This document shows, piece by piece, positions 1 to 64,000 of a stretch of DNA of 64,000 bases. This DNA is from Lepidodermella squamata (Eukaryota > Animalia > Gastrotricha), in assembly GCA_047495785.1 (NCBI GenBank), contig JBLDXI010000020.1, forward strand, positions 1,550,001 through 1,614,000, read 5' to 3'. A program made the position numbers and the translations under genes. Within the stretch, counting starts at the first letter, position 1, and each line of letters opens with the position of its first letter. The notes under the pieces are model-generated. The model did no database searches, was not told the DNA's origin, and saw only the letters and a program-made list of their open reading frames with translations.

Positions 1-114
1 ATTTGTTCGTTTTTCTTGCTGGTTCCCTTTCCTATTCATCTAAATAGACGTCGACTATTAGAGCTCATTCATGCGGTATTTTTTACTTTAGGCAACTGTT
101 GAGAAGTTGAAGCC

Positions 115-1409
115 ATGCCGCCGAAAGCAACTGGCAAGAAGACCAAGAGTCCACCAATTCTCAGCCAAGAATTTCTCATCAAGAATCATGGCGACATTGC
201 TTCCTGCTCTGTCATAATTCTATTGATTGCCTTGATGTTCCAAGCGACTCAACCATTCGCTGCCAAATTCATCTCGCTACATCACAATGTCACTATTGAA
301 GGTTAGCAATTTGCCCTCTAGCCACCGGACTGAATGAAAATTCCAAACTTTTTATTCAGGAATGGAGCATGTTCATTTTTATACAACTGGCCCGATCGAT
401 TTACTGGCAGTCGTCTTCTACATGTTGCTGGCTATCGTAATGCATGCATTTGTGCAGGAGTTCATCCTTGATGTAAGGCTATTTTCTGTTGTTATAATAT
501 TTTAGCATCATGAATGTTCATTAACAGAAACTCAATCGGAAGATGCATCTTTCGAAAATCAAGCACAGCAAGTTCAATGAATCTGGACAACTCTTGACAT
601 TCTATTTGCTATCGATTGCCTGGGCTTTCGCCATCATGCATGAAGTGAGTTTTTGATGCCTTAGAATTTGTATAACTGAATTTCTTTTGGATTATCAGGA
701 TGACTACTTTGGAAATTTCCACAAGCTTTGGGCGGCATACCCTCACAATGCGCTGAGCTGGCGTACAAAGATGTTCATGATTACGCAGATGAGCTACTGG
801 CTCCATTGGTATCCTGAACTCTACCTCCAGAAAGTCAAGAAGGAGGAGGTTCCTGATCGTCTGACTTACATTTCCCTTTACTTGGCAGCTGTTGTAGGAG
901 CGTATTTCTTGAGCTTCTCTCCTCTGGCTGTTGTTTTCTTGTTTGTTCATTACATCGGTGAGGCTATCTTCCAAGCCACCCGCCTGGTTTATTTCGCCGA
1001 GCGAAATTACCTGGCTCGCTATGGATTCATGGTTTGGAACGTCGTTTTCCCTCTTGTCCGCTTATCTATTGCCGGTTTATCAATTTTCATCTTCTTTTAT
1101 CGCTTGGAGGCGACCGTTCTTCCGAAAGTCGATTTGGCGACTGGAAACTTCAACACGCGTAGTGTCCGCTTGGTTTGCTTGGCATTCCTCGAACTTGTTC
1201 AGATGTGGCTCTTGTATCGCTTCGTTACCTTCTTCCTGCGCCACCGTCGCGAGCGATCAAGCCGCAGCCGCTCGGCCAAGAACAAGACGGTTAAGGCTGC
1301 TCAAGCCGCCGTTGCTGACAAAGGCAGCGAGCCGGAATCATCTGGTGAAATGAGCTCCCCTGTTGCGGCCAACGGTGACGCCGGCGTTTCGACTCGCCGT
1401 CGCAAGTAA
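115..1409 (+). CDS. TRAM1: Translocating chain-associated membrane protein (TRAM1/TRAM-LAG1-CLN8 family); exons 115-301, 360-472, 528-644, 699-1409
   Basis: N-terminal [19 protein letters not shown]; spliced ..[24 protein letters not shown]..; [21 protein letters not shown]; GNFNT. Three GT-AG introns of 58, 55 and 54 nt restore one frame. Confidence 0.93.
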
Positions 1410-2400
1410 TTCAGTTGCGGATCGATGAGTTTGTTGAAGGTTTCGAGATATGTGCATGTTGTTAAAGTAACTGGATGATAGAAAATCTTTGAATTATTAT
1501 ATTGCGCCGTGCAAATGCTATATCATCTGCAATATTATATAATAAACTATGAATATCTGCATGTGTTCACGACATAAGTTAAGCACCTACCTATTTTGCC
1601 AATCTAATATTCTCAGTCATTACCGCGTTAGTAAGACCAGCTATTACTTCCAGTTTCACGCGTAAACCGCGCGCGAAAATGCGGAATAAATCTTTGTCCT
1701 CAGACTGGTTATTTATTGTCAGAGCGTTTCAACAGATCTGAACAGGTTGTGTGGGTATACGTATTTCCCTCATCCGTCTTACCGAGTCAACAACGTTTGC
1801 CCAATAACATGTTGTCCAGCTTTCATGACTCAGTCATTTTAGCTTCTTCTCTAGCATTATCAATACAAGCACAATGTGTTTTGGTTGTGGCTTGAGTTCG
1901 TTTGACGAGATATCAGTGATTATCTTGATGTTAAACTGCATTCCATGTATTTATTCTGTAGCACTTTGAAAACTACGGTGATGGTCAAGTAATTATTGAA
2001 AATCTTACAAAAAATAATGACGTCGCATCCATCAACAAAATGACTGCCTGTGCTATTGCACCATTTCTTGTACAGTTTGGACTAAATATTCCGACTACTA
2101 TTTGAGTTGAAATATGTTATAGCTAAATAAAAAAAGCAACAAAAATTGATCCATATATTGGCAAACTGAAAATCTATTGTTTTCTCGTACTGCTGCCGGC
2201 ATGATATAGTGTGCAACCTCGAAATGTATTTTACGCATGGTGAAACTTGTTTTGTGGCGCACTTCTTGTTTCACTTGGTAAATATTATGTGTCATTGGGT
2301 GTTATGGGCAGCAATTTTCTTGAAAAAAGACATTATTGTAAGCAAATAATAAAAGGGATTTCCTAAAATTTCTTGTTTTTTTTAATTAGAACGTTATGAA

Positions 2401-3530
2401 ATGAGTCTTTTTGGCTTTGGACAATCGGCGGAAATCGCCATCGTTTTGGATGGCGAGGAGACGAGGCGGACAGCCGAAATTCGCACTGAAGCCGGGCGCA
2501 AAGAACGGCATTTATTGTACTTTGACGGTGAAACTGTGTCCGGCAAAGTCATTGTAAGCTTGAAAAAATCGGGAGTCAAAATGGAACATCAAGGCATTCG
2601 AATCGAATTCGTCGGCGCCATCGGTATTTTTTCCTGCTTAGATTATTAAGTGAAGTAACGCATGTTGATTTAGAATTGTATAACGATCGGTCCAACCAGC
2701 ATGAATTCGTTTCTCTGGTGAAAGAACTCGCTCGCGCTGGAGATATGACTCAAAGCACAACTTTTCCGTTTGATTTCCATCAAGTCGAGAAGCCTTACGA
2801 ATCATATACTGGTAGCAATGTCCGTCTGCGATATTTCCTTCGAGTTACAATCGTTCGTCGTCTGGCTCTTGACGTGGTGAAAGAGCGAGAAATCATCGTT
2901 CACACTCTCAGCCACTATCCTGAGATGAATAGTTCGATTAGAATGGAGGTTGGAATCGAAGATTGCCTTCACATTGAATTCGAATATAACCGATCCAAGT
3001 ACCACCTTCGGGATGTGATTGTGGGTAAAATTTACTTCATCCTCGTTCGCATCAAGATCAAGTATATGGAGTTGCAAATAATCAAGCGGGAAAGCACTGG
3101 TAACGGTCCAAACGGTTACAATGAAAGCGAGCCAGTCGTCAAGTACGAAATCATGGACGGTGCTCCGGTAAAAGGCGAAACCATTCCGATTCGCATGTTC
3201 CTTTCCGGCTACGACTTGACCCCAACAATGCGAGACATTAACAAGAAATTTTCCGTTCGTTATTATCTCAATTTGGTTCTAATTGACGAGGAAGATCGAA
3301 GATATTTCAAGCAACAAGAAGTTTCGCTCTATCGCAAAGCTGATATCCAGCGAAAGCAGATCGCTTCGGCAGGAATCGTTTCGCCCCATTTCACCGTTCA
3401 TACGCAGGCAACAGGCGACCAGAACTCCGAAAAGCAGTTTTCAGCCGCCGGTGACAAGAACGGGTCGTCGAATGACGGCGAGAACGGCAGTGCCTACAGG
3501 AGAGATTCGATTGACGAGGGCGAGGAATGA
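2401..3530 (+). CDS. VPS26: Retromer subunit VPS26; exons 2401-2623, 2674-3530
   Basis: MSLFGFGQSAEI, LYFDGETVSGKV, EKPYESYTGSNVRLRYFLRVT, IRMEVGIEDCLHIEFEY, DEEDRRYFKQQE; 50-nt GT-AG intron. Confidence 0.97.
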
Positions 3531-3874
3531 TCAACTTTTGTTGAACGATTTTGTCTTGCTGCAATCCATTTTTTTATATCGAACAAGCCGCTATTATCGA
3601 TTTTCGCATGTCAATGAAATGAATTCCGTATATTATTTTCGAATCATACTTGCTTTTGATTGCAGTATTTAGTCAAGGCTTCAAGTTGAACTTGATAAAA
3701 CAATATAGATTTGCGATTTATAGGCATGAAATATTCCGGTAGCCCGACTTACTACTGCTGCTGCTGCTGAATGTTGTAACGATAATGTTTTATTTTGACG
3801 GCTAGTAATTACCTATGAAATTCGTGAATGCCAGTTATGATTGTTTGTACTCTTGAATTTTTCACGTGTTCGTG

Positions 3875-4203
3875 TGTCAACTGCCGACGTCCAAATGTTG
3901 TAAATAGGCCGAGAATATGTGTAATATTATGAAATTATTCAGTTTATCGATGTACGAACTTCTTTTACTGAATTGCTAATCTATGTAATAATATACGTCA
4001 GACGTGAATCGCAATCAAGCAGATAATTGTCATCAGATTTCTTTATTGATTTGACTGCTTGTAACGTCAATCGCTCTTGTGAAATTTTCAATGACTTATT
4101 GAAGGAAAAAGTGATAAAGAAGTGAACAATAATTTTTCAACGGCGTTGTCTTTTGACTCATTCCCAGAACAGCGAATTGTATTCCTATTGTCTTAAGTAC
4201 GAG
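3875..4203 (-). pseudogene. Diverged duplicate of the last exon and 3' UTR of the WAP gene (paralogous to ~34234-34527)
   Basis: Shared blocks tgtcaactgccgacg, atgttgtaaataggccga, acttcttttactgaattgctaat, aaggaaaaagtgataaagaa, tcttttgact.attcccaga. Retains acceptor and 27-nt exon 4184-4158 (EYNSLFWE*) versus 34498-34472 (ECKPPVWE*). Confidence 0.75.
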
Positions 4204-4940
4204 ATTCCGCATATCTCGAAAATATAACCGAGGTATTTTCCGATTGGGCCGAGAGATTTTTAGGGGTGAATCCAAGAATTAGTAAGGATAAATGTCAAGG
4301 AGGAGCAGCTTATTAACGATCAATCGAGAATATGTTTGTCCATATGAATTTTAGCCGATGAACGAAGCTCGAACGAATGAGGATACTTCGGCTTCCTTTT
4401 CCAGACTTATTCACGGTCGGGCTTTAAAAAGGCTGAAAAGGTGACAAAGTGCTCTCTGCTTACTGCTTACCTTAGGTATAATGCAAATTCACGAGATATT
4501 CGGAAGCTGAATTGTAATTTGTTTTAATTATTTTTAGGTAACATGCCCATAGGTGAATTTTGCCATATTTCTCTATAGAAAATGATTAGGGCGGACTTTA
4601 TTCATGCTATTTTCAAGGGTGTTGCCCTTTCACACCCCAAAAAGTGGCTCAGGATTGTGGGCATGTGGGAATAGGATTATTTTATGGCTTTCCATGGAGA
4701 AACATAATTTCTCTATGGCTAGCTATAGAATAATCCTTTATTGAATCCTCCTAATTAAATAATCCTCCATTATGATGTGCATGACTTAGGAATTTTGCGA
4801 ATCCCCCCAAGTTTTATAACGGAGCAATTGTGTATAACCGGAAATTTCCGCAGTCGGAATTTATTTCAAATTATATCAACGTGATCCTGGATCAGGATAT
4901 TGTAAAAGTTTCATAGAAAGTTAACATATTTTTAGTCAGC

Positions 4941-7900
4941 TCAAAACAGGAATTCTCGTTCTCCAAAGCTACCGGGTCCGCCCTTTCGAATCATAAGTTT
5001 GCGAATCTGATCGAATGACATGAGGAACAGAGCAAACGGTAGGGTTGATAGCCACCAGAGACCCCAAACTGGAGCCATGAAGAATCTATGAAAAAATATA
5101 TAAAAAAGCCATACGTTTTTCAGGATAAACTTACGCATCACTGATTCCTGGGCAATAACATAACAAAACGGCTATTCCAGTTTCAAAAATGATGCCGCCC
5201 AATAAGTAGTGATTTCTCCCTGGAGGTGAAATAATTATATCGCGATTAATGTTAAAACATTGTGAGAGCGTCAACTTACATCCTTGCTCGAACATTGACT
5301 GACGGCGAGTTTTACAGCACACAACGCAAATCCACTGCATGACGACCATGGATAGGAAATACACCCCATACAAAGTATGTTCAAGATCTTTCCGCTGAGT
5401 GTAAGTCCACTCCTGCCCATACGAATCCTCCAGATTATTCAGAGCTGAGAAAAAAGACAAGTTTAAACATTTCTGAAGAGAGATTACAAATAATAAATAT
5501 ATTTTACCTATGGTATCCCATCGTGGCGCGAGACCTACAGAGAACACGTCTTTCGCCAAAAAGCCACTTTCTGAGAGAGCAACCGTGTAGGCCAGCATAC
5601 AACCAGCCATTTCAATGATTCCATTTTGTCCATAGGCGACCGACATCATCCGCTGAGTGATCATAGAATCTTTCTTCGAGTTGCGCGGATTTCTCTTCAT
5701 TATATCAGATTCAGCTTGCTCATAGGCTAGCATAACGGCTGGGGCCATATCTGTGACTAGACAAATTGTCAACATGGCAATAGTACCCATCGGGAGCGGA
5801 ATCTCAAGAACGACATAGGCCAAAGCTGCAGCAATTTCAGGAGGATTAGCCACCAAAATGTAGCACACGGTTTTCTTCAAGTTATCGAACAACAACCGTC
5901 CCTCCTGGATAGCGAAAACGATCGTGGCGAAATTGTCGTCTAGCAAAATCATATCAGCAGCTTGTTTCGAGACATCCGAGCCGGTGATGCCCATAGCAAT
6001 GCCGATATCAGCGCGTTTCAGGGCCGGGGAATCATTGACACCATCGCCGGTAACGCCGACAATATTGCCAGCTCGTTGGAACCCTTCGACAATCAGCAAC
6101 TTTTGTTGAGGCGAAGTGCGGGCAAAGACGATTTCCTTGTAATTCGCGATGACGTTATCGAGTTGAGACGACGTCATGTCCTTCAACTTGTCGCCTGGAA
6201 CAACAATCGCATTAGGTTTCTGTGGCGAGTTTCGAGGAAGATCTTCGGCGGTTTTAGCGTCAGGTGAAAAGATGTTGACCATCTTAGCAATTGCCTTAGC
6301 CGTCACAGGGTGATCCCCAGTTACCATGACTACACGAATACCGGCCTCGCGGCATTTTCGAACGGCATCTGGTACAGCAGGTCTCGGCGGGTCCATCAGC
6401 GCGATCAAACCAACAAAGCGAAGACCTTTCAAAGGGAAATTCGCCTCGGGCTCGGTTGTGAAATTGTAATTTGGCGGGTATTCGTTGCCTGGGAGTAGCA
6501 AATCCGCGAATCCCAAAACGCGCTCACCCATACCGCCCAGCTCGGCATAAACCGCGTTGAACTGAGCTTTCACTTCTTCAGTAATAGGAATCGTCCCTCC
6601 ATTAGCCTCGCCAACATACATGGTATCACACATGTCGATGACCCGTTCCGGGGCGCCTTTCATAACAACCAAGAATCGGCCATCCTCCTGCCGTTTATGC
6701 ACTGAAGCTTGAAATTTCGTGGCGCTGCTGAATGGAACCTCAGCCTTTTTCGGCCATTTCGCTCGAAATTGTTCGACCGAACCAAGGGATCGTTCCGAAA
6801 ATTTGAGGAGACCAGATTCAGACCCATCGCCGATGCATTCCCGCTCCATTATATCGATGTTATCCTGGTTTTGTTTAAAGACAGCTCGGCTGCAAAGAGC
6901 GGCGACTCGCATCAAGGGCGACCAGCCAGTCGCCTCGCCATCTACCTTGTACTTGGCCGCCACGACTTGTTCCTTCGAAATATCAGCAATGTGGATTTCT
7001 TGATTGAACCACAAATGCGCGACTGTCATTTTGTTCTGGGTCAAAGTTCCAGTTTTATCCGAGCAGATGACTGAGGTAGCGCCCAGAGTTTCGACAGCCT
7101 CGAGGTTCTTGACCAGGGCGTTTCGTTTCGCCATGCGTTTCGCGGCCAGGGTGAGGCAAAGGGCGATTTCTATCAAAACACCCTCGGGTACGTTGCCGAT
7201 GATGATACCAATGACGAAAACAACGGCGCCGATCCAATTGCTCGCATCTTTAGCTAAGATCCAGATCAAGAAAATGATTCCAAGGCTGAATGCAAACACT
7301 GAATTTAAAGAAAAATTATTATAATATGAATTTTAATGAAAAATTAAATTTAACATACAGCAAATAACGTAGACGAACAGTTCCAGCTCACGGGCGAGAG
7401 GTGTCTTCTTCTGCTTGATGCCAGTTGTCAAACGAGCAATTCTACCCATCACAGTATTGTCACCAGTTGTAACAACAATCGCAGTTGCCGTTCCTTCCAG
7501 GGCATAAGTGGAGAAAAAAATCATGTTCTTAGTTTCCAGCGGGTTGTCGTTGGTGAACTCAGCCGATCGCATTTGGGCCTCCGATTCGCCAGTCAAACAC
7601 GAATTATCGACTTTGAAGTTCGAACACGAGACAATGCGACAGTCGGCTGGGATTTTATCACCCCCTTTCAGTACCACTATGTCACCTGGAACCAACTCCT
7701 CGACGGGGACTTGCTTCTCAGACCCAGATCGGATGACCGTCGAGAAGGTTGGCATGAATTTCTTGAAGGATTCCATGATTTTCGAAGACTTGGCCTCTGA
7801 AACAGTTAATTTGGTGAACATAAATTTCTATTTTTTTAATATACCTTGAATGTAGGAAAAAGTGGCGGTAATCAAAACGATGCCAGCCAGGACACAGCCA

Positions 7901-8592
7901 AGGTACAAATTGTCACCCGGTACATCGTCACTCTGCGAATACTGCATTCCGTAGGCGATGAAGCAAAGAATCGAACCAGCCCACAGCATCAAGCCAAAAC
8001 CACCGACGAGTTGTTTCGCAAATTTGAACCATTCCGGCTCGACAGGCGGCGGGCGGATTCTATTCAAGCCACACGAGTCGAGTCGTTCTTGAACTTCGCT
8101 GTCTTTCAAGCCGAATCTCAAGCTTGTACCGAGTCGCGATTCCAGCTGTTTGATCTTGATCTTGTGCGCATCCATGTTGGCTTCCTGTTTCAATTCGTCC
8201 ATTTCATTCTCAAAATTCTTGCCACATTGCAACAGACTGCCGCAGCATGAGTCGAGGAAAGATTGCCAGCATGTACGGGTGGTTTGTCGCGGCGTCATTA
8301 CCGAATTTCTCCTAGCCATTCGAATGCTTTCAGCTCGAGCTCGGGATTCAGGGTCCTGGCTGCCGATCGACGATAGACGGGACGAGATTCGAGCCGAGAG
8401 ACTTGACGCAATTTTACCACCCTCGTTTTTCGGATGATCGAATTCACCGGTGAATGAAACGCCGATTTTTTGCCGCTTTTCGCTAGTCGCAGCAATATTC
8501 CTTCCGTCCTCGTAAACAGCAGGCAAGACAGATCGAACGAACTGATTTTGCCCGTTATCGGGGGCCTCATAATTTTCTGATTGCGAAGACAT
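4941..8592 (-). CDS. P-type IIC (Na+/K+-ATPase alpha-like) ATPase with divergent ion-binding residues; 6 exons, short introns near 7844-7797, 7357-7299, 5508-5446, 5280-5220, 5134-5086
   Basis: [55 protein letters not shown] beta-binding motif; ATG at 8592. Confidence 0.95.
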
Positions 8593-9191
8593 TTCCAAGT
8601 TTTGTTTTCTCAAAAGTTTTTGCGAAAAAAATTGAAAATCTTTGTCATATCGGTAATTTCGGGCGCAAATTTATAGTGGCCCGTGGCAGAGGGCGAGTTG
8701 CGAATTGCGTCATCAGCCAAGCTGCCATATTACAGCGAAGGTCAAATGCACGTGAACACTGCGTCATTTTTTCGGCCTAAGCTCACGGCTAAAAATAGCT
8801 TGGACAAAAAGTTCTCATGCTTAATTTGGTTCACCCATGAGTTTTTTATGGTCACACTTGAGTAAAAGAATGACGTAATCACGTTTTTTGTTAAACTTAC
8901 CTGCTATACCAAGTATAACATACATGGAGGGGGCAGAAGAGCCTGAACTTGTAAACCCATTGACGTTATTATAGCCAAAATGTTCGGCAAGAGATCGCCG
9001 TCAATTTGCGTCATAATTTTTTGTGTGTCTAAAAATAGCCGCTCGAAAACTCTCACTCCAATAATTGCCCTTGCGTCATTATAACAGCTGCATTATTATA
9101 AGGTATCCAGCCCAGTTAATTTTGAAGTATTTATTTAATAGGTATAACTTTCCATCTCAAAAATAATATAAATTTTTTGAAATTAGTTCTG

Positions 9192-10861
9192 TCAATTCCT
9201 TGGTACCAGTTTGACCCAGACGCCTTCTAATGGGGTGATGGTGAATCCGGCCATCAATTTAAGGTTCTCGACAGTTTTCGGTGACTTTTCAATGCGGTAC
9301 TTTCTCAGCAAATTAGCCAGGGTCAATTTCATCTCCAGCATGCCGAATCTCATGCCGAGGCATATCCTTGGCCCGTAGCCGAATGGCATAAAAGCCGCCT
9401 CGTGTCTCGTCGCTTTAGTTGGGTAGTTGTCGGAAAATCGCTCAGGATGAAATTTTTCCACATCAACCGGGCCCCATTGTTCCTCGTCACGGTGAATAGT
9501 CCAGACATCGGCGATAATATTCAAACCCTTCGGAACATTAAGTCCATTAACAACCGAGTCCTCCATAGCCAAACGCGTGACGACTAAAGGCGCTACTGGG
9601 TAAATTCTCAGAGTTTCGTGCAAAACCGCCTCGAGATACGGCATTGAAGAAACAGATTCGTAATCGGCTGGTTTCGATTTGTCGGGCAACTTTTCATCGA
9701 TTTCGGCTATCAGCTTTTGTTGGACATCAGGGTTGTTGGCCAGAAAATGGGACGCAAAGGCCAAGGCATTGCTCGAGGTCTAAAAAATAATGTCTTTAAT
9801 TGAACAAAATTTCAGTCGATTTTCAAAAAGTTACCTCATAACCGGCTATCATGAATATCATACTTTGACCGATAATTTCGTCTATGGTCAAACCTCGGTG
9901 GCCATTCAGCTGGTTAGGATCGACCACAGATTCCTCAACTTCAAGCATCATCTGCAGCAAATCAGCTCTCTTTTTATTATTCGCCTTCCGATCTTTGATA
10001 ACTCGCTGCATCAACTCGTCCAGAATGTCCCGAGAGATGAAGAGTCCAGTTCGGAAAACTTTGGATTTAACGGTTTCGATGAGCTCGAGCAACTTTTTCA
10101 GCTCTGGCAACACCATAGCGACCTGCATTGACAGAGGAGCCTTGAATAAATTCTCAAACATTTCACTGATCGAGTTGTAAATCGGGTTATTTCGACCACG
10201 CGTTTTCGCGCTTTCCAACTCGACGCCGAATGCTGTTTCGGAAATTGTGTCCAACGTTAGGAATTTGTAGCACTCGAAAATGTTGAACTCTTGCTGGTTC
10301 GCGGCGGATTCTTCGATCAAGGCCATGAACTCGCTTTGACATTTTTCCATCAAAGGCATCAAAGATTTAAGCTTGCCAGCTGAGAACATCGGGTTTGCGA
10401 TTGTCCGCAGTCTCTTCCAACGATCCCCACGAGCTATCAAAACGTTAATAGGCCGGCTGGAAAAAATTGAAAAAATTAAAATTTTCAATATATTTTTTTT
10501 TAATTTTAATTTACGAAGGTGCGTCGGGGTCGTCCTGAAGCGGGAAGATTTTATGCCCATGGAAATTCGAGAATTGTTTGACGTAAACTTGGGAGATGAA
10601 ATCTAGATCTGTTGTCACCAACGTTGGCGTAGATCCTTCGTAGTAGCCGTACAACCGGCCATATTTCTTCGTCCAGTTAGGAATCGCCAGATGGCGCTTT
10701 GATTCATCAGCGAAATCCGCTAAATTTCCTATTAGCCAATGAGGCTTCGGCCCAGGTATGCCTTCGCGTTTAAAATGATTGAAAGCGAAAAATTTGCGGT
10801 AAATGTAAAACGAAATGACGGTTGTAGCCGCTGCAACAGCAATAAGTGAAAGAATTTCCAT
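9192..10861 (-). CDS. Cytochrome P450, CYP3 clan (CYP3A/thromboxane synthase-like); 3 exons
   Basis: N-terminal anchor + IPGPKP, WKRLR, AGYE|TSS I-helix, ETLR, PERF, heme motif FGYGPRICLG; two short GT-AG introns. Confidence 0.95.
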
Positions 10862-11207
10862 GGTCAATTAGTTCATAAAGCTAGTTCAACAGCGAGACAC
10901 TGAGCTTATAAACGCGTCCTTTGTCCACTATCAGGAGGGCATAAATACTTTATTTATTTTGATATGATAGTACTATCACTTGTGCTTTAATAAATTCATC
11001 CTAATGATCGTTATCACCGTTATAAACGTATTCCAAGCGCTTTTTCCAGCCTTTTTCCACAATAAACAGCTGTGCAACTGTCCGTTCTTTCCCGAATCAG
11101 AGAATGATGATTTAGTCAGGTATCATTTATTTGCTTAGAAAATGATAAAATAAGAAATGACAGTAATAATATAGAATAACGTCAAATCTTTTTCATTTTA
11201 GCAGTTT

Positions 11208-11524
11208 TTAAGCGGTTGACGTACTAGAAGTTGTGGTACAGCACGTTGACATACAAGTCGTGTACACCGATAATAATGTCAAGGTAATTGTAAGGACTGT
11301 TGCGATCAAGCCGAGGACGCTGCCGATGACGATGATGGTCGTGGTTGAGTCATCCGATAATACTCGACCTTGAAACGATAAAAAATAAAAAATCTGAAAT
11401 AAAATGCTAACTGATAGAACTTGCTTGGAGTGTTCAGGAGAATAATGACGAACAAAAATAGATTCAGCGGGTTAGTCGGAATCGGTTTTAAATAATTTCG
11501 GGATAGATATGAGAACAATACCAT
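11208..11524 (-). CDS. Predicted small single-pass membrane protein (5' exon structure uncertain; may start at 11656)
   Basis: Terminal exon reads RVLSDDSTTT-IIVIGSVLGLIATVLTITLTLLSVY-TTCMSTCCTTTSSTSTA* (stop 11210-11208), preceded by pyrimidine-rich acceptors at 11394 and 11369, with AATAAA downstream (11131-11126). Confidence 0.55.
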
Positions 11525-11951
11525 CTTCGTATAATTTCACGACCACATTTCAGTAAAAAATTGAAATTACAACGAACATCAAAGAAAGCGTACTTTATCC
11601 AATCTTGACCCATATCCGCCTACTACAACACCTTTCCATAGCTCAGTGCTTTTCATTGTACTACTTTTTATTTACTGTCTGTAAATAAATGACTTGTTGT
11701 AGACGCTAAAAACTCCTCCTGTGATTTCTCTTGAAAAGCAAACAAAATTCATTTGGAGGTATTACCCGTTTTTTCGATGCGCGTTGCTCGCTGAAGTATG
11801 CTATCTGTGCTACATTCTGACATCCCCATTCACTACTTTTTCGTTCCAACAAAGAAAAAAATAAACACGATTCCAAACTAGGATAAATAGAACCACGCGC
11901 ATTTTGGTTGAATTTTCATATAAAATGCCGTTTCATTTTTCACGATCGGCG

Positions 11952-12023
11952 GGCTCAGTAGCTTAGTGGTAGAGCGTCTGTCTCGTAAACAGAAGATCGC
12001 GGGTTCAATTCCCGCCTGGGCCT
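11952..12023 (+). tRNA. tRNA-Thr(CGT), copy 1
   Basis: Cloverleaf: acceptor GGCTCAG/CTGGGCC, D stem GCTT/GAGC, anticodon stem TCTGT/ACAGA with loop CT-CGT-AA, T arm GCGGG-TTCAATT-CCCGC; followed directly by a T-run Pol III terminator. Confidence 0.97.
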
Positions 12024-12591
12024 TTTTTTGGAGACCAGCTTCACTGATTCGACGCGATTTTACTGAATACGGCGCCACTGTTGCGGCTAATTTGACGCTT
12101 CATTGTTCACATCTTTTAATTAGTTTATTTCACAGGAAAATTCGATTGACTAACAATCAGCGTGTCTGCTAACCACTTCAAGCGAAAAGATACGGCGCTG
12201 ATTGAAAACCTGTCAGGTTAAATTATAATCGGAATGTTCGCGAGTTAGAGAGTCAGAAAGTAACAGGATTGAAAGATAACCGATTTAGAACATACTTTCG
12301 GCATTTTTCCTCAACAGGCCACACGTTTTGAAATAGTAGCCCATTCGCTAACAGAAGCAAATATATTTTAGCAACCCAGTTCAAAGGGTGTACCGAAATT
12401 TTCAAAAATTTCAAACTCAGATATTTTAAACTTTCAATTTTGGAGAAGTTCACTATAGGATAGTTGAAAAATGAAAAACTATACGTCTTTTTTCAACATT
12501 TACGGTGACAATTTATTTGAATTCCGACTTGTGGTTTCATTTCAGGTTCAAATAGGCGATCAACATGTTTGGAGACAACTTTTCTGCCCGC

Positions 12592-12663
12592 GGCTCAGTA
12601 GCTTAGTGGTAGAGCGTCTGTCTCGTAAACAGAAGATCGCGGGTTCAATTCCCGCCTGGGCCT
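12592..12663 (+). tRNA. tRNA-Thr(CGT), copy 2
   Basis: Identical 72 nt to copy 1. Confidence 0.97.
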
Positions 12664-13059
12664 GAGAGTATTTACGTTTTACCCCGCAAATATATTATTC
12701 TTATCATCCTAACTACATGTTTTTGACAACCCGAGGCTCAGGAATGGACGATATCTTTTGCGGAGTGAAATCCTCTGTTTTATCCTTTTATTAGGCTGTC
12801 CGGATTCAGTATCCAGTGTTAACCGGGGATTCCGTATCAAATCGTGCTTAAAATCCATCTATCTCAAAGTCGCCGGCGTGTCCACCTTATCGCAATCTGA
12901 AAACACGACTTGCAGCAGGCTATTGCCAAAAACATCCTTATCAGATCAACACGCACAAGTACTTTGATATAAAACTTAGCCCTCAAGTCACAACAAGCTT
13001 ACACTCCGCTTTTTTTTACTTATTTTTCAGTGGAAAAATCCTGCTTTGACTTGGCCGTA

Positions 13060-14108
13060 ATGGAGGAAAGAATTAGGGAACTAGCTAAACAGACGCATTT
13101 GACGCGTGATGAGCGCAAAGCTGCGATGCGCCGCATGTTCTTCGGCCCGCTCCTCGACTACATGGGCGACAATCCGTTCGGCTGGCCGCAGGTTGAAATC
13201 CTCGGCCGAACTGTCAGCATCGGACTGCCGGCTTTTCTACCTCGAATCCGCATGATGAAAGTCGACCCGAGTGACGTTTTCGTCTGCTCTTTCCCGAAGT
13301 GCGGAACCACGTGGATGCAACATATTGTTTATCTTCTGGTTACTGAAGATTTCGAAGGTGGCAAAAAGATTCCGATCGACGAGCGAGTGCCTGAACTCGA
13401 GGTTCCAGCGCCGTACCCACCGAGGCCGGAAAATTTGGACGCCATAGCCGCCCGAAAGCCGCCTAGGTTCTTCAAGAGCCATCTTGGAGTCAAATTCTTG
13501 CCCGATCAAGTTTTCAACGGCAAAGTTATCTACATGCACCGCAATCCTTGGGATATGGCTGTTTCGCTGTTCTATCACTTCCAAAACATGCCGCCTCATT
13601 TCTACGACGGAACCTTCGAGGAGGTTGTAGAAAACTTGATAGCTGGAAAGCATGGTAAAATTTTCATCAATTTTTTACTACTGTGCTATTAATTTTTTTC
13701 GCAGTATTTTTCGGGCCATGGCATACCCATTTGCGCGAGTTTTACGACCTATCCAAAGCTGGGAAGCCAATTCTTCTGATGGGTTTCGAAGAATTGAAAA
13801 AGGACGCCTTTGGCTGCATCAAGAAGGTTGCTCAATTCCTCGGAAAAGATGCCAGCGATGAGCTGATTCAAAAGGTCGTCGAAGCCACAACTTTCGAGGC
13901 AATGAAGCAGAACGACTCTAACAACTACACGTGGCTTACGGCGATGAGCCAGTTTTACGGCAAAGCCCCAGGCAGCTTTGTTCGCAAGGGCATTGTTGGC
14001 GATTGGCGCAATCACTTCACGGATCCTGACCTTTTGGCCCGTTTCAATGCCTACGTTGAGAAATCGATGGAAGGCATTGACATCAAATTTTCCGAAACTG
14101 GAAAATAA
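13060..14108 (+). CDS. Cytosolic PAPS-dependent sulfotransferase (SULT1-like); exons 13060-13654, 13705-14108
   Basis: 5'-PSB motif SFPKCGTTW, PRFFKSHL, YMHRNPWDMAVS, FVRKGIVGDWRNHF. Confidence 0.95.
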
Positions 14109-15019
14109 TTTACTCGGCAGCCAACATTCATGTGCCAATTTTATGAAAGCTTATCAATTGTAGCTAGTCAGTGATTCAAGTCGTAAAATCGTTTCGAAGT
14201 ATTCGAAATTAATAAAAATTTAGGTTTGACCGTTATTGATCATTGTACAAAAATTGGTTCAAATATTGGTTCCCACTACATCTCAAGGTATGTTACGGAA
14301 TCCCAGATTTTTTATCTATTCAGATTACTCCTGCAAGAAGGGTCTAATAATTGCGTCAACGAAACTGAGGTTCCAGCTTTCTTGGACCAAATTTTCCCAA
14401 GTTTTTATGAATTCGAGTCGCGAGCATTTTTCAATTTAAAATGGTTTTACGTAGCAGTCTCTTTTCATCTTTTATTTACAAAAACATTGTCATGTAATTT
14501 AAATTTTCTATTCAAATAATAATAATTAATCATTATTACAATGATGTTAATAATAATAAGAGCGCCATGTCGAATTTTTACACTAATATCTTGTAATCGC
14601 AGGTGAAAAAAATTCATAGCGATTCTGTACATCAGTTTTACAATAATTTCAGTCGAAAATTATCATCATTTATTAGCATAATCATTTTTTTAGCTCCTTT
14701 TGTCGAAGGAAGCATTTTTGGTTTGCACACTGAGAGACAGCGAGAGAAATTCTTATTTCCTTTTTGAAAATCTTCAACAAATAATAATACGTAGCTTTAA
14801 TTCTGTCCAAGTTTCGGTCTTAACTCTTCGGAAAAGCAATACAGAGATAGGTCGACTTATAGCGCCAGAGTTGTTGAACAAAAGATAGACGTAAAAAAAG
14901 AACCAGCACGTTCAATTCGCTAGGATGAGGACAAAGTTTAATTTTTCTGAATTTTTCAGCATTTTTCGAAAAAAGCGGTACTTATAAGATCTGGGATGAA
15001 TTTGACAATAATAAATCTC

Positions 15020-16668
15020 CTAATCATATCTGGAGCTTCGTATCGAGCAGCATAAGCAAATGGAGAAGACCATGCCGAAAACCATGACACCGCCGGCGAC
15101 AAGCAGCGCGATTCCGAGGCCGAATTTCATGTTGTTAAGGCCGTCCCATAGCGGGTTGAAGCACCCTTTACCGCAGTTGGGCGCACCAAGGGCGCATTTC
15201 GAGGTTGGCGGGTAGGCGCGGGGGCAGGAGAGCAGCGGGACGTCGTCGATGCCGCAGCAGTCCCACCGCGAGTTGGCGTAAACGAGCAGGCCGTTGTTCA
15301 CGTTTTTCTCAGCTTCCTTGTCGAGGACATCGCGCAGCCAGCCTTTCATTTTGTCGCTGTAGACGAACACGAGAATGCCGACGGCGACTAATGCGCAGAA
15401 GATGAGGAGCAAAAAGGTGAAGAAGAGAGCAAGCATCGCTTGGTTCTCACGAATAGCACCGCAGCATCCTGAAATACAAAATGCTATTATTAAAAGAAGT
15501 ATGCAAAATCGCTATAATCGCTATAGCTTCGTAAATAAATTCTAGAATTCCGGCTGCCCTATGACAATAGAATCGAAAATAATCATACATTCGAGTTGTC
15601 GGACCAGAGTAAACCGCAACGGCTTTTTTGGTTGAGCCAAAAGCTCTTTTCGAAATTTAAAAATATTCCCAACTACCTGAATTTAAATGGATCAAGTAAT
15701 TTTCAAACATAAATTATCAATTTGTCAATTGGCGCCGAATTCTCCCGTGAAAGTGAAATACCCGCGGTTCGAAGCGTGGGAATTTCTTTTAAACTTCGAA
15801 AGGAGTTTTTGGCGCGAACTCCAAAAAGCCGCATACGGATCAGGAACTGGGTGCGAAATTTGTGTGTGCTCAAGTGACTCTAAAACTTGCGACCATGAAC
15901 AATTGTATACAAGGCCCAGGCGGGAATTGAACCCGCGATCTTCTGTTTACGAGACAGACGCTCTACCACTAAGCTACTGAGCCTCATTCGGCAATAACCA
16001 ATTCAGTTTTCCGCTCATCGAACTTTCAAATTTGAAATTTGAAATTTTCAAATCTTCTGAAAGAATTCAAAGAACAAGCTTGAACTACGATTCCTCAAAA
16101 GAATGCGGCCTTTCTCTGAAACATTTCCCAATAAATACTTATACCCCTTTGATTGAAGTTCGATGAATCAAGAATCCATTAATTTCTGGAGTCTAATCCA
16201 CCCAATGAAGATTCAAGCATAACTCTTCAGACCTAAAACTTAACCCAAAATACCGCGGATCTTTTGCACGACTTTCCCACGAAAGTTCAGCTTTGGCAAA
16301 TTTTAGACGCCGAAATTGAGGCCGAAAGCATGAAGATAATTGCGTACCTAGAAAGCCGAGAATTAGGATGACACCGCCGATGACGATCGCGATGATGCCG
16401 AGAATTTTGACTGTTTCTTCATTGCCTGTGCCAAGAGTTGCTTGAACGTCCGTGTTTTTCACATTCTGGGTGAAGATGTCGATAAATTTCTTAGCATCCA
16501 CCACAATCCAAACTCCCACGCCGACTAGCGCACAGCCAATGAGCTGTATTTTGAAAAAAAAAAAAAAATTTTCTCATTAAATGTGAATGATAATTAACTT
16601 ACCCAAAAGAAGAGATTAAAAACGAATAAACAGTATTTAATACAACTCATACAGCCACCGACAGCCAT
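15020..16668 (-). CDS. Tetraspanin paralog 1; exons 16668-16603, 16543-16348, 15468-15020
   Basis: MAVGGCMSCIKYCLFVFNLFFW, GFLG|CCGAIREN, large loop with CCG and terminal GC, TM4 and FSICLCC tail. Confidence 0.93.
15912..15983 (-). tRNA. tRNA-Thr(CGT), copy 3, inside tetraspanin-1 intron 2
   Basis: Exact reverse complement of copies 1 and 2. Confidence 0.97.
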
Positions 16669-19600
16669 TTTTTTGTATAATTTAAAAAATCTATTATTTG
16701 TTTTCAGAATCGGCAAAAATTATTTTGTGTTGATAAACAAAATTTGCGGTTCATTTTTAGGACTAATACTAATCGTACCAATGTAAGTTTAAGGCGCATT
16801 AGGCGAGAAAAGATGCTGGTCAAACAAAAATAAAGTTGCGCGCTTTGGCGCCATTTGACACGTTTTTCGGCTCTCGGCCTTGAGTTTATCATAATAATAG
16901 TAATAATAGTAATAATTCTCCTATATATCATATACTTCCTATTAGATATAGTATCACTTTTGAGGCCGCGCACGCGCACAGGTAAACAACAAGTCATGCG
17001 AAACTTAAAGCCACCCTAAAAGACATCAGAAAGCATCGAGGCGGATGAGCCGGAAAATATCTAAAGCCGCGCTGGTGATGCAGAAAAACATCGTCAAATA
17101 ATAAATAAACAAATAACTAAACGTTATTAGCTTAAAATACACTGTGATATGTGAAAAGTGCTTAATATAGGGTGCAAAAAAAGCGTAACTTGATACGCAT
17201 CGCTGTTTTCTATGTAATATACACTTGGTACTTAATTTTCTGCGCGACAAATCGATTTCTATATATACGAAACGTCAAGATTTAGTCAGCAGAAAGACGG
17301 GTGGCGAAAAAACTGGCTGAAATAGCTTTATATTGACCGGTGATTAATCACGTAAACTTGACAGGCGTAGTGAGTGGCAACAAATCAAATATGTCACGCA
17401 AAAAAACGCGCACCATTACAGCCATACTAAATTAAGAAAATTTAGTAAAAAATGATAATTAGTCGAAAAAAATAAGGAAACTAAAACTTCTCGCTTGTCA
17501 TCTATTCCCCTAACAGAAAAAGAACAGCGAATCGTTAGAAAACTTGCGTCAAAGCACCTGGTGTCAAGACTATATCTCAAACGTAATACTAATAGTTATG
17601 CAGTCGTGCGTATTTCTGCGGCGTTTTTAATAATAGCGGGCGCAAAAAACGCATGAATCACGCATTATTCAGCTGCGCCGGAGTATAACGCATTGTTATC
17701 GAATAAGTTAAAGTGAACACCGAAACAAGATACCTACATTCGCTATAAAACCACGCGCATGCTATCGCGATGACAGAAATTATAGTATAAAGCCTGCTTG
17801 CAATAAATATCACGACATGCGGGGTAAAAGCGGCGCAGGTGAGGCAGACGCAGATATATAATTCAGGAAAAAAATCTAGAGTGTGATGGCCTCGTTTCAA
17901 TGAAGCGGAGATAACCTGTGTATAGAAAAAAACCAAGCGTATTTGGTACACATCATTGAACAAAGAGAGAGAGTAAAGACTATCTGCACCTCAAGTGACC
18001 ACTGTAAATTGGGTGTTACAAAATGAGTATTCTATACGAGTGGGCCGGCATAGCATTCATGCTATACCACTTCGCGGTGCGAACTCGTATAGAAAATTAA
18101 TCCAGCCCCGTTATGACAAATGCCTTAGTGTTGCATCACATAAGTGAACCAATTATTGCGCAACACAGAAAAAAAGCAATAACGTGTTTTTAGGATTCAC
18201 CCTTAAGCCATAGCTGTAATTATTACATCAATATTAATAATATAAAATTTTTTGAGTATAGAGCAAGTGTGTTTAGGAAATAAACTCATCGGCGGCTAAA
18301 TGAGGTAAATAAATGGTTTATTCTTTTCAAACTATAAGCCGCATAATGACAGTGGTGGCGAAAAAATTGCGTGAACATATGTTACCATCCGATATTTTTC
18401 CTAAAACGTAGGTTGGCCGAGAACCCCCGCGAAAAACCTGACAAGCCATGAAGACGATGAGAGGTAGCAATATGAAAGCATTTGCAAATACGAAAACACG
18501 TGCATTTTTTCTCGCTTGCGAAAGGGCGCGAAAATACGCCGATGTTTTTTATTTCTGTGTCTGTTTTACACCTATGCTTAGGGCTGATAATGATGATGAG
18601 GGCGGGTGCAGTTCTGCACCATGGATTTATAGCGTGGAGAATTACTGCGAGATATTATACCAGACCCACGCCAAATATTACCTATAAAAGCAAGAATTAT
18701 CGCTGCTATTACCCGGGTGATACTCATTACGATGTTCCGTTCAGTTGAGCGCGGAGATATCCAAGGCTAATTCGCAAAAATTTATCGCACCAATACATGA
18801 AATATTCGACTCCATTATTCCAAATTAAGTTGCTTACATTTGTTATGAAGATTGCTGGCGTATCATTGCTGGCTCTTCCAGCAATGCAGCCAGGTTCTTA
18901 TAGAAAATCAGCCCCAAGCATGTGTTACTTTTTTCCGCGTCCTATTTTCGCATAATTTATTACATACTTTCAAGCTGCTGTTATTATTATTACTATAATT
19001 TTCCGGTAATAGCAGTAAATGAGGCGAGTCGATATTGGTAAAAAAAATCTTCCTATCAGGAAAAAAGCGAGACCTGATCTATACGGAGGAACCCATGTAT
19101 AAAAAGAAATAATTCTTGTTGAAAAAAAAGTTGGCGGACTACCAATTCACGTGTCATCGTTTGATAGCTGTGCGTATGCAGGCCGAACATTATTGAATTA
19201 TAGTCTTTGGTGCAAAATTCGCGATCAATTTCTCATTGAGAGAATATTCGAAGTCACACTCGAAATCGAATAAAAATGAATATACCTATAATATTGTTTT
19301 TGTTGCTGATATCGCCGTCCCCTTGATATAATAATATAAGGCGGTGGATAAGTTAAAATGACAGATCTCAGGTACAGCATAGGATGAGTGTACTAAAATT
19401 AGAATCTCTAGCGTTGTTTCATCTTCGGTAACAATGGCCCAATATTCCGCAAGAAAAATAGGGGAAATAATTATAGCAAAACAAACGCATCTCATTCTTC
19501 GCTAAGCAGCTGGTTTGTAAAAAATCAGAGGCATTGTACAAATAATAAGAAAAATGGCAGCCAACTCCCCGTAACATCAGCATTGTAATTCGTATGCGAT

Positions 19601-21902
19601 TTTTTTCCTCCAAATAAATAGAAAAATTGGAGAACAATCGCCGCAAGGGCTATTTTCGCAAATTATCGAAGCGTTTGATGATAAATAGCTCGCAAGCGGT
19701 GGAAAAAAGATATAGGTAAGAATAAGCGGAGTACCAGGCAGATAAAAGTAACGCATTTGTATGATAATATCGAACACAGGTAACGTTTGTTATATACTGT
19801 AATAGGTCTTCTGCTGTGTGATGGTCGTCGTCGGTAAAGTTTGCACAGTCAGATGGGTGCAGGTAGTGCATATCGCGCGTGCATTCTTTTTAACAGAAAA
19901 CTACACACTCTTGGGCGGTAATATAATAATAACGAATTATTACACATGCGCACTCCCTCTTTGACGCGGCCTGGGCAAAGTGTGCCGCGCTCGCACCTGT
20001 GTGACCGCAGCCCCGCCCATATTTTAACCCTGAGACCAGCGCTGAAAATCTCGCGCTATGCTACCAGAATAAAGTGTCAATACTATATGCCTACTACTGT
20101 AATTTGGGAACCGAACAAACAAAAGCGGCGGATGAGTTGAGTTGCCAGATAACAAGTTGGTACCAGGTACGTTCCTACCTGTGACGTAGTGTAGTCTGCA
20201 GCTTGTCTCATTAGCCATGCTAAGAGGCCCATAAAGCCGAGACGATGCGCACCGGGTGGGTATAGAAACGTAGTAAAAGAAATACCATCGTTATATTATT
20301 ATGTAAATAAACCATTTTTTACTATTTCGCTAAAATGGCATCATCACCTCTATACTCATAAAACACGTGGGTGCAGTATAATAATGTTATTACACCTCTT
20401 GCGTTTTTTCAATTAAATATGGTAAAAAATGTGAGATACAATATAAATTAGGTCATAGCGCCACTTATTCCCCCAAAGTGTCGCATTTGGGCGGGTCAAT
20501 AAAAACAAAATAAATGCCTCCCATATCGATGGCGATAATAAAGCGGCTTCCGTTGCATAATCTTAAAAGTATACTCTAAGCCGCTGAAAAAGAGCAATTT
20601 TCCTAATACCATACCCTGGAAAGTGAATATTCCGCAGGCTCCCAATTTTCAGGCCATGAAGTGATCTTGATAGCAGTATAATTACCTCGTTTCACAAACA
20701 ATGAGAAGGCAAATTAATGTTTTCATTAGATTACCTGTTTTAAATTAATTGCTCGACAGTCTGCTCACTAAAAGACAACTTCCTTTTGAACCCTGGTGCG
20801 CACTCAATATTTCGACAAGATAAAGACGCTATAAGATGAAGTATCTATGGCAGGACGTCGTTCCGCATATTGTAGTATATATCGTAGATTTCGGCCTGTA
20901 TAAAATTTTGATGCTTGTTCGGCCCAGCTTTTGTGTTGCAACGACGTGCACACTTTCAATGCGAATATTAAAATCCAAACGCGTCCAGCTCTCCACTTCT
21001 TTGTTGATGTGCTCTCGGCACATTATTTCACGGCCGCGAGCTTTATCATAATATCATCACATGCACGCCGCCATTTAGTCGCCTTGAAAAACCACAGAAT
21101 GAGATACAATTAGCGACGACGTCATCAGTGGCGCACGCGCTCCTGAACACCGGTAATTTGCGCGCATCATAACAAAATCTAGTCGCCTTAATAATACTAT
21201 TTACAAAGCTTCTCGCGAGTTAATTATTAGCTCGCGCACTGCACCATATAGTGTTTGAAAAAACCGCCGAGATATACCGTTTTTCTATAATTTATTACTG
21301 TTATGGATGTACAGAAATATTCCCACGATATAGTTGCAATGAAAACGTGAGATCGCATAATACATTTTTTTGAAGCAATAAAAAGGTTGAACTAATCATA
21401 TATTATTATTGTTAGTATTTTGATACAGAGTAACAAACTGCAAACCACAACGTGCTGATTTCATCTACAAAATGCCAAGTCCTTCCACCAACACCGGGTT
21501 GAATTGACATTTTCCAGAATAGCGCTCTCAAGCTATCAGAGATAATTATAGTGAAAAATTGAAGAATAATTTCGTTTTTTTTCATGGAATAAAATGCATA
21601 GAGGAGAAGAGAAATTTCAGATTTACGAGCAGCTTGATTTGACTTGATTTCGAAGACCAGATCAATAGTATTTACAAAGCTGAAACAATCAATGAGAATA
21701 CGTCAACAAAAACTTGCTCGGCTTTTTTTTTGAGAAATAACTAAGCAATCTTTGAGAAAACAGCGCGGGTAAAAATCAAACAATAAATTACATTTAAAAA
21801 AATTTAAAATATTGGTATGACGAGATGATCGGCCTCTTTCGAAAAGACAAGGAGATTGATTTTTTTTGGTTGATACAGCTGGCTGCCATGAATCTCGTTC
21901 TG

Positions 21903-23914
21903 TTATTTGTTCCGTATCGCACAGCATAAGCACATGCTGAAAATCATTCCGAAAATCTACGCAGAAAGAAATCAATAATTAAGTTGGAATTTTCTCAATG
22001 TGATTTTTTGGACGTACCACTGTGCCACCAGCAGCTAGAGCGGCAATGCCAGCGCCGACGGCCATGTTGGACATGACGCCCCAGATGACGTTGAGGCAGC
22101 CCTTCTGGCAGCCCAGCGAGTTGACGTCGCACGGGTACGGCGACACGTCGAGCGGCGGGTACAATTGGTCGCATTTCGCCATGTCTTTAATGCCGCAACA
22201 TCCATACTGTTGGACAAAATGTAGATTAGGTTATGGGTGTATAGAAAAAATTAGGTCGACTCACTGTTCGGTAGCCATACGCCAAGATGGTGTTGCCAGA
22301 ACGAGACATTTTCGTGGCTGAACCTTCGCCAGCCTCGAGTCGCATCGCCTTTTCCAGCATATCCTTTATCTGTAACCATAAAACAGATGTTGAGAAATAG
22401 TTCAGCGGAATAAAGTCAAAGGTTATGGTTGAAAAATAAGATCAAACTGGACTATACAAGGGAGATGAAAATGAATCTTTAACAAACATTTCATCTTTAT
22501 TTTCAAAGAGGAAAAATCAACTTCAGCCAACTTCAACAATTTTTTTACAGCTGATATATTTGGCTCAATTGTCAACGGGGTAAATACATAAGAGGTGTAT
22601 TTGAATATTTTAAAGATCAGCTATCAGCTTGAGCTTGCTCTAGAGTATGGTCGGTCACGTGAAGGAAACTCCCGAAATACTTTTCCAAGCTTTGAATTCT
22701 CATTCGTCTCTTAATTCGTTGGAGCCAAAGCTTTCACTTAGAAAGAGGAGTGTCACTACTACTTTTAGCTCTCCTGAGAAATACATGAGTTTGAAGCTCC
22801 AAAATTTTACTAAAAGTGAGACATGGGGAAATGTGAACTTGTCAATTCTTCTTGGAAAATTTCGGGAACTTTCTGAAACGAACCAACTTTAATGACCCTA
22901 AGCTAGCCATTTTCTTGGTTTTCTCTTGTTTGAGATCGAGGGAACTGTTTTTGGCCTCAGGACCTTATCCAAGTTGAAATCCTTAGATTCCAAGTAAACT
23001 GGCCCCTAAATCCAGCTCCAGAGTCCCATCATTAAGAAATCTGGCGTCTTCCTCATAGACAACTGAAAGCAGAATAATTGTTGAAAGCGAATTACGCAAA
23101 GAATAGTTTTGTTATCTGATGAAACCTGTCAATTTTCGACAGCAGGCCGAAAAACTATAACCATTCCGAGTTGAGAAAAACTACTCCATTTCTTCAACCA
23201 TTGAGCGTTGAGCGTTAAAATGCGTCAAGTAAAACCATTTCGCACAATTCGTCTCTATGATCTATGCTCAGTTTCCGGCCAGATTTTTAACGATCGAGAA
23301 TCAAATGATTATCGTAAAATTAAAACACGAATTCGCGGCTAAAATCGATTCGAACATCTAAATTATAAATAATTGCCCCAAGTTTTCCGACCAAAATGCA
23401 TTCACACCACGGTAGTTGATTAATCGCAGGATCCTAAATCAGCTTCAGCAAATTCTCAAATTTCTTACCCAATCTTTTTTGACGATAGCGACAACTCCGA
23501 TGGCGACCAACGCGGCGAAGATGAGCAGCAGAATGGCAAAAAACATGCCAAGCATGCATTGGCTCTCGCGAATCGCGCCGCAACAACCGAGAAATCCACT
23601 GATCATAATCACGCCACCGATAACGATAATTGCGATACCGGCGGCTTGCACAACGCCTTCATCCAACACGCCAACGTTTTGCTTGATCTCCTCTTGCACA
23701 TTATTGTTATAAATTTGCAGAAATTTTTTCGCATCGACAATGACCCAAATTCCAACGCCAACAAGAGCGCAGCCAATGGCCTATAGAAAAATATTTAAAA
23801 AATATATAAAACCCCCTTAAAATTTGTGGAAATGAAATTTACCCAAAATATGAAGTTGAATACAAATAACGAGTATTTGATGCAGGTTAAACACCCTCCG
23901 AGATTGGGCGCCAT
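21903..23914 (-). CDS. Tetraspanin paralog 2; 5 exons (approx. 23914-23843, 23780-23469, 22369-22265, 22206-22018, 21956-21903)
   Basis: MAPNLGGCLTCIKYSLFVFNFIFW, GFLGCCGAIRESQCML, YGCCG, KGCL, IFGMIFSMCLCCAIRNK*. Confidence 0.92.
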
Positions 23915-26900
23915 GTCAAGTTGATGATAAAATGCAAAATCTAGCGTGAAAAAAATCGAGCTTGTTTATATTAGGCTTGAGATGAACGACTATTAGGGCT
24001 AGCGAATAGAGCGAAAGTGAGTAACCTAATAAGGCCTATAAGGGAGCGCCTTAGATAAACTGCTGCAAGCTACTGTTTGTTGTCGCGGGAAGACACAAAC
24101 ATGCGATATATATAGAAAGACGTCTTATAAAAGGCCCACTCGGCCACCACACGCCCTTTGACAATCGCGACTGAGCCACTGAACGGCGGAATAATAACAA
24201 CAAAGACGCGCCATGATATAACTGGCACGATGATGAAGATGATGACGACAAAGTCACAGTAATATACGCGCAGCGGCTGCTCAATAGGCCGAGCGTGAAA
24301 ACACCCGAAAAATAGCCGTTCGAAATAAGGAGGAGAAGAACAACACTCAGCCTTATTTACTCAACAGCAATAAAAATAGTGATTTCCAGCGGATGATACG
24401 CTGCAAGATGCCGTTAATTGAATAAGAAAACTAATCTGGCGTTGGGGAAAAAAAAACCCATAAAACCAGTCTGAAAATTTAACATCGCAAACATCTGATG
24501 ACACGTTAAATATGAAAAAAATTAACGTGCGCAAAGACCATGATGAAACTCTCTAATAAGCACAATAAAAAATCCATTATTACTTTATTCTACCTACCTA
24601 CCTGTGTGCAAACGCCGAGCGAAAAATATAACTTAAAAAGTGTCGATAATTTGCGCACGCGCTTATCGATCAAGAAAAATGCGCATCACGCTGGGGCTAT
24701 GGGATGCGTAATACTGAGTCATAGAGTTTTTTTCTATCCTGTCACGGTGCATAATAAACAATATCGCATCGATGAAAACACGCGTCGGCCCAGAAAACAG
24801 ACCTACCTACTGGGTCGACTTCATTTCAATACAGTAATATTTGATATAATTAAACGAGCCGAGTATTTTTTTTAATATAAAAAATAGCAGTAGTTTAATG
24901 CGAAAAAATTTCGAGCGAAAACCAATACGTGAAGAAACTTCCGCGTGATGTATTTTTCGCCAATCTCTGTGCTGTGCTGCGGCTATACATATACGTGACG
25001 CGGCTGGCGATTGTGTTAAATTGCGGGAAGTGCTTGGCAAACAGCAAAAAGCCAGAGAGCGCGAGCGCGGGCAGGTAAATAGCCTGCACTGGCGGTAGCA
25101 AACGTCAAGAAAACACGTGCACAACAACTGCACATCGACGTCATGACGCAATGAAGCCCATTTCTAGGTACCTAAGACACTAGTGACCGGATTTGGCCTG
25201 TTATAGGGCATCAACTTCCTGATTGCATCGCACTGTAAATACCGAATCATCTGAAACACCTGCCCCATTCTCTACGGAATCGTTTAATATATTTGCGAAA
25301 CGTTCATAGCGATCATTCATCGAAAAGGATCAGATTTTTTCTTCGCTCAACGCGACACGGTGGGCAGGTGAATAATGTATGAAGCTCTGACTCATCAGGC
25401 TTGAAGCTAATCTACTGAGTGTGAAACACATTTCCGGCTACAAGCATCGATTCCCGGGTACGAACTACCTACGAACATTTTAAAATGATTAGTTCTCGAA
25501 TTTCCTAGTTCATTCTTAAATTACCTATTTATAGCATTTTGTCTTCAAGCTAGTTCAATAGCCAATCAAGACTCCATATTCCGAATGGAACTTGATCAGG
25601 ACACAGCCGAAGCGCGAAACGGGAGAGAATTCCTACCGAGGAATGGCCTTAGGATTAATAAATATAATTCATTATTATTTCTCTAATTGTCTCGAGTTGT
25701 GCCGTCTATTCGGGCCTACTGCTAATGAAAAAAGAAACGACTTGCTACAGCCAGGCTGAAAAGATATTCCACTAACAGCATAGCTTATATTTAGGGTAGA
25801 TCAGAATACCTAGACTTGGAAAGGCAAGTCCCATAAATTGAGAGAAAATAGCAATTTGGATGTGTTTTCTGGACAATGAAATGATGCTGAATCATTGTTG
25901 GGCTCGGAATAGCCAAAAAGAACAAATAATAACGAATAATTATTCAAATTATACAATTTCAGCCATTCAAAAATAATGGCAGTAGACTCTCACAACAATT
26001 TTAGTTAAGACTCTAGCTCGTGGCAAGTCAAGTAAAATACACCCAGCCATTTCACAAAAAATGAACCGTATTTTTGTCGATTTTTTCAAACAATAATGTT
26101 CGTTAATATCAGCGAATACTGCGTTATTTACACAGGCGACACGGTCTGAGTCAGTATTTTACAAATCGAGCGCATAGTTTGAACAATTAAACTCGCGCTC
26201 GTTTGCATTTAATCACCGTCATTATCACCCGCACTAGGCATCAGCTTCATCTTTTTTGAGGCCACTTTTCCCTCGCGGTCATTCGCGATCGATAGCGCGA
26301 ATACCCAGTGCGAGAAAAGCGCATCGATTCCCGCGTTTCATGATCATGAGCTCTCTATTCAAACGTGACATTTTATACAATCCTAAAATCATTCTACCAA
26401 ATAGAAAAAACCAGAAACCTTTTAATCAAAACGAAATCTCTTGATTCCAAAACATTTAATTCTTAAAATCTGATTTTCTGCGAAAAATGAAGAATTACAC
26501 GCCAGAAATTAACAAAATCAAAGGACACGTTTTCATTTTCCGTAACAGCGGCCGAGAACGAACCTCAAAAACAGAGCAAATGAATATAAACCGACGACAA
26601 GTATCTGACATAATAATCAATTTTGAATAATAATATTTGGTATAATAAGCATAAACAATCAGCTCAAGGCCGGCTCGCCTGGTTTGTACAGCTCGAAATC
26701 AATCATAATAATAATATACACCATCGTCATCATCATTGGAATCCGAACAAAATAAGGCAAGGTGAAAGACACAAGTCACAAAATAACGCGCACGATATCA
26801 AAGGAAAAACAGGTTTCTCATTCGTCGTTCTGTTTGAATAATTGTTGATCAATTTCGTGTTATTCATCATTGCAAATATAGTAGCAAGTATGTTCTTCAA

Positions 26901-27201
26901 GACAAGAAGACAGAAAATGCATGATTTAAAAAATATACAGGAAGATTATTAAAAAATTGAATCCTTTCAATTATTTTCAAACTATTTCAAGCTCAACTGT
27001 TTGCACCACAAAGTAACTGATTAAATCAATATTAACAACATGTTGAGGCATCCATTAGTCAAGACGGAAAGCGGCCAAGGGCCAGACACGCTAATCGAAT
27101 AATTTACAATTCACATTATAATAAACATCGCATAAGAATAATTTATATTTTAAAACTATGCTGTAAAAATTGCGAAAATTGATTTCGATAGAAATGACTT
27201 T

Positions 27202-28694
27202 TCATATTGTTGTGAGCACCGGTTTGGCAGAGGGTTCCAGAATATCTAGAGAAACAAATGTTAAAAATGTATGGTAATCTAAGAAAGAAAATGATGAACA
27301 TACCGTCGACGATATTCTGCCACGGCAGTGAAACGTAAGTTAGAAAAGTATGCAGCTCCTTCTTTTGCGGCTTTTGGCTCGTATCAGCATCTGTACCGAG
27401 TCGATTTCGCGGCTGATGAATCATTTCTCTGGCTTCGGGGGCCGGTGCTGGTGGTTGTTGCTCGGGGGCGGTATTTTTCTTGCCCCAGCCCCATTGAAAA
27501 GCTGACGACAAAGAACGAGTTATCCAGGCACCACCAGCTGCTCCTTCTGGTTGCTGATGCAGTTGCTGTTGCTGTTTTTCAACCCATTCTTCGTCGGTTT
27601 CTGTCGATTGCGATTTCCGCATAGCGGTTGTTCGCTCTTGGCGATTTTCACCTTGTCCGACGAAAGACGCGAGGAGTGACATCGAACCAGCGAATCGCCG
27701 AGACAATGAGACAGGAGCTTCTTGTACAGCAGTTACGGCCACTTCAGCACTGCCTTTGTTGTGAGGGCCGCGCATTTTTACGAATTCGAGCCGTGATGGC
27801 GCAGATAAGAAGTCTTGCGAGAAAGCAGCTGATTGTGACGGGGGAGCACTCCTGCCTGAAAAGAGACCAAATCTTCCCGAAACGCCGCCTTTCTAATAAT
27901 GAAAAAACATTAAAACTGAATACATAAAACCTCAAAATTGCTACTTACTCGAGTTTGGTAAGCCGAGGACAAAACCTCGTATCGCACTGAGCCAAGAAAG
28001 ATCACACTGGAAAACGATGCGCGTCTATTATAGGCGACTAGTTCCACACAGACCAATTCGCCCTCACCAACAGTCATGTGACGGTAAACCTCTTCGAAAT
28101 TATCGACGATAAAAAATATTTGAGGATATATGATTTCTTCTCCAGTGCCTTTGCTATCCAGCTGTCGGCGACTGGGAGATGCGTAAACGTTCAATGTATG
28201 CTTGCGAAGAACTTCAAGTTCGTTGTGACCACTTCGAGTACATATTGCAAGGGTTAGGAAATACTCGAATTGCTGCATGATTATATTCAGGTACAAAGTT
28301 TCTTGCCAATTATAGCCAGGATGGCCAACGATAGGAATGCGAGGAGAGCCTCGGCGATATACTTCAAGTCTTGGTTTTTCTGATTGATTGTAAACTCGGC
28401 AAACAAAAAACAGCATATCATCTTTGGCTGACATGTCGACATGAGGCGAGGGATTTATGAAAAACTCAGCAAACATATCCGCCCAGAAGGTGTCAAATGG
28501 TACAGCTAACATAGTATCTGGAGCAACGAGAAACAAAAAGTACTTAATTCCTTCGAACTCATTGTTATTCTTCCTTTACCTTCATCGCCCAGCGGAGCAT
28601 TCGCGCCATTTTCTCCTTCACCTTTGGAATGAGTCAAAATCAGAGAAAGCATCTCGTTTAAAGAAGAGCTTTGCTTCATCGCAGAGCTCTCCAT
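27202..28694 (-). CDS. KIAA0930: KIAA0930-family (DUF2045) protein; 4 exons
   Basis: DDMLFFV, EVYRR, WQETLYLN, VYASPSRRQLDSKG, YPQIFFIVDNFEE, GEGELVCVELVA, LTYVSLPW..DILE C-terminus. Confidence 0.9.
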
Positions 28695-29221
28695 TATACC
28701 TATTTAAGCAAACATGAGTTAGTCGAACGTGAAAAGGATGTAAAATCTAAATTCGAAGTTTTTCGAGCCACTTGAGCCACACAAGTTAAATAAGTACATA
28801 AGATCTACTATAAGGGTCGAATGTTCTAACATCAACCAGTTATCTTCTCTTTTGGATAAGGACGCTTCTTATCCTAGATTAAATGACAAATGACATCTAA
28901 AATTTAAAGTTGGAAGTTAGGTGGAAGCTGGGATAAGTATCTCAAACTAAAATGCCATGAATATGCAGGTAGCAAGCTACAAGGGGTTTCAAAGTTGAGT
29001 CGTTTTCACGCGGTACGCAATCTCTAACCTCACTGTTGCCTGTTGCCAGTCAGCCTTCTGTGGATGCCAGGATTTTGGGCTTTGAAATGAAGGACACCCG
29101 CTTGAAGCGAATCTTTTCAATTAGCGCCATCTTGCCAAGTGACCTCTACATGTTATATTACATCTATAACAACAATTTTTTGTAAAAATTTAATTACGTA
29201 TTTTCAATTTTCTAATTTTGT

Positions 29222-29338
29222 GTCACGTGACCCGAAATTCAAATGACGTGTTTTGCGCGCTAAATTCATCACTCGTCATCATCGTCCATGAATTGCTATC
29301 GGTTAGGCTTGCATCAAGGCTTACGTGTCAGTGACGTC
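29222..29338. promoter_or_regulatory. Cluster of ACGT-core motifs (E-box GTCACGTGAC, TGACGTG, ACGTGTCA, TGACGTC) in the KIAA0930/BET1 divergent promoter
   Basis: Motifs at 29222-29231, 29244-29250, 29323-29330 and 29332-29338. Confidence 0.5.
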
Positions 29339-29446
29339 CCACACGCTTTTATACCTTCTTTTGCCGTCAAACAGTCCATTATGCCTTGTTTTTTGCTCAA
29401 ATTTGATGTCTTTCATTAGAGAGTTTTGCTGTTACATGTTCCACTA

Positions 29447-29821
29447 ATGTCAAACCGGCGATCTTATGAGAGTGACTATTCAATGAACAAACCTTACTAC
29501 CCAAGCTCCTTCGGGGGCAACGCCAACCCCCGTAACGTCGTTGAAGATGAAAACCAGCGTTTAACTGATGAGTTGACCAACAAAGTTCGTCAGTTGAAGA
29601 ACCTTACAATCGAGATAGGAGACGAAGTTAAAAGCAGCAATGGACTCTTGAACAGTCTCACGCACGATTTTGAGCGCTCATCTGGTCTGTTGGGGCAAAC
29701 TATGTCTCGTCTCGGTAGAATCGCCAAATCCCCTGGATCTTGCAGAACCATGCTATACACCGCTCTGGTCGCCTTTGGAGTCTTCTTCATTTGCTGGATA
29801 ATGTATAAATCTAAAAATTAA
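29447..29821 (+). CDS. BET1: BET1 Golgi Qc-SNARE, intronless
   Basis: EDENQRLTDELTNKVRQLKNLTIEIGDEVK SNARE coil, LLGQTMSRL, C-terminal TM helix. Confidence 0.92.
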   Translation: MSNRRSYESDYSMNKPYYPSSFGGNANPRNVVEDENQRLTDELTNKVRQLKNLTIEIGDEVKSSNGLLNSLTHDFERSSGLLGQTMSRLGRIAKSPGSCRTMLYTALVAFGVFFICWIMYKSKN

Positions 29822-29987
29822 TCTCCATATATATACAGCAATATTCGGTTGAATCAATTGGTAGCTTTGTCATATTTGTTTATCACAATTGGATGGAGTT
29901 GTTCAAGTAAATTATCACATTTTACGATTTCGCCATTTCCATATCCATACAACGTTATTTCATTTCTTAGATTTTACATAACCAGAT

Positions 29988-31576
29988 ATGAGAACGTGTC
30001 GTCTGTTGATTGTATTTTCTGTTATGCTTTTCTTGAAGTCAAGCATAGCAAATGACCTTGTCCCTGTGGAAATTGAAGAGGATGCAAAACCTGATTTTAC
30101 GGCATCGCATTTGTCGAAAGAAGATCGTAAAGCGTACAAGCTGCTCAAACTAACCAATGAGTGGCAAGTTGTGCCGGATGGAATGGCTGTTCCTCAAGGT
30201 GCCCACATAAGAATGAACTTCGAGACTGGAAAAAATGAAGCCAAATTGATGGATGGTAGCCCAGATTCAATGCCACAAATCTCAGTATTATCTGACGGAG
30301 AGACAGACGGTAAAACTTGCTAACTTATTTTCCATTTGTATATAAATTCCCGATATTAATTCAGCTATGATGAACTCTCGCCACAAGCTGTTCTCTCAGG
30401 AGGAACTATCTGATGCGCTGGAAGGAATAAAACCGGAAGACATTGTCACGGATGAGGATCGCGAGAGAGTGAAAAATAACTATCGATCAATGGAGGAGCT
30501 GAAGCAAGACTTCGAAAAAATTTCAGCTTCTTTCAAAACCGACGTTCAAATTTTGAGCGGTCTCGTCAGCGAATTGAAAAATTCTAGCAATAGCCTCAGT
30601 GTTGAGCGAGTTCTTGTGATTCTGGAAGATATCGAATATCTTTCTCATCAAATTGACAATGGGGTAGAAATCGCAAAAATGGGTGCGATTCCCATTCTGC
30701 TTCAACACGCCAATGGCTCAGAACCTGCCGTGGCCGAATCTGCCTTATTATGCCTGGGCTCAACAATGCAAAGGTAGTTATCTTAGCTTATTATCACATC
30801 ATCGTGGTATATCTTTTTCATTTAATAGCAATCGTTTTGTTCAAGATACAGCGCTCCACGCCGGACTGCTCCAAGTTATATACGGTATTATGTCGAAACC
30901 AACCACGGAATCGAATTCAAAATTGCAATCGAGAGCTTTATTCGCGTTGTCAACTCTTCTTCGTAACTTTCCGCCAGCTCAAGACATGTTTCTGAAAACT
31001 GACGGCGTCACGTTTTTGAAGCGTCTGTTCTCAAATAGCATCTCCCAATCGCCTATCAATGAGCGTTTTGCTGTTAAGCTCGTTGGTCTCGTTGGCGACT
31101 TGGTCACGGAAAACGACGAAGTTCTGGGTCTGAGTGGTAGCCTCACGAAAGCGGAAGAAAAGCGTCGTTTGGAATACGCTAGTTTAAATTTGAGAAGTAG
31201 CGTTGTTGAGGCTGATTGGTGCGCAGCTGCTGCCGGTCTTCTTCAATCTGCTAATCACGATACGAGGGAAAAAGCGCTTCGTCTGATGGTTTTACTGGTT
31301 GCCGACTGCGAGAAAACTTTCGTTACGCAGAAACTTCGAATAATTCTTCAATCTTTATTAGCCGAATACAATCATCTTCTTGTTGGCGAAATCGAGGCAG
31401 CGAAAAACCAAAAAGAAGCTGAAAAATTAGCGAATAATGGCGAAGATATTCACAGCAGCCTGACTGATACTGGCGAGGACGATTACTTCGGACGAATGGT
31501 TCAGCTGGTTGATGGACTCATCGTTGCTATCGACCAAACTGCCTCGAAATCACATGAAAAACATTCTGAATTATAG
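29988..31576 (+). CDS. SIL1: SIL1 nucleotide exchange factor for BiP; 3 exons
   Basis: Signal peptide, TNEWQVV..AVPQGAHIRMNFETGKNEAKL, YRSMEELK, DIEYLSHQIDNG, ARM-like repeats, C-terminal ER retention HSEL. Confidence 0.93.
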
Positions 31577-31744
31577 TAAAATATATTTAATCAATTAAAA
31601 GCAAGTATCTGTAATAGTTTCTCTCAAATCTGCCGATCTTGTTGCGTTGAAATAAATCACAATTTGTGCTCCAAATCATGTAGTCTTTCTTTCGCAATAA
31701 AAATATACGAATATTGATCTTTCGACTGAAATAGGGTGATTAAA

Positions 31745-33896
31745 ATGTCTGTACTGCCGATTTTTGACCTCAACAAGTCTCTGAATTTTTATTCGGCTAG
31801 TACGACCCTGGTAGTCGGAATCGGCTGTTATGCCGCCTACAAATATCACAGATTTTGGAAACATCGAAGTGAATTATGGGCCCGGATCAACGAATTTCGC
31901 GAGCGCGAGGATGATTTTCGCTCGTTTTTGCAAACGAAACTTGAAAAAGATAAGAAAAAATGGCTGGAAATCGCCGAGCTGCCATTCGAAGAATTAGTTC
32001 GAAAGCTACAAACTGGCGATTTAAAGGCCGTTGAAGTTCTTCATGCATACCAATTTGCTGCTTTGAGAGCAACTGCGAAGTCAAATGCCGTGACTGAATT
32101 CATCCGGAGCGCCGAGGATATTGCGAAAAGCTTGGACGAACATACCGGCCCGAAAAAGCCGTTACACGGCGTACCAGTTAGCATTAAGGAGGCCTATTTT
32201 GTCAAGGGAACAGAATCCACTGGAGGTAGCAATTTCAGCTGCGAAAATTCTCATTTTTACTTGAATTTTCCTAGGCCTCGCTGCTCTCATGGGTTGCTCC
32301 GTTGATCACAAAAACGCGCCACTCGTTGATTTTCTAATCGATCAGGGCTGTGTTCCATTCATCAAGACTAATATTCCCCAGGCCATGCTTTCAGTGGATT
32401 CTAGAAACGCCATTTATGGAATAACTAGAAATCCGAATGATTTGACTCGATCGCCAGGTGGATCTTCGAGTGGCGAAGGCGCTATCCTATCGCAACATGG
32501 TTCCATCATTGGCATTGGTTCAGATATAGGCGGGTCAGTTCGAATACCTGTTGCTTGGTGTGGAAATTGCGTATCTTTGAAACCAACGGCCTCTCGCATG
32601 TTGTAAGTGAGATTTCGTCGTAGTTTTTCTTCAATTTTATCGCACATTATTTTAGCGGTGAACGAGGAGGCCCTGATACCGATGAGCCGATATTGATTGG
32701 TTCGTAGATTGAAATTTCTCTTATAAAAATTACTTTTTTATTCGACTTTCAGTGAGAGATTTGGAGGTTTACGGTTTTATGGCTCGGGACGTGAAATCGC
32801 TAGCAACAATGAATAAGCTATTCTATTCACCGGAAAATTTCGCAAAAATGCCCAAGTTGGCGCCTATTCCATTTCGTGATGAAATCTACAATAGCAAGAA
32901 GCCACTAAGAATCGGCTATTACACAAATTTGCCCGGTACTATGGAAGCGGTTGAGGGATGCCGAAGAGCTGTTCGGGAGACAAAGTCAAAACTCGAAGCC
33001 CGCGGCCATACCCTTGTCGAATTCACCCCACCCGAACCAGACCAAGCCTGGTTGTTGATGTTGGAACTTCTTTGTGGTGATGGCAACGAAGAACTAGAGC
33101 AACTTATGATGGCCGATGTTGAAATTTCACACGCGAATCAGCATTTGATTCTGTCTGCTTTGCCTCTGTGGCTTATAAAAATTTATCTGGCGATTTTTGA
33201 CCGGTCAAGAGGGAAATATGAGCGTCAGTGTTTGTACAGGATGAAACCCGTCAATCGACCTCATGGACTGAATTTGTTATACCGGAGACAACTGGCTTAT
33301 CAAGAAAAGGTAGGAAGGCATATTGTACATACCATGTGGGTCGTGCAAACAACAAACTAGCAAAACGACAAAATAGCAAATTTGATAATCATCTTGAACA
33401 GTTGTTCAACGGGGAAAAATAATAATTAAAATCGCTCTTTTGTCATTGCTCTACTCCTTCCTCTTTATTTCGTTGCAGAAATATTTAATTTTTTTATTCA
33501 TTTTTTACAATTTTTCAGTTTTTGAAAGCATTCAACGATGCTAAGCTAGATGCACTAATTTGCCCGCCTGTCCCTTGCCCGGCCATCCCAGTCGACGCCA
33601 CTCGGGAGCTGTCGAATGCAGTATACACCGGTCTATTCAACTTATTAAGCTGGCCGGCTGGGGTTGTTACCGTATCTTCGATGACTCAGGCTGACGAGGA
33701 CGCGATGGCTTCATACCCTGAGCATGATTTAGTGCATAGGACAATTAAAAGTGCTATGATTCGAAGTGAAACAACGACATCGCCCGTTGGCTTGCCTCTA
33801 ACCGTGCAAGTCGCATGTCCTTGGTACAAGGAAGAGTTGGTCTTGCGTGTAATGCGTGAAATCGAAGAATCGGTCCATCAATCTTCTAGCGCCTGA
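31745..33896 (+). CDS. Fatty-acid amide hydrolase-like amidase (amidase signature family); 5 exons
   Basis: N-terminal TM; LHGVPVSIKE (catalytic Lys), SPGGSSSGEG, GSDIGGSVRIP (catalytic Ser), YTGLFNLLSWPAGVV, GLPLTVQV..EELVLRVMRE. Confidence 0.93.
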
Positions 33897-34471
33897 TAGA
33901 AATGATTACAGTCGGCTTTTCAAGTCATGACTGCTGGTTTTTATTGTTTCGATTATAGCCGCCTAATTTATTGTTGGCTGGATTGCCTGTTTATTGTTGG
34001 AATTTAGCTCGATTAATAAATCTCTAATCAAATGATCAAATCCTATTCTTATTAAAAATCGTAGCCAGAATTGACGATGATCGGTTGATTATTGAGCTTG
34101 ATCGGAAGCAAATCGAAACTTCCTGACCTTCCAGAAGGGTTCCACCTATCAGTCAAAAACTCAAGTCTGCAATGGGCTTGTAATTCTACTATCAGTTCGC
34201 GTGTTCTATCGCTTCAATGGTTTCAATTTAGAATGTCAACTGCCGACGACCTAATGTTGTAAATAGGCCGAATTCCTATGTTTTAAAATTCATCGATTTA
34301 CCAACTTCTTTTACTGAATTGCTAATATTTGTTTTAAATATACATCCCATGTGAATGGTATATAATCAAGCAGATCGGTGCCACATAATATGACATTTTC
34401 ACTGACTTCATAAAGGAAAAAGTGATAAAGAATAATTGAAAAGTAATTTCGCAACGACTTTTTCTTTTGAC

Positions 34472-35200
34472 TTATTCCCAGACCGGCGGCTTGCATTCCT
34501 ATGAAAAATAATTATATTAAATACGAGGTAGCTCAATTCAAATCCAAACCTTTCCGCAACCATTGTGGCAACATAGCTTGTTTCCTTCGCAATGTTCGTG
34601 TTCCTCGCATGTCATGAAGCATGCACCACGTGTATCCAGTCGATTCAACGAAGGGCAAGATCCAGATTCTACTCAATGATGGGTTATCTTAGCTCACATA
34701 ATACCCCAACGCTTACTTGGAGGGATAACGCCAACTTTACAGCTTTTCCCACAGCCTCCGTTTAAGCAGCACATCTCGTTTTTCGATGAGTCGCAGTCAG
34801 CATCGGTTTCACAATCGCTCACACAAATACCCATATGCGATATGCGAACCACGGGGCACTGGTACTTCACCGTGAAACTAGACCCGTGTGGCTTATCAGT
34901 TTCGTTTTCCGTAATGACAGACGGAATGAGTGTAGGGTTCTTGCATTGAACTTCGACATCGTTCACGTAATACTTGGGAGAGCAGCCACAGCTATCTGGT
35001 ACACAAACAGCATCGGGATATCCTAAAAAATATATTAACTGTAAAGAGGAGGAAATCTCGGTTTATCAACGACCCTCGCAAAATGGATGATACATGCAAG
35101 GCATTCCCAAGCAGTCTACGGGATGCTTGCATGGTGGCTGTTCTGGAATTGCAGACACCGCCGCGATGACCAGCGAAACAATCAAAGGGAAATGATACAT
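34472..35200 (-). CDS. Secreted cysteine-rich protein with two WAP (four-disulfide core) domains; 4 exons
   Basis: Signal peptide MYHFPLIVSLVIAAVSA; CP..GICVSDCETDADC..EMCCLNGGCGKSC and GSCP..GACFMTCEEHEHCEGNKLCCHNGCGK|ECKPPVWE*. Confidence 0.88.
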
Positions 35201-36022
35201 ATCAAGGACTCAACGTGTTATTAGCGAGAAAAATTACGAACTTCTGCGCGCAATCCTGGGCATGAGCTTATATAGGCAATCAGCTGACATTCAATTTTGG
35301 CGTGGGAAACAACTGCTCTTTCACACCACGATAGTACGGTCGTTAAAATGTCAAGGCATTTCACATGCAATTTTTAACAATATTTCGCGTTCACAACAAC
35401 AACATACAGTAGGTGAGCAAAATGTTTCACCTCCACCCCTAAAAGGCGTTTTCTGATGTTTTTACCGTCTTAAATGTCTAGAGTCTGGGAATTTTTCAAT
35501 TTACGTAGGAAACCGATAATTAATTTTTAACGAGCCTTTTTTCGTGGCCCGATATGTAATTTTAATACTGTGAACTTGGGATGGGCTAAACGCAAATCCA
35601 CAAACAGCTAGCGGTCATCCAGGCCACTGATCAACTGAGAGTGGAGTTACACACCTAAAGACAGTTTTTGAGGCTCATTAGAAGTCGGATAGACCTAAGA
35701 TGCACCCAAAACGGTCCCTAAATTGGTACCGTGATCCAAGGCTTTGATTTCTGTTGCAGCCATCGAGGCACCCATAATTTTCAGCCTGTGAATAGCCATT
35801 TGTGTGCCCGACGTTTTCTTGAAGTTCTAGTCCAGGCCATTATCAATTTATCAACAGAAAATTTGATCATTTTACCCAGGTGGGAGCAATTCCGCGAGAC
35901 AACTTCACATCGGGGTTTCTCTGTTGTATTACTAGAAAAGAGTAAGTAATCCAGCAAATATTTTTTATTGGTGATCTAAAAATTATATTAAACCGAGGAT
36001 CATTATAGAGTCATGGTTCTGA

Positions 36023-37088
36023 TCACAGCCTTCCTGGTGCCATGCTAGCAACCTTGACAGTTCTGCCATGAGTAGCATCCATCGCCTCTTTTATTTTCTC
36101 GAAAACCTTTGCATAAGTTGGACAGTTGAGCCTCGAAGATAGATATAAACGACTGTGATCATGTATTCGCTTGACGGGTTGTCCAAACATATCCACTGTC
36201 AGAGCGCTCTCTGTCATGTTGTCAACATCGGATACGCCAGATATTTGAATTGGACGGTATTTTTTGAAGTTTGGCGGCGGAAGTATTTTACCTAAAATCA
36301 GAAATTTAAGATATGAAAATACATGGCTTGTTCAATAATACCTCTACGGTCGATAGGCGGGTTTCGAAGTTCAGAGCGAAGTCGTAAACGGCGAAACTCG
36401 TTCACATCAAGGTCAGTTGTACTGATAATGAGTTTCCTCTGTCGCTCACTCTTAATGGTTCTCGGATTATCTTCTAAATATTTTCCAAGCGTGTTTTTAT
36501 TGAGTATCGACGGCTTTGGAATTGCGATCGGGAATAGCTGGGCGGCTTCAGATGCAGAAAGCTCTCCCTTTTTACCTATTAGCAAAAATGATCATTATTA
36601 CTTAGAGCCTACAACTGCGTGACTCTTTATTAAATGTGGCTCCCATATACGTACAGAGTGTGCTAGCACTGACACTACTTAGAATGGCGACCAGTTTAAT
36701 TAGATGCTTTGAGTCATCGGGTTTCAGCTAGCAAATATAAATCATTACCGTTTTGTTCCGCAGGGTCATCTTCATCACAAAATCCGTAAAGATGAGCATA
36801 ATTGCGCCATACTGACCAATCAACGTCTTGCAGTGATATCGTGGTACCAGGCTTATCGCTGCGATAAAATTTTCCTGCCTCCATCCAAAGTCGATAGTTC
36901 ATTGTTGGCTTCAGAGTTTGAGATTCATCATTTTGCTGTCGGTACCAGTTTGTGCACTCTATTTTCAAGTTTGAGACAGGAGGCTTTGCGCTAACAAACT
37001 TTTCAGTTGGTCGCGGTGAAAAAGCAGTAAGCTTTGGCAGAGGAGAATAATAAAGGCGTTCCCGTTGTTGTGCCGTTTCAAGTGCCAT
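36023..37088 (-). CDS. TEX52: TEX52-like (testis/motile cilia-associated) protein; 3 exons (approx. 37088-36749, 36577-36342, 36291-36023)
   Basis: YRLWMEAGK, WSVWRNY, FPIAIPKPS, LRLRSELRNPPIDRRG|KILPPPNFKKY resemble recalled TEX52-family motifs. Confidence 0.7.
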
Positions 37089-37696
37089 GGTATAACGATG
37101 AATTCCTTTCTATGAAGCGTTAAAAATATCGAGGATTTTATGATTGAGATGGCTTTGATAAATTCATAATTGATTCCTGATTTATCAAGGAGCGAAACCA
37201 CACAAACCACAATCCCTATAATATTCAGGGAGTGCTTTTGCAAATTACCGTCCATGACGGCAGGGTGGCTCTCAGAATAGAGTTCCGAATAAGCTTGGTG
37301 CTAATGAGTCACTAATGAGTGAGGTTCAATGTTTTCAATTTTACTCTTACAGCGCTTTGCCAATTTTCTGTCAAGAAGCATTAGTAGATATTGTTTCCCC
37401 AAACAGTTAACAGCCGAACTTGGCGTTGGGAAAGGAGGAAGTTGGTGTGAAATCTGGCAACAGCTGATCGTGAAAAAAGTCAGGGTTGGGTATGGTTGAT
37501 GGTTGCGATCCTGTACTGTACTGGCTGCACAGTCCTTCTACTGAACGCCTCTAACCGGGCCTGACTGATGATGACGATTTAGATGTTGGTTCCTCTGAGC
37601 ATTCCGACCATTAGACGAATATGGCCACCCACGTCTACGCCCTTGAGCAGTGGCTCTGGGCGCTGGAGAGATTTTCAAGCCCGACCGCACATCATC

Positions 37697-37710
37697 GTTG
37701 CCATAGTAAT
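37697..37710. promoter_or_regulatory. RFX X-box-like motif GTTGCCATAGTAAT
   Basis: Close to the X-box consensus GTNRCC(N0-3)RGYAAC; lies ~610 bp upstream of the TEX52-like ATG. Confidence 0.55.
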
Positions 37711-38001
37711 TTTATATTTTTTTGTCAAACAATGACAATTTATTTTATATATCTAATATTAATAACTTAAATATTATCGATCAGAAAATTAGTTTTGGCG
37801 GTATTTTTGCTTTTAGATTTTCGAAACGTTCCGTTTTTTGCTTTTTCTCGTTAGCTTTCATGAAAAAAACGCTGCGTGGCTGAAACTAGGTCTGGAGCTT
37901 TTACCTCTCTCACATACGCGAGATCAGGTTCGCTAATTATATCGCGAATTTACTTCACAGACAAAACTTATGCACGCTTTAGGCTGGTGAAAATTCAATC
38001 G

Positions 38002-38740
38002 ATGGCTGCTTCTGAGCCGATACGTTTAGCGAAGGCGGCGCTTAGAAAAGAGATATCTAACCGATTGCGTCTACTCTCTTCTGAAGAAATCAAGCGCCAA
38101 TCTGGTGTGGTTGTAGAAAAGGTTTGTAATCGCAAACTCGCTACTCCATTGCAACACCATTGGTCTTTTAAATATACGTATCTTAGTTGTTTGCCTCGGA
38201 GGAGTTTGAAAGAAGTAAGCGAGTATCGGTTTATTTAAGCATGGAGCATGGTGAGCTTCAAACAACTTCTATTTTGGCAAAGTTGTTTGCCTCCGGTCGC
38301 CACTGCTTTGTGCCTCGTTATAGCAAGGATAAAATGGAGATGGTTCGATTGAATTCTATGGATGACTATGAAAAGCTGCCTGAAACGAAATGGAAAATAA
38401 AGCAGCCTCATATGGGTGAAGCCAGGGAAAATGCTTTGGACACAGGTTTTTATCGCTCCCGAATACTTGGGGTTTGTTAACGTTGTCTATCCTACAAGGT
38501 GGTTTGGACTTAGTTCTTTGCCCGGGCGTTGCATTCACCAAAGATGGCAATCGTTTGGGTCACGGGGCTGGATATTACGACCGTTATTTACGTGGGTTGA
38601 TTGAAATGATGAAACCCTACAATCAGCGTCCTGTGGTTGTCGGACTTGCTCTTAAGGAACAGATTATTGATTACGTTCCAACAACAGAGCTTGATCTTAA
38701 GATGGACAAAGTATATTATGATGGAATGGAGAACAAATGA
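38002..38740 (+). CDS. MTHFS: 5-formyltetrahydrofolate cyclo-ligase; 3 exons
   Basis: AKAALRKEI, SKRVSVYLSM..ELQT, CFVPRY, KWKIKQP, GGLDLVLCPGVAFTKDGNRLGHGAGYYDRYL. Confidence 0.95.
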
Positions 38741-38861
38741 AAAATTGATAAGAATGGTCAGCATATCATATTTTCGGAAGCAATAATTTTTAAATTCTTC
38801 ATCGATATTTATTGATTTTTTCGTAAATATTGTTTTATTTACTAGAGTTACTTTTGAAATC

Positions 38862-40560
38862 ATGCCGATATTATTTGCACTCGATTCATCATTATCGATG
38901 TTCCTCCCACTTACGAAGGATTCAAACGATACTGTCATTAATGCCTGTAAGCTAGGCATTTCTTTGGGCATTGACTTCTTGTCTACTACTTATCAGAGTG
39001 CTGTCTTAATTGCTGCGGTAATTTGGAAATTAATCACCTATCCAAGGACTTTCGACTGTTTTACCAGGCTGCCTTTTCGTCGGAATTCAAGCTTCTTCAT
39101 TCGTTCTCGCGAGAATCATCAGCTTGCAAAGCTGCTTTGGATGGTATTACGATAGGAGACACCGCCGATGTTAACAATGTCGTCACAGGTGTCAATAAAT
39201 GTATTTCTGAAATCTGGAGTGCCTCTCAGCCCGTAACGGTAAATATCGCATTCCGCAATATTAGCTGCGCTTGACTATTGAATTCTAGGTTGTTATTGTC
39301 ACTGATGGTGGTCTTTCTTTCAACGAGAAACAAGTGCCAGGCTCATCTGCCAGCCACTCAAATTTTTCATTCCCCATTAATCTACACGTCGTCGTGGTTA
39401 ATTCCACCGGCACGACGCCTGACACATCACTGTGGGATAGATTGATTTCTCATCACAATGGCAATGTGCATCTTATTACCGCTCAGAACTCATCTGCGAT
39501 AATATCCGAGTTCAACAAATTTGCGTTTGAAAATCTACAGCTGCCAGCGGTGAAGCTCCAGTTGGGGTGTCTAACCAGTTACGCATCGGTTTACCCCAGT
39601 GCGGCTTTATTTTCGTAAGTAAACCCCAGCGAAAGTCTAGCATCATTAGTATTCTATTTTCTTATGTCATTTCACGCAGAAATAATCTGACAATTGATAT
39701 CGGTGGATTTTTGCCCGCCAATAACGAAATTTACAACGCAGAGGCTTCGTCTCGGTAATTAATTACAATATTTTAATGTTGTTTTTATTATTGTTATCGT
39801 TCAAGTCATGTATTGTTATATCGAGAAAAGGAGCCGTTATCGAGTTCAAGAGAAGATAACATATACGGCTCATTTTTGACTGCGTTTTTCACATCGCTCA
39901 AGCAAGAAAATGCAGTTGCTATATGCCGGTTCAGGTTTGATAAGCTGCTCTAGGTGACTGTCCCTAACTAAAGTCAGTTTTCCTTTACAGAGAAATCGAA
40001 AATCAATTCGCAGTAATTCATGTATCGTCTGAGCAGAAAAAACGACCTGGTCTGAATCTGGCGATTCTAAAGCCTGGCATAACTCCGGTTCAATGGCTGG
40101 GTCCTATTCCGTCACTAACTCTCGCCCCGCTTGCCTCAGCCACACCAGTTAACAGCGTTCGATGCAAAAAGAGCTATAATGACGCATCGTCGTACATTGC
40201 ATGGGGCAAAGCTGAAGGTCTCAAGGTCCAGAGCTAAACCATTGTAGAATTTCGCGGTAATATTTGTCATTTTTTCAGGCTGACGTTCAACGCATTCTTC
40301 GCCTGGCTAAAAAGCTGCCTGACAAGTCATCGTTGTTTTTGAAGGAATTGAACAAATTGCGCGTTTCTAGTCTAACCCTGGGTACCTTAGATCTGCTCAA
40401 CGTTGTAGGCTCAGCCTTGCAACGTGAGGCTAGTACCACAGCGAATGCTGATGGTAAAGCGATGTTGAATTACTGCGCCGATCAGCTGCAAAATGGCCCT
40501 CCATCGCAAGAAATTGAAACAGATGTAACTTACAATCCGAAACAAGTCGCAGCGTCTTGA
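38862..40560 (+). CDS. INTS14: Integrator complex subunit 14 (VWA9); ~7 exons
   Basis: MPILFALDSSLSM, AFSS, VVIVTDG vWA motifs; C-terminal GLK|ADVQRILRLAKKLPDKSSLFLKELNKLR..GTLDLL matches the recalled INTS14 tail. Confidence 0.85.
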
Positions 40561-40631
40561 CGTCTCTATCACATTCTAAAAATCGCAATAAATTCAATCT
40601 TTTTCAATAGATTTTAAACTGTTAATTTGAA

Positions 40632-41817
40632 ATGGCGGAAAAGCTTGTTGTGAAGGTAGACGATGTTCACGGCTTTATTCAGCGTTGCATGACCAAGGCT
40701 GGGTCGACCGCCGATGAAGCAGTTGCAATGGCTGACCTTTTAACTGCGGCTGGTTAGCTCATAAAATTCCTTATTTTTTTTACAAAATAAAATTATATTT
40801 TCAGACCATCGTGGACATTACTCCCATGGTTTAAACCGCCTTGAGATGTACGTTCGCGATATTCTAGCCGGAACTACAGCTTCTGGCAAGATGCCAACGA
40901 TCGAAAAAGAAACCGCTGCCACAGCGTTGGTTAATGGCAATAACCTTCTCGGGCCCGCCGTTGGCAAGTTCTGCATGGACCTTGCGATTCAAAAGGCCAA
41001 AATAGCCGGCATCGGCCTTGTCGTTGCCAATCATTCAAACCACTACGGTATCGCCGGGTGGTACTCGATCAGGGCGTGTGAGGCCGGTCTAATCGGCATG
41101 AGCATGACCAATACATCACCGCTTGTTGTACCAACGCGCGCCAAGGCATGTGCTGTTGGCACTAATCCGATCACTTTAGCTGCTCCGGGTAAAAATGGCG
41201 ATAGTTTTGTACTCGATATGGCAACTTCTGCTGTTGCGCTCGGCAAGGTTGAACTGCAAGCTGTCAAGGGCGAGAAAATGCCCGATGGCTGGGCTTGTGA
41301 TAAAGATGGCAAGATCACCAACGACCCGGTTGAAGCGCGGAAAGATGGAGGTCTTATGCCATTGGGTTAGTGCAAAATATTTTATCGCGATTTTTGAAAA
41401 ATTTCCGTTTTTTTTTAAGGTGGAGGTGAGCTTACAAGTGGCTACAAGGGGTTCGGCCTCGGCATGATGGTCGAGGTGCTTTGCGGTATCTTATCGGGCG
41501 GCGCTTTTGGGCCTTTTGTCCGCAACTGGAAAAGCACTGCCACTGAGGCTAATCTTGGCCAATGCTTCATGGCCATCGACCCGCATGCGTTTGCCGACGG
41601 TTTCGAAGATCGAATGCAGACGCTGATGGACCACTACCGTCATATGGAACCGGCCGATCCTGCTAAGCCGGTGATGGTTGCCGGCGACCCGGAGCGCGCT
41701 CATATTGCTGAATGCGACGCTGCTGGCGGCATTCCTTACCACCCGAATTTGATCACCTTAATGAATCGTCTAGCTGACGAGCTGAAAATTGAAAAAATTA
41801 AGGTGATCAATGCTTGA
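40632..41817 (+). CDS. Ldh_2 (type-2 malate/L-lactate/ureidoglycolate dehydrogenase) family oxidoreductase; 3 exons
   Basis: AD HRGHYSHGLNRLEMY, SNHYGIAGWY, GTNPI, FVLDMATSAVALGK, GYKGFGLGMMVEVLCGIL, VMVAGDPER. Confidence 0.93.
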
Positions 41818-42227
41818 ATCGATCCGGCGTTGTTGCAGTTTATCGAGATATATTACCTGCCTATGAACGCTCTTATTCTTTGTTGAATGATACTAGCAAG
41901 TTTTGTAGGTCTTTTCAAGGACGATAATTGTGCAGTTTCAAATATATTTCTTTCATAGTACTACTGATATTTGTTTCTTCCATGGGTGATCAGTTATTTT
42001 TTGAGATATAAGATATTATCGCTTCCAAATAAAACTTAACGTTTCGATCTGGTGCCTTTTCTGATAATTGACGAGTCGGACAAGTTTCTAGTAACTGTTC
42101 CGGTATGATTCGGCTGGGCATTTGATGGCTTTAGAGACTGCTTCCTGCTTTTTGAGGGATATTATAATGTTAATGATTAATTCGAGGGAGTTCATCCGAT
42201 TTGTTCAATTTCCAACGGTATCAAGTA

Positions 42228-42609
42228 CAGTGTGGCCCAAAAGTTGCGCAACTATTTTTTATTTGGCAATTTTTTGCCGGAAATTCAACTTTTTTTAACT
42301 TAAACCTACCGAGAGAATCTTCCATCTTCTACCCACGATTTTACCGAAGAAATTAAAAATTGACCGGTGAAAACCCGGGAAACCCCGATGGTAACTGGTT
42401 CGGTAATTTTCGGTATTTTACCCGGTTGTGCCAAATTCTCCGGGCTTTTTTAATCCCATTCCCAGGTGGCATACTTGATTACTACTTTCAGGATTTTTTG
42501 AAACTTTCCAAAATTTTTCTGGCCATGAGATGCGACTTCGTCTCTTATTTTAGTTTCTGAGCCTTTTCCCGTGTATTTTTTTTGCTTGCGTAACTTATAG
42601 GACACGCTG
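42228..42609. mobile_element. Non-autonomous Tc1/mariner-type MITE (~382 bp)
   Basis: Imperfect 24-bp TIRs CAGTGTGGCCCAAAAGTTGCGCAA / (rc) CAGCGTGTCCTATAAGTTACGCAA, 19/24 identical; TA on both sides (42226-27, 42610-11); no coding capacity. Confidence 0.75.
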
Positions 42610-43479
42610 TAATTACGGTAATTTTAGACGGTAAACTTAGGACACTTGGGCTTTGCATGTGAATAGCTTTTCAACATCGAACGAAAAACAAGATTTGTTG
42701 TATAAAGTTCCCCATATTTTGAGCTTTCGAATGGCCGATGTACTTGTAGCAATATTTGATTTTTTTATGCTGTGTAACTTCGAATTTTGGATGTCGATTT
42801 GAGACTCTACAAATGATGAGTTCGGGACAAATTTTAGCATAGGCATTCAAATAGCTGTGCTACCTTAATTCGAAAGAAGCATGAGATTTTTGACGATTGG
42901 AGGTGAAATCTGGAGGCGATTGGAGGCGAAAACTTTAAGTTGTGCGGAATGTATACGTAAAATTTGCAAAATCGCCAAAATTTGCTATTTAATCAGTTCC
43001 TCCACCTTATTTTATATGAAATGTTTAATCATGAATATGTTTAATTGGCTTTATCCAAAATATACCGGCTTCAAGTTAAACGCGGTTAAAAACCGGGTTA
43101 AAAAGCCAGATCAAAACCTACAACATACAACAGTGTCCATGGTATCCACTATTGACACGTGCCATCTGGGCTAATTTTGGGTCGCTTACGGATGCGCACG
43201 ATGTGGCGCCTATTTTTGAAACGGAACCGCACGTGCTTCAAACTGGCGTGCGAGCCTTTGACCGGCGGCGCCGGATGGTGATAATAAACACTACATACAG
43301 ACAGACATGAAATGAGGCCGGTGGTGATTAGCCTGACAACACGCGCACAACAAGACAAGGGCGAAGTGATAACCGCTGGTAGCCACAATTTTGTTGAACA
43401 TTTTTAAAACAGTAACATAAAAATAACAAGTTCTGACTTCTTCAATCGCATTTTTTCTCTCCAACTAAGAGCGCAGCCG

Positions 43480-46400
43480 ATGACAACAATGACAGTATTG
43501 AGCATCGGTATGTCGCTTGTGCTAATAGCATCGCTAATTAGCGCCTCACCGACGGCAATTAGCCAAGAATACGAACAACTCCTTGAACGAGCGAGCCGCC
43601 AAGCCCCTGCCTCAAGCGTGGACAGTGACATCTTCGCTGTCGCACGGTGTCGAGTGTCATGCTTACTGTCAGCTCAGCTCAATGCCTCTTCATCGAAATT
43701 TGGCAGCTTGGCTGAATTGATGGAAAACGAGGATCCAACTGCAAGCATGGTTAGTTATATTCACGCCTTTTCTCGCTCTTATTATTTATTTTCTCTTCAC
43801 AGTGCTGGGAAACATGTCAACTTCTCATTGAAAATTGGTGGACGTGGCATTACATGTGCGACCAGTTCCGCCTCTGCGTAATTTTCCTCAATTTTTTATC
43901 GCGAATTTTCATTAAATTGTTTGCTCAAATAGCTACCTGGTTGCCAGAAAGCTTGCGAATTTGTCATCAACCTACGTGAGTCATCTGACCGGAAATTCGC
44001 CCTGGACGATGCTACCGAAAAAAAGAAGAAACAATGCGCCGACACGTCTAATGTTGTAGGATTTTCGAACATTAAATGGACATGTGACGCGCAAGACAAT
44101 TTCCATGGGTGCCAAGTTTCTTGGGCCTACCCGCTGGTTTTGGACTACAAGACGGTCGATTCCGGTTGCCCCGTACCCCCAGAACAGTCGCTGGTTTACG
44201 TTATTTTCTACAACGAACTCGAGGATCCTACCTCGATGGCCAGCGCCTCTGGCTCGACTGAGGGAGTTTTTCTTTACAAACAACAGGTTAGCATTTTTAA
44301 TTTACGAGCCCCTCAGATTTTGACTTATCGCTTTTCTAGACTTATCGGGCAGCTGCGATGACTTTTGAGTCAACAATAGCTCTGACTAGCGGGGATGAAG
44401 TTGTCGACCCATCTGCCCCAGTTGCACCTGGTCAACAGGCGTATTCACAAAACACACCGAAGCGGCATCGAAGTGGATTTTTTCTGCAGATTGTCGCCGT
44501 TTCTTCCCTTGGCGTTGTTTCCAATTCCCAAACTTTGACTATTCGGTCCGGCACTTACGGTCTTTCGCCACCATTCTTCCCAGCGGCTCGCTTAACACCA
44601 ACCGTTATGCTTAAAAATGTAAGTAAACATCAGCTAAGGATTTTGTCCTATGTGCCATTTTTTGTTAACGGATCTAGGTCGATTACGGCTTGACTGCGCT
44701 GCTTAACTGGCGTTATCCCTTGCCGTTCGAAAACAACAGCACTCAGTCAGGATCGAACGAAATCCAGCTGGTCTGGCGCCGGCATTCGTGCAATGTTGAA
44801 CCCACGTTCCCCAATTGCGACTTGGTTTCTAGAACCTGGTCGGTGCCACTTGATTCAACCACTGCTGATGTCGCATTTCTGCTGCCAAATCTAACGTACA
44901 ATTCAGCGTACGAACTCTACGTCGCAATGGCCGGGTCGAACAGCTCACGTGTTACAGTAATTTCGAAGATTTTATTCGAATATCGAAAATACGATGGCTA
45001 TATTTTTTAGATAACTACACCCGGTTGCTTTACTCCTGATCGAAGTTTCCGCCGCTGCCTTCCCACGGCTCTGGCCAAAGATTTGCCAAGCCAAGGAAGT
45101 GAAACAAGTAAGGGCATTGTCGTAATTCCGAGGTTCCCGAAATGTTTATCATTTTCGTTACAGAAAATTTGGTGCTGATTATTTCACTGGCTGCAACTTC
45201 AATTATTGTAATTGGAGCCGTCGTTATTGTCGGATTGCTGATGTACTTTAAGATGTACCGTCAGACAAAGCCGAAAATTATTGTTGACGAACCTGTGATA
45301 CCACCTGGGCTTCGCACCACGGGTTTGAACGAAGACTACTCCGATTACATGGTCAACCCGATTACTAATGGCCTTCATCCTCGAAGCACGGGTCGAGACT
45401 CTGCCTATGACTCATACGTCGGCTCAGGTATGAAATTGCTTGAAAATTTATTCCCGAAAAATATTTATGAAAATGCATCGTAGTTCATCAACTCAGCGTT
45501 ATGGGCATGTACCGTGATCAATGGGAAATTTCCGAATCGCAGCTGAGTGTTCAGAAGATCATCAAGTCATCTGACGCGATCGACTGGTATCGCGGGGTCT
45601 TGGGCCGCGAAACTGTCTGGATTAGAAAGCTCAAGGTTTCAACAACCGAATGGCGAGATCATTTTCTTAACGAGCTCGCTATTTTGAAAATGCTCGAAAG
45701 GCACGCTAACGTGTTAAATGTTGTTGCGTGTATCACCAGTAATCCAACAGTTATGCCGATGATAGTTCTCGAGAACTTTGCTAACTCCATGTCGCTCGCT
45801 CAGTATTGGAGCATTGTTCAACGCCGTTTCATCGTTAAGGATAAAAAATCATCGCCACATCGCCACAAAACCGATGCGATAGTGGCGGTCGATGAAAGGG
45901 ATGACGATGAAAACGAGCCAGATTTGGATGCGTTGATTTTGAGCCTCCAGCCTGCTACTCAGTTGGATTTTGTTCGCCAAATCGCAGCCGGTCTTGCTCA
46001 CATTCACTCACATCAATTTACCCATGGCTGCCTTGAACCGAACATGAGCATCATGATCAGCGTTGAGTCTCGCCTGATAAAGCTGACCGGCATTGGGTCT
46101 TCGTCAAATCTCGCCAAACTCGTTAATACATCGAACCCGGAGTATCACATCGAGCGGTACCTCAGCCCTGAATGTGGTCTGGCTAATCCGATCAGAACGA
46201 AGCAGGGCGATGTTTGGAGTTTCGGAATTATTGTCTGGCAGATGGCCTGCTTAGGTAATTAGCCATGCGCTAGTGAATTTCTCGAAGTAACGCGTTTCTT
46301 TTTTACTCAGGCACGCCACCCTATTTGGAAATTCCGCCCGAAAAGCTTCAACAGTGCGTTTCAAGTGGCTTCAAGCTCGAGCAGCCCGCATCCGCTTCAA

Positions 46401-47106
46401 ATAAATTGTACGTTTTGAAACCCTATGCACCTAAATTGAGAATCCTCGAATTAGGATATAAATGCGGGAGAACTTTGGGCCCAACCTACCTTTCGACACG
46501 CGAAAATGGAAACTTTTCTTTGCTCTGCTAATTCTCTATAAATTCGGTTTTTACGTGGCGTGGGTTAGATCTCCATGAATCTTGATAAGGAAAACCCGGT
46601 CTAAGAAACCGATGAAGTTAGGTCGTAGCCTTGAAGCGCTTTCCCAATACCTTGGCTAGACTGCTAGGTTTCTGGTAGACCGAAAACCGAATATTTTTGA
46701 ATTTAATGGTTACATGGAATTGAACTTGTAATTTTTTAGATATGAACTTCTTCTTCGTTGTTGGGACTCGTTGCCACATCGTCGTCCGTCCTTTCAGGAT
46801 GTGCTACTGGATCTTCACACTCTTCTCAATTCGAACTCTCGCCATATCGACCACAACAAAATTTTATCAGCGCCGATCCCCGCGATGATGATAACACCGA
46901 TCATGCCGGAACCTGCTGTATCCGGGTCGCGTCACTCGCTAAATGAAAACGATGATGACAGTGTGTTCGGCGGATCAACATTGCAGTTGAGCAAAGTTCC
47001 TGAGGTCGCGACAAATCCGTTCCCAGTGCCTCAAAGAAGTGTGAAAATCCGAACGCCTTCCTTCGACGACGCTGTTGCCTGCTCATTCTCAAGTGACCAT
47101 GTATAG
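43480..47106 (+). CDS. Torso-like receptor tyrosine kinase-fold protein with a pseudokinase domain; ~10 exons
   Basis: Signal peptide; Cys box ARCRVSC..MCWETCQLL..W..MC..CLPGCQKACEF; FN3-like segments; TM (LVLIISLAATSIIVIGAVVIVGLLMY); DQWEI; kinase with insert; DVWSFGI, G.PPY, CW..RPSF. Confidence 0.75.
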
Positions 47107-47349
47107 CCCAATAATCTTTTCATCATTATTATTATTTATTGGACCAATTATTCCCGAATTTTTTTGTCTCATTCAATTATTACTGCATTTAAATAACTTT
47201 GTCGTGTAAATCATTATATTTTGTTGACTTTTCCGCTCAGCTTCAAAGCTGTGACTCGTTGTTAATGAATAAAAATACAAATTACATTTCTTCATCTTTT
47301 ATTATCGATCAACGTAACGTTAACGTACAAAAAAGGTTTAAATAAAAAT

Positions 47350-49635
47350 CTAATCGAGGCTTGACCGAGGCGAAACAAACGAGTTATTTGATAACGATGA
47401 CAATCGCGAAGATGAAATTATTGATTCGCTTCGAGCTGGACTTTTCTTAGTGATTCGACCCTCTGTAAATTGACGATATGAATAAGAAATTGAAATTCAA
47501 CCAGAATAAAATCATACCTAGGCATTTTCGATGCGCTGCGAGTCTTTCGAGAGATTTTTGAAGAAAATTTGACCGATTGCTATTTGAAAAAGATAGCTGC
47601 TGGTCAGTAGGAACTGGCCTCAATGTAGAAGCAGTTGGCGGCGTTAGGACGAACTTCGACGGCACATTGCTCCTCGCAGAGCTCATGCCAGATATCGAAG
47701 AAGTCCGACTTGCAACCGAAGATGAGTTCAGCAGCTTGGAAGCTGGGTTCAACATCGGTGACGGCGCTACATTCGGTGTGATGTTCGCTATCGAATGCAG
47801 GTCAGAGAGCCGGGTAAGATTCGATATGTTCCATGGTTTCGAATCGACGCGTTGCCAAACTAGCAACAGAGGTAGAGACTTCAACCAGGCAACATTTGGC
47901 GGATTGGTAAACCGGCCCGAAACAAAAGATTCCAGCGAATCGTATCGCTGCCAGTTATTCACATCTATACAATGAGAAACAAAAGAATGTATAAGAAACT
48001 GTCTACAATATCTATCGTTAATATCAAAAAGAGACCAAAGAGAGAGATGAGATCAAGGAAGGTTTGTTGGGTATAAAACATTTCGGGCCATCAAGAAGCT
48101 GAGGTAAAAAGATAATCAGTCAACTTTGTTTTTAAAACCCTAATTAAAAATAAGAACATTGCGATGTTTTCATGAGAAGAACAAACCGGCAGCTTGCAGA
48201 GAGGACCCTCAATAACGCTAGCGCTAGAACAACGCCTATATAGCATCTGATTAGGACGCAAGGGGCGTTTTGTCACGGTGCAAGTGCGTAAAAAGCACAA
48301 TGCACCGCTAGTTCTAAGCGATGCATTTCATAGAATGGCCCTGAGTGTTGTCATCAGAGAGCTAAGCTCTGCGCTCGAGGAAGGGACTCAATGGCATGCA
48401 CATGTCACGCCTTTACGAGCCCCTGAGTTAACCTGCTCAAAGACAAAACTCGAAGGGAAAGGCAAGGGTCAAAGTTTAAAATTGGAATCATGGGCTTACC
48501 GTCAACACCCACGTCAGAAGAACGACGAACGGCAATCACCATTCGCCTAACATGTTCGTCGTATTTGACAATGGTGGTGAGCGCGTATTTCGCCGAGGAT
48601 AACGAGTCGCTCCTTTCAAAATCGACCATCAATGGCTCATTAGAGGAACTGATGGTTTGCGATGCACCTTCGTGACAGCATATCACGAAAACGTCAGATA
48701 GCCTATTTGGTTGCAAGCGTCATAGACGAATCATTATGACAAGAACAACAACTTACCGAGAAATATTCGTCAACACTCTTTTGTTTGCGGATCCGCACTC
48801 ACCGCAAGAATCGAGGCCCGCAAATTCACACATGTTACGAGCAGAGATGAAAGACTTTAGTTGAAGAGATGTGGCGTTCGAGTTCCAGCTCTGGCTGAAA
48901 CCACAATCGTCACAGTTCGCAGAATTGGATGATTCCAAACGAAAGCAGGATTGAGCAGATGGCGCGTCGGAAAGTAACCTATTCATCAGTTGGTTAAGAC
49001 GAACAGGGATTGACAGCTTGTTATTGTTGGGACGGAAGTAGACAACTCTCTGTTTTACATAAAATTAATCACCATTGAAATAACAGTGATAATAGACCTA
49101 CCTCTGATAATATTTCGACCAATTTGCTAGCAAAGCTGGATCCGTTGGTTCGCGCCATGCTTGTAGCTTTGCTTATTTCTCCATATATGGCACCGATAAC
49201 AGACGAGTCAAGTTGGTTTGCTTGATTTTCCAAAACCCCAATACATAGGGTTGTCATCAGAGCGACGTTGACTAAGGATAGATTGACAAAATCTTCGTCA
49301 ACTTCTGATGCAATAGATGGAGCAGAGAAAGAGGGGGTGGCATTTCTCGACGACGGACCAGAAAATGATGCAGCTGATGAGGAAGAAGCATTATTAAACA
49401 GCTCGGCAAAAAACGGGTCTTGGGACAGCTCGTTGAGCGCGCCAGTGGCCGCGTCGGTGTGCTGGTTAACGATGAACTTCGAGAGATCTTCTGTCATCAA
49501 GGGGAAAGTGCATTTCGGACTGGAACACATGTAAATTGTTTCTTCCAAATTCAGAAAACAAGGACGAAGAGGCGCCCCACACAATTTGCAGGGCTGCAAT
49601 ATCTCTGATGAATTGAAAGTCATGATGCCATGCAT
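47350..49635 (-). CDS. USPL1: USPL1-like (SUMO isopeptidase C98 fold), apparently non-catalytic; 5 exons (49635-49102, 49049-48757, 48702-~48500, ~47964-47519, ~47463-47350)
   Basis: N-terminal CxxC..L....NLEETIYMCSSPKCTFPL module; C98-type zinc pairs CDDCG and CGECGS; Y.L..IVKY..; W..YDSL; LLLVWQR. Confidence 0.7.
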
Positions 49636-50196
49636 TTTAATATTCTAAATTTAAAGTGCAATTCAAAATGAATATCTACGATCCACGAATATTTATTTAA
49701 TCGTAGGGGATGGGGTAGGTTGAACGATGGACGCTCGAACTTGCATAGAAACGATATTTGACTACGATAAAAGATCAAGTAAGAACAGTATCGTCTTTCA
49801 AATTTCAGTCCAGATATCTAGCAAGAAGAAGGGTGAAAGCTGTCAAGGCGTACTTCTCCGCAAGACAGAAACAGGTTCAATCTTGAACGGGACAAGGGAC
49901 AAGGGACAACTATATAGATGCAAAACTTGAAATACCTGCGGGCTTTTTCCGCCAAACAGCAGGTCACTCGACCTAATTGCAGACAAAAAATAACCTTCAC
50001 TGAAATACAAAAATAATATACATTTCAATTTATTCGAATATTAAAAACAAAATTCTATGAAACCATTATGACTAATTTGCATAACACGCGCTAGCTCGGC
50101 GGGAACGTTCGATGTTTGAGAGTTCGTAGAACGTAGAAGTCGATGATGAAATGGTGAATGGTGAAATGAAATGAAGCAGCCTCTTCTTATGCGCCG

Positions 50197-50230
50197 CTCT
50201 CCCCCACTCTCTCCCTCTCTCTCTCTCCCC
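50197..50230 (+). repeat. (CT)n/polypyrimidine tract in the USPL1/TIMM44 divergent promoter
   Basis: ctctcccccactctctccctctctctctctcccc. Confidence 0.6.
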
Positions 50231-50373
50231 TGTTTTGCACTTCGTCACCGAGGTGATTCATGTGTCGTCATATCTTTAATTTTAACGAATTGACTTTTGA
50301 CTTCAGGCAGAAGTTACAGACCCTGTTGTATTCTATTTATTCTGTTGTTTTATAAGGTTATTACATCCTTCTG

Positions 50374-52021
50374 ATGTCGTTATCGAGAATTAATTTCATT
50401 GTTGGACGCCAGTATGCGCCGGTTGCTCATCGATTTACTCAAGTGAGTCGAAATTCTGTTTAATGTTACCAATAATAATACCTTCACTCTTCATGCAAGA
50501 TGAGACTGGTTGGAACTGGTCGTCAGCCAACAGAGCCGCCTAAAAGTTTTCTCATGCAAATGTTGCAAAATATCAAGAAAGAAATGGAGCAAAGTAAAGA
50601 AATGAAGGTAAGCCGTAATTATACCAATGTTTAAGCGAGTCTATACTGTTTGATTTTCAGGAAAGCTTGTCTAAGTTTCGTCAAGAGAAAGAAAAACTGG
50701 AAAAATCTGATGCTCTTCTGAAAGCGCGAGCAAAATATGTGGGTTATAGTTCAAACCAGATGATTTTTATCATTCTAAAATATATGTTCGATTCAAGGAA
50801 ACCATTGAACGTGAAACAGTGAAGAGTTCCCAGGTATTCAAGGAAAAGCTGGAAGCTGTGAAGGGAAAAATGAAAGAGGTATGACTGCATCTCCTCATTG
50901 AGGTTTATCTACTCCTTGAACTAGACTTTGGAGGAAGCTCAAAAGATGGAGACAATTTCTAGAGCAACGGAATCTATTTCTAAAGCTGGCGAAGCATTCA
51001 GTAAAGCGACCGAATCTGTTAAATCAATAACCCAATCAAGCTCAGTGCAAGCAGTTGCAAACGCTGTGAAGCAAGAGCTAGCCGAAGCCGCTCTACGCCG
51101 TGACTCCACTGTTTACAAAAAGCCTGGTACAAATAACTTCAATGAATCAAACATTTTCTATATTTAACTTCACATAGAGAAGTTATTGATGCGTCAAGAT
51201 TTGGCCCTTATCACAGAAAATAGAACGTTCGAGCCCGATACGACATCAGCCGGAGTTGTCGTTCACAAGGAGTCAAAATGGTTCCAAAGCTGGCAATCGT
51301 TCAAGGAGAACAACGCATACGTAAACAGTATGTCTCTTGTTTTTTATTTCGAGTCTTTTCTAATTTTCTTTTCAGAGCTTTTTGAAATGAAAATGAAGTT
51401 GGATGAAAGCGACAGTGTTGCTGTTCGACTTGGAAGGTCGGTTGCCGATCGATTCACCTCCATGTTTGGATCAGTCTTCCAGCAGAGTGAAATTAGCACT
51501 GTATTAACCGAAATTTGTAAAATCGACCCAACATTTGATCGCGATGAGTTTCTGGACTTCTGCCGCATTGTTATTATTCCGAATATCCTCGAGGCCATTA
51601 TTCGCCGTGATCTACCCGTTCTTAAAGATTGGTGCAACGAATCCCTGGCCAATCTATTCGCTCAACAGATTGATGCGATGAAGCAGCTAGGAAGAGTATT
51701 GGACATGAAAATCTTGGACCTTAGTAACCTTGATGTATGTGAATTGAGTAAGCTGAAATTTGCTAAGCACAATTATTATCGCTTCTTTAGCTCGCTGCTG
51801 GTCGGATGATGGAACAAGGCCCCGTCCTGATCATCACGTTTACAACGCAAGAGGTTGAAGTTATGAGGGATACTTCTGGTAAAATCGTAGAAGGCGATCC
51901 AGAGAAAATTTTCCGCACAAATTATATTTGGGCTCTTTGTCGCAATCAAGAAGACTTGGATCCTCGCACAGCTTGGCGGCTAATGGAGTTGTCATGCCAG
52001 CGAACCGAACAAATGCTGTGA
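50374..52021 (+). CDS. TIMM44: Mitochondrial import inner membrane translocase subunit TIM44; ~8 exons
   Basis: NIKKEMEQSKEMK|ESLSKFR, VVVHKESKWFQSWQSFKENN, LTEICKIDPTFD, IIPNILEA, LKDWC, MMEQGPVLIITF, VEGDPEK, WALCRNQE. Confidence 0.95.
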
Positions 52022-52371
52022 TTCGTTCGCAGCACCAACAACGTTGTTTTTAGTTTCTTCTTTCTTCAAACTAAACTGCTCTATTCAAAGCTGCTATCTC
52101 ATCCGGTTTAAACAACATCAGATAGCAGGTCAAATTCTCCAGTTGTCATGATTAGAGGCAATGTACATCTCTTACCAAAACAACTAAAATTGTTCAATTA
52201 TTTTGAAAATGTCCGAGTTTGTGCCTCGCAGTGTCATGATTGAACTTTTACACAGTGCCCATAAAGTAATTTTCTTAACTTTTTCTCTCCGTTAGGTATG
52301 AATTGAGCCTTTTATTGGCTGTTAAATTCTATATAGTTCTCTTATTCAATTTGATTAAATACTATTGAAAA

Positions 52372-53221
52372 ATGTCCTCCGCCTGGGGTAAGTATTTGCG
52401 ATTTCGACGATAACTCGGGCATCAATGATTGCTTTTATGTTGCAGAAGACTCCTCGACCTCCGGATTCGGTGCGCAAATGCTGCGGCCAGTTGACGTCGA
52501 CGATGACGAGTCGAATCTGAAGGACAATTGGGACGATGAAGACGAGCCTGCGCCCGCTCCCCCTCCGCCAAAACCCGCTGCCAAACCGAAGGAGAAGCCG
52601 AAGAAAAAAGTTGAAAAGGAGCCTATTCAAATTCTAACTGCCGAACAACAAGCTCAACTGAAAATGGAGGCCGAAAAGCGGGTCCGCGAGGTTGATCTCG
52701 AGCTAGCCAAAGAGATGTTAGGCACTAAAATCAACGCTTCCGACGTGTCTTTCACTCCAACAACAGCGGAACAGTTCGATCATCTGAATAACTTTCTCGT
52801 CAGCCTGATTTCGTCTTTATCGGTTCGATTTATTGATTTTGAGGAGTTGTTGTTTCTTTACAATGGTATGGTTAATTTTAGAGTTCGACATATTTCTCCG
52901 ACTTTGCCGAAAAATTCACACGCGACCTTGCTGTTTCTCGTAAGTGATACGCATTAGAACATTTAATCGCAACTAGTTTTTCTTGAAATTTCAGTCGACA
53001 CAGATGTTCTCAAGAGAATGTCTGACGTTCTTGGGGCAGTTTTGACAGAAAAGAACAGAATCAAGCAGCTGGAGAAGAAATCGAAGAAATCTGGTAAGGG
53101 TATCAAACTACGCGTTGGCGATCCAATGCGCGAAACCGGAGAGGAAGATTTGTTCGGCGCTGGTGAAGAAGACGGCGAAGATCAATACGGCCAACTTGAG
53201 GACAAATATGATTTCATGTGA
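52372..53221 (+). CDS. EIF3J: Eukaryotic translation initiation factor 3 subunit J; 4 exons
   Basis: MSSAW|E, acidic LKDNWDDEDE, LTAEQQ..EVDLELAKEMLG, PTTAEQF, EKKSKK..K..LR, C-terminal YDFM. Confidence 0.9.
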
Positions 53222-53600
53222 ACCTTCGCATTCTCCTGTTGTGTTATTTGGTTCGATATATTAGCTTCTCTTCATTCATATTGACGTGTCGTCGTCGCCA
53301 GGATAAATTTGTTATGAAAAATTGGGCCGCGGACAGAGTTCAAACTTATTTTTAACGGGAACTGCATGATAACCGATGTACTGAGTGATCATTAACGGTG
53401 ACTTAACAGAGTCTTCTTCAGGTATTAGATAGGAAGTGCTATAAAATATTTTCCGTGAAAATTGCTTTAATAAAACGCTCTGTCCGGCAAATATGAAATT
53501 CAAGTGTCCAAATACGTTAATGGGTGAAGGTTTTAATTTGCAATAAATACTGACATGTTTTTATGATGATTTAGGTTACCATATTTAACTTACCTCCGCA

Positions 53601-54458
53601 ATGGTGCTCGGTGGATTTGGTTTTATGGATATTAAAAATAAGCATGGACTCAACTACGCCGGCGTCGTTCGCAATGGGGTCAACGGGATATTGATAGGGC
53701 CACCAGGATCTGGTAAAGGAACTCAGTCAGTTCGGCTCGCTCGGCATTATGGCGTGTGTCATCTGGCAACAGGTGACATGCTTCGCGCCATTGCGAAAAG
53801 CGGATCTGAACTCGGCAATCGCGTGAAAGAAGTAATGGACGCGGGTCAACTAGTCAGCGACCACTTGGTCGTAGATATGATCAGCCAAGCTTTGGACAAG
53901 TCCGAATGCGCGAATGGCTTCCTCCTCGATGGTTTCCCCCGCACACCAGTGCAAGCTGAAAAGGTAAGCCTACCAAAATTTAGCAATTTCTAGAAAGAAA
54001 TTTGTAATAATTTATAGCTCGATGAGATGTTGGAAAAGCGCCGGCAAACTTTGACTGCTGTTATCGAGTTCAACATTGCTGATTCTCTGCTAATCCGGCG
54101 AATAACCGGTCGGCTGGTTCACCCGGCGTCTGGCCGCTCTTATCACGTCGAATTTAAGCCTCCTAAGGTTGATATGGTGGATGATGTATGTACCTTTAAG
54201 AATATTTCAAGGACAGTTATACGAGTTTTGCAATTACAGGTCACAGGTGAACCTCTGATTCGTCGCGATGATGACACCGAGCAAACGCTGAAGAAGCGAT
54301 TGGAGGCGTATCACCGGCTCACTAAGCCATTGCTTACCTACTATTCCAACAAGAATCTCCTCAAATCCATTGATGCATCGAAACCTCAGGAAACCGTGTT
54401 TAGCGATATTCTCGCTGCCTTCGGAAAAACTGCAGATCGGGCCAAGGGGTCCAACTAA
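53601..54458 (+). CDS. AK2: Adenylate kinase 2 (mitochondrial intermembrane space); 3 exons
   Basis: P-loop [63 protein letters not shown]. Confidence 0.95.
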
Positions 54459-57152
54459 TTTCACATCGGGTTTTATGGTTTTGTTTGCGATACTGGAGGA
54501 AATAACGATTGCGAATTGAAGTCAACATCTTGATTGTTATACTATTATTTGGCTGATGTTATGTTTGCAATTGATTGCGCAATTTGTAATTTTCTTCCAA
54601 GCAATGCATTCCTATATTCGTTTAAGTGCCGATCGAATAGTATTTCAAATTAATCGGATCATACTCACATCAGTGAGAAAAGGGCATGACAATTAAACGT
54701 ATAATTATATAATGCGGTTTCGGTTGTTTCGGTTTTTTCGAGTTCTTGCTCCAATGATGCTGATGCAAACGCATTGCGTGATAGCTTTTTGGCGAAATTT
54801 ATTATAATAGCTACCTGAACGGAACAGGTGCATTGTTTAAATCGCATTCAAACCTCAATAAAGATACAAATGAACCCTGATTTTGTGACTTATCATAAAT
54901 TTTCTCCATCCTAAGTTATTTAATCGTCGTATCCTGCTTCATGGCGTTGCTGTATGCCGATTGGATCATGGATTACTTATCATGGACATGCAAGGAATAT
55001 TTTGAATGTTTACGATCACAGGTCTGATTTTATATATTTGAGACGCAACTCAAGAAAAGGTCGTATTCTAGCTCCATTATTGCGGAAACCGCCATATTTT
55101 ATATGGCAGCTTAAACAATGGTAATTTATTGGATCGCGTCTCATTTATTCATGAGAAGGGTGATGAGGCGCTTCCTTATTTTCGATGAGGTGACCGAAGT
55201 AACGAAAATTGTTTGTTTTACGCGAATGCGTGAGCTTGAATTTTAGACGGGAATGACCAGAATATACAATTTTAAGTGGTTTCGTTTGAACGGGTTGAAG
55301 AGTTTATTGGCCAGATCGGTTGACGACGATCATCGCGAACGATTGCCACCAAGATATGTCAAGAAACATATCTTCAAGACATTTATTGAAATTGAACTTT
55401 ACTCAAGTTAATAACAGCAGGCGTATATGTTGAAAAATTAACGCCTATATAACACAGTTGGACGCAAAAAGCCATGAGACGTCTCATGCAAAAAGGCAGT
55501 CGTGAAATCGTTCTGCAAAAGCGCAATCGTCGATCGTCCACGAATAATCTAAATTTGGCCTTATTTAACTGGGGGATATATCTATTATCGATCAAGATTG
55601 CACAAATTGCAAAAAATTGAATGCAACCGAGCAACCATGATCGTAACAATCTCAGGTTGTAGAGAAATGAATGTAATCGCGAATACGAATCGCGTCGCAA
55701 ACCGTACGATGGCGACCTGCATTCCTCAGCAATCATAAAACATGAGCATCATTCTGACACCGATGGGCAAAATCAACGTAGTGCTGACAGTCAGACTCAG
55801 TCGGGCTCTACCTTCACCTCAAAGACTTCACTGTTCACTTAATTAGGGTCCAAGCTCCCAAACTCTTGACGCAGTTTCTTCGTTACGCAGTTTAAAGTTT
55901 CTTCGTGGCAAAGATGAGTCAGCTTGCCTATGAAGCTGCTGTTATCTCATTGAGTGACGGATACAATTCTTATGGAGAAGGAACTGAAAGGAGAATAGAA
56001 AAATGTAGCTCAATTCAGAAGTCAAAATCAACTCGGGCGAAACCTGCCCCTGAAAAATGAGTGAGTCATCGATGAGAAACCATGCGGCAAATTTATCCAT
56101 CAATAAATCCAAATATTACAAAATAAATATTTTAATAATTAATTTTACATCGGAAAATTTATTTTTTGTTATTTTTGTCAAAATGACCGATTTTTCAGGC
56201 TGTTGCTAAAGTGTTTTGCCTTCGCGTTCGATATGGTCGCAACCTATCTGCCGGGTGATGGTGTCGTGGGATTAGGTTGTTCTTGGGTTCCTGGTCCCAA
56301 TTTCGTTTGCTATGTTGTGGACCTCATGATCTTTTGCCGCGGGACATTCAGTCCCGTGCCATTTCCAAACTAGAAGTCGGATTCAGTTTTGCGATATTGC
56401 GTTGTCCTTCTTACTTGAAAATCACCTGAGAAGTGAGAAGTACCGCTATGCATTCTGACTGCTGACATTATTCATCAATTTCCCTCTTAAAAGGGGACGA
56501 CGGTCGACTGATATGGGTTGCTACTTTGATGCAACCACGCTGGCTCATGGCTCAATTTCTGAATGAACGGAGGCTCTTGCGAAAACCGAAATTACTTGGT
56601 TGTTTTAGAATATCAAGAGATGGTGGCATATTCGTGTTATTTACCGCTCCATATTATTGCTCAATCGTAGTGTTTGATCTCCCTGAGCTGTGAGTTGTCT
56701 GCTGCTCGTTGCTCATTGATTAAACGGAAGCTAAAAACTTATTTTCTATGACCAGTATATAGCTGCTGTTATTTATAAGTAATTTCCTAGCAAACTACGC
56801 TAGTTGCTAGTAACTAGCAACTACTAACGCATATTTGAATATTATCTGCTATCCGCTTGAAGTTGAATATGCATCTTTTTATTATGGGTGTTGCCGGAGA
56901 CTTTAAAATCCAAACGTGGTATGCTCTATACTCTCGGTCAAGCATAAGCTGCTGTTTAATTTCATGTTATAACACACGGGCTAAGGGCTAAGGTATTGAG
57001 ACATCTGTAGTGCTCGTTTCAAGGGCTTCAATACGATTATATTCGAAGTTTGATAAATCTCGTGGTATTTCTAGCATTCTCAATTTTGTTTTAACAATGC
57101 TTCCATGTTTACCTTGATTTAGATCCTCTCGTTACCCATTGTAGGGTTTTCT

Positions 57153-59997
57153 ATGTCGTCGAACAACACTCAGTCGCGGCAGAACTCTGCTGCGGCTGGT
57201 GGACATCAGGCAGGTGCATCTGGTCCGTCATCTCAAATGACTCAACCCGGACAACCAGCTCAAACATTGCAGGGTGCTGCTGGGGCATTGACTCAAAATG
57301 CCCAGGGTGGAAGCCAAGCCCCAACCTCGGCAAATAACCAGCCGGTGATGCTCGTTGGATCCATGTACAAAGTAGGCAAAAAAATTGGCTCCGGTAATTT
57401 CGGTGAACTTCGTCTGGGTAAAAACCTTCACACGAATGAACACGTGGCAATAAAATTGGTAAGAACCCCGTCAATCAAAGAATTTATCGTCAAGTCGGCC
57501 TTTTTAGGAACCTATGCGATCTCGAGCTCCCCAATTACATCTCGAGTACCGGTTCTATAAAATGCTTGGTGCAGCAGGTTTGATATTAAATATGACATGG
57601 GAGATATGTTAAGTTGTTATCAATTTTTTCACGTAGCCGACGGTATTCCGGAAGTGTATTATTTTGGTCCGACGGGTAAATACAACGCATTGGTACTCGA
57701 ACTTCTTGGCCCTAGTCTTGAAGATCTGTTCGACCTTTGCGGAAGAAGATTCTCGGTGAAATGCGTATGCATGGTTGCTATCCAATTGGTAAGTACTCAA
57801 TATTTTTCAGTCGAAAGAGGGATTCGTTGATAATTGTTAGGATTTCACATTTTATAAGCCGACTTATATCGATCGGGAATGGGCCTAAATGTGCACAAAT
57901 ATAATTTCTAAAGTATCTCATAACTAGCGGCAAATTTTCTTCGAGCTGTTATAGCTGTTAATGCTCTGTGTGATTCTCCAGTGACTCCTGCTATAGCTCT
58001 ACGGTAATTATGCCATCAAAATGCCTTAAGGGTAGACCTAATTTTTCTAAGATTTGATTGTTTGCGTTATCTCAAGCACCTAGGTGAAAATTGCATTTAT
58101 GCTGCTTAGGAAGATAATAGACTTTTGACTAATCGCTAGGAGTAACGATCAATACTTAACGAGCGTGGGCTGCTGCAAGAAAAGCCGGCGGTGCTTTCAG
58201 TGTGCATTTTATAGTTTTTTATATTTATCACCTAAGCGGCGCTATTATATTTTAACACCGGTAGCACATCTTTGCTCTTTACGCCGGTTGGCAGGTTTAT
58301 GTTTTTGGTAACAAACTCGATAAGAATCAGTTGTTGAATTTATTATGCACGAATTGATAATGGGATCGAACTTATATTATAGATCACTCGAATCGAGTAT
58401 GTCCATTCGAAACATCTTATTTATCGAGATGTCAAGCCTGAAAACTTCCTCATCGGCCGGCAATCTACTCGGCGGCATCACATAATCTATGTGATAGACT
58501 TCGGCCTCGCCAAGGAATATATCGACCCAGACACGCACCGTCACATTCCCTACCGGGAGCATAAATCGCTAACCGGCACTGCTCGGTACATGAGCATAAA
58601 CACCCATCTCGGCAAAGAGCAAAGTCGACGCGATGATCTCGAAGCCTTGGGACACATGTTTATGTATTTCCTTCGCGGCTCGTTACCCTGGCAAGGGCTG
58701 CGGGCTGACACGCTGAAAGAACGGTACCAAAAAATCGGCGACACCAAACGGGCGACTCCTATCGAGGTGTTATGTGAAGGCTACCCGGAGGAGTTCGCGA
58801 TATACCTGCGATACGCCCGGAAGCTCGATTTCTTCGAAGCACCCAATTACGATTATCTTCGCGGTCTTTTTACCGATCTGATGCGTCGTAATCAATGGGA
58901 CGCCGACTGGGACTTCGATTGGACAAGTAAACAGCCGGCATCCAGTTCTACTCAAGAAGCGTCTGCTGCGACAATGAATGCGGATAGGGGACCAAGATTC
59001 CAACAGCCTGCAGCGCCAGCCAATAGGGTTCGCACTATTGATCAGACATTGTTAATCAAGTTCTGAAATTTTTCATTTATTTTAGGGTGGCCCTGCTGCT
59101 GGACCCGGTCGACCAGGAGATGTCCGCCTTGAACCTCGCAACACTCAGCTTCCCCCTGATCGCTTCGGTGGATCAGTCCAGGTATGTATCTTCGCTTTGT
59201 AATCCTGACCCCTTGCTCGCATTTTGTACCTGGTATTGCGTAGACACAGTAGATGTAGTTTTTTGTTTCGAACCGTTGTTATTTTATGTTATTTCCTCAT
59301 AATTTGAGACGCCCAATTCTCGTATTCATCTGCAACCTGGCAAAGTAAGTCGTCGAATGCCTGCTGCTCCGTAACCAAAGAATTTCACCCCAATGAATCG
59401 CGCACGTAGCCTAAATTTTCACACGTTTGACCCCGAATAAACGGTGATGGTGTTAATATTTGAGATGTAAAAGATAGCTTACAAGTGCGCGAGAACTCTT
59501 TCAAGATTTCACCCCGGCTTGCGCTTACATCTACTCCTCCCGAATGAAATGACGGCGCATTTCATCGATTGATTTTTCATCGATTTTCGTTGTCTTGTGT
59601 CAAACAGGTCATGGCTTCTACAAACGGTGAAATAGGGCCATCTGACGATCCAACCGCAGTCCACTCTAACGCCCCAATCAATGATCGCCGAGAACGTGAA
59701 CAAGACACTGGCGATGAAACTAAGTAAGTTGCCTGTAACATCTACCTAGAATTAAGGGTCATTCTCTTTCGATAAGTAGACGTAGAAGTGCTACTTCGAA
59801 GTTTTTTCGAAATGTTTTCAAGTAGGTTTTATATTGGGTTGAATGGGTGTGAATTTGAGCGGTAGCGGGAATTTTATGAATTAAATGAAAAATTAAGGTG
59901 GATTTTTTATTTTTGCTATTTTTGTAATTGTAGATGCTGCTTCTTCCGTCGGCGCAAAAAGAAGCGTACAAGATCGACAACTCGGCGACCGCACTGA
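57153..59997 (+). CDS. CSNK1G: Casein kinase I gamma (gilgamesh-like); exons approx. 57153-57458, 57508-57577, 57637-57788, 58383-59027, 59086-59181, (59309-59344), 59608-59723, 59934-59997
   Basis: [22 protein letters not shown]|[47 protein letters not shown] and the C-terminal [13 protein letters not shown] palmitoylation/basic motif diagnostic of CK1-gamma. Confidence 0.96.
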
Positions 59998-62900
59998 TTA
60001 TTACTATCGAATTCATGCTGCAATCGAATACCAGAAACCCGTCGCTTCTCTTGTCGTCCTAATTATTTTTTAGCCTTAGATCGCTTTCGCGCGGCTGCTC
60101 GATTTATCTCTCCTTCTCATCAGCATCATCATTACTCATCGTCTTTAATCCAGTCAATCACCTCACGTCGTTGTCGCACGAGTGAGGGCGGCCTCTCTAC
60201 TCGGGCGCATGAGTGAAATGAGAGCGAACACAGTTGGCGTGAAAAAGTGGGCGCCGCGGCTGCTGTTTTCTGCATCAGCGATGTGACTTTCATTGTGTAT
60301 TATTCGTTGTACAATGTCTTAGTTGGAAAACTATCTATATGAATATATTATTATTATTATAAAACAACTCGAAATATTATATATAATTATGATACCAAAA
60401 CGATGCGACGTCGGCAGATAACTTCTTCTCACTTTTCCAATATAACATAGGTAAAATGTGTCCCTCATCGTGCGCTCTATACGTTCTTGTCTTCTGTCGA
60501 CAAAAATGTAATAAATAAATACTATATCCGCATATTATTTATAACAATAATAATAACAATACTTTCTCGCGTTTTTCCTAAAAAACAGAAGGCTAGCGCT
60601 GTTTGCTGATATTTTTCGGCCAATCTTTTTTACTAATAATGATAATAATTGCTTTTATAGTAGCCAATGACGTCGTATTATTGCTATTTTGATAAATACA
60701 ACACAAAACAACTTACGTAAGATATGTATTGCTTCATATACCGCCGTTACAAGAAAGACGGGCGGAAAAAATGAGACGGATGATCAAGGGATACGCTAAG
60801 TTCCGTATTATGTACCTATTTTCGTGTTTATATGTCTATGTGCGCCGAGGATAAATGTTGTTATAAGCCGACTAGCAGCAGTAGTAGTAGTAGAGCTGAC
60901 TCCGAAATCGCATTTACTTCTTCTTCTTCCGTGCCGTGCTGCAATGCCTCAATGATTAGGCTGCTGCTGGCCGCGTGCGCGGAGATTTTGTTGTTGAATT
61001 TGTTGTTCTCGCCACGCACATCACGATTTTTGCCGGCGCGGGGCGGTTATTTGCTGCCCTTCGCCTTTGCGTTATTAACTGTACAAAAATAGAAAAAGAT
61101 AATTCAGAAATATTGCGGTCATCATTCTCGGACAGAATAAGTGGAAGCCTCTTCGCGATCCCATTCGTGTATTTCTCGGTCTTTCTTTCATTTGAAAATT
61201 GAAACAAAAAATGATTATGATATACTTATATGAAAAAAGTTATCGAAAGTTATATTATTGCGACATGTGCATGGGAAGATAAATCAGAACTCTCGCTCTG
61301 TGATGCGCGTGTGCATTTTACTTCAGCTCTATAATATTATATTATTATTATTTATCTTGACTTGTTTTTTGAAAGAAAAACTAGAAAGCCTCTGCTGTGC
61401 GTGTGATGGCGATGGGTTGAACGACGGCAATCAATAAAGTACCACACGCATTCGCGCTCACATTGTAGGAATCGAATCGAATGTGGAAAAAAGCATTCGC
61501 TTGAGTAGCATCTTAATCTAGCAGACGAGGGATACAAATCCAATATACATATATGTGTATAAACACACGCAAATGTTATAAAAAAAAAGCTTTCCGAATG
61601 CTGCATGCGTACCAGTTTAGAAAGCTGAACCGTTTCCATGCTCTGCTTTCCTGTGACTAACTGCATTAAATATTATATCACTGTTCTTGTAGTCGTTATT
61701 TGTTATCTTCAACTCAATGTTTTAACTCGGTCACACGCTCATAAATTCGGAGAAATAAAATTGATCAGATATCTGTCTTGATTAAATATATTTAACTATT
61801 ACGATTCAACCCGGACAACCATTTTTTGCAGTCTTGCCGCCCTGCAACCAATAATAATTTATTGCTATGTACGATTATTAGGGACAAGCCATCTTTTACC
61901 TTACATTGTCATGATATATATATTGAAATAATAATATTAATTATATTATAGTTTGTTTTCACTGCGAGTCATTCTTTTCTTTGAGATGTGCAACTTTGAT
62001 TACGCTAATAAAGAGAAATATTTATGATGCGAGATGAAAAAGCAGAGCTGCTAGTTGTTATCCGTGGCGACCTGACCTCTTGCGTGTCGCTAGTCTTGCC
62101 TCGAATTTTCATAGCTGCTCTTCTAACATCACAAGCGTGTGTGCGTGTGAGACGTCGCTTCGTACATTATTATTATTATTATTATAACATCCTATGTGAA
62201 GAAACATCATATTTCAAATTCGTTCTGTTGCCGTGTAAATATTTTGTTTCTTACATGTGCTATTATTTTGCTGCCCTTTCCGCACTGTGTTGATTGTTTT
62301 TCTATATGAACTATTTAATATTATAATTATTGCATACTTACCTTCTTATACGCTACTGATACGATCAACGCGAATCAGTATAAAACGTCATCGGACCCTC
62401 CTTTTTTTCGGATGAAGTGATTGGTTATACGTGTCTGGATCAATATTTTAGTCTTCTACCAATATTCTTGTTTTCTATACTTGAATTTTTTGACACGTAT
62501 AACGCGCGATAGATACTATATATATTTATTACTTCCTCGATGACACTTTTCAGAGTCGATGTACTCGTTGTCCTGAATCCCGCGCGCGCGCACACACGCT
62601 TGTGTTGTTTTTTGAAAACTAGTTGAAGCCTGCGGCCATGTTGTCCGCGGAATTGACTACCTAAACGCTCTAGCTTGTTTACTCATCTCGTAAAACTTGA
62701 TTACTTCCTGAAGTCAAACGATTGTTGGCACTTTCTGCGGAGAATTTCAGCCCGTGAAATGAAAATTGAGCGAGATTCTCGCGCTGTATATTACAACTTG
62801 TAAAATGTGAATACCTATATAATGAAAATATCGACTATATAGTGAGGATTATCGCTTTTCTGTTCGAGAAATGTGTAATAATGATGATCATATCGTTCTT

Positions 62901-64000
62901 ATGCGATTATTGTGTTGCTCTCTTCGCTCTCTTCTCTCGCTCTCGCTCTCGGAATGAAGAATTATTATTAATATTATTATACTATTATACTATCATTATT
63001 ATACAGTTGATGTCTGCAAGTCGTTTATCGGTAGTGTGCGCAATCCTTTTTAATAGAAAACGCTGTGTCTGCGATCACAGCCTTGTACTGTCAGCAGAAC
63101 TACTACTACATTTACTTACCGTATATAGGAGCAGCGATCATGATGTTGATAATGATAAGAAAACGGTATGATGAAGTAAAGCTTTCACTGCTGATGAAGT
63201 CAAGCGTGTCTTTTGAGATATTCTAGGTCGGAAATTTCCGTGTTTTTTCAGTGACAGGAAACTCCAGGCCTCAAGCATGGGCTGGATCGATGCCGGGTTC
63301 AAATCACAGATTCAGGGAAAGTCCGATATAAAGCGTGGTCTAGAGGACGCGCAACTACTTTTTGAGTTCACAGCTTTTTGCATCAAGTTCAGTTATTTTC
63401 CGATATTCCTACGATTTCACTGAATACATTCAAAATTTACACGAGAAAGCCCAGACGTTTCGCATGTTCGTATGTTACCCCGATGGGCCAAAATTTCCGA
63501 TCATGGTTGCGTTATTTATGGGACACTCCCTCCGTGACAGGAAAAAGGAAAGGATTCTGGAGCTCGTGGTAGAGGTTCCGCTAGCATTTGATGCCCATCC
63601 TTGCCCCCAGCGGCGTGAGGAACTTGAATTAGTTCACAGAAAGTGAGAAAGCTATTTTTTATTACTCACTCAGAATTCTTGTCTCAATTATCCGAACCTC
63701 AGCGCCGCGTCCGACATTCAATTATTGAGGATTCCTCCTACGCCATGCAACAGCGGGACCTGTCAGTATTAATAATTAGCTTTGATTGATCCGGACGAAT
63801 AAGTTGCTTTCACTGTGGAATATAACATTTTCACCTGAAAAATCGATCGTCAGCCATTGGGGAACTTTTGCATGCCAAAATATAGGCAACTTCAGCCGAA
63901 CTTTTCTTTTCAAAATGGAAGCTGGCGAAGGTGTCCCATCTGTGCCGGCAGTACATTTTTCAAGTGAAAATGTTATTTGATTCTACATACATAGGTACAT

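Follow-up and report, generated by a model that had tools for sequence, protein, structure and literature searches.

An Na,K-ATPase alpha-type pump with cysteines at two ion-pocket aspartate positions, and its paralogs, in the gastrotrich Lepidodermella squamata

How ion selectivity and the 3:2 stoichiometry follow from the pocket of the sodium pump is still being actively studied, and natural variants, Artemia alpha2KK among them, have so far taught the most as test cases. Published mutagenesis and modelling assign D926, T774 and the terminal YY to site III and D804 and S775 to sites I/II (PMC5026471, PMC5233988, PMC10812997). K+ binding is reduced more strongly than Na+ binding by D804N, Na+ binding is impaired by D926N (PMC5026471), and occupation of site II alone is enough for Na+-activated phosphorylation (PMC10812997). 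In Artemia alpha2KK (PDB 8K1L), a natural alpha paralog found beside canonical copies, pocket substitutions cut the measured stoichiometry to 2Na:1K (PMC10756188). The H+,K+-ATPases (ATP4A, ATP12A) also belong to P2C, pair with a beta subunit and have a remodelled pocket; their hallmark is Lys at the S775 position, with Glu at 804 in ATP4A. C. elegans likewise has alpha-like paralogs, CATP-1 to CATP-4, beside its canonical pump (eat-6) (PMC11631496), and at least one of them, CATP-1, is said to have a role that does not depend on pumping, in work that PMC11631496 cites. Here we compare these systems with a P2C gene from the gastrotrich L. squamata.

The gene lies in the window, by which we mean the whole 64,000-nucleotide stretch of contig JBLDXI010000020.1 that was analysed. 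Open reading frames and manual splicing yielded six exons on the minus strand with a CDS at 8592-4941, coding for 1123 aa with no internal stop and interrupted by introns of 48, 60, 63, 60 and 49 bp that are all GT-AG (Table 1). The original prediction had placed the pump at 4941-5890, a segment that does cover M5 to the C-terminus, but the gene extends to 8592. RNA support comes from assembled contigs (runs X1 and X2; spliced polyadenylated mRNA from a 2015 run). Those of run X1 span 4845 to ~8495, all five predicted splice joints are present in RNA contigs, and a run X1 contig ends at 4845 in a loose 20-nt poly(T) on the plus strand, that is, poly(A) on the mRNA. For similarity searches we used the exons singly or the stop-free frame 5137-7296; the 1123-aa model was spliced from the window.

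Table 1. Coordinates of the pump gene and its features within the window.
Feature	Position	Strand	Remarks
Transcribed gene	4845..8592	-	predicted start codon 8592-8590, to poly(A) addition site near 4845
Exon 1: N-terminal extension, Cation_ATPase_N, M1, M2	7845..8592	-	PF00690, E = 2.4e-13; joint 7796/7845 in RNA contigs
Cys-rich N-terminal motif (C-W-Q..., aa 108-124)	8221..8271	-	preceded by RRNS site
Exon 2: actuator domain	7359..7796	-	TGES at 7593-7582; PF00122, E = 5.8e-34; joint 7298/7359 in RNA
Exon 3: M3, M4, P and N domains, M5, M6, M7	5508..7298	-	phmmer E = 6e-213 to pig alpha-1; PF13246, PF00702, PF00689
M4, VANVPEG to IGNVPEG	7180..7200	-	V322I, A323G; E327 retained
DKTGT and GDGVND	7059-7045 and 6048-6031	-	both in exon 3
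M5, YTLTSNIPE to YILVANPPE	5836..5862	-	T772I, T774V (5853-5851), S775A (5850-5848), I777P; Y771, N776, E779 retained
M6, ILCIDLGTD to MLTICLVTD	5749..5775	-	D804C = TGT 5763-5761; G806V; D808 retained
Exon 4: L7/8 loop, M8	5280..5444	-	SYGQ at 5424-5413; phmmer E = 1e-16, ungapped, 54 aa
Exon 4 splice joints	5444/5508 and 5218/5279	-	present in RNA contigs
M8, QWADL to QWICV	5323..5337	-	D926C = TGC 5328-5326
Exon 5: M9	5135..5219	-	E954 equivalent retained; joint 5085/5135 in RNA
Exon 6: M10 and C-terminus	4941..5085	-	EREFLF (4958-4944) replacing ETYY; stop codon 4943-4941
AATAAA poly(A) signal	4860..4865	-	~15 nt upstream of poly(A) site; sequence and loose end at 4845

The gene is a member of the P2C (Na,K/H,K-ATPase alpha) family by motifs, domain architecture, SYGQ together with beta genes, and tree placement with animal alpha subunits. 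TGES (aa 318), DKTGT (aa 476), KGAPE (aa 609), MVTGDHP/DPPR (aa 698-726) and GDGVND (aa 813) are all in the spliced model, as is the SYGQ beta-contact motif at aa 1000 in L7/8, predicted to bind a beta subunit, in line with the original claim that the ATPase-cycle motifs and SYGQ are intact and the gene free of disablements. The genome holds at least seven beta-subunit loci (PF00287 matches above the cut-off). Pfam recognized Cation_ATPase_N (PF00690), E1-E2_ATPase (PF00122), Cation_ATPase (PF13246), Hydrolase (PF00702) and Cation_ATPase_C (PF00689), and phmmer against the PDB scored Na,K-ATPase chains at E = 6e-213 versus 1e-74 to 2e-86 for Ca2+-ATPases, which places the protein with the alpha type and not with SERCA, PMCA or SPCA. 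Canonical Na+,K+-ATPase alpha (pig/human alpha-1, PDB 3WGU and 7E1Z) has the same domain order, catalytic motifs and SYGQ and ~52% identity over exon 3 (52–54% overall to canonical pumps), but the N-terminus of the gastrotrich protein is ~105 aa longer and carries a Cys-rich motif. P1B pumps have CPx in the M4-equivalent helix, where this protein has NVPEG, and it is P2C by every other test.

Residues were numbered from the phmmer alignments to the PDB, in which exon 3 matched pig alpha-1 (3WGU) at E = 6e-213 and M5, M6, M8 and the C-terminus aligned without gaps to solved Na,K-ATPases. These alignments bore out the changes first reported in M4, M5, M6, M8 and the C-terminus, and placed Cys, not an acidic residue, at both 804 and 926; T772I, I777P, A323G and G806V had been missed. 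Relative to canonical alpha, the pump carries V322I, A323G, T772I, T774V, S775A, D804C, G806V, D926C and LF for the terminal YY (ETYY to EFLF), and all of the single-residue changes in this list except G806V count among the 19 canonical pocket-lining residues, of which seven are replaced. Acidic groups in the pocket fall from five to three (E327, E779, D808); N776, Q923 and E954 are also unchanged. Since T774, S775, D804, D926 and YY are all replaced, the side chains tied to Na+ site III and to sites I/II are gone from the pump; the loss of the site III ligands (D926, T774, YY) and of D804 from sites I/II had been anticipated and agrees with PMC5026471, PMC5233988 and PMC10812997. The full 3Na+/2K+ ligand set is thus broken by T774V, S775A, D804C, D926C and YY to LF, with A323G, V322I and T772I in addition. 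An ordinary isoform still exchanging 3 Na+ for 2 K+ would fit the 52–54% identity to canonical pumps and the intact catalytic and beta-binding motifs. Yet two of five pocket carboxylates, both M5 hydroxyl ligands and the C-terminal tyrosines are missing, altering just one of D804, D926 and S775 is enough to change or eliminate binding of Na+ or K+ (PMC5026471, PMC10812997), and separate canonical copies are kept in the genome, so we regard that reading as very improbable. Judged from its pocket, the pump almost certainly does not exchange 3 Na+ for 2 K+, and it probably carries fewer or different ions.

Not one odd gene, as first thought, but a five-gene subfamily within a radiation of ten alpha genes was found in the genome, with a convergent counterpart in freshwater mussels (below). 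Five paralogs (L001–L005, this gene among them) have Cys at both 804 and 926 and are 65–86% identical over exon 3; two copies (L006, L008) are canonical; L010 is near-canonical, with a canonical pocket plus A770C and the N-terminal Cys-rich motif; and a sister pair, L007 and L009, has E779C, D804P and D926G. The five Cys-Cys paralogs and L007, L009 and L010 form a derived clade of eight genes. G323, V774, A775, C804, V806, C926 and EFLF-type ends are common to all five Cys-Cys paralogs, and catalytic motifs are retained in the paralogs too. All eight derived copies have A770C, which lies on M5 a single helical turn away from T774, and the N-terminal Cys-rich motif, possibly a site of palmitoylation or metal binding, is kept in six (L001–L004, L007, L010).

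That the Cys codons might be assembly errors, or the gene an artefact or a pseudogene decaying under relaxed constraint, is refuted by RNA contigs, open frame, selection and paralogs, and we give it practically no weight. Checked in RNA as originally proposed, the D804C codon is the same in contigs of runs X1 and X2, and the contig crossing the D926C codon shows no difference there; these contigs come from two other runs, and the transcript is spliced and polyadenylated. Rather than being unexpressed with a dN/dS near 1, the gene is transcribed and under strong purifying selection. Synonymous sites are saturated among the Cys-Cys paralogs except in the closest pair, for which dN/dS is ~0.05, and 34 of the 37 codons that differ from run X2 contigs are synonymous. 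The same residues recur in four further paralogs, and their Cys codons switch between TGT and TGC. Fixation of both cysteines across five old paralogs argues for function and against decay. Moreover, change has been concentrated in the membrane: among 43 fixed clade-specific changes at 516 canon-invariant columns, 23 fall in the 91 columns of M4, M5, M6 and M8 versus 16 in 358 non-membrane columns (odds ratio 7.2, P = 2e-8), and M5 is the most conserved segment of the five paralogs (72% invariant versus 47% overall).

Close relatives outside this genome were not detected. A word-index protein search with the 720-aa open frame, and again with M5–M7 alone, returned no ortholog above ~54% identity, a profile search run exhaustively over 1.84 billion representatives found nothing closer, and Cys at 804 together with Cys at 926 was seen in none of the 460 proteins retrieved. 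Even the canonical copy L006 has no public match above 76% identity, and its matches point to no particular phylum. A literature search on D804C/D926C and on P2C paralog phylogenies found nothing relevant. In trees (FastTree and a quick IQ-TREE, plus an AU test), the canonical copies sit outside a well-supported mollusc/annelid/flatworm/brachiopod group and no public representative falls inside the eight-gene clade. The best tree puts that clade with the animal's own canonical copies L006 and L008, better by 19 lnL units, and the AU test did not reject a single clade of derived and own canonical copies. The ten-gene radiation appears to be specific to this lineage, and derivation of the Cys-Cys subfamily from the animal's own canonical sodium-pump gene is favoured by the trees. 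Orthology to the nematode CATPs, whose rows were unlabelled among the public representatives, found no support there.

Two alpha paralogs of unionid mussels, P0383 (Potamilus streckersoni) and P0440 (Sinanodonta woodiana), share S775A, T799A, I800M and D804C with this pump, four identical replacements at canon-invariant columns (column overlap P = 0.007). They differ from it in keeping D926, T774, A323 and G806 and in a near-normal C-terminus. With 100% support they are sisters of the mussels' canonical gene inside molluscs, and on this placement the four replacements are convergent acquisitions. The unionid paralogs are annotated merely as Na/K-ATPase alpha, and we found no paper on them. Other remodelled P2C pumps took different routes. 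Artemia alpha2KK, among the best PDB matches to the C-terminal exon, has lost none of its carboxylates and has Lys in place of N324 and N776, whereas this pump keeps both Asn and has two Asp replaced by Cys. For the H+,K+-ATPases, S775K and D926N had been cited as the contrasting changes; deer ATP4A (P0034) indeed has S775K, with D804E, but retains Asp at 926. The gastrotrich pump has Ala and not Lys at 775, and the tree places it apart from ATP4A. D804C also occurs in P2C-like proteins of Racocetra fulgida (a fungus), Ephydatia muelleri (a sponge) and Chromosphaera perkinsii (an ichthyosporean); these uncharacterised proteins, 34–46% identical and in distant clades, differ in having D926N instead of Cys and another M5 (e.g. 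LPAG).

As to function, we lean towards an expressed P2C pump of reduced or altered stoichiometry, which would retain roughly site II and little of site I, site III being lost. With the phosphorylation/dephosphorylation machinery and the beta docking motif intact in sequence, E1P/E2P cycling with a beta subunit would persist. The substitutions would do away with site III, which is specific for Na+, and with the ligands that side chains supply to site I, and E327, E779 and D808 plus N776 would make up roughly site II, so that fewer ions would be moved per ATP. In the most likely mode, one small cation (Na+ or H+) at the site-II-like position would trigger phosphorylation, and K+ counter-transport may be weak or absent because K+ binding suffers more than Na+ binding from a neutral residue at 804. 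Three observations run counter to this main reading. D804 substitutions abolish normal transport in canonical pumps, and activity here would therefore depend on compensating changes. L003 additionally has E779Q, and the two acidic groups left in its pocket suit a cation pump less well. Finally, Cys is an odd choice for mere charge removal, Asn, Ser and Ala each being one base change away from Asp and Cys two, at 804 and 926 alike; its choice over the one-base alternatives hints at a thiol-specific role.

The crippling of transport by D804 and D926 substitutions in canonical pumps (PMC5026471 and references therein) would suit a protein that acts independently of pumping, as a scaffold, receptor or regulator and possibly with uncoupled ATP turnover, like that proposed for C. 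elegans CATP-1 in work cited within PMC11631496. Mutants with disrupted sites are still phosphorylated, with the membrane part uncoupled (PMC10812997). We consider such a role rather unlikely, since all catalytic motifs are held in five paralogs across saturated synonymous divergence, E327, N776, D808 and Q923 are retained, and the rewired pocket is the most conserved part, its replacements fixed in all copies without drift. Moreover, the mussels' convergence on the same four substitutions points to a selected pocket chemistry.

A thiol role could instead mean that the substrate has changed to a soft (thiophilic) cation, with Cys770, Cys804, Cys926 and the remaining carboxylates making up a thiolate-containing site for Zn2+, Cd2+, Cu+ or a similar metal. 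Consistent with this are the two-base Asp to Cys changes fixed at both former carboxylate positions and held in five paralogs, a Cys at E779 in the sister pair L007/L009, the A770C common to all eight derived copies and a conserved N-terminal di-cysteine motif, di-Cys motifs and Cys-rich termini of P1B pumps being metal binders (PMC10654040). However, the Na+-bound structure has D804 at sites I/II but D926 at a separate one, site III (PMC5233988). M4 retains its PEG motif, without CPx; L010 combines the same N-terminal motif and A770C with a canonical pocket; and the mussel convergents have D804C only. We know of no P2C metal pump. Retargeting to a soft cation is unlikely in our judgement, and that the whole Cys-Cys subfamily comprises thiophilic-cation P2C pumps, with the N-terminal di-cysteine motif as metal sensor or delivery site, seems more doubtful still. 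Were it true, it would be the first animal example of a heavy-metal or trace-metal ATPase derived from the sodium pump.

Pumps of low stoichiometry or independent of K+, if that is what these are, would be relevant to the way in which small animals living in dilute or extreme waters maintain steep ion gradients. The genome offers a graded series of intact genes, from canonical through near-canonical (L010) to five with D804C and D926C and two with E779C, D804P and D926G, and freshwater mussels an independent partial replay (S775A, T799A, I800M, D804C). The paralog series bears on whether a site-II-like pocket suffices, on whether a neutral 804 makes the pump independent of K+ and on the effect of pocket thiols on substrate. 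Within it, residue 926 of L007 is Gly (GGT), a possible intermediate on the path from Asp to Cys.

The pump gene L001 was modelled manually, starting from the sequence and its listed ORFs, as six minus-strand exons separated by GT-AG introns of 48–63 bp, whose spliced translation of 1123 residues contains no stop, in keeping with the original prediction of a gene free of disablements. Introns 3 (5445–5507, 63 nt) and 4 (5220–5279, 60 nt) are in frame and stop-free, so that an ORF scan returns a single 722-aa frame over exons 3–5 with two spurious inserts. The reported pocket changes sit toward the 3′ end of the gene, which encodes a complete P-type cation pump architecture (Pfam). Contigs from a 2015 public RNA run (X1), identical or near-identical to the window, skip precisely the five predicted introns, and one terminates in poly(A) at 4845, which lies 15 nt past AATAAA. 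L001 is therefore transcribed, spliced as modelled and polyadenylated, as judged from contigs that report presence only and whose coverage stops at ~8495 toward the 5′ end. Both Cys codons (TGT 5763–5761 and TGC 5328–5326) are unchanged in the X1 contig spanning them, and the two checks proposed originally, on expression and on these codons, thus came out in favour of the prediction. A 2024 run labelled as another organism (X2) yielded a slightly diverged copy (a few percent) of window 4872–8683, in which the listed differences affect 37 codons, 34 of them synonymously, and leave codon 908 (the D804C position) untouched; from the synonymous excess we read it as a close relative, strain or haplotype under the same constraint.

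Exons of the P2C pump gene L001 (window positions)
Feature	Position	Strand	Basis
L001 exon 1	8592-7845	-	manual splice model
L001 exon 2	7796-7359	-	manual splice model
L001 exon 3	7298-5508	-	manual splice model
L001 exon 4	5444-5280	-	manual splice model
L001 exon 5	5219-5135	-	manual splice model
L001 exon 6	5085-4941	-	manual splice model

In phmmer searches of all PDB chains, L001 exon 3 matched pig, human, bovine and shark Na,K-ATPase alpha at E ~1e-212, H,K-ATPases at ~1e-187 to 1e-196 and Ca2+ pumps at best at ~1e-86. The alignments are gap-free near the pocket sites in M4, M5, M6, M8 and the C-terminus, which makes the residue numbering secure. They reveal V322I, A323G, T772I, T774V, S775A, I777P, D804C, G806V, D926C and ETYY replaced by EFLF, bearing out the predicted changes at 774, 775, 804, 926 and the C-terminus, with E327, Y771, N776, E779, T807, D808, Q923 and the E954 equivalent retained; seven of the 19 residues listed in a published Na+-bound pocket model (PMC5233988) are replaced. 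The ATPase-cycle motifs TGES, DKTGT, KGAPE and GDGVND and the beta-subunit motif SYGQ, all predicted to be intact, occur in the spliced model. Every P2C alpha-subunit feature of descent and architecture tested was found, and L001 is, from these comparisons, classed as a P2C alpha subunit; its ligands fall short of the complement characteristic of a 3Na/2K exchanger, and ordinary 3:2 pumping or an artefact, taken jointly, is very improbable. L001 lacks the hallmark Lys of H,K-ATPases and the hallmark lysines of Artemia alpha2KK. The accompanying statement that H,K-ATPases carry D926N was in error for the ATP4A examined, which has Lys 775 and Glu 804 and keeps Asp 926.

A six-frame search identified at least 11 P2C loci in the 121-Mb assembly, with paralog pocket residues taken from tblastn alignments, giving a new picture of the alpha family with canonical, near-canonical and rewired members side by side. 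L006 and L008 form a canonical tandem pair (TLTSNIPE, CIDLGTD, QWTDL, ETYY), L006 reaching no more than 76% identity to any public protein. Near-canonical L010 has all five pocket carboxylates and the C-terminus EFYF; A770C and the N-terminal Cys motif are already present in L010/L013 (G000:C19:2178946-2180794), and L010, which is sister to the derived copies, looks like the stage through which the radiation passed on its way to them. The five Cys-Cys copies (L001–L005; 86–65% identity over exon 3) all carry G323, V774, A775, C804, V806 and C926, L003 with E779Q in addition. In the tandem pair L007 and L009 (G000:C55:558343-569587) the pocket is even more altered, with N776S, E779C and D804P in both and D926G in L007, residue 926 of L009 lying outside the recovered alignment. 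L011 (G000:C54:4256181-4257911) is a distant P2C copy on a long branch of uncertain placement, carrying D926N and changes in its catalytic motifs (DKSGT, TGEAD). Beta subunits (PF00287) have multiplied as well, to at least seven loci among L026–L037, on C14 (505516-511791), C13, C24, C12 and C144 of G000, three of them clustered on contig 14.

Synonymous sites are saturated in every paralog pair but the closest, L001/L002 (dN = 0.14, dS ~2.7), whose dN/dS of ~0.05 is not near 1, as expected of the functional gene originally proposed. TGT and TGC alternate among paralogs at both Cys positions, and Cys was thus held through codon drift. When the Cys-Cys copies were compared with 18 canonical sequences, 43 of the 516 canon-invariant columns proved to have a fixed replacement common to all five, 23 of them in M4, M5, M6 and M8 (91 such columns) and 16 outside the membrane (358), a newly found enrichment in the pocket helices (odds ratio 7.2, P = 2e-8); M5 is the best-conserved segment across the five. 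Together, the enrichment and the conservation of M5 mark the L001–L005 pocket as one that was rebuilt and afterwards frozen, and not as one in decay. Going from Asp to Cys takes two base substitutions at either site, and L007, with Gly (GGT) at 926, may show an intermediate step.

FastTree (122 rows) and IQ-TREE quick searches recovered L001–L005 as monophyletic and, with L010 and L007/L009, as an eight-gene clade, both with support 100 and the latter with no public sequence inside it in these trees. Where this clade attaches among canonical bilaterian pumps was unstable owing to long branches. Forcing the eight derived and two canonical own-genome copies together gave a tree 19 log-likelihood units above the free quick search, and a single clade of all ten was not rejected in the AU test (p-AU 0.81). 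In the simplest history, a lineage-specific radiation set out from the animal's own canonical sodium-pump gene. This radiation and the one-time gain of both cysteines are new elements of the picture.

Neither a word-index search nor an exhaustive profile search across 1.84 billion cluster representatives turned up a relative closer than ~55% identity, none of the 460 retrieved proteins has Cys at both 804 and 926, and a literature search found no publications on D804C or D926C pumps. Cys at 804 alone recurs outside this genome. D804C with Asn 926 occurs in distant P2C-like proteins of the glomeromycete fungus Racocetra fulgida (P0255), the sponge Ephydatia muelleri (P0149) and the ichthyosporean Chromosphaera perkinsii (P0232); JGI metagenome proteins P0185, P0251 and P0224 have the same pair. 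More telling is a newly found convergence with unionid mussels, whose paralogs P0383 (Potamilus streckersoni) and P0440 (Sinanodonta woodiana), both carried in databases under a plain alpha-subunit annotation, have made four of the Cys-Cys clade's replacements residue for residue (S775A, T799A, I800M, D804C) but keep D926. They are sister to the canonical gene of the same mussels (support 100, IQ-TREE quick tree), and six of their 22 fixed changes hit columns that are also changed in the Cys-Cys clade (P = 0.007), a convergence that argues for the S775A + D804C pocket as a selected design.

D804 is a ligand of sites I/II, S775 one common to Na+ sites I and III and K+ site I, and the Na+-specific site III is served by D926, T774 and the C-terminus (PMC5233988, PMC10812997). 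According to PMC5026471 and work cited there, D804N reduces the binding of K+ more than that of Na+, and with D926N it is Na+ binding that is compromised. ATP phosphorylation still occurs with Na+ at site II alone when sites I and III are blocked (PMC10812997), and natural pocket changes in Artemia can lower the stoichiometry to 2Na:1K (PMC10756188). The L001 protein would retain the E1P/E2P cycle and beta partner. It would have lost site III together with the site I side chains and kept a site-II-like set (E327, E779, D808, N776), from which we expect, on balance, that each ATP moves fewer ions and that K+ is counter-transported weakly or not at all. Koenderink et al. in 2000 reportedly obtained a K+-independent Na+-ATPase with a neutral residue at D804. 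That Cys was fixed instead of Asn or Ala is the main reason to retain a thiophilic-cation pump as an explanation of L001, a quite improbable one. A role independent of pumping is also unlikely.

The N-terminal extension of L001 (~105 aa) has a conserved RRNS site and, after it, a Cys-rich motif beginning C-W-Q (14 further residues not shown; window 8221–8271, minus strand, aa 108–124), also found in L002, L003, L004, L010 and L007. Canonical pumps lack this motif, and it is common to the whole eight-gene derived clade; it might serve for palmitoylation or for metal binding. By eye, from ORF translations only, the neighbours resemble a TLC/TRAM-LAG1-type membrane protein (115–1409, plus strand), a VPS26-like retromer subunit (2401–3530, plus strand) and a cytochrome P450 (9192–10867, minus strand).
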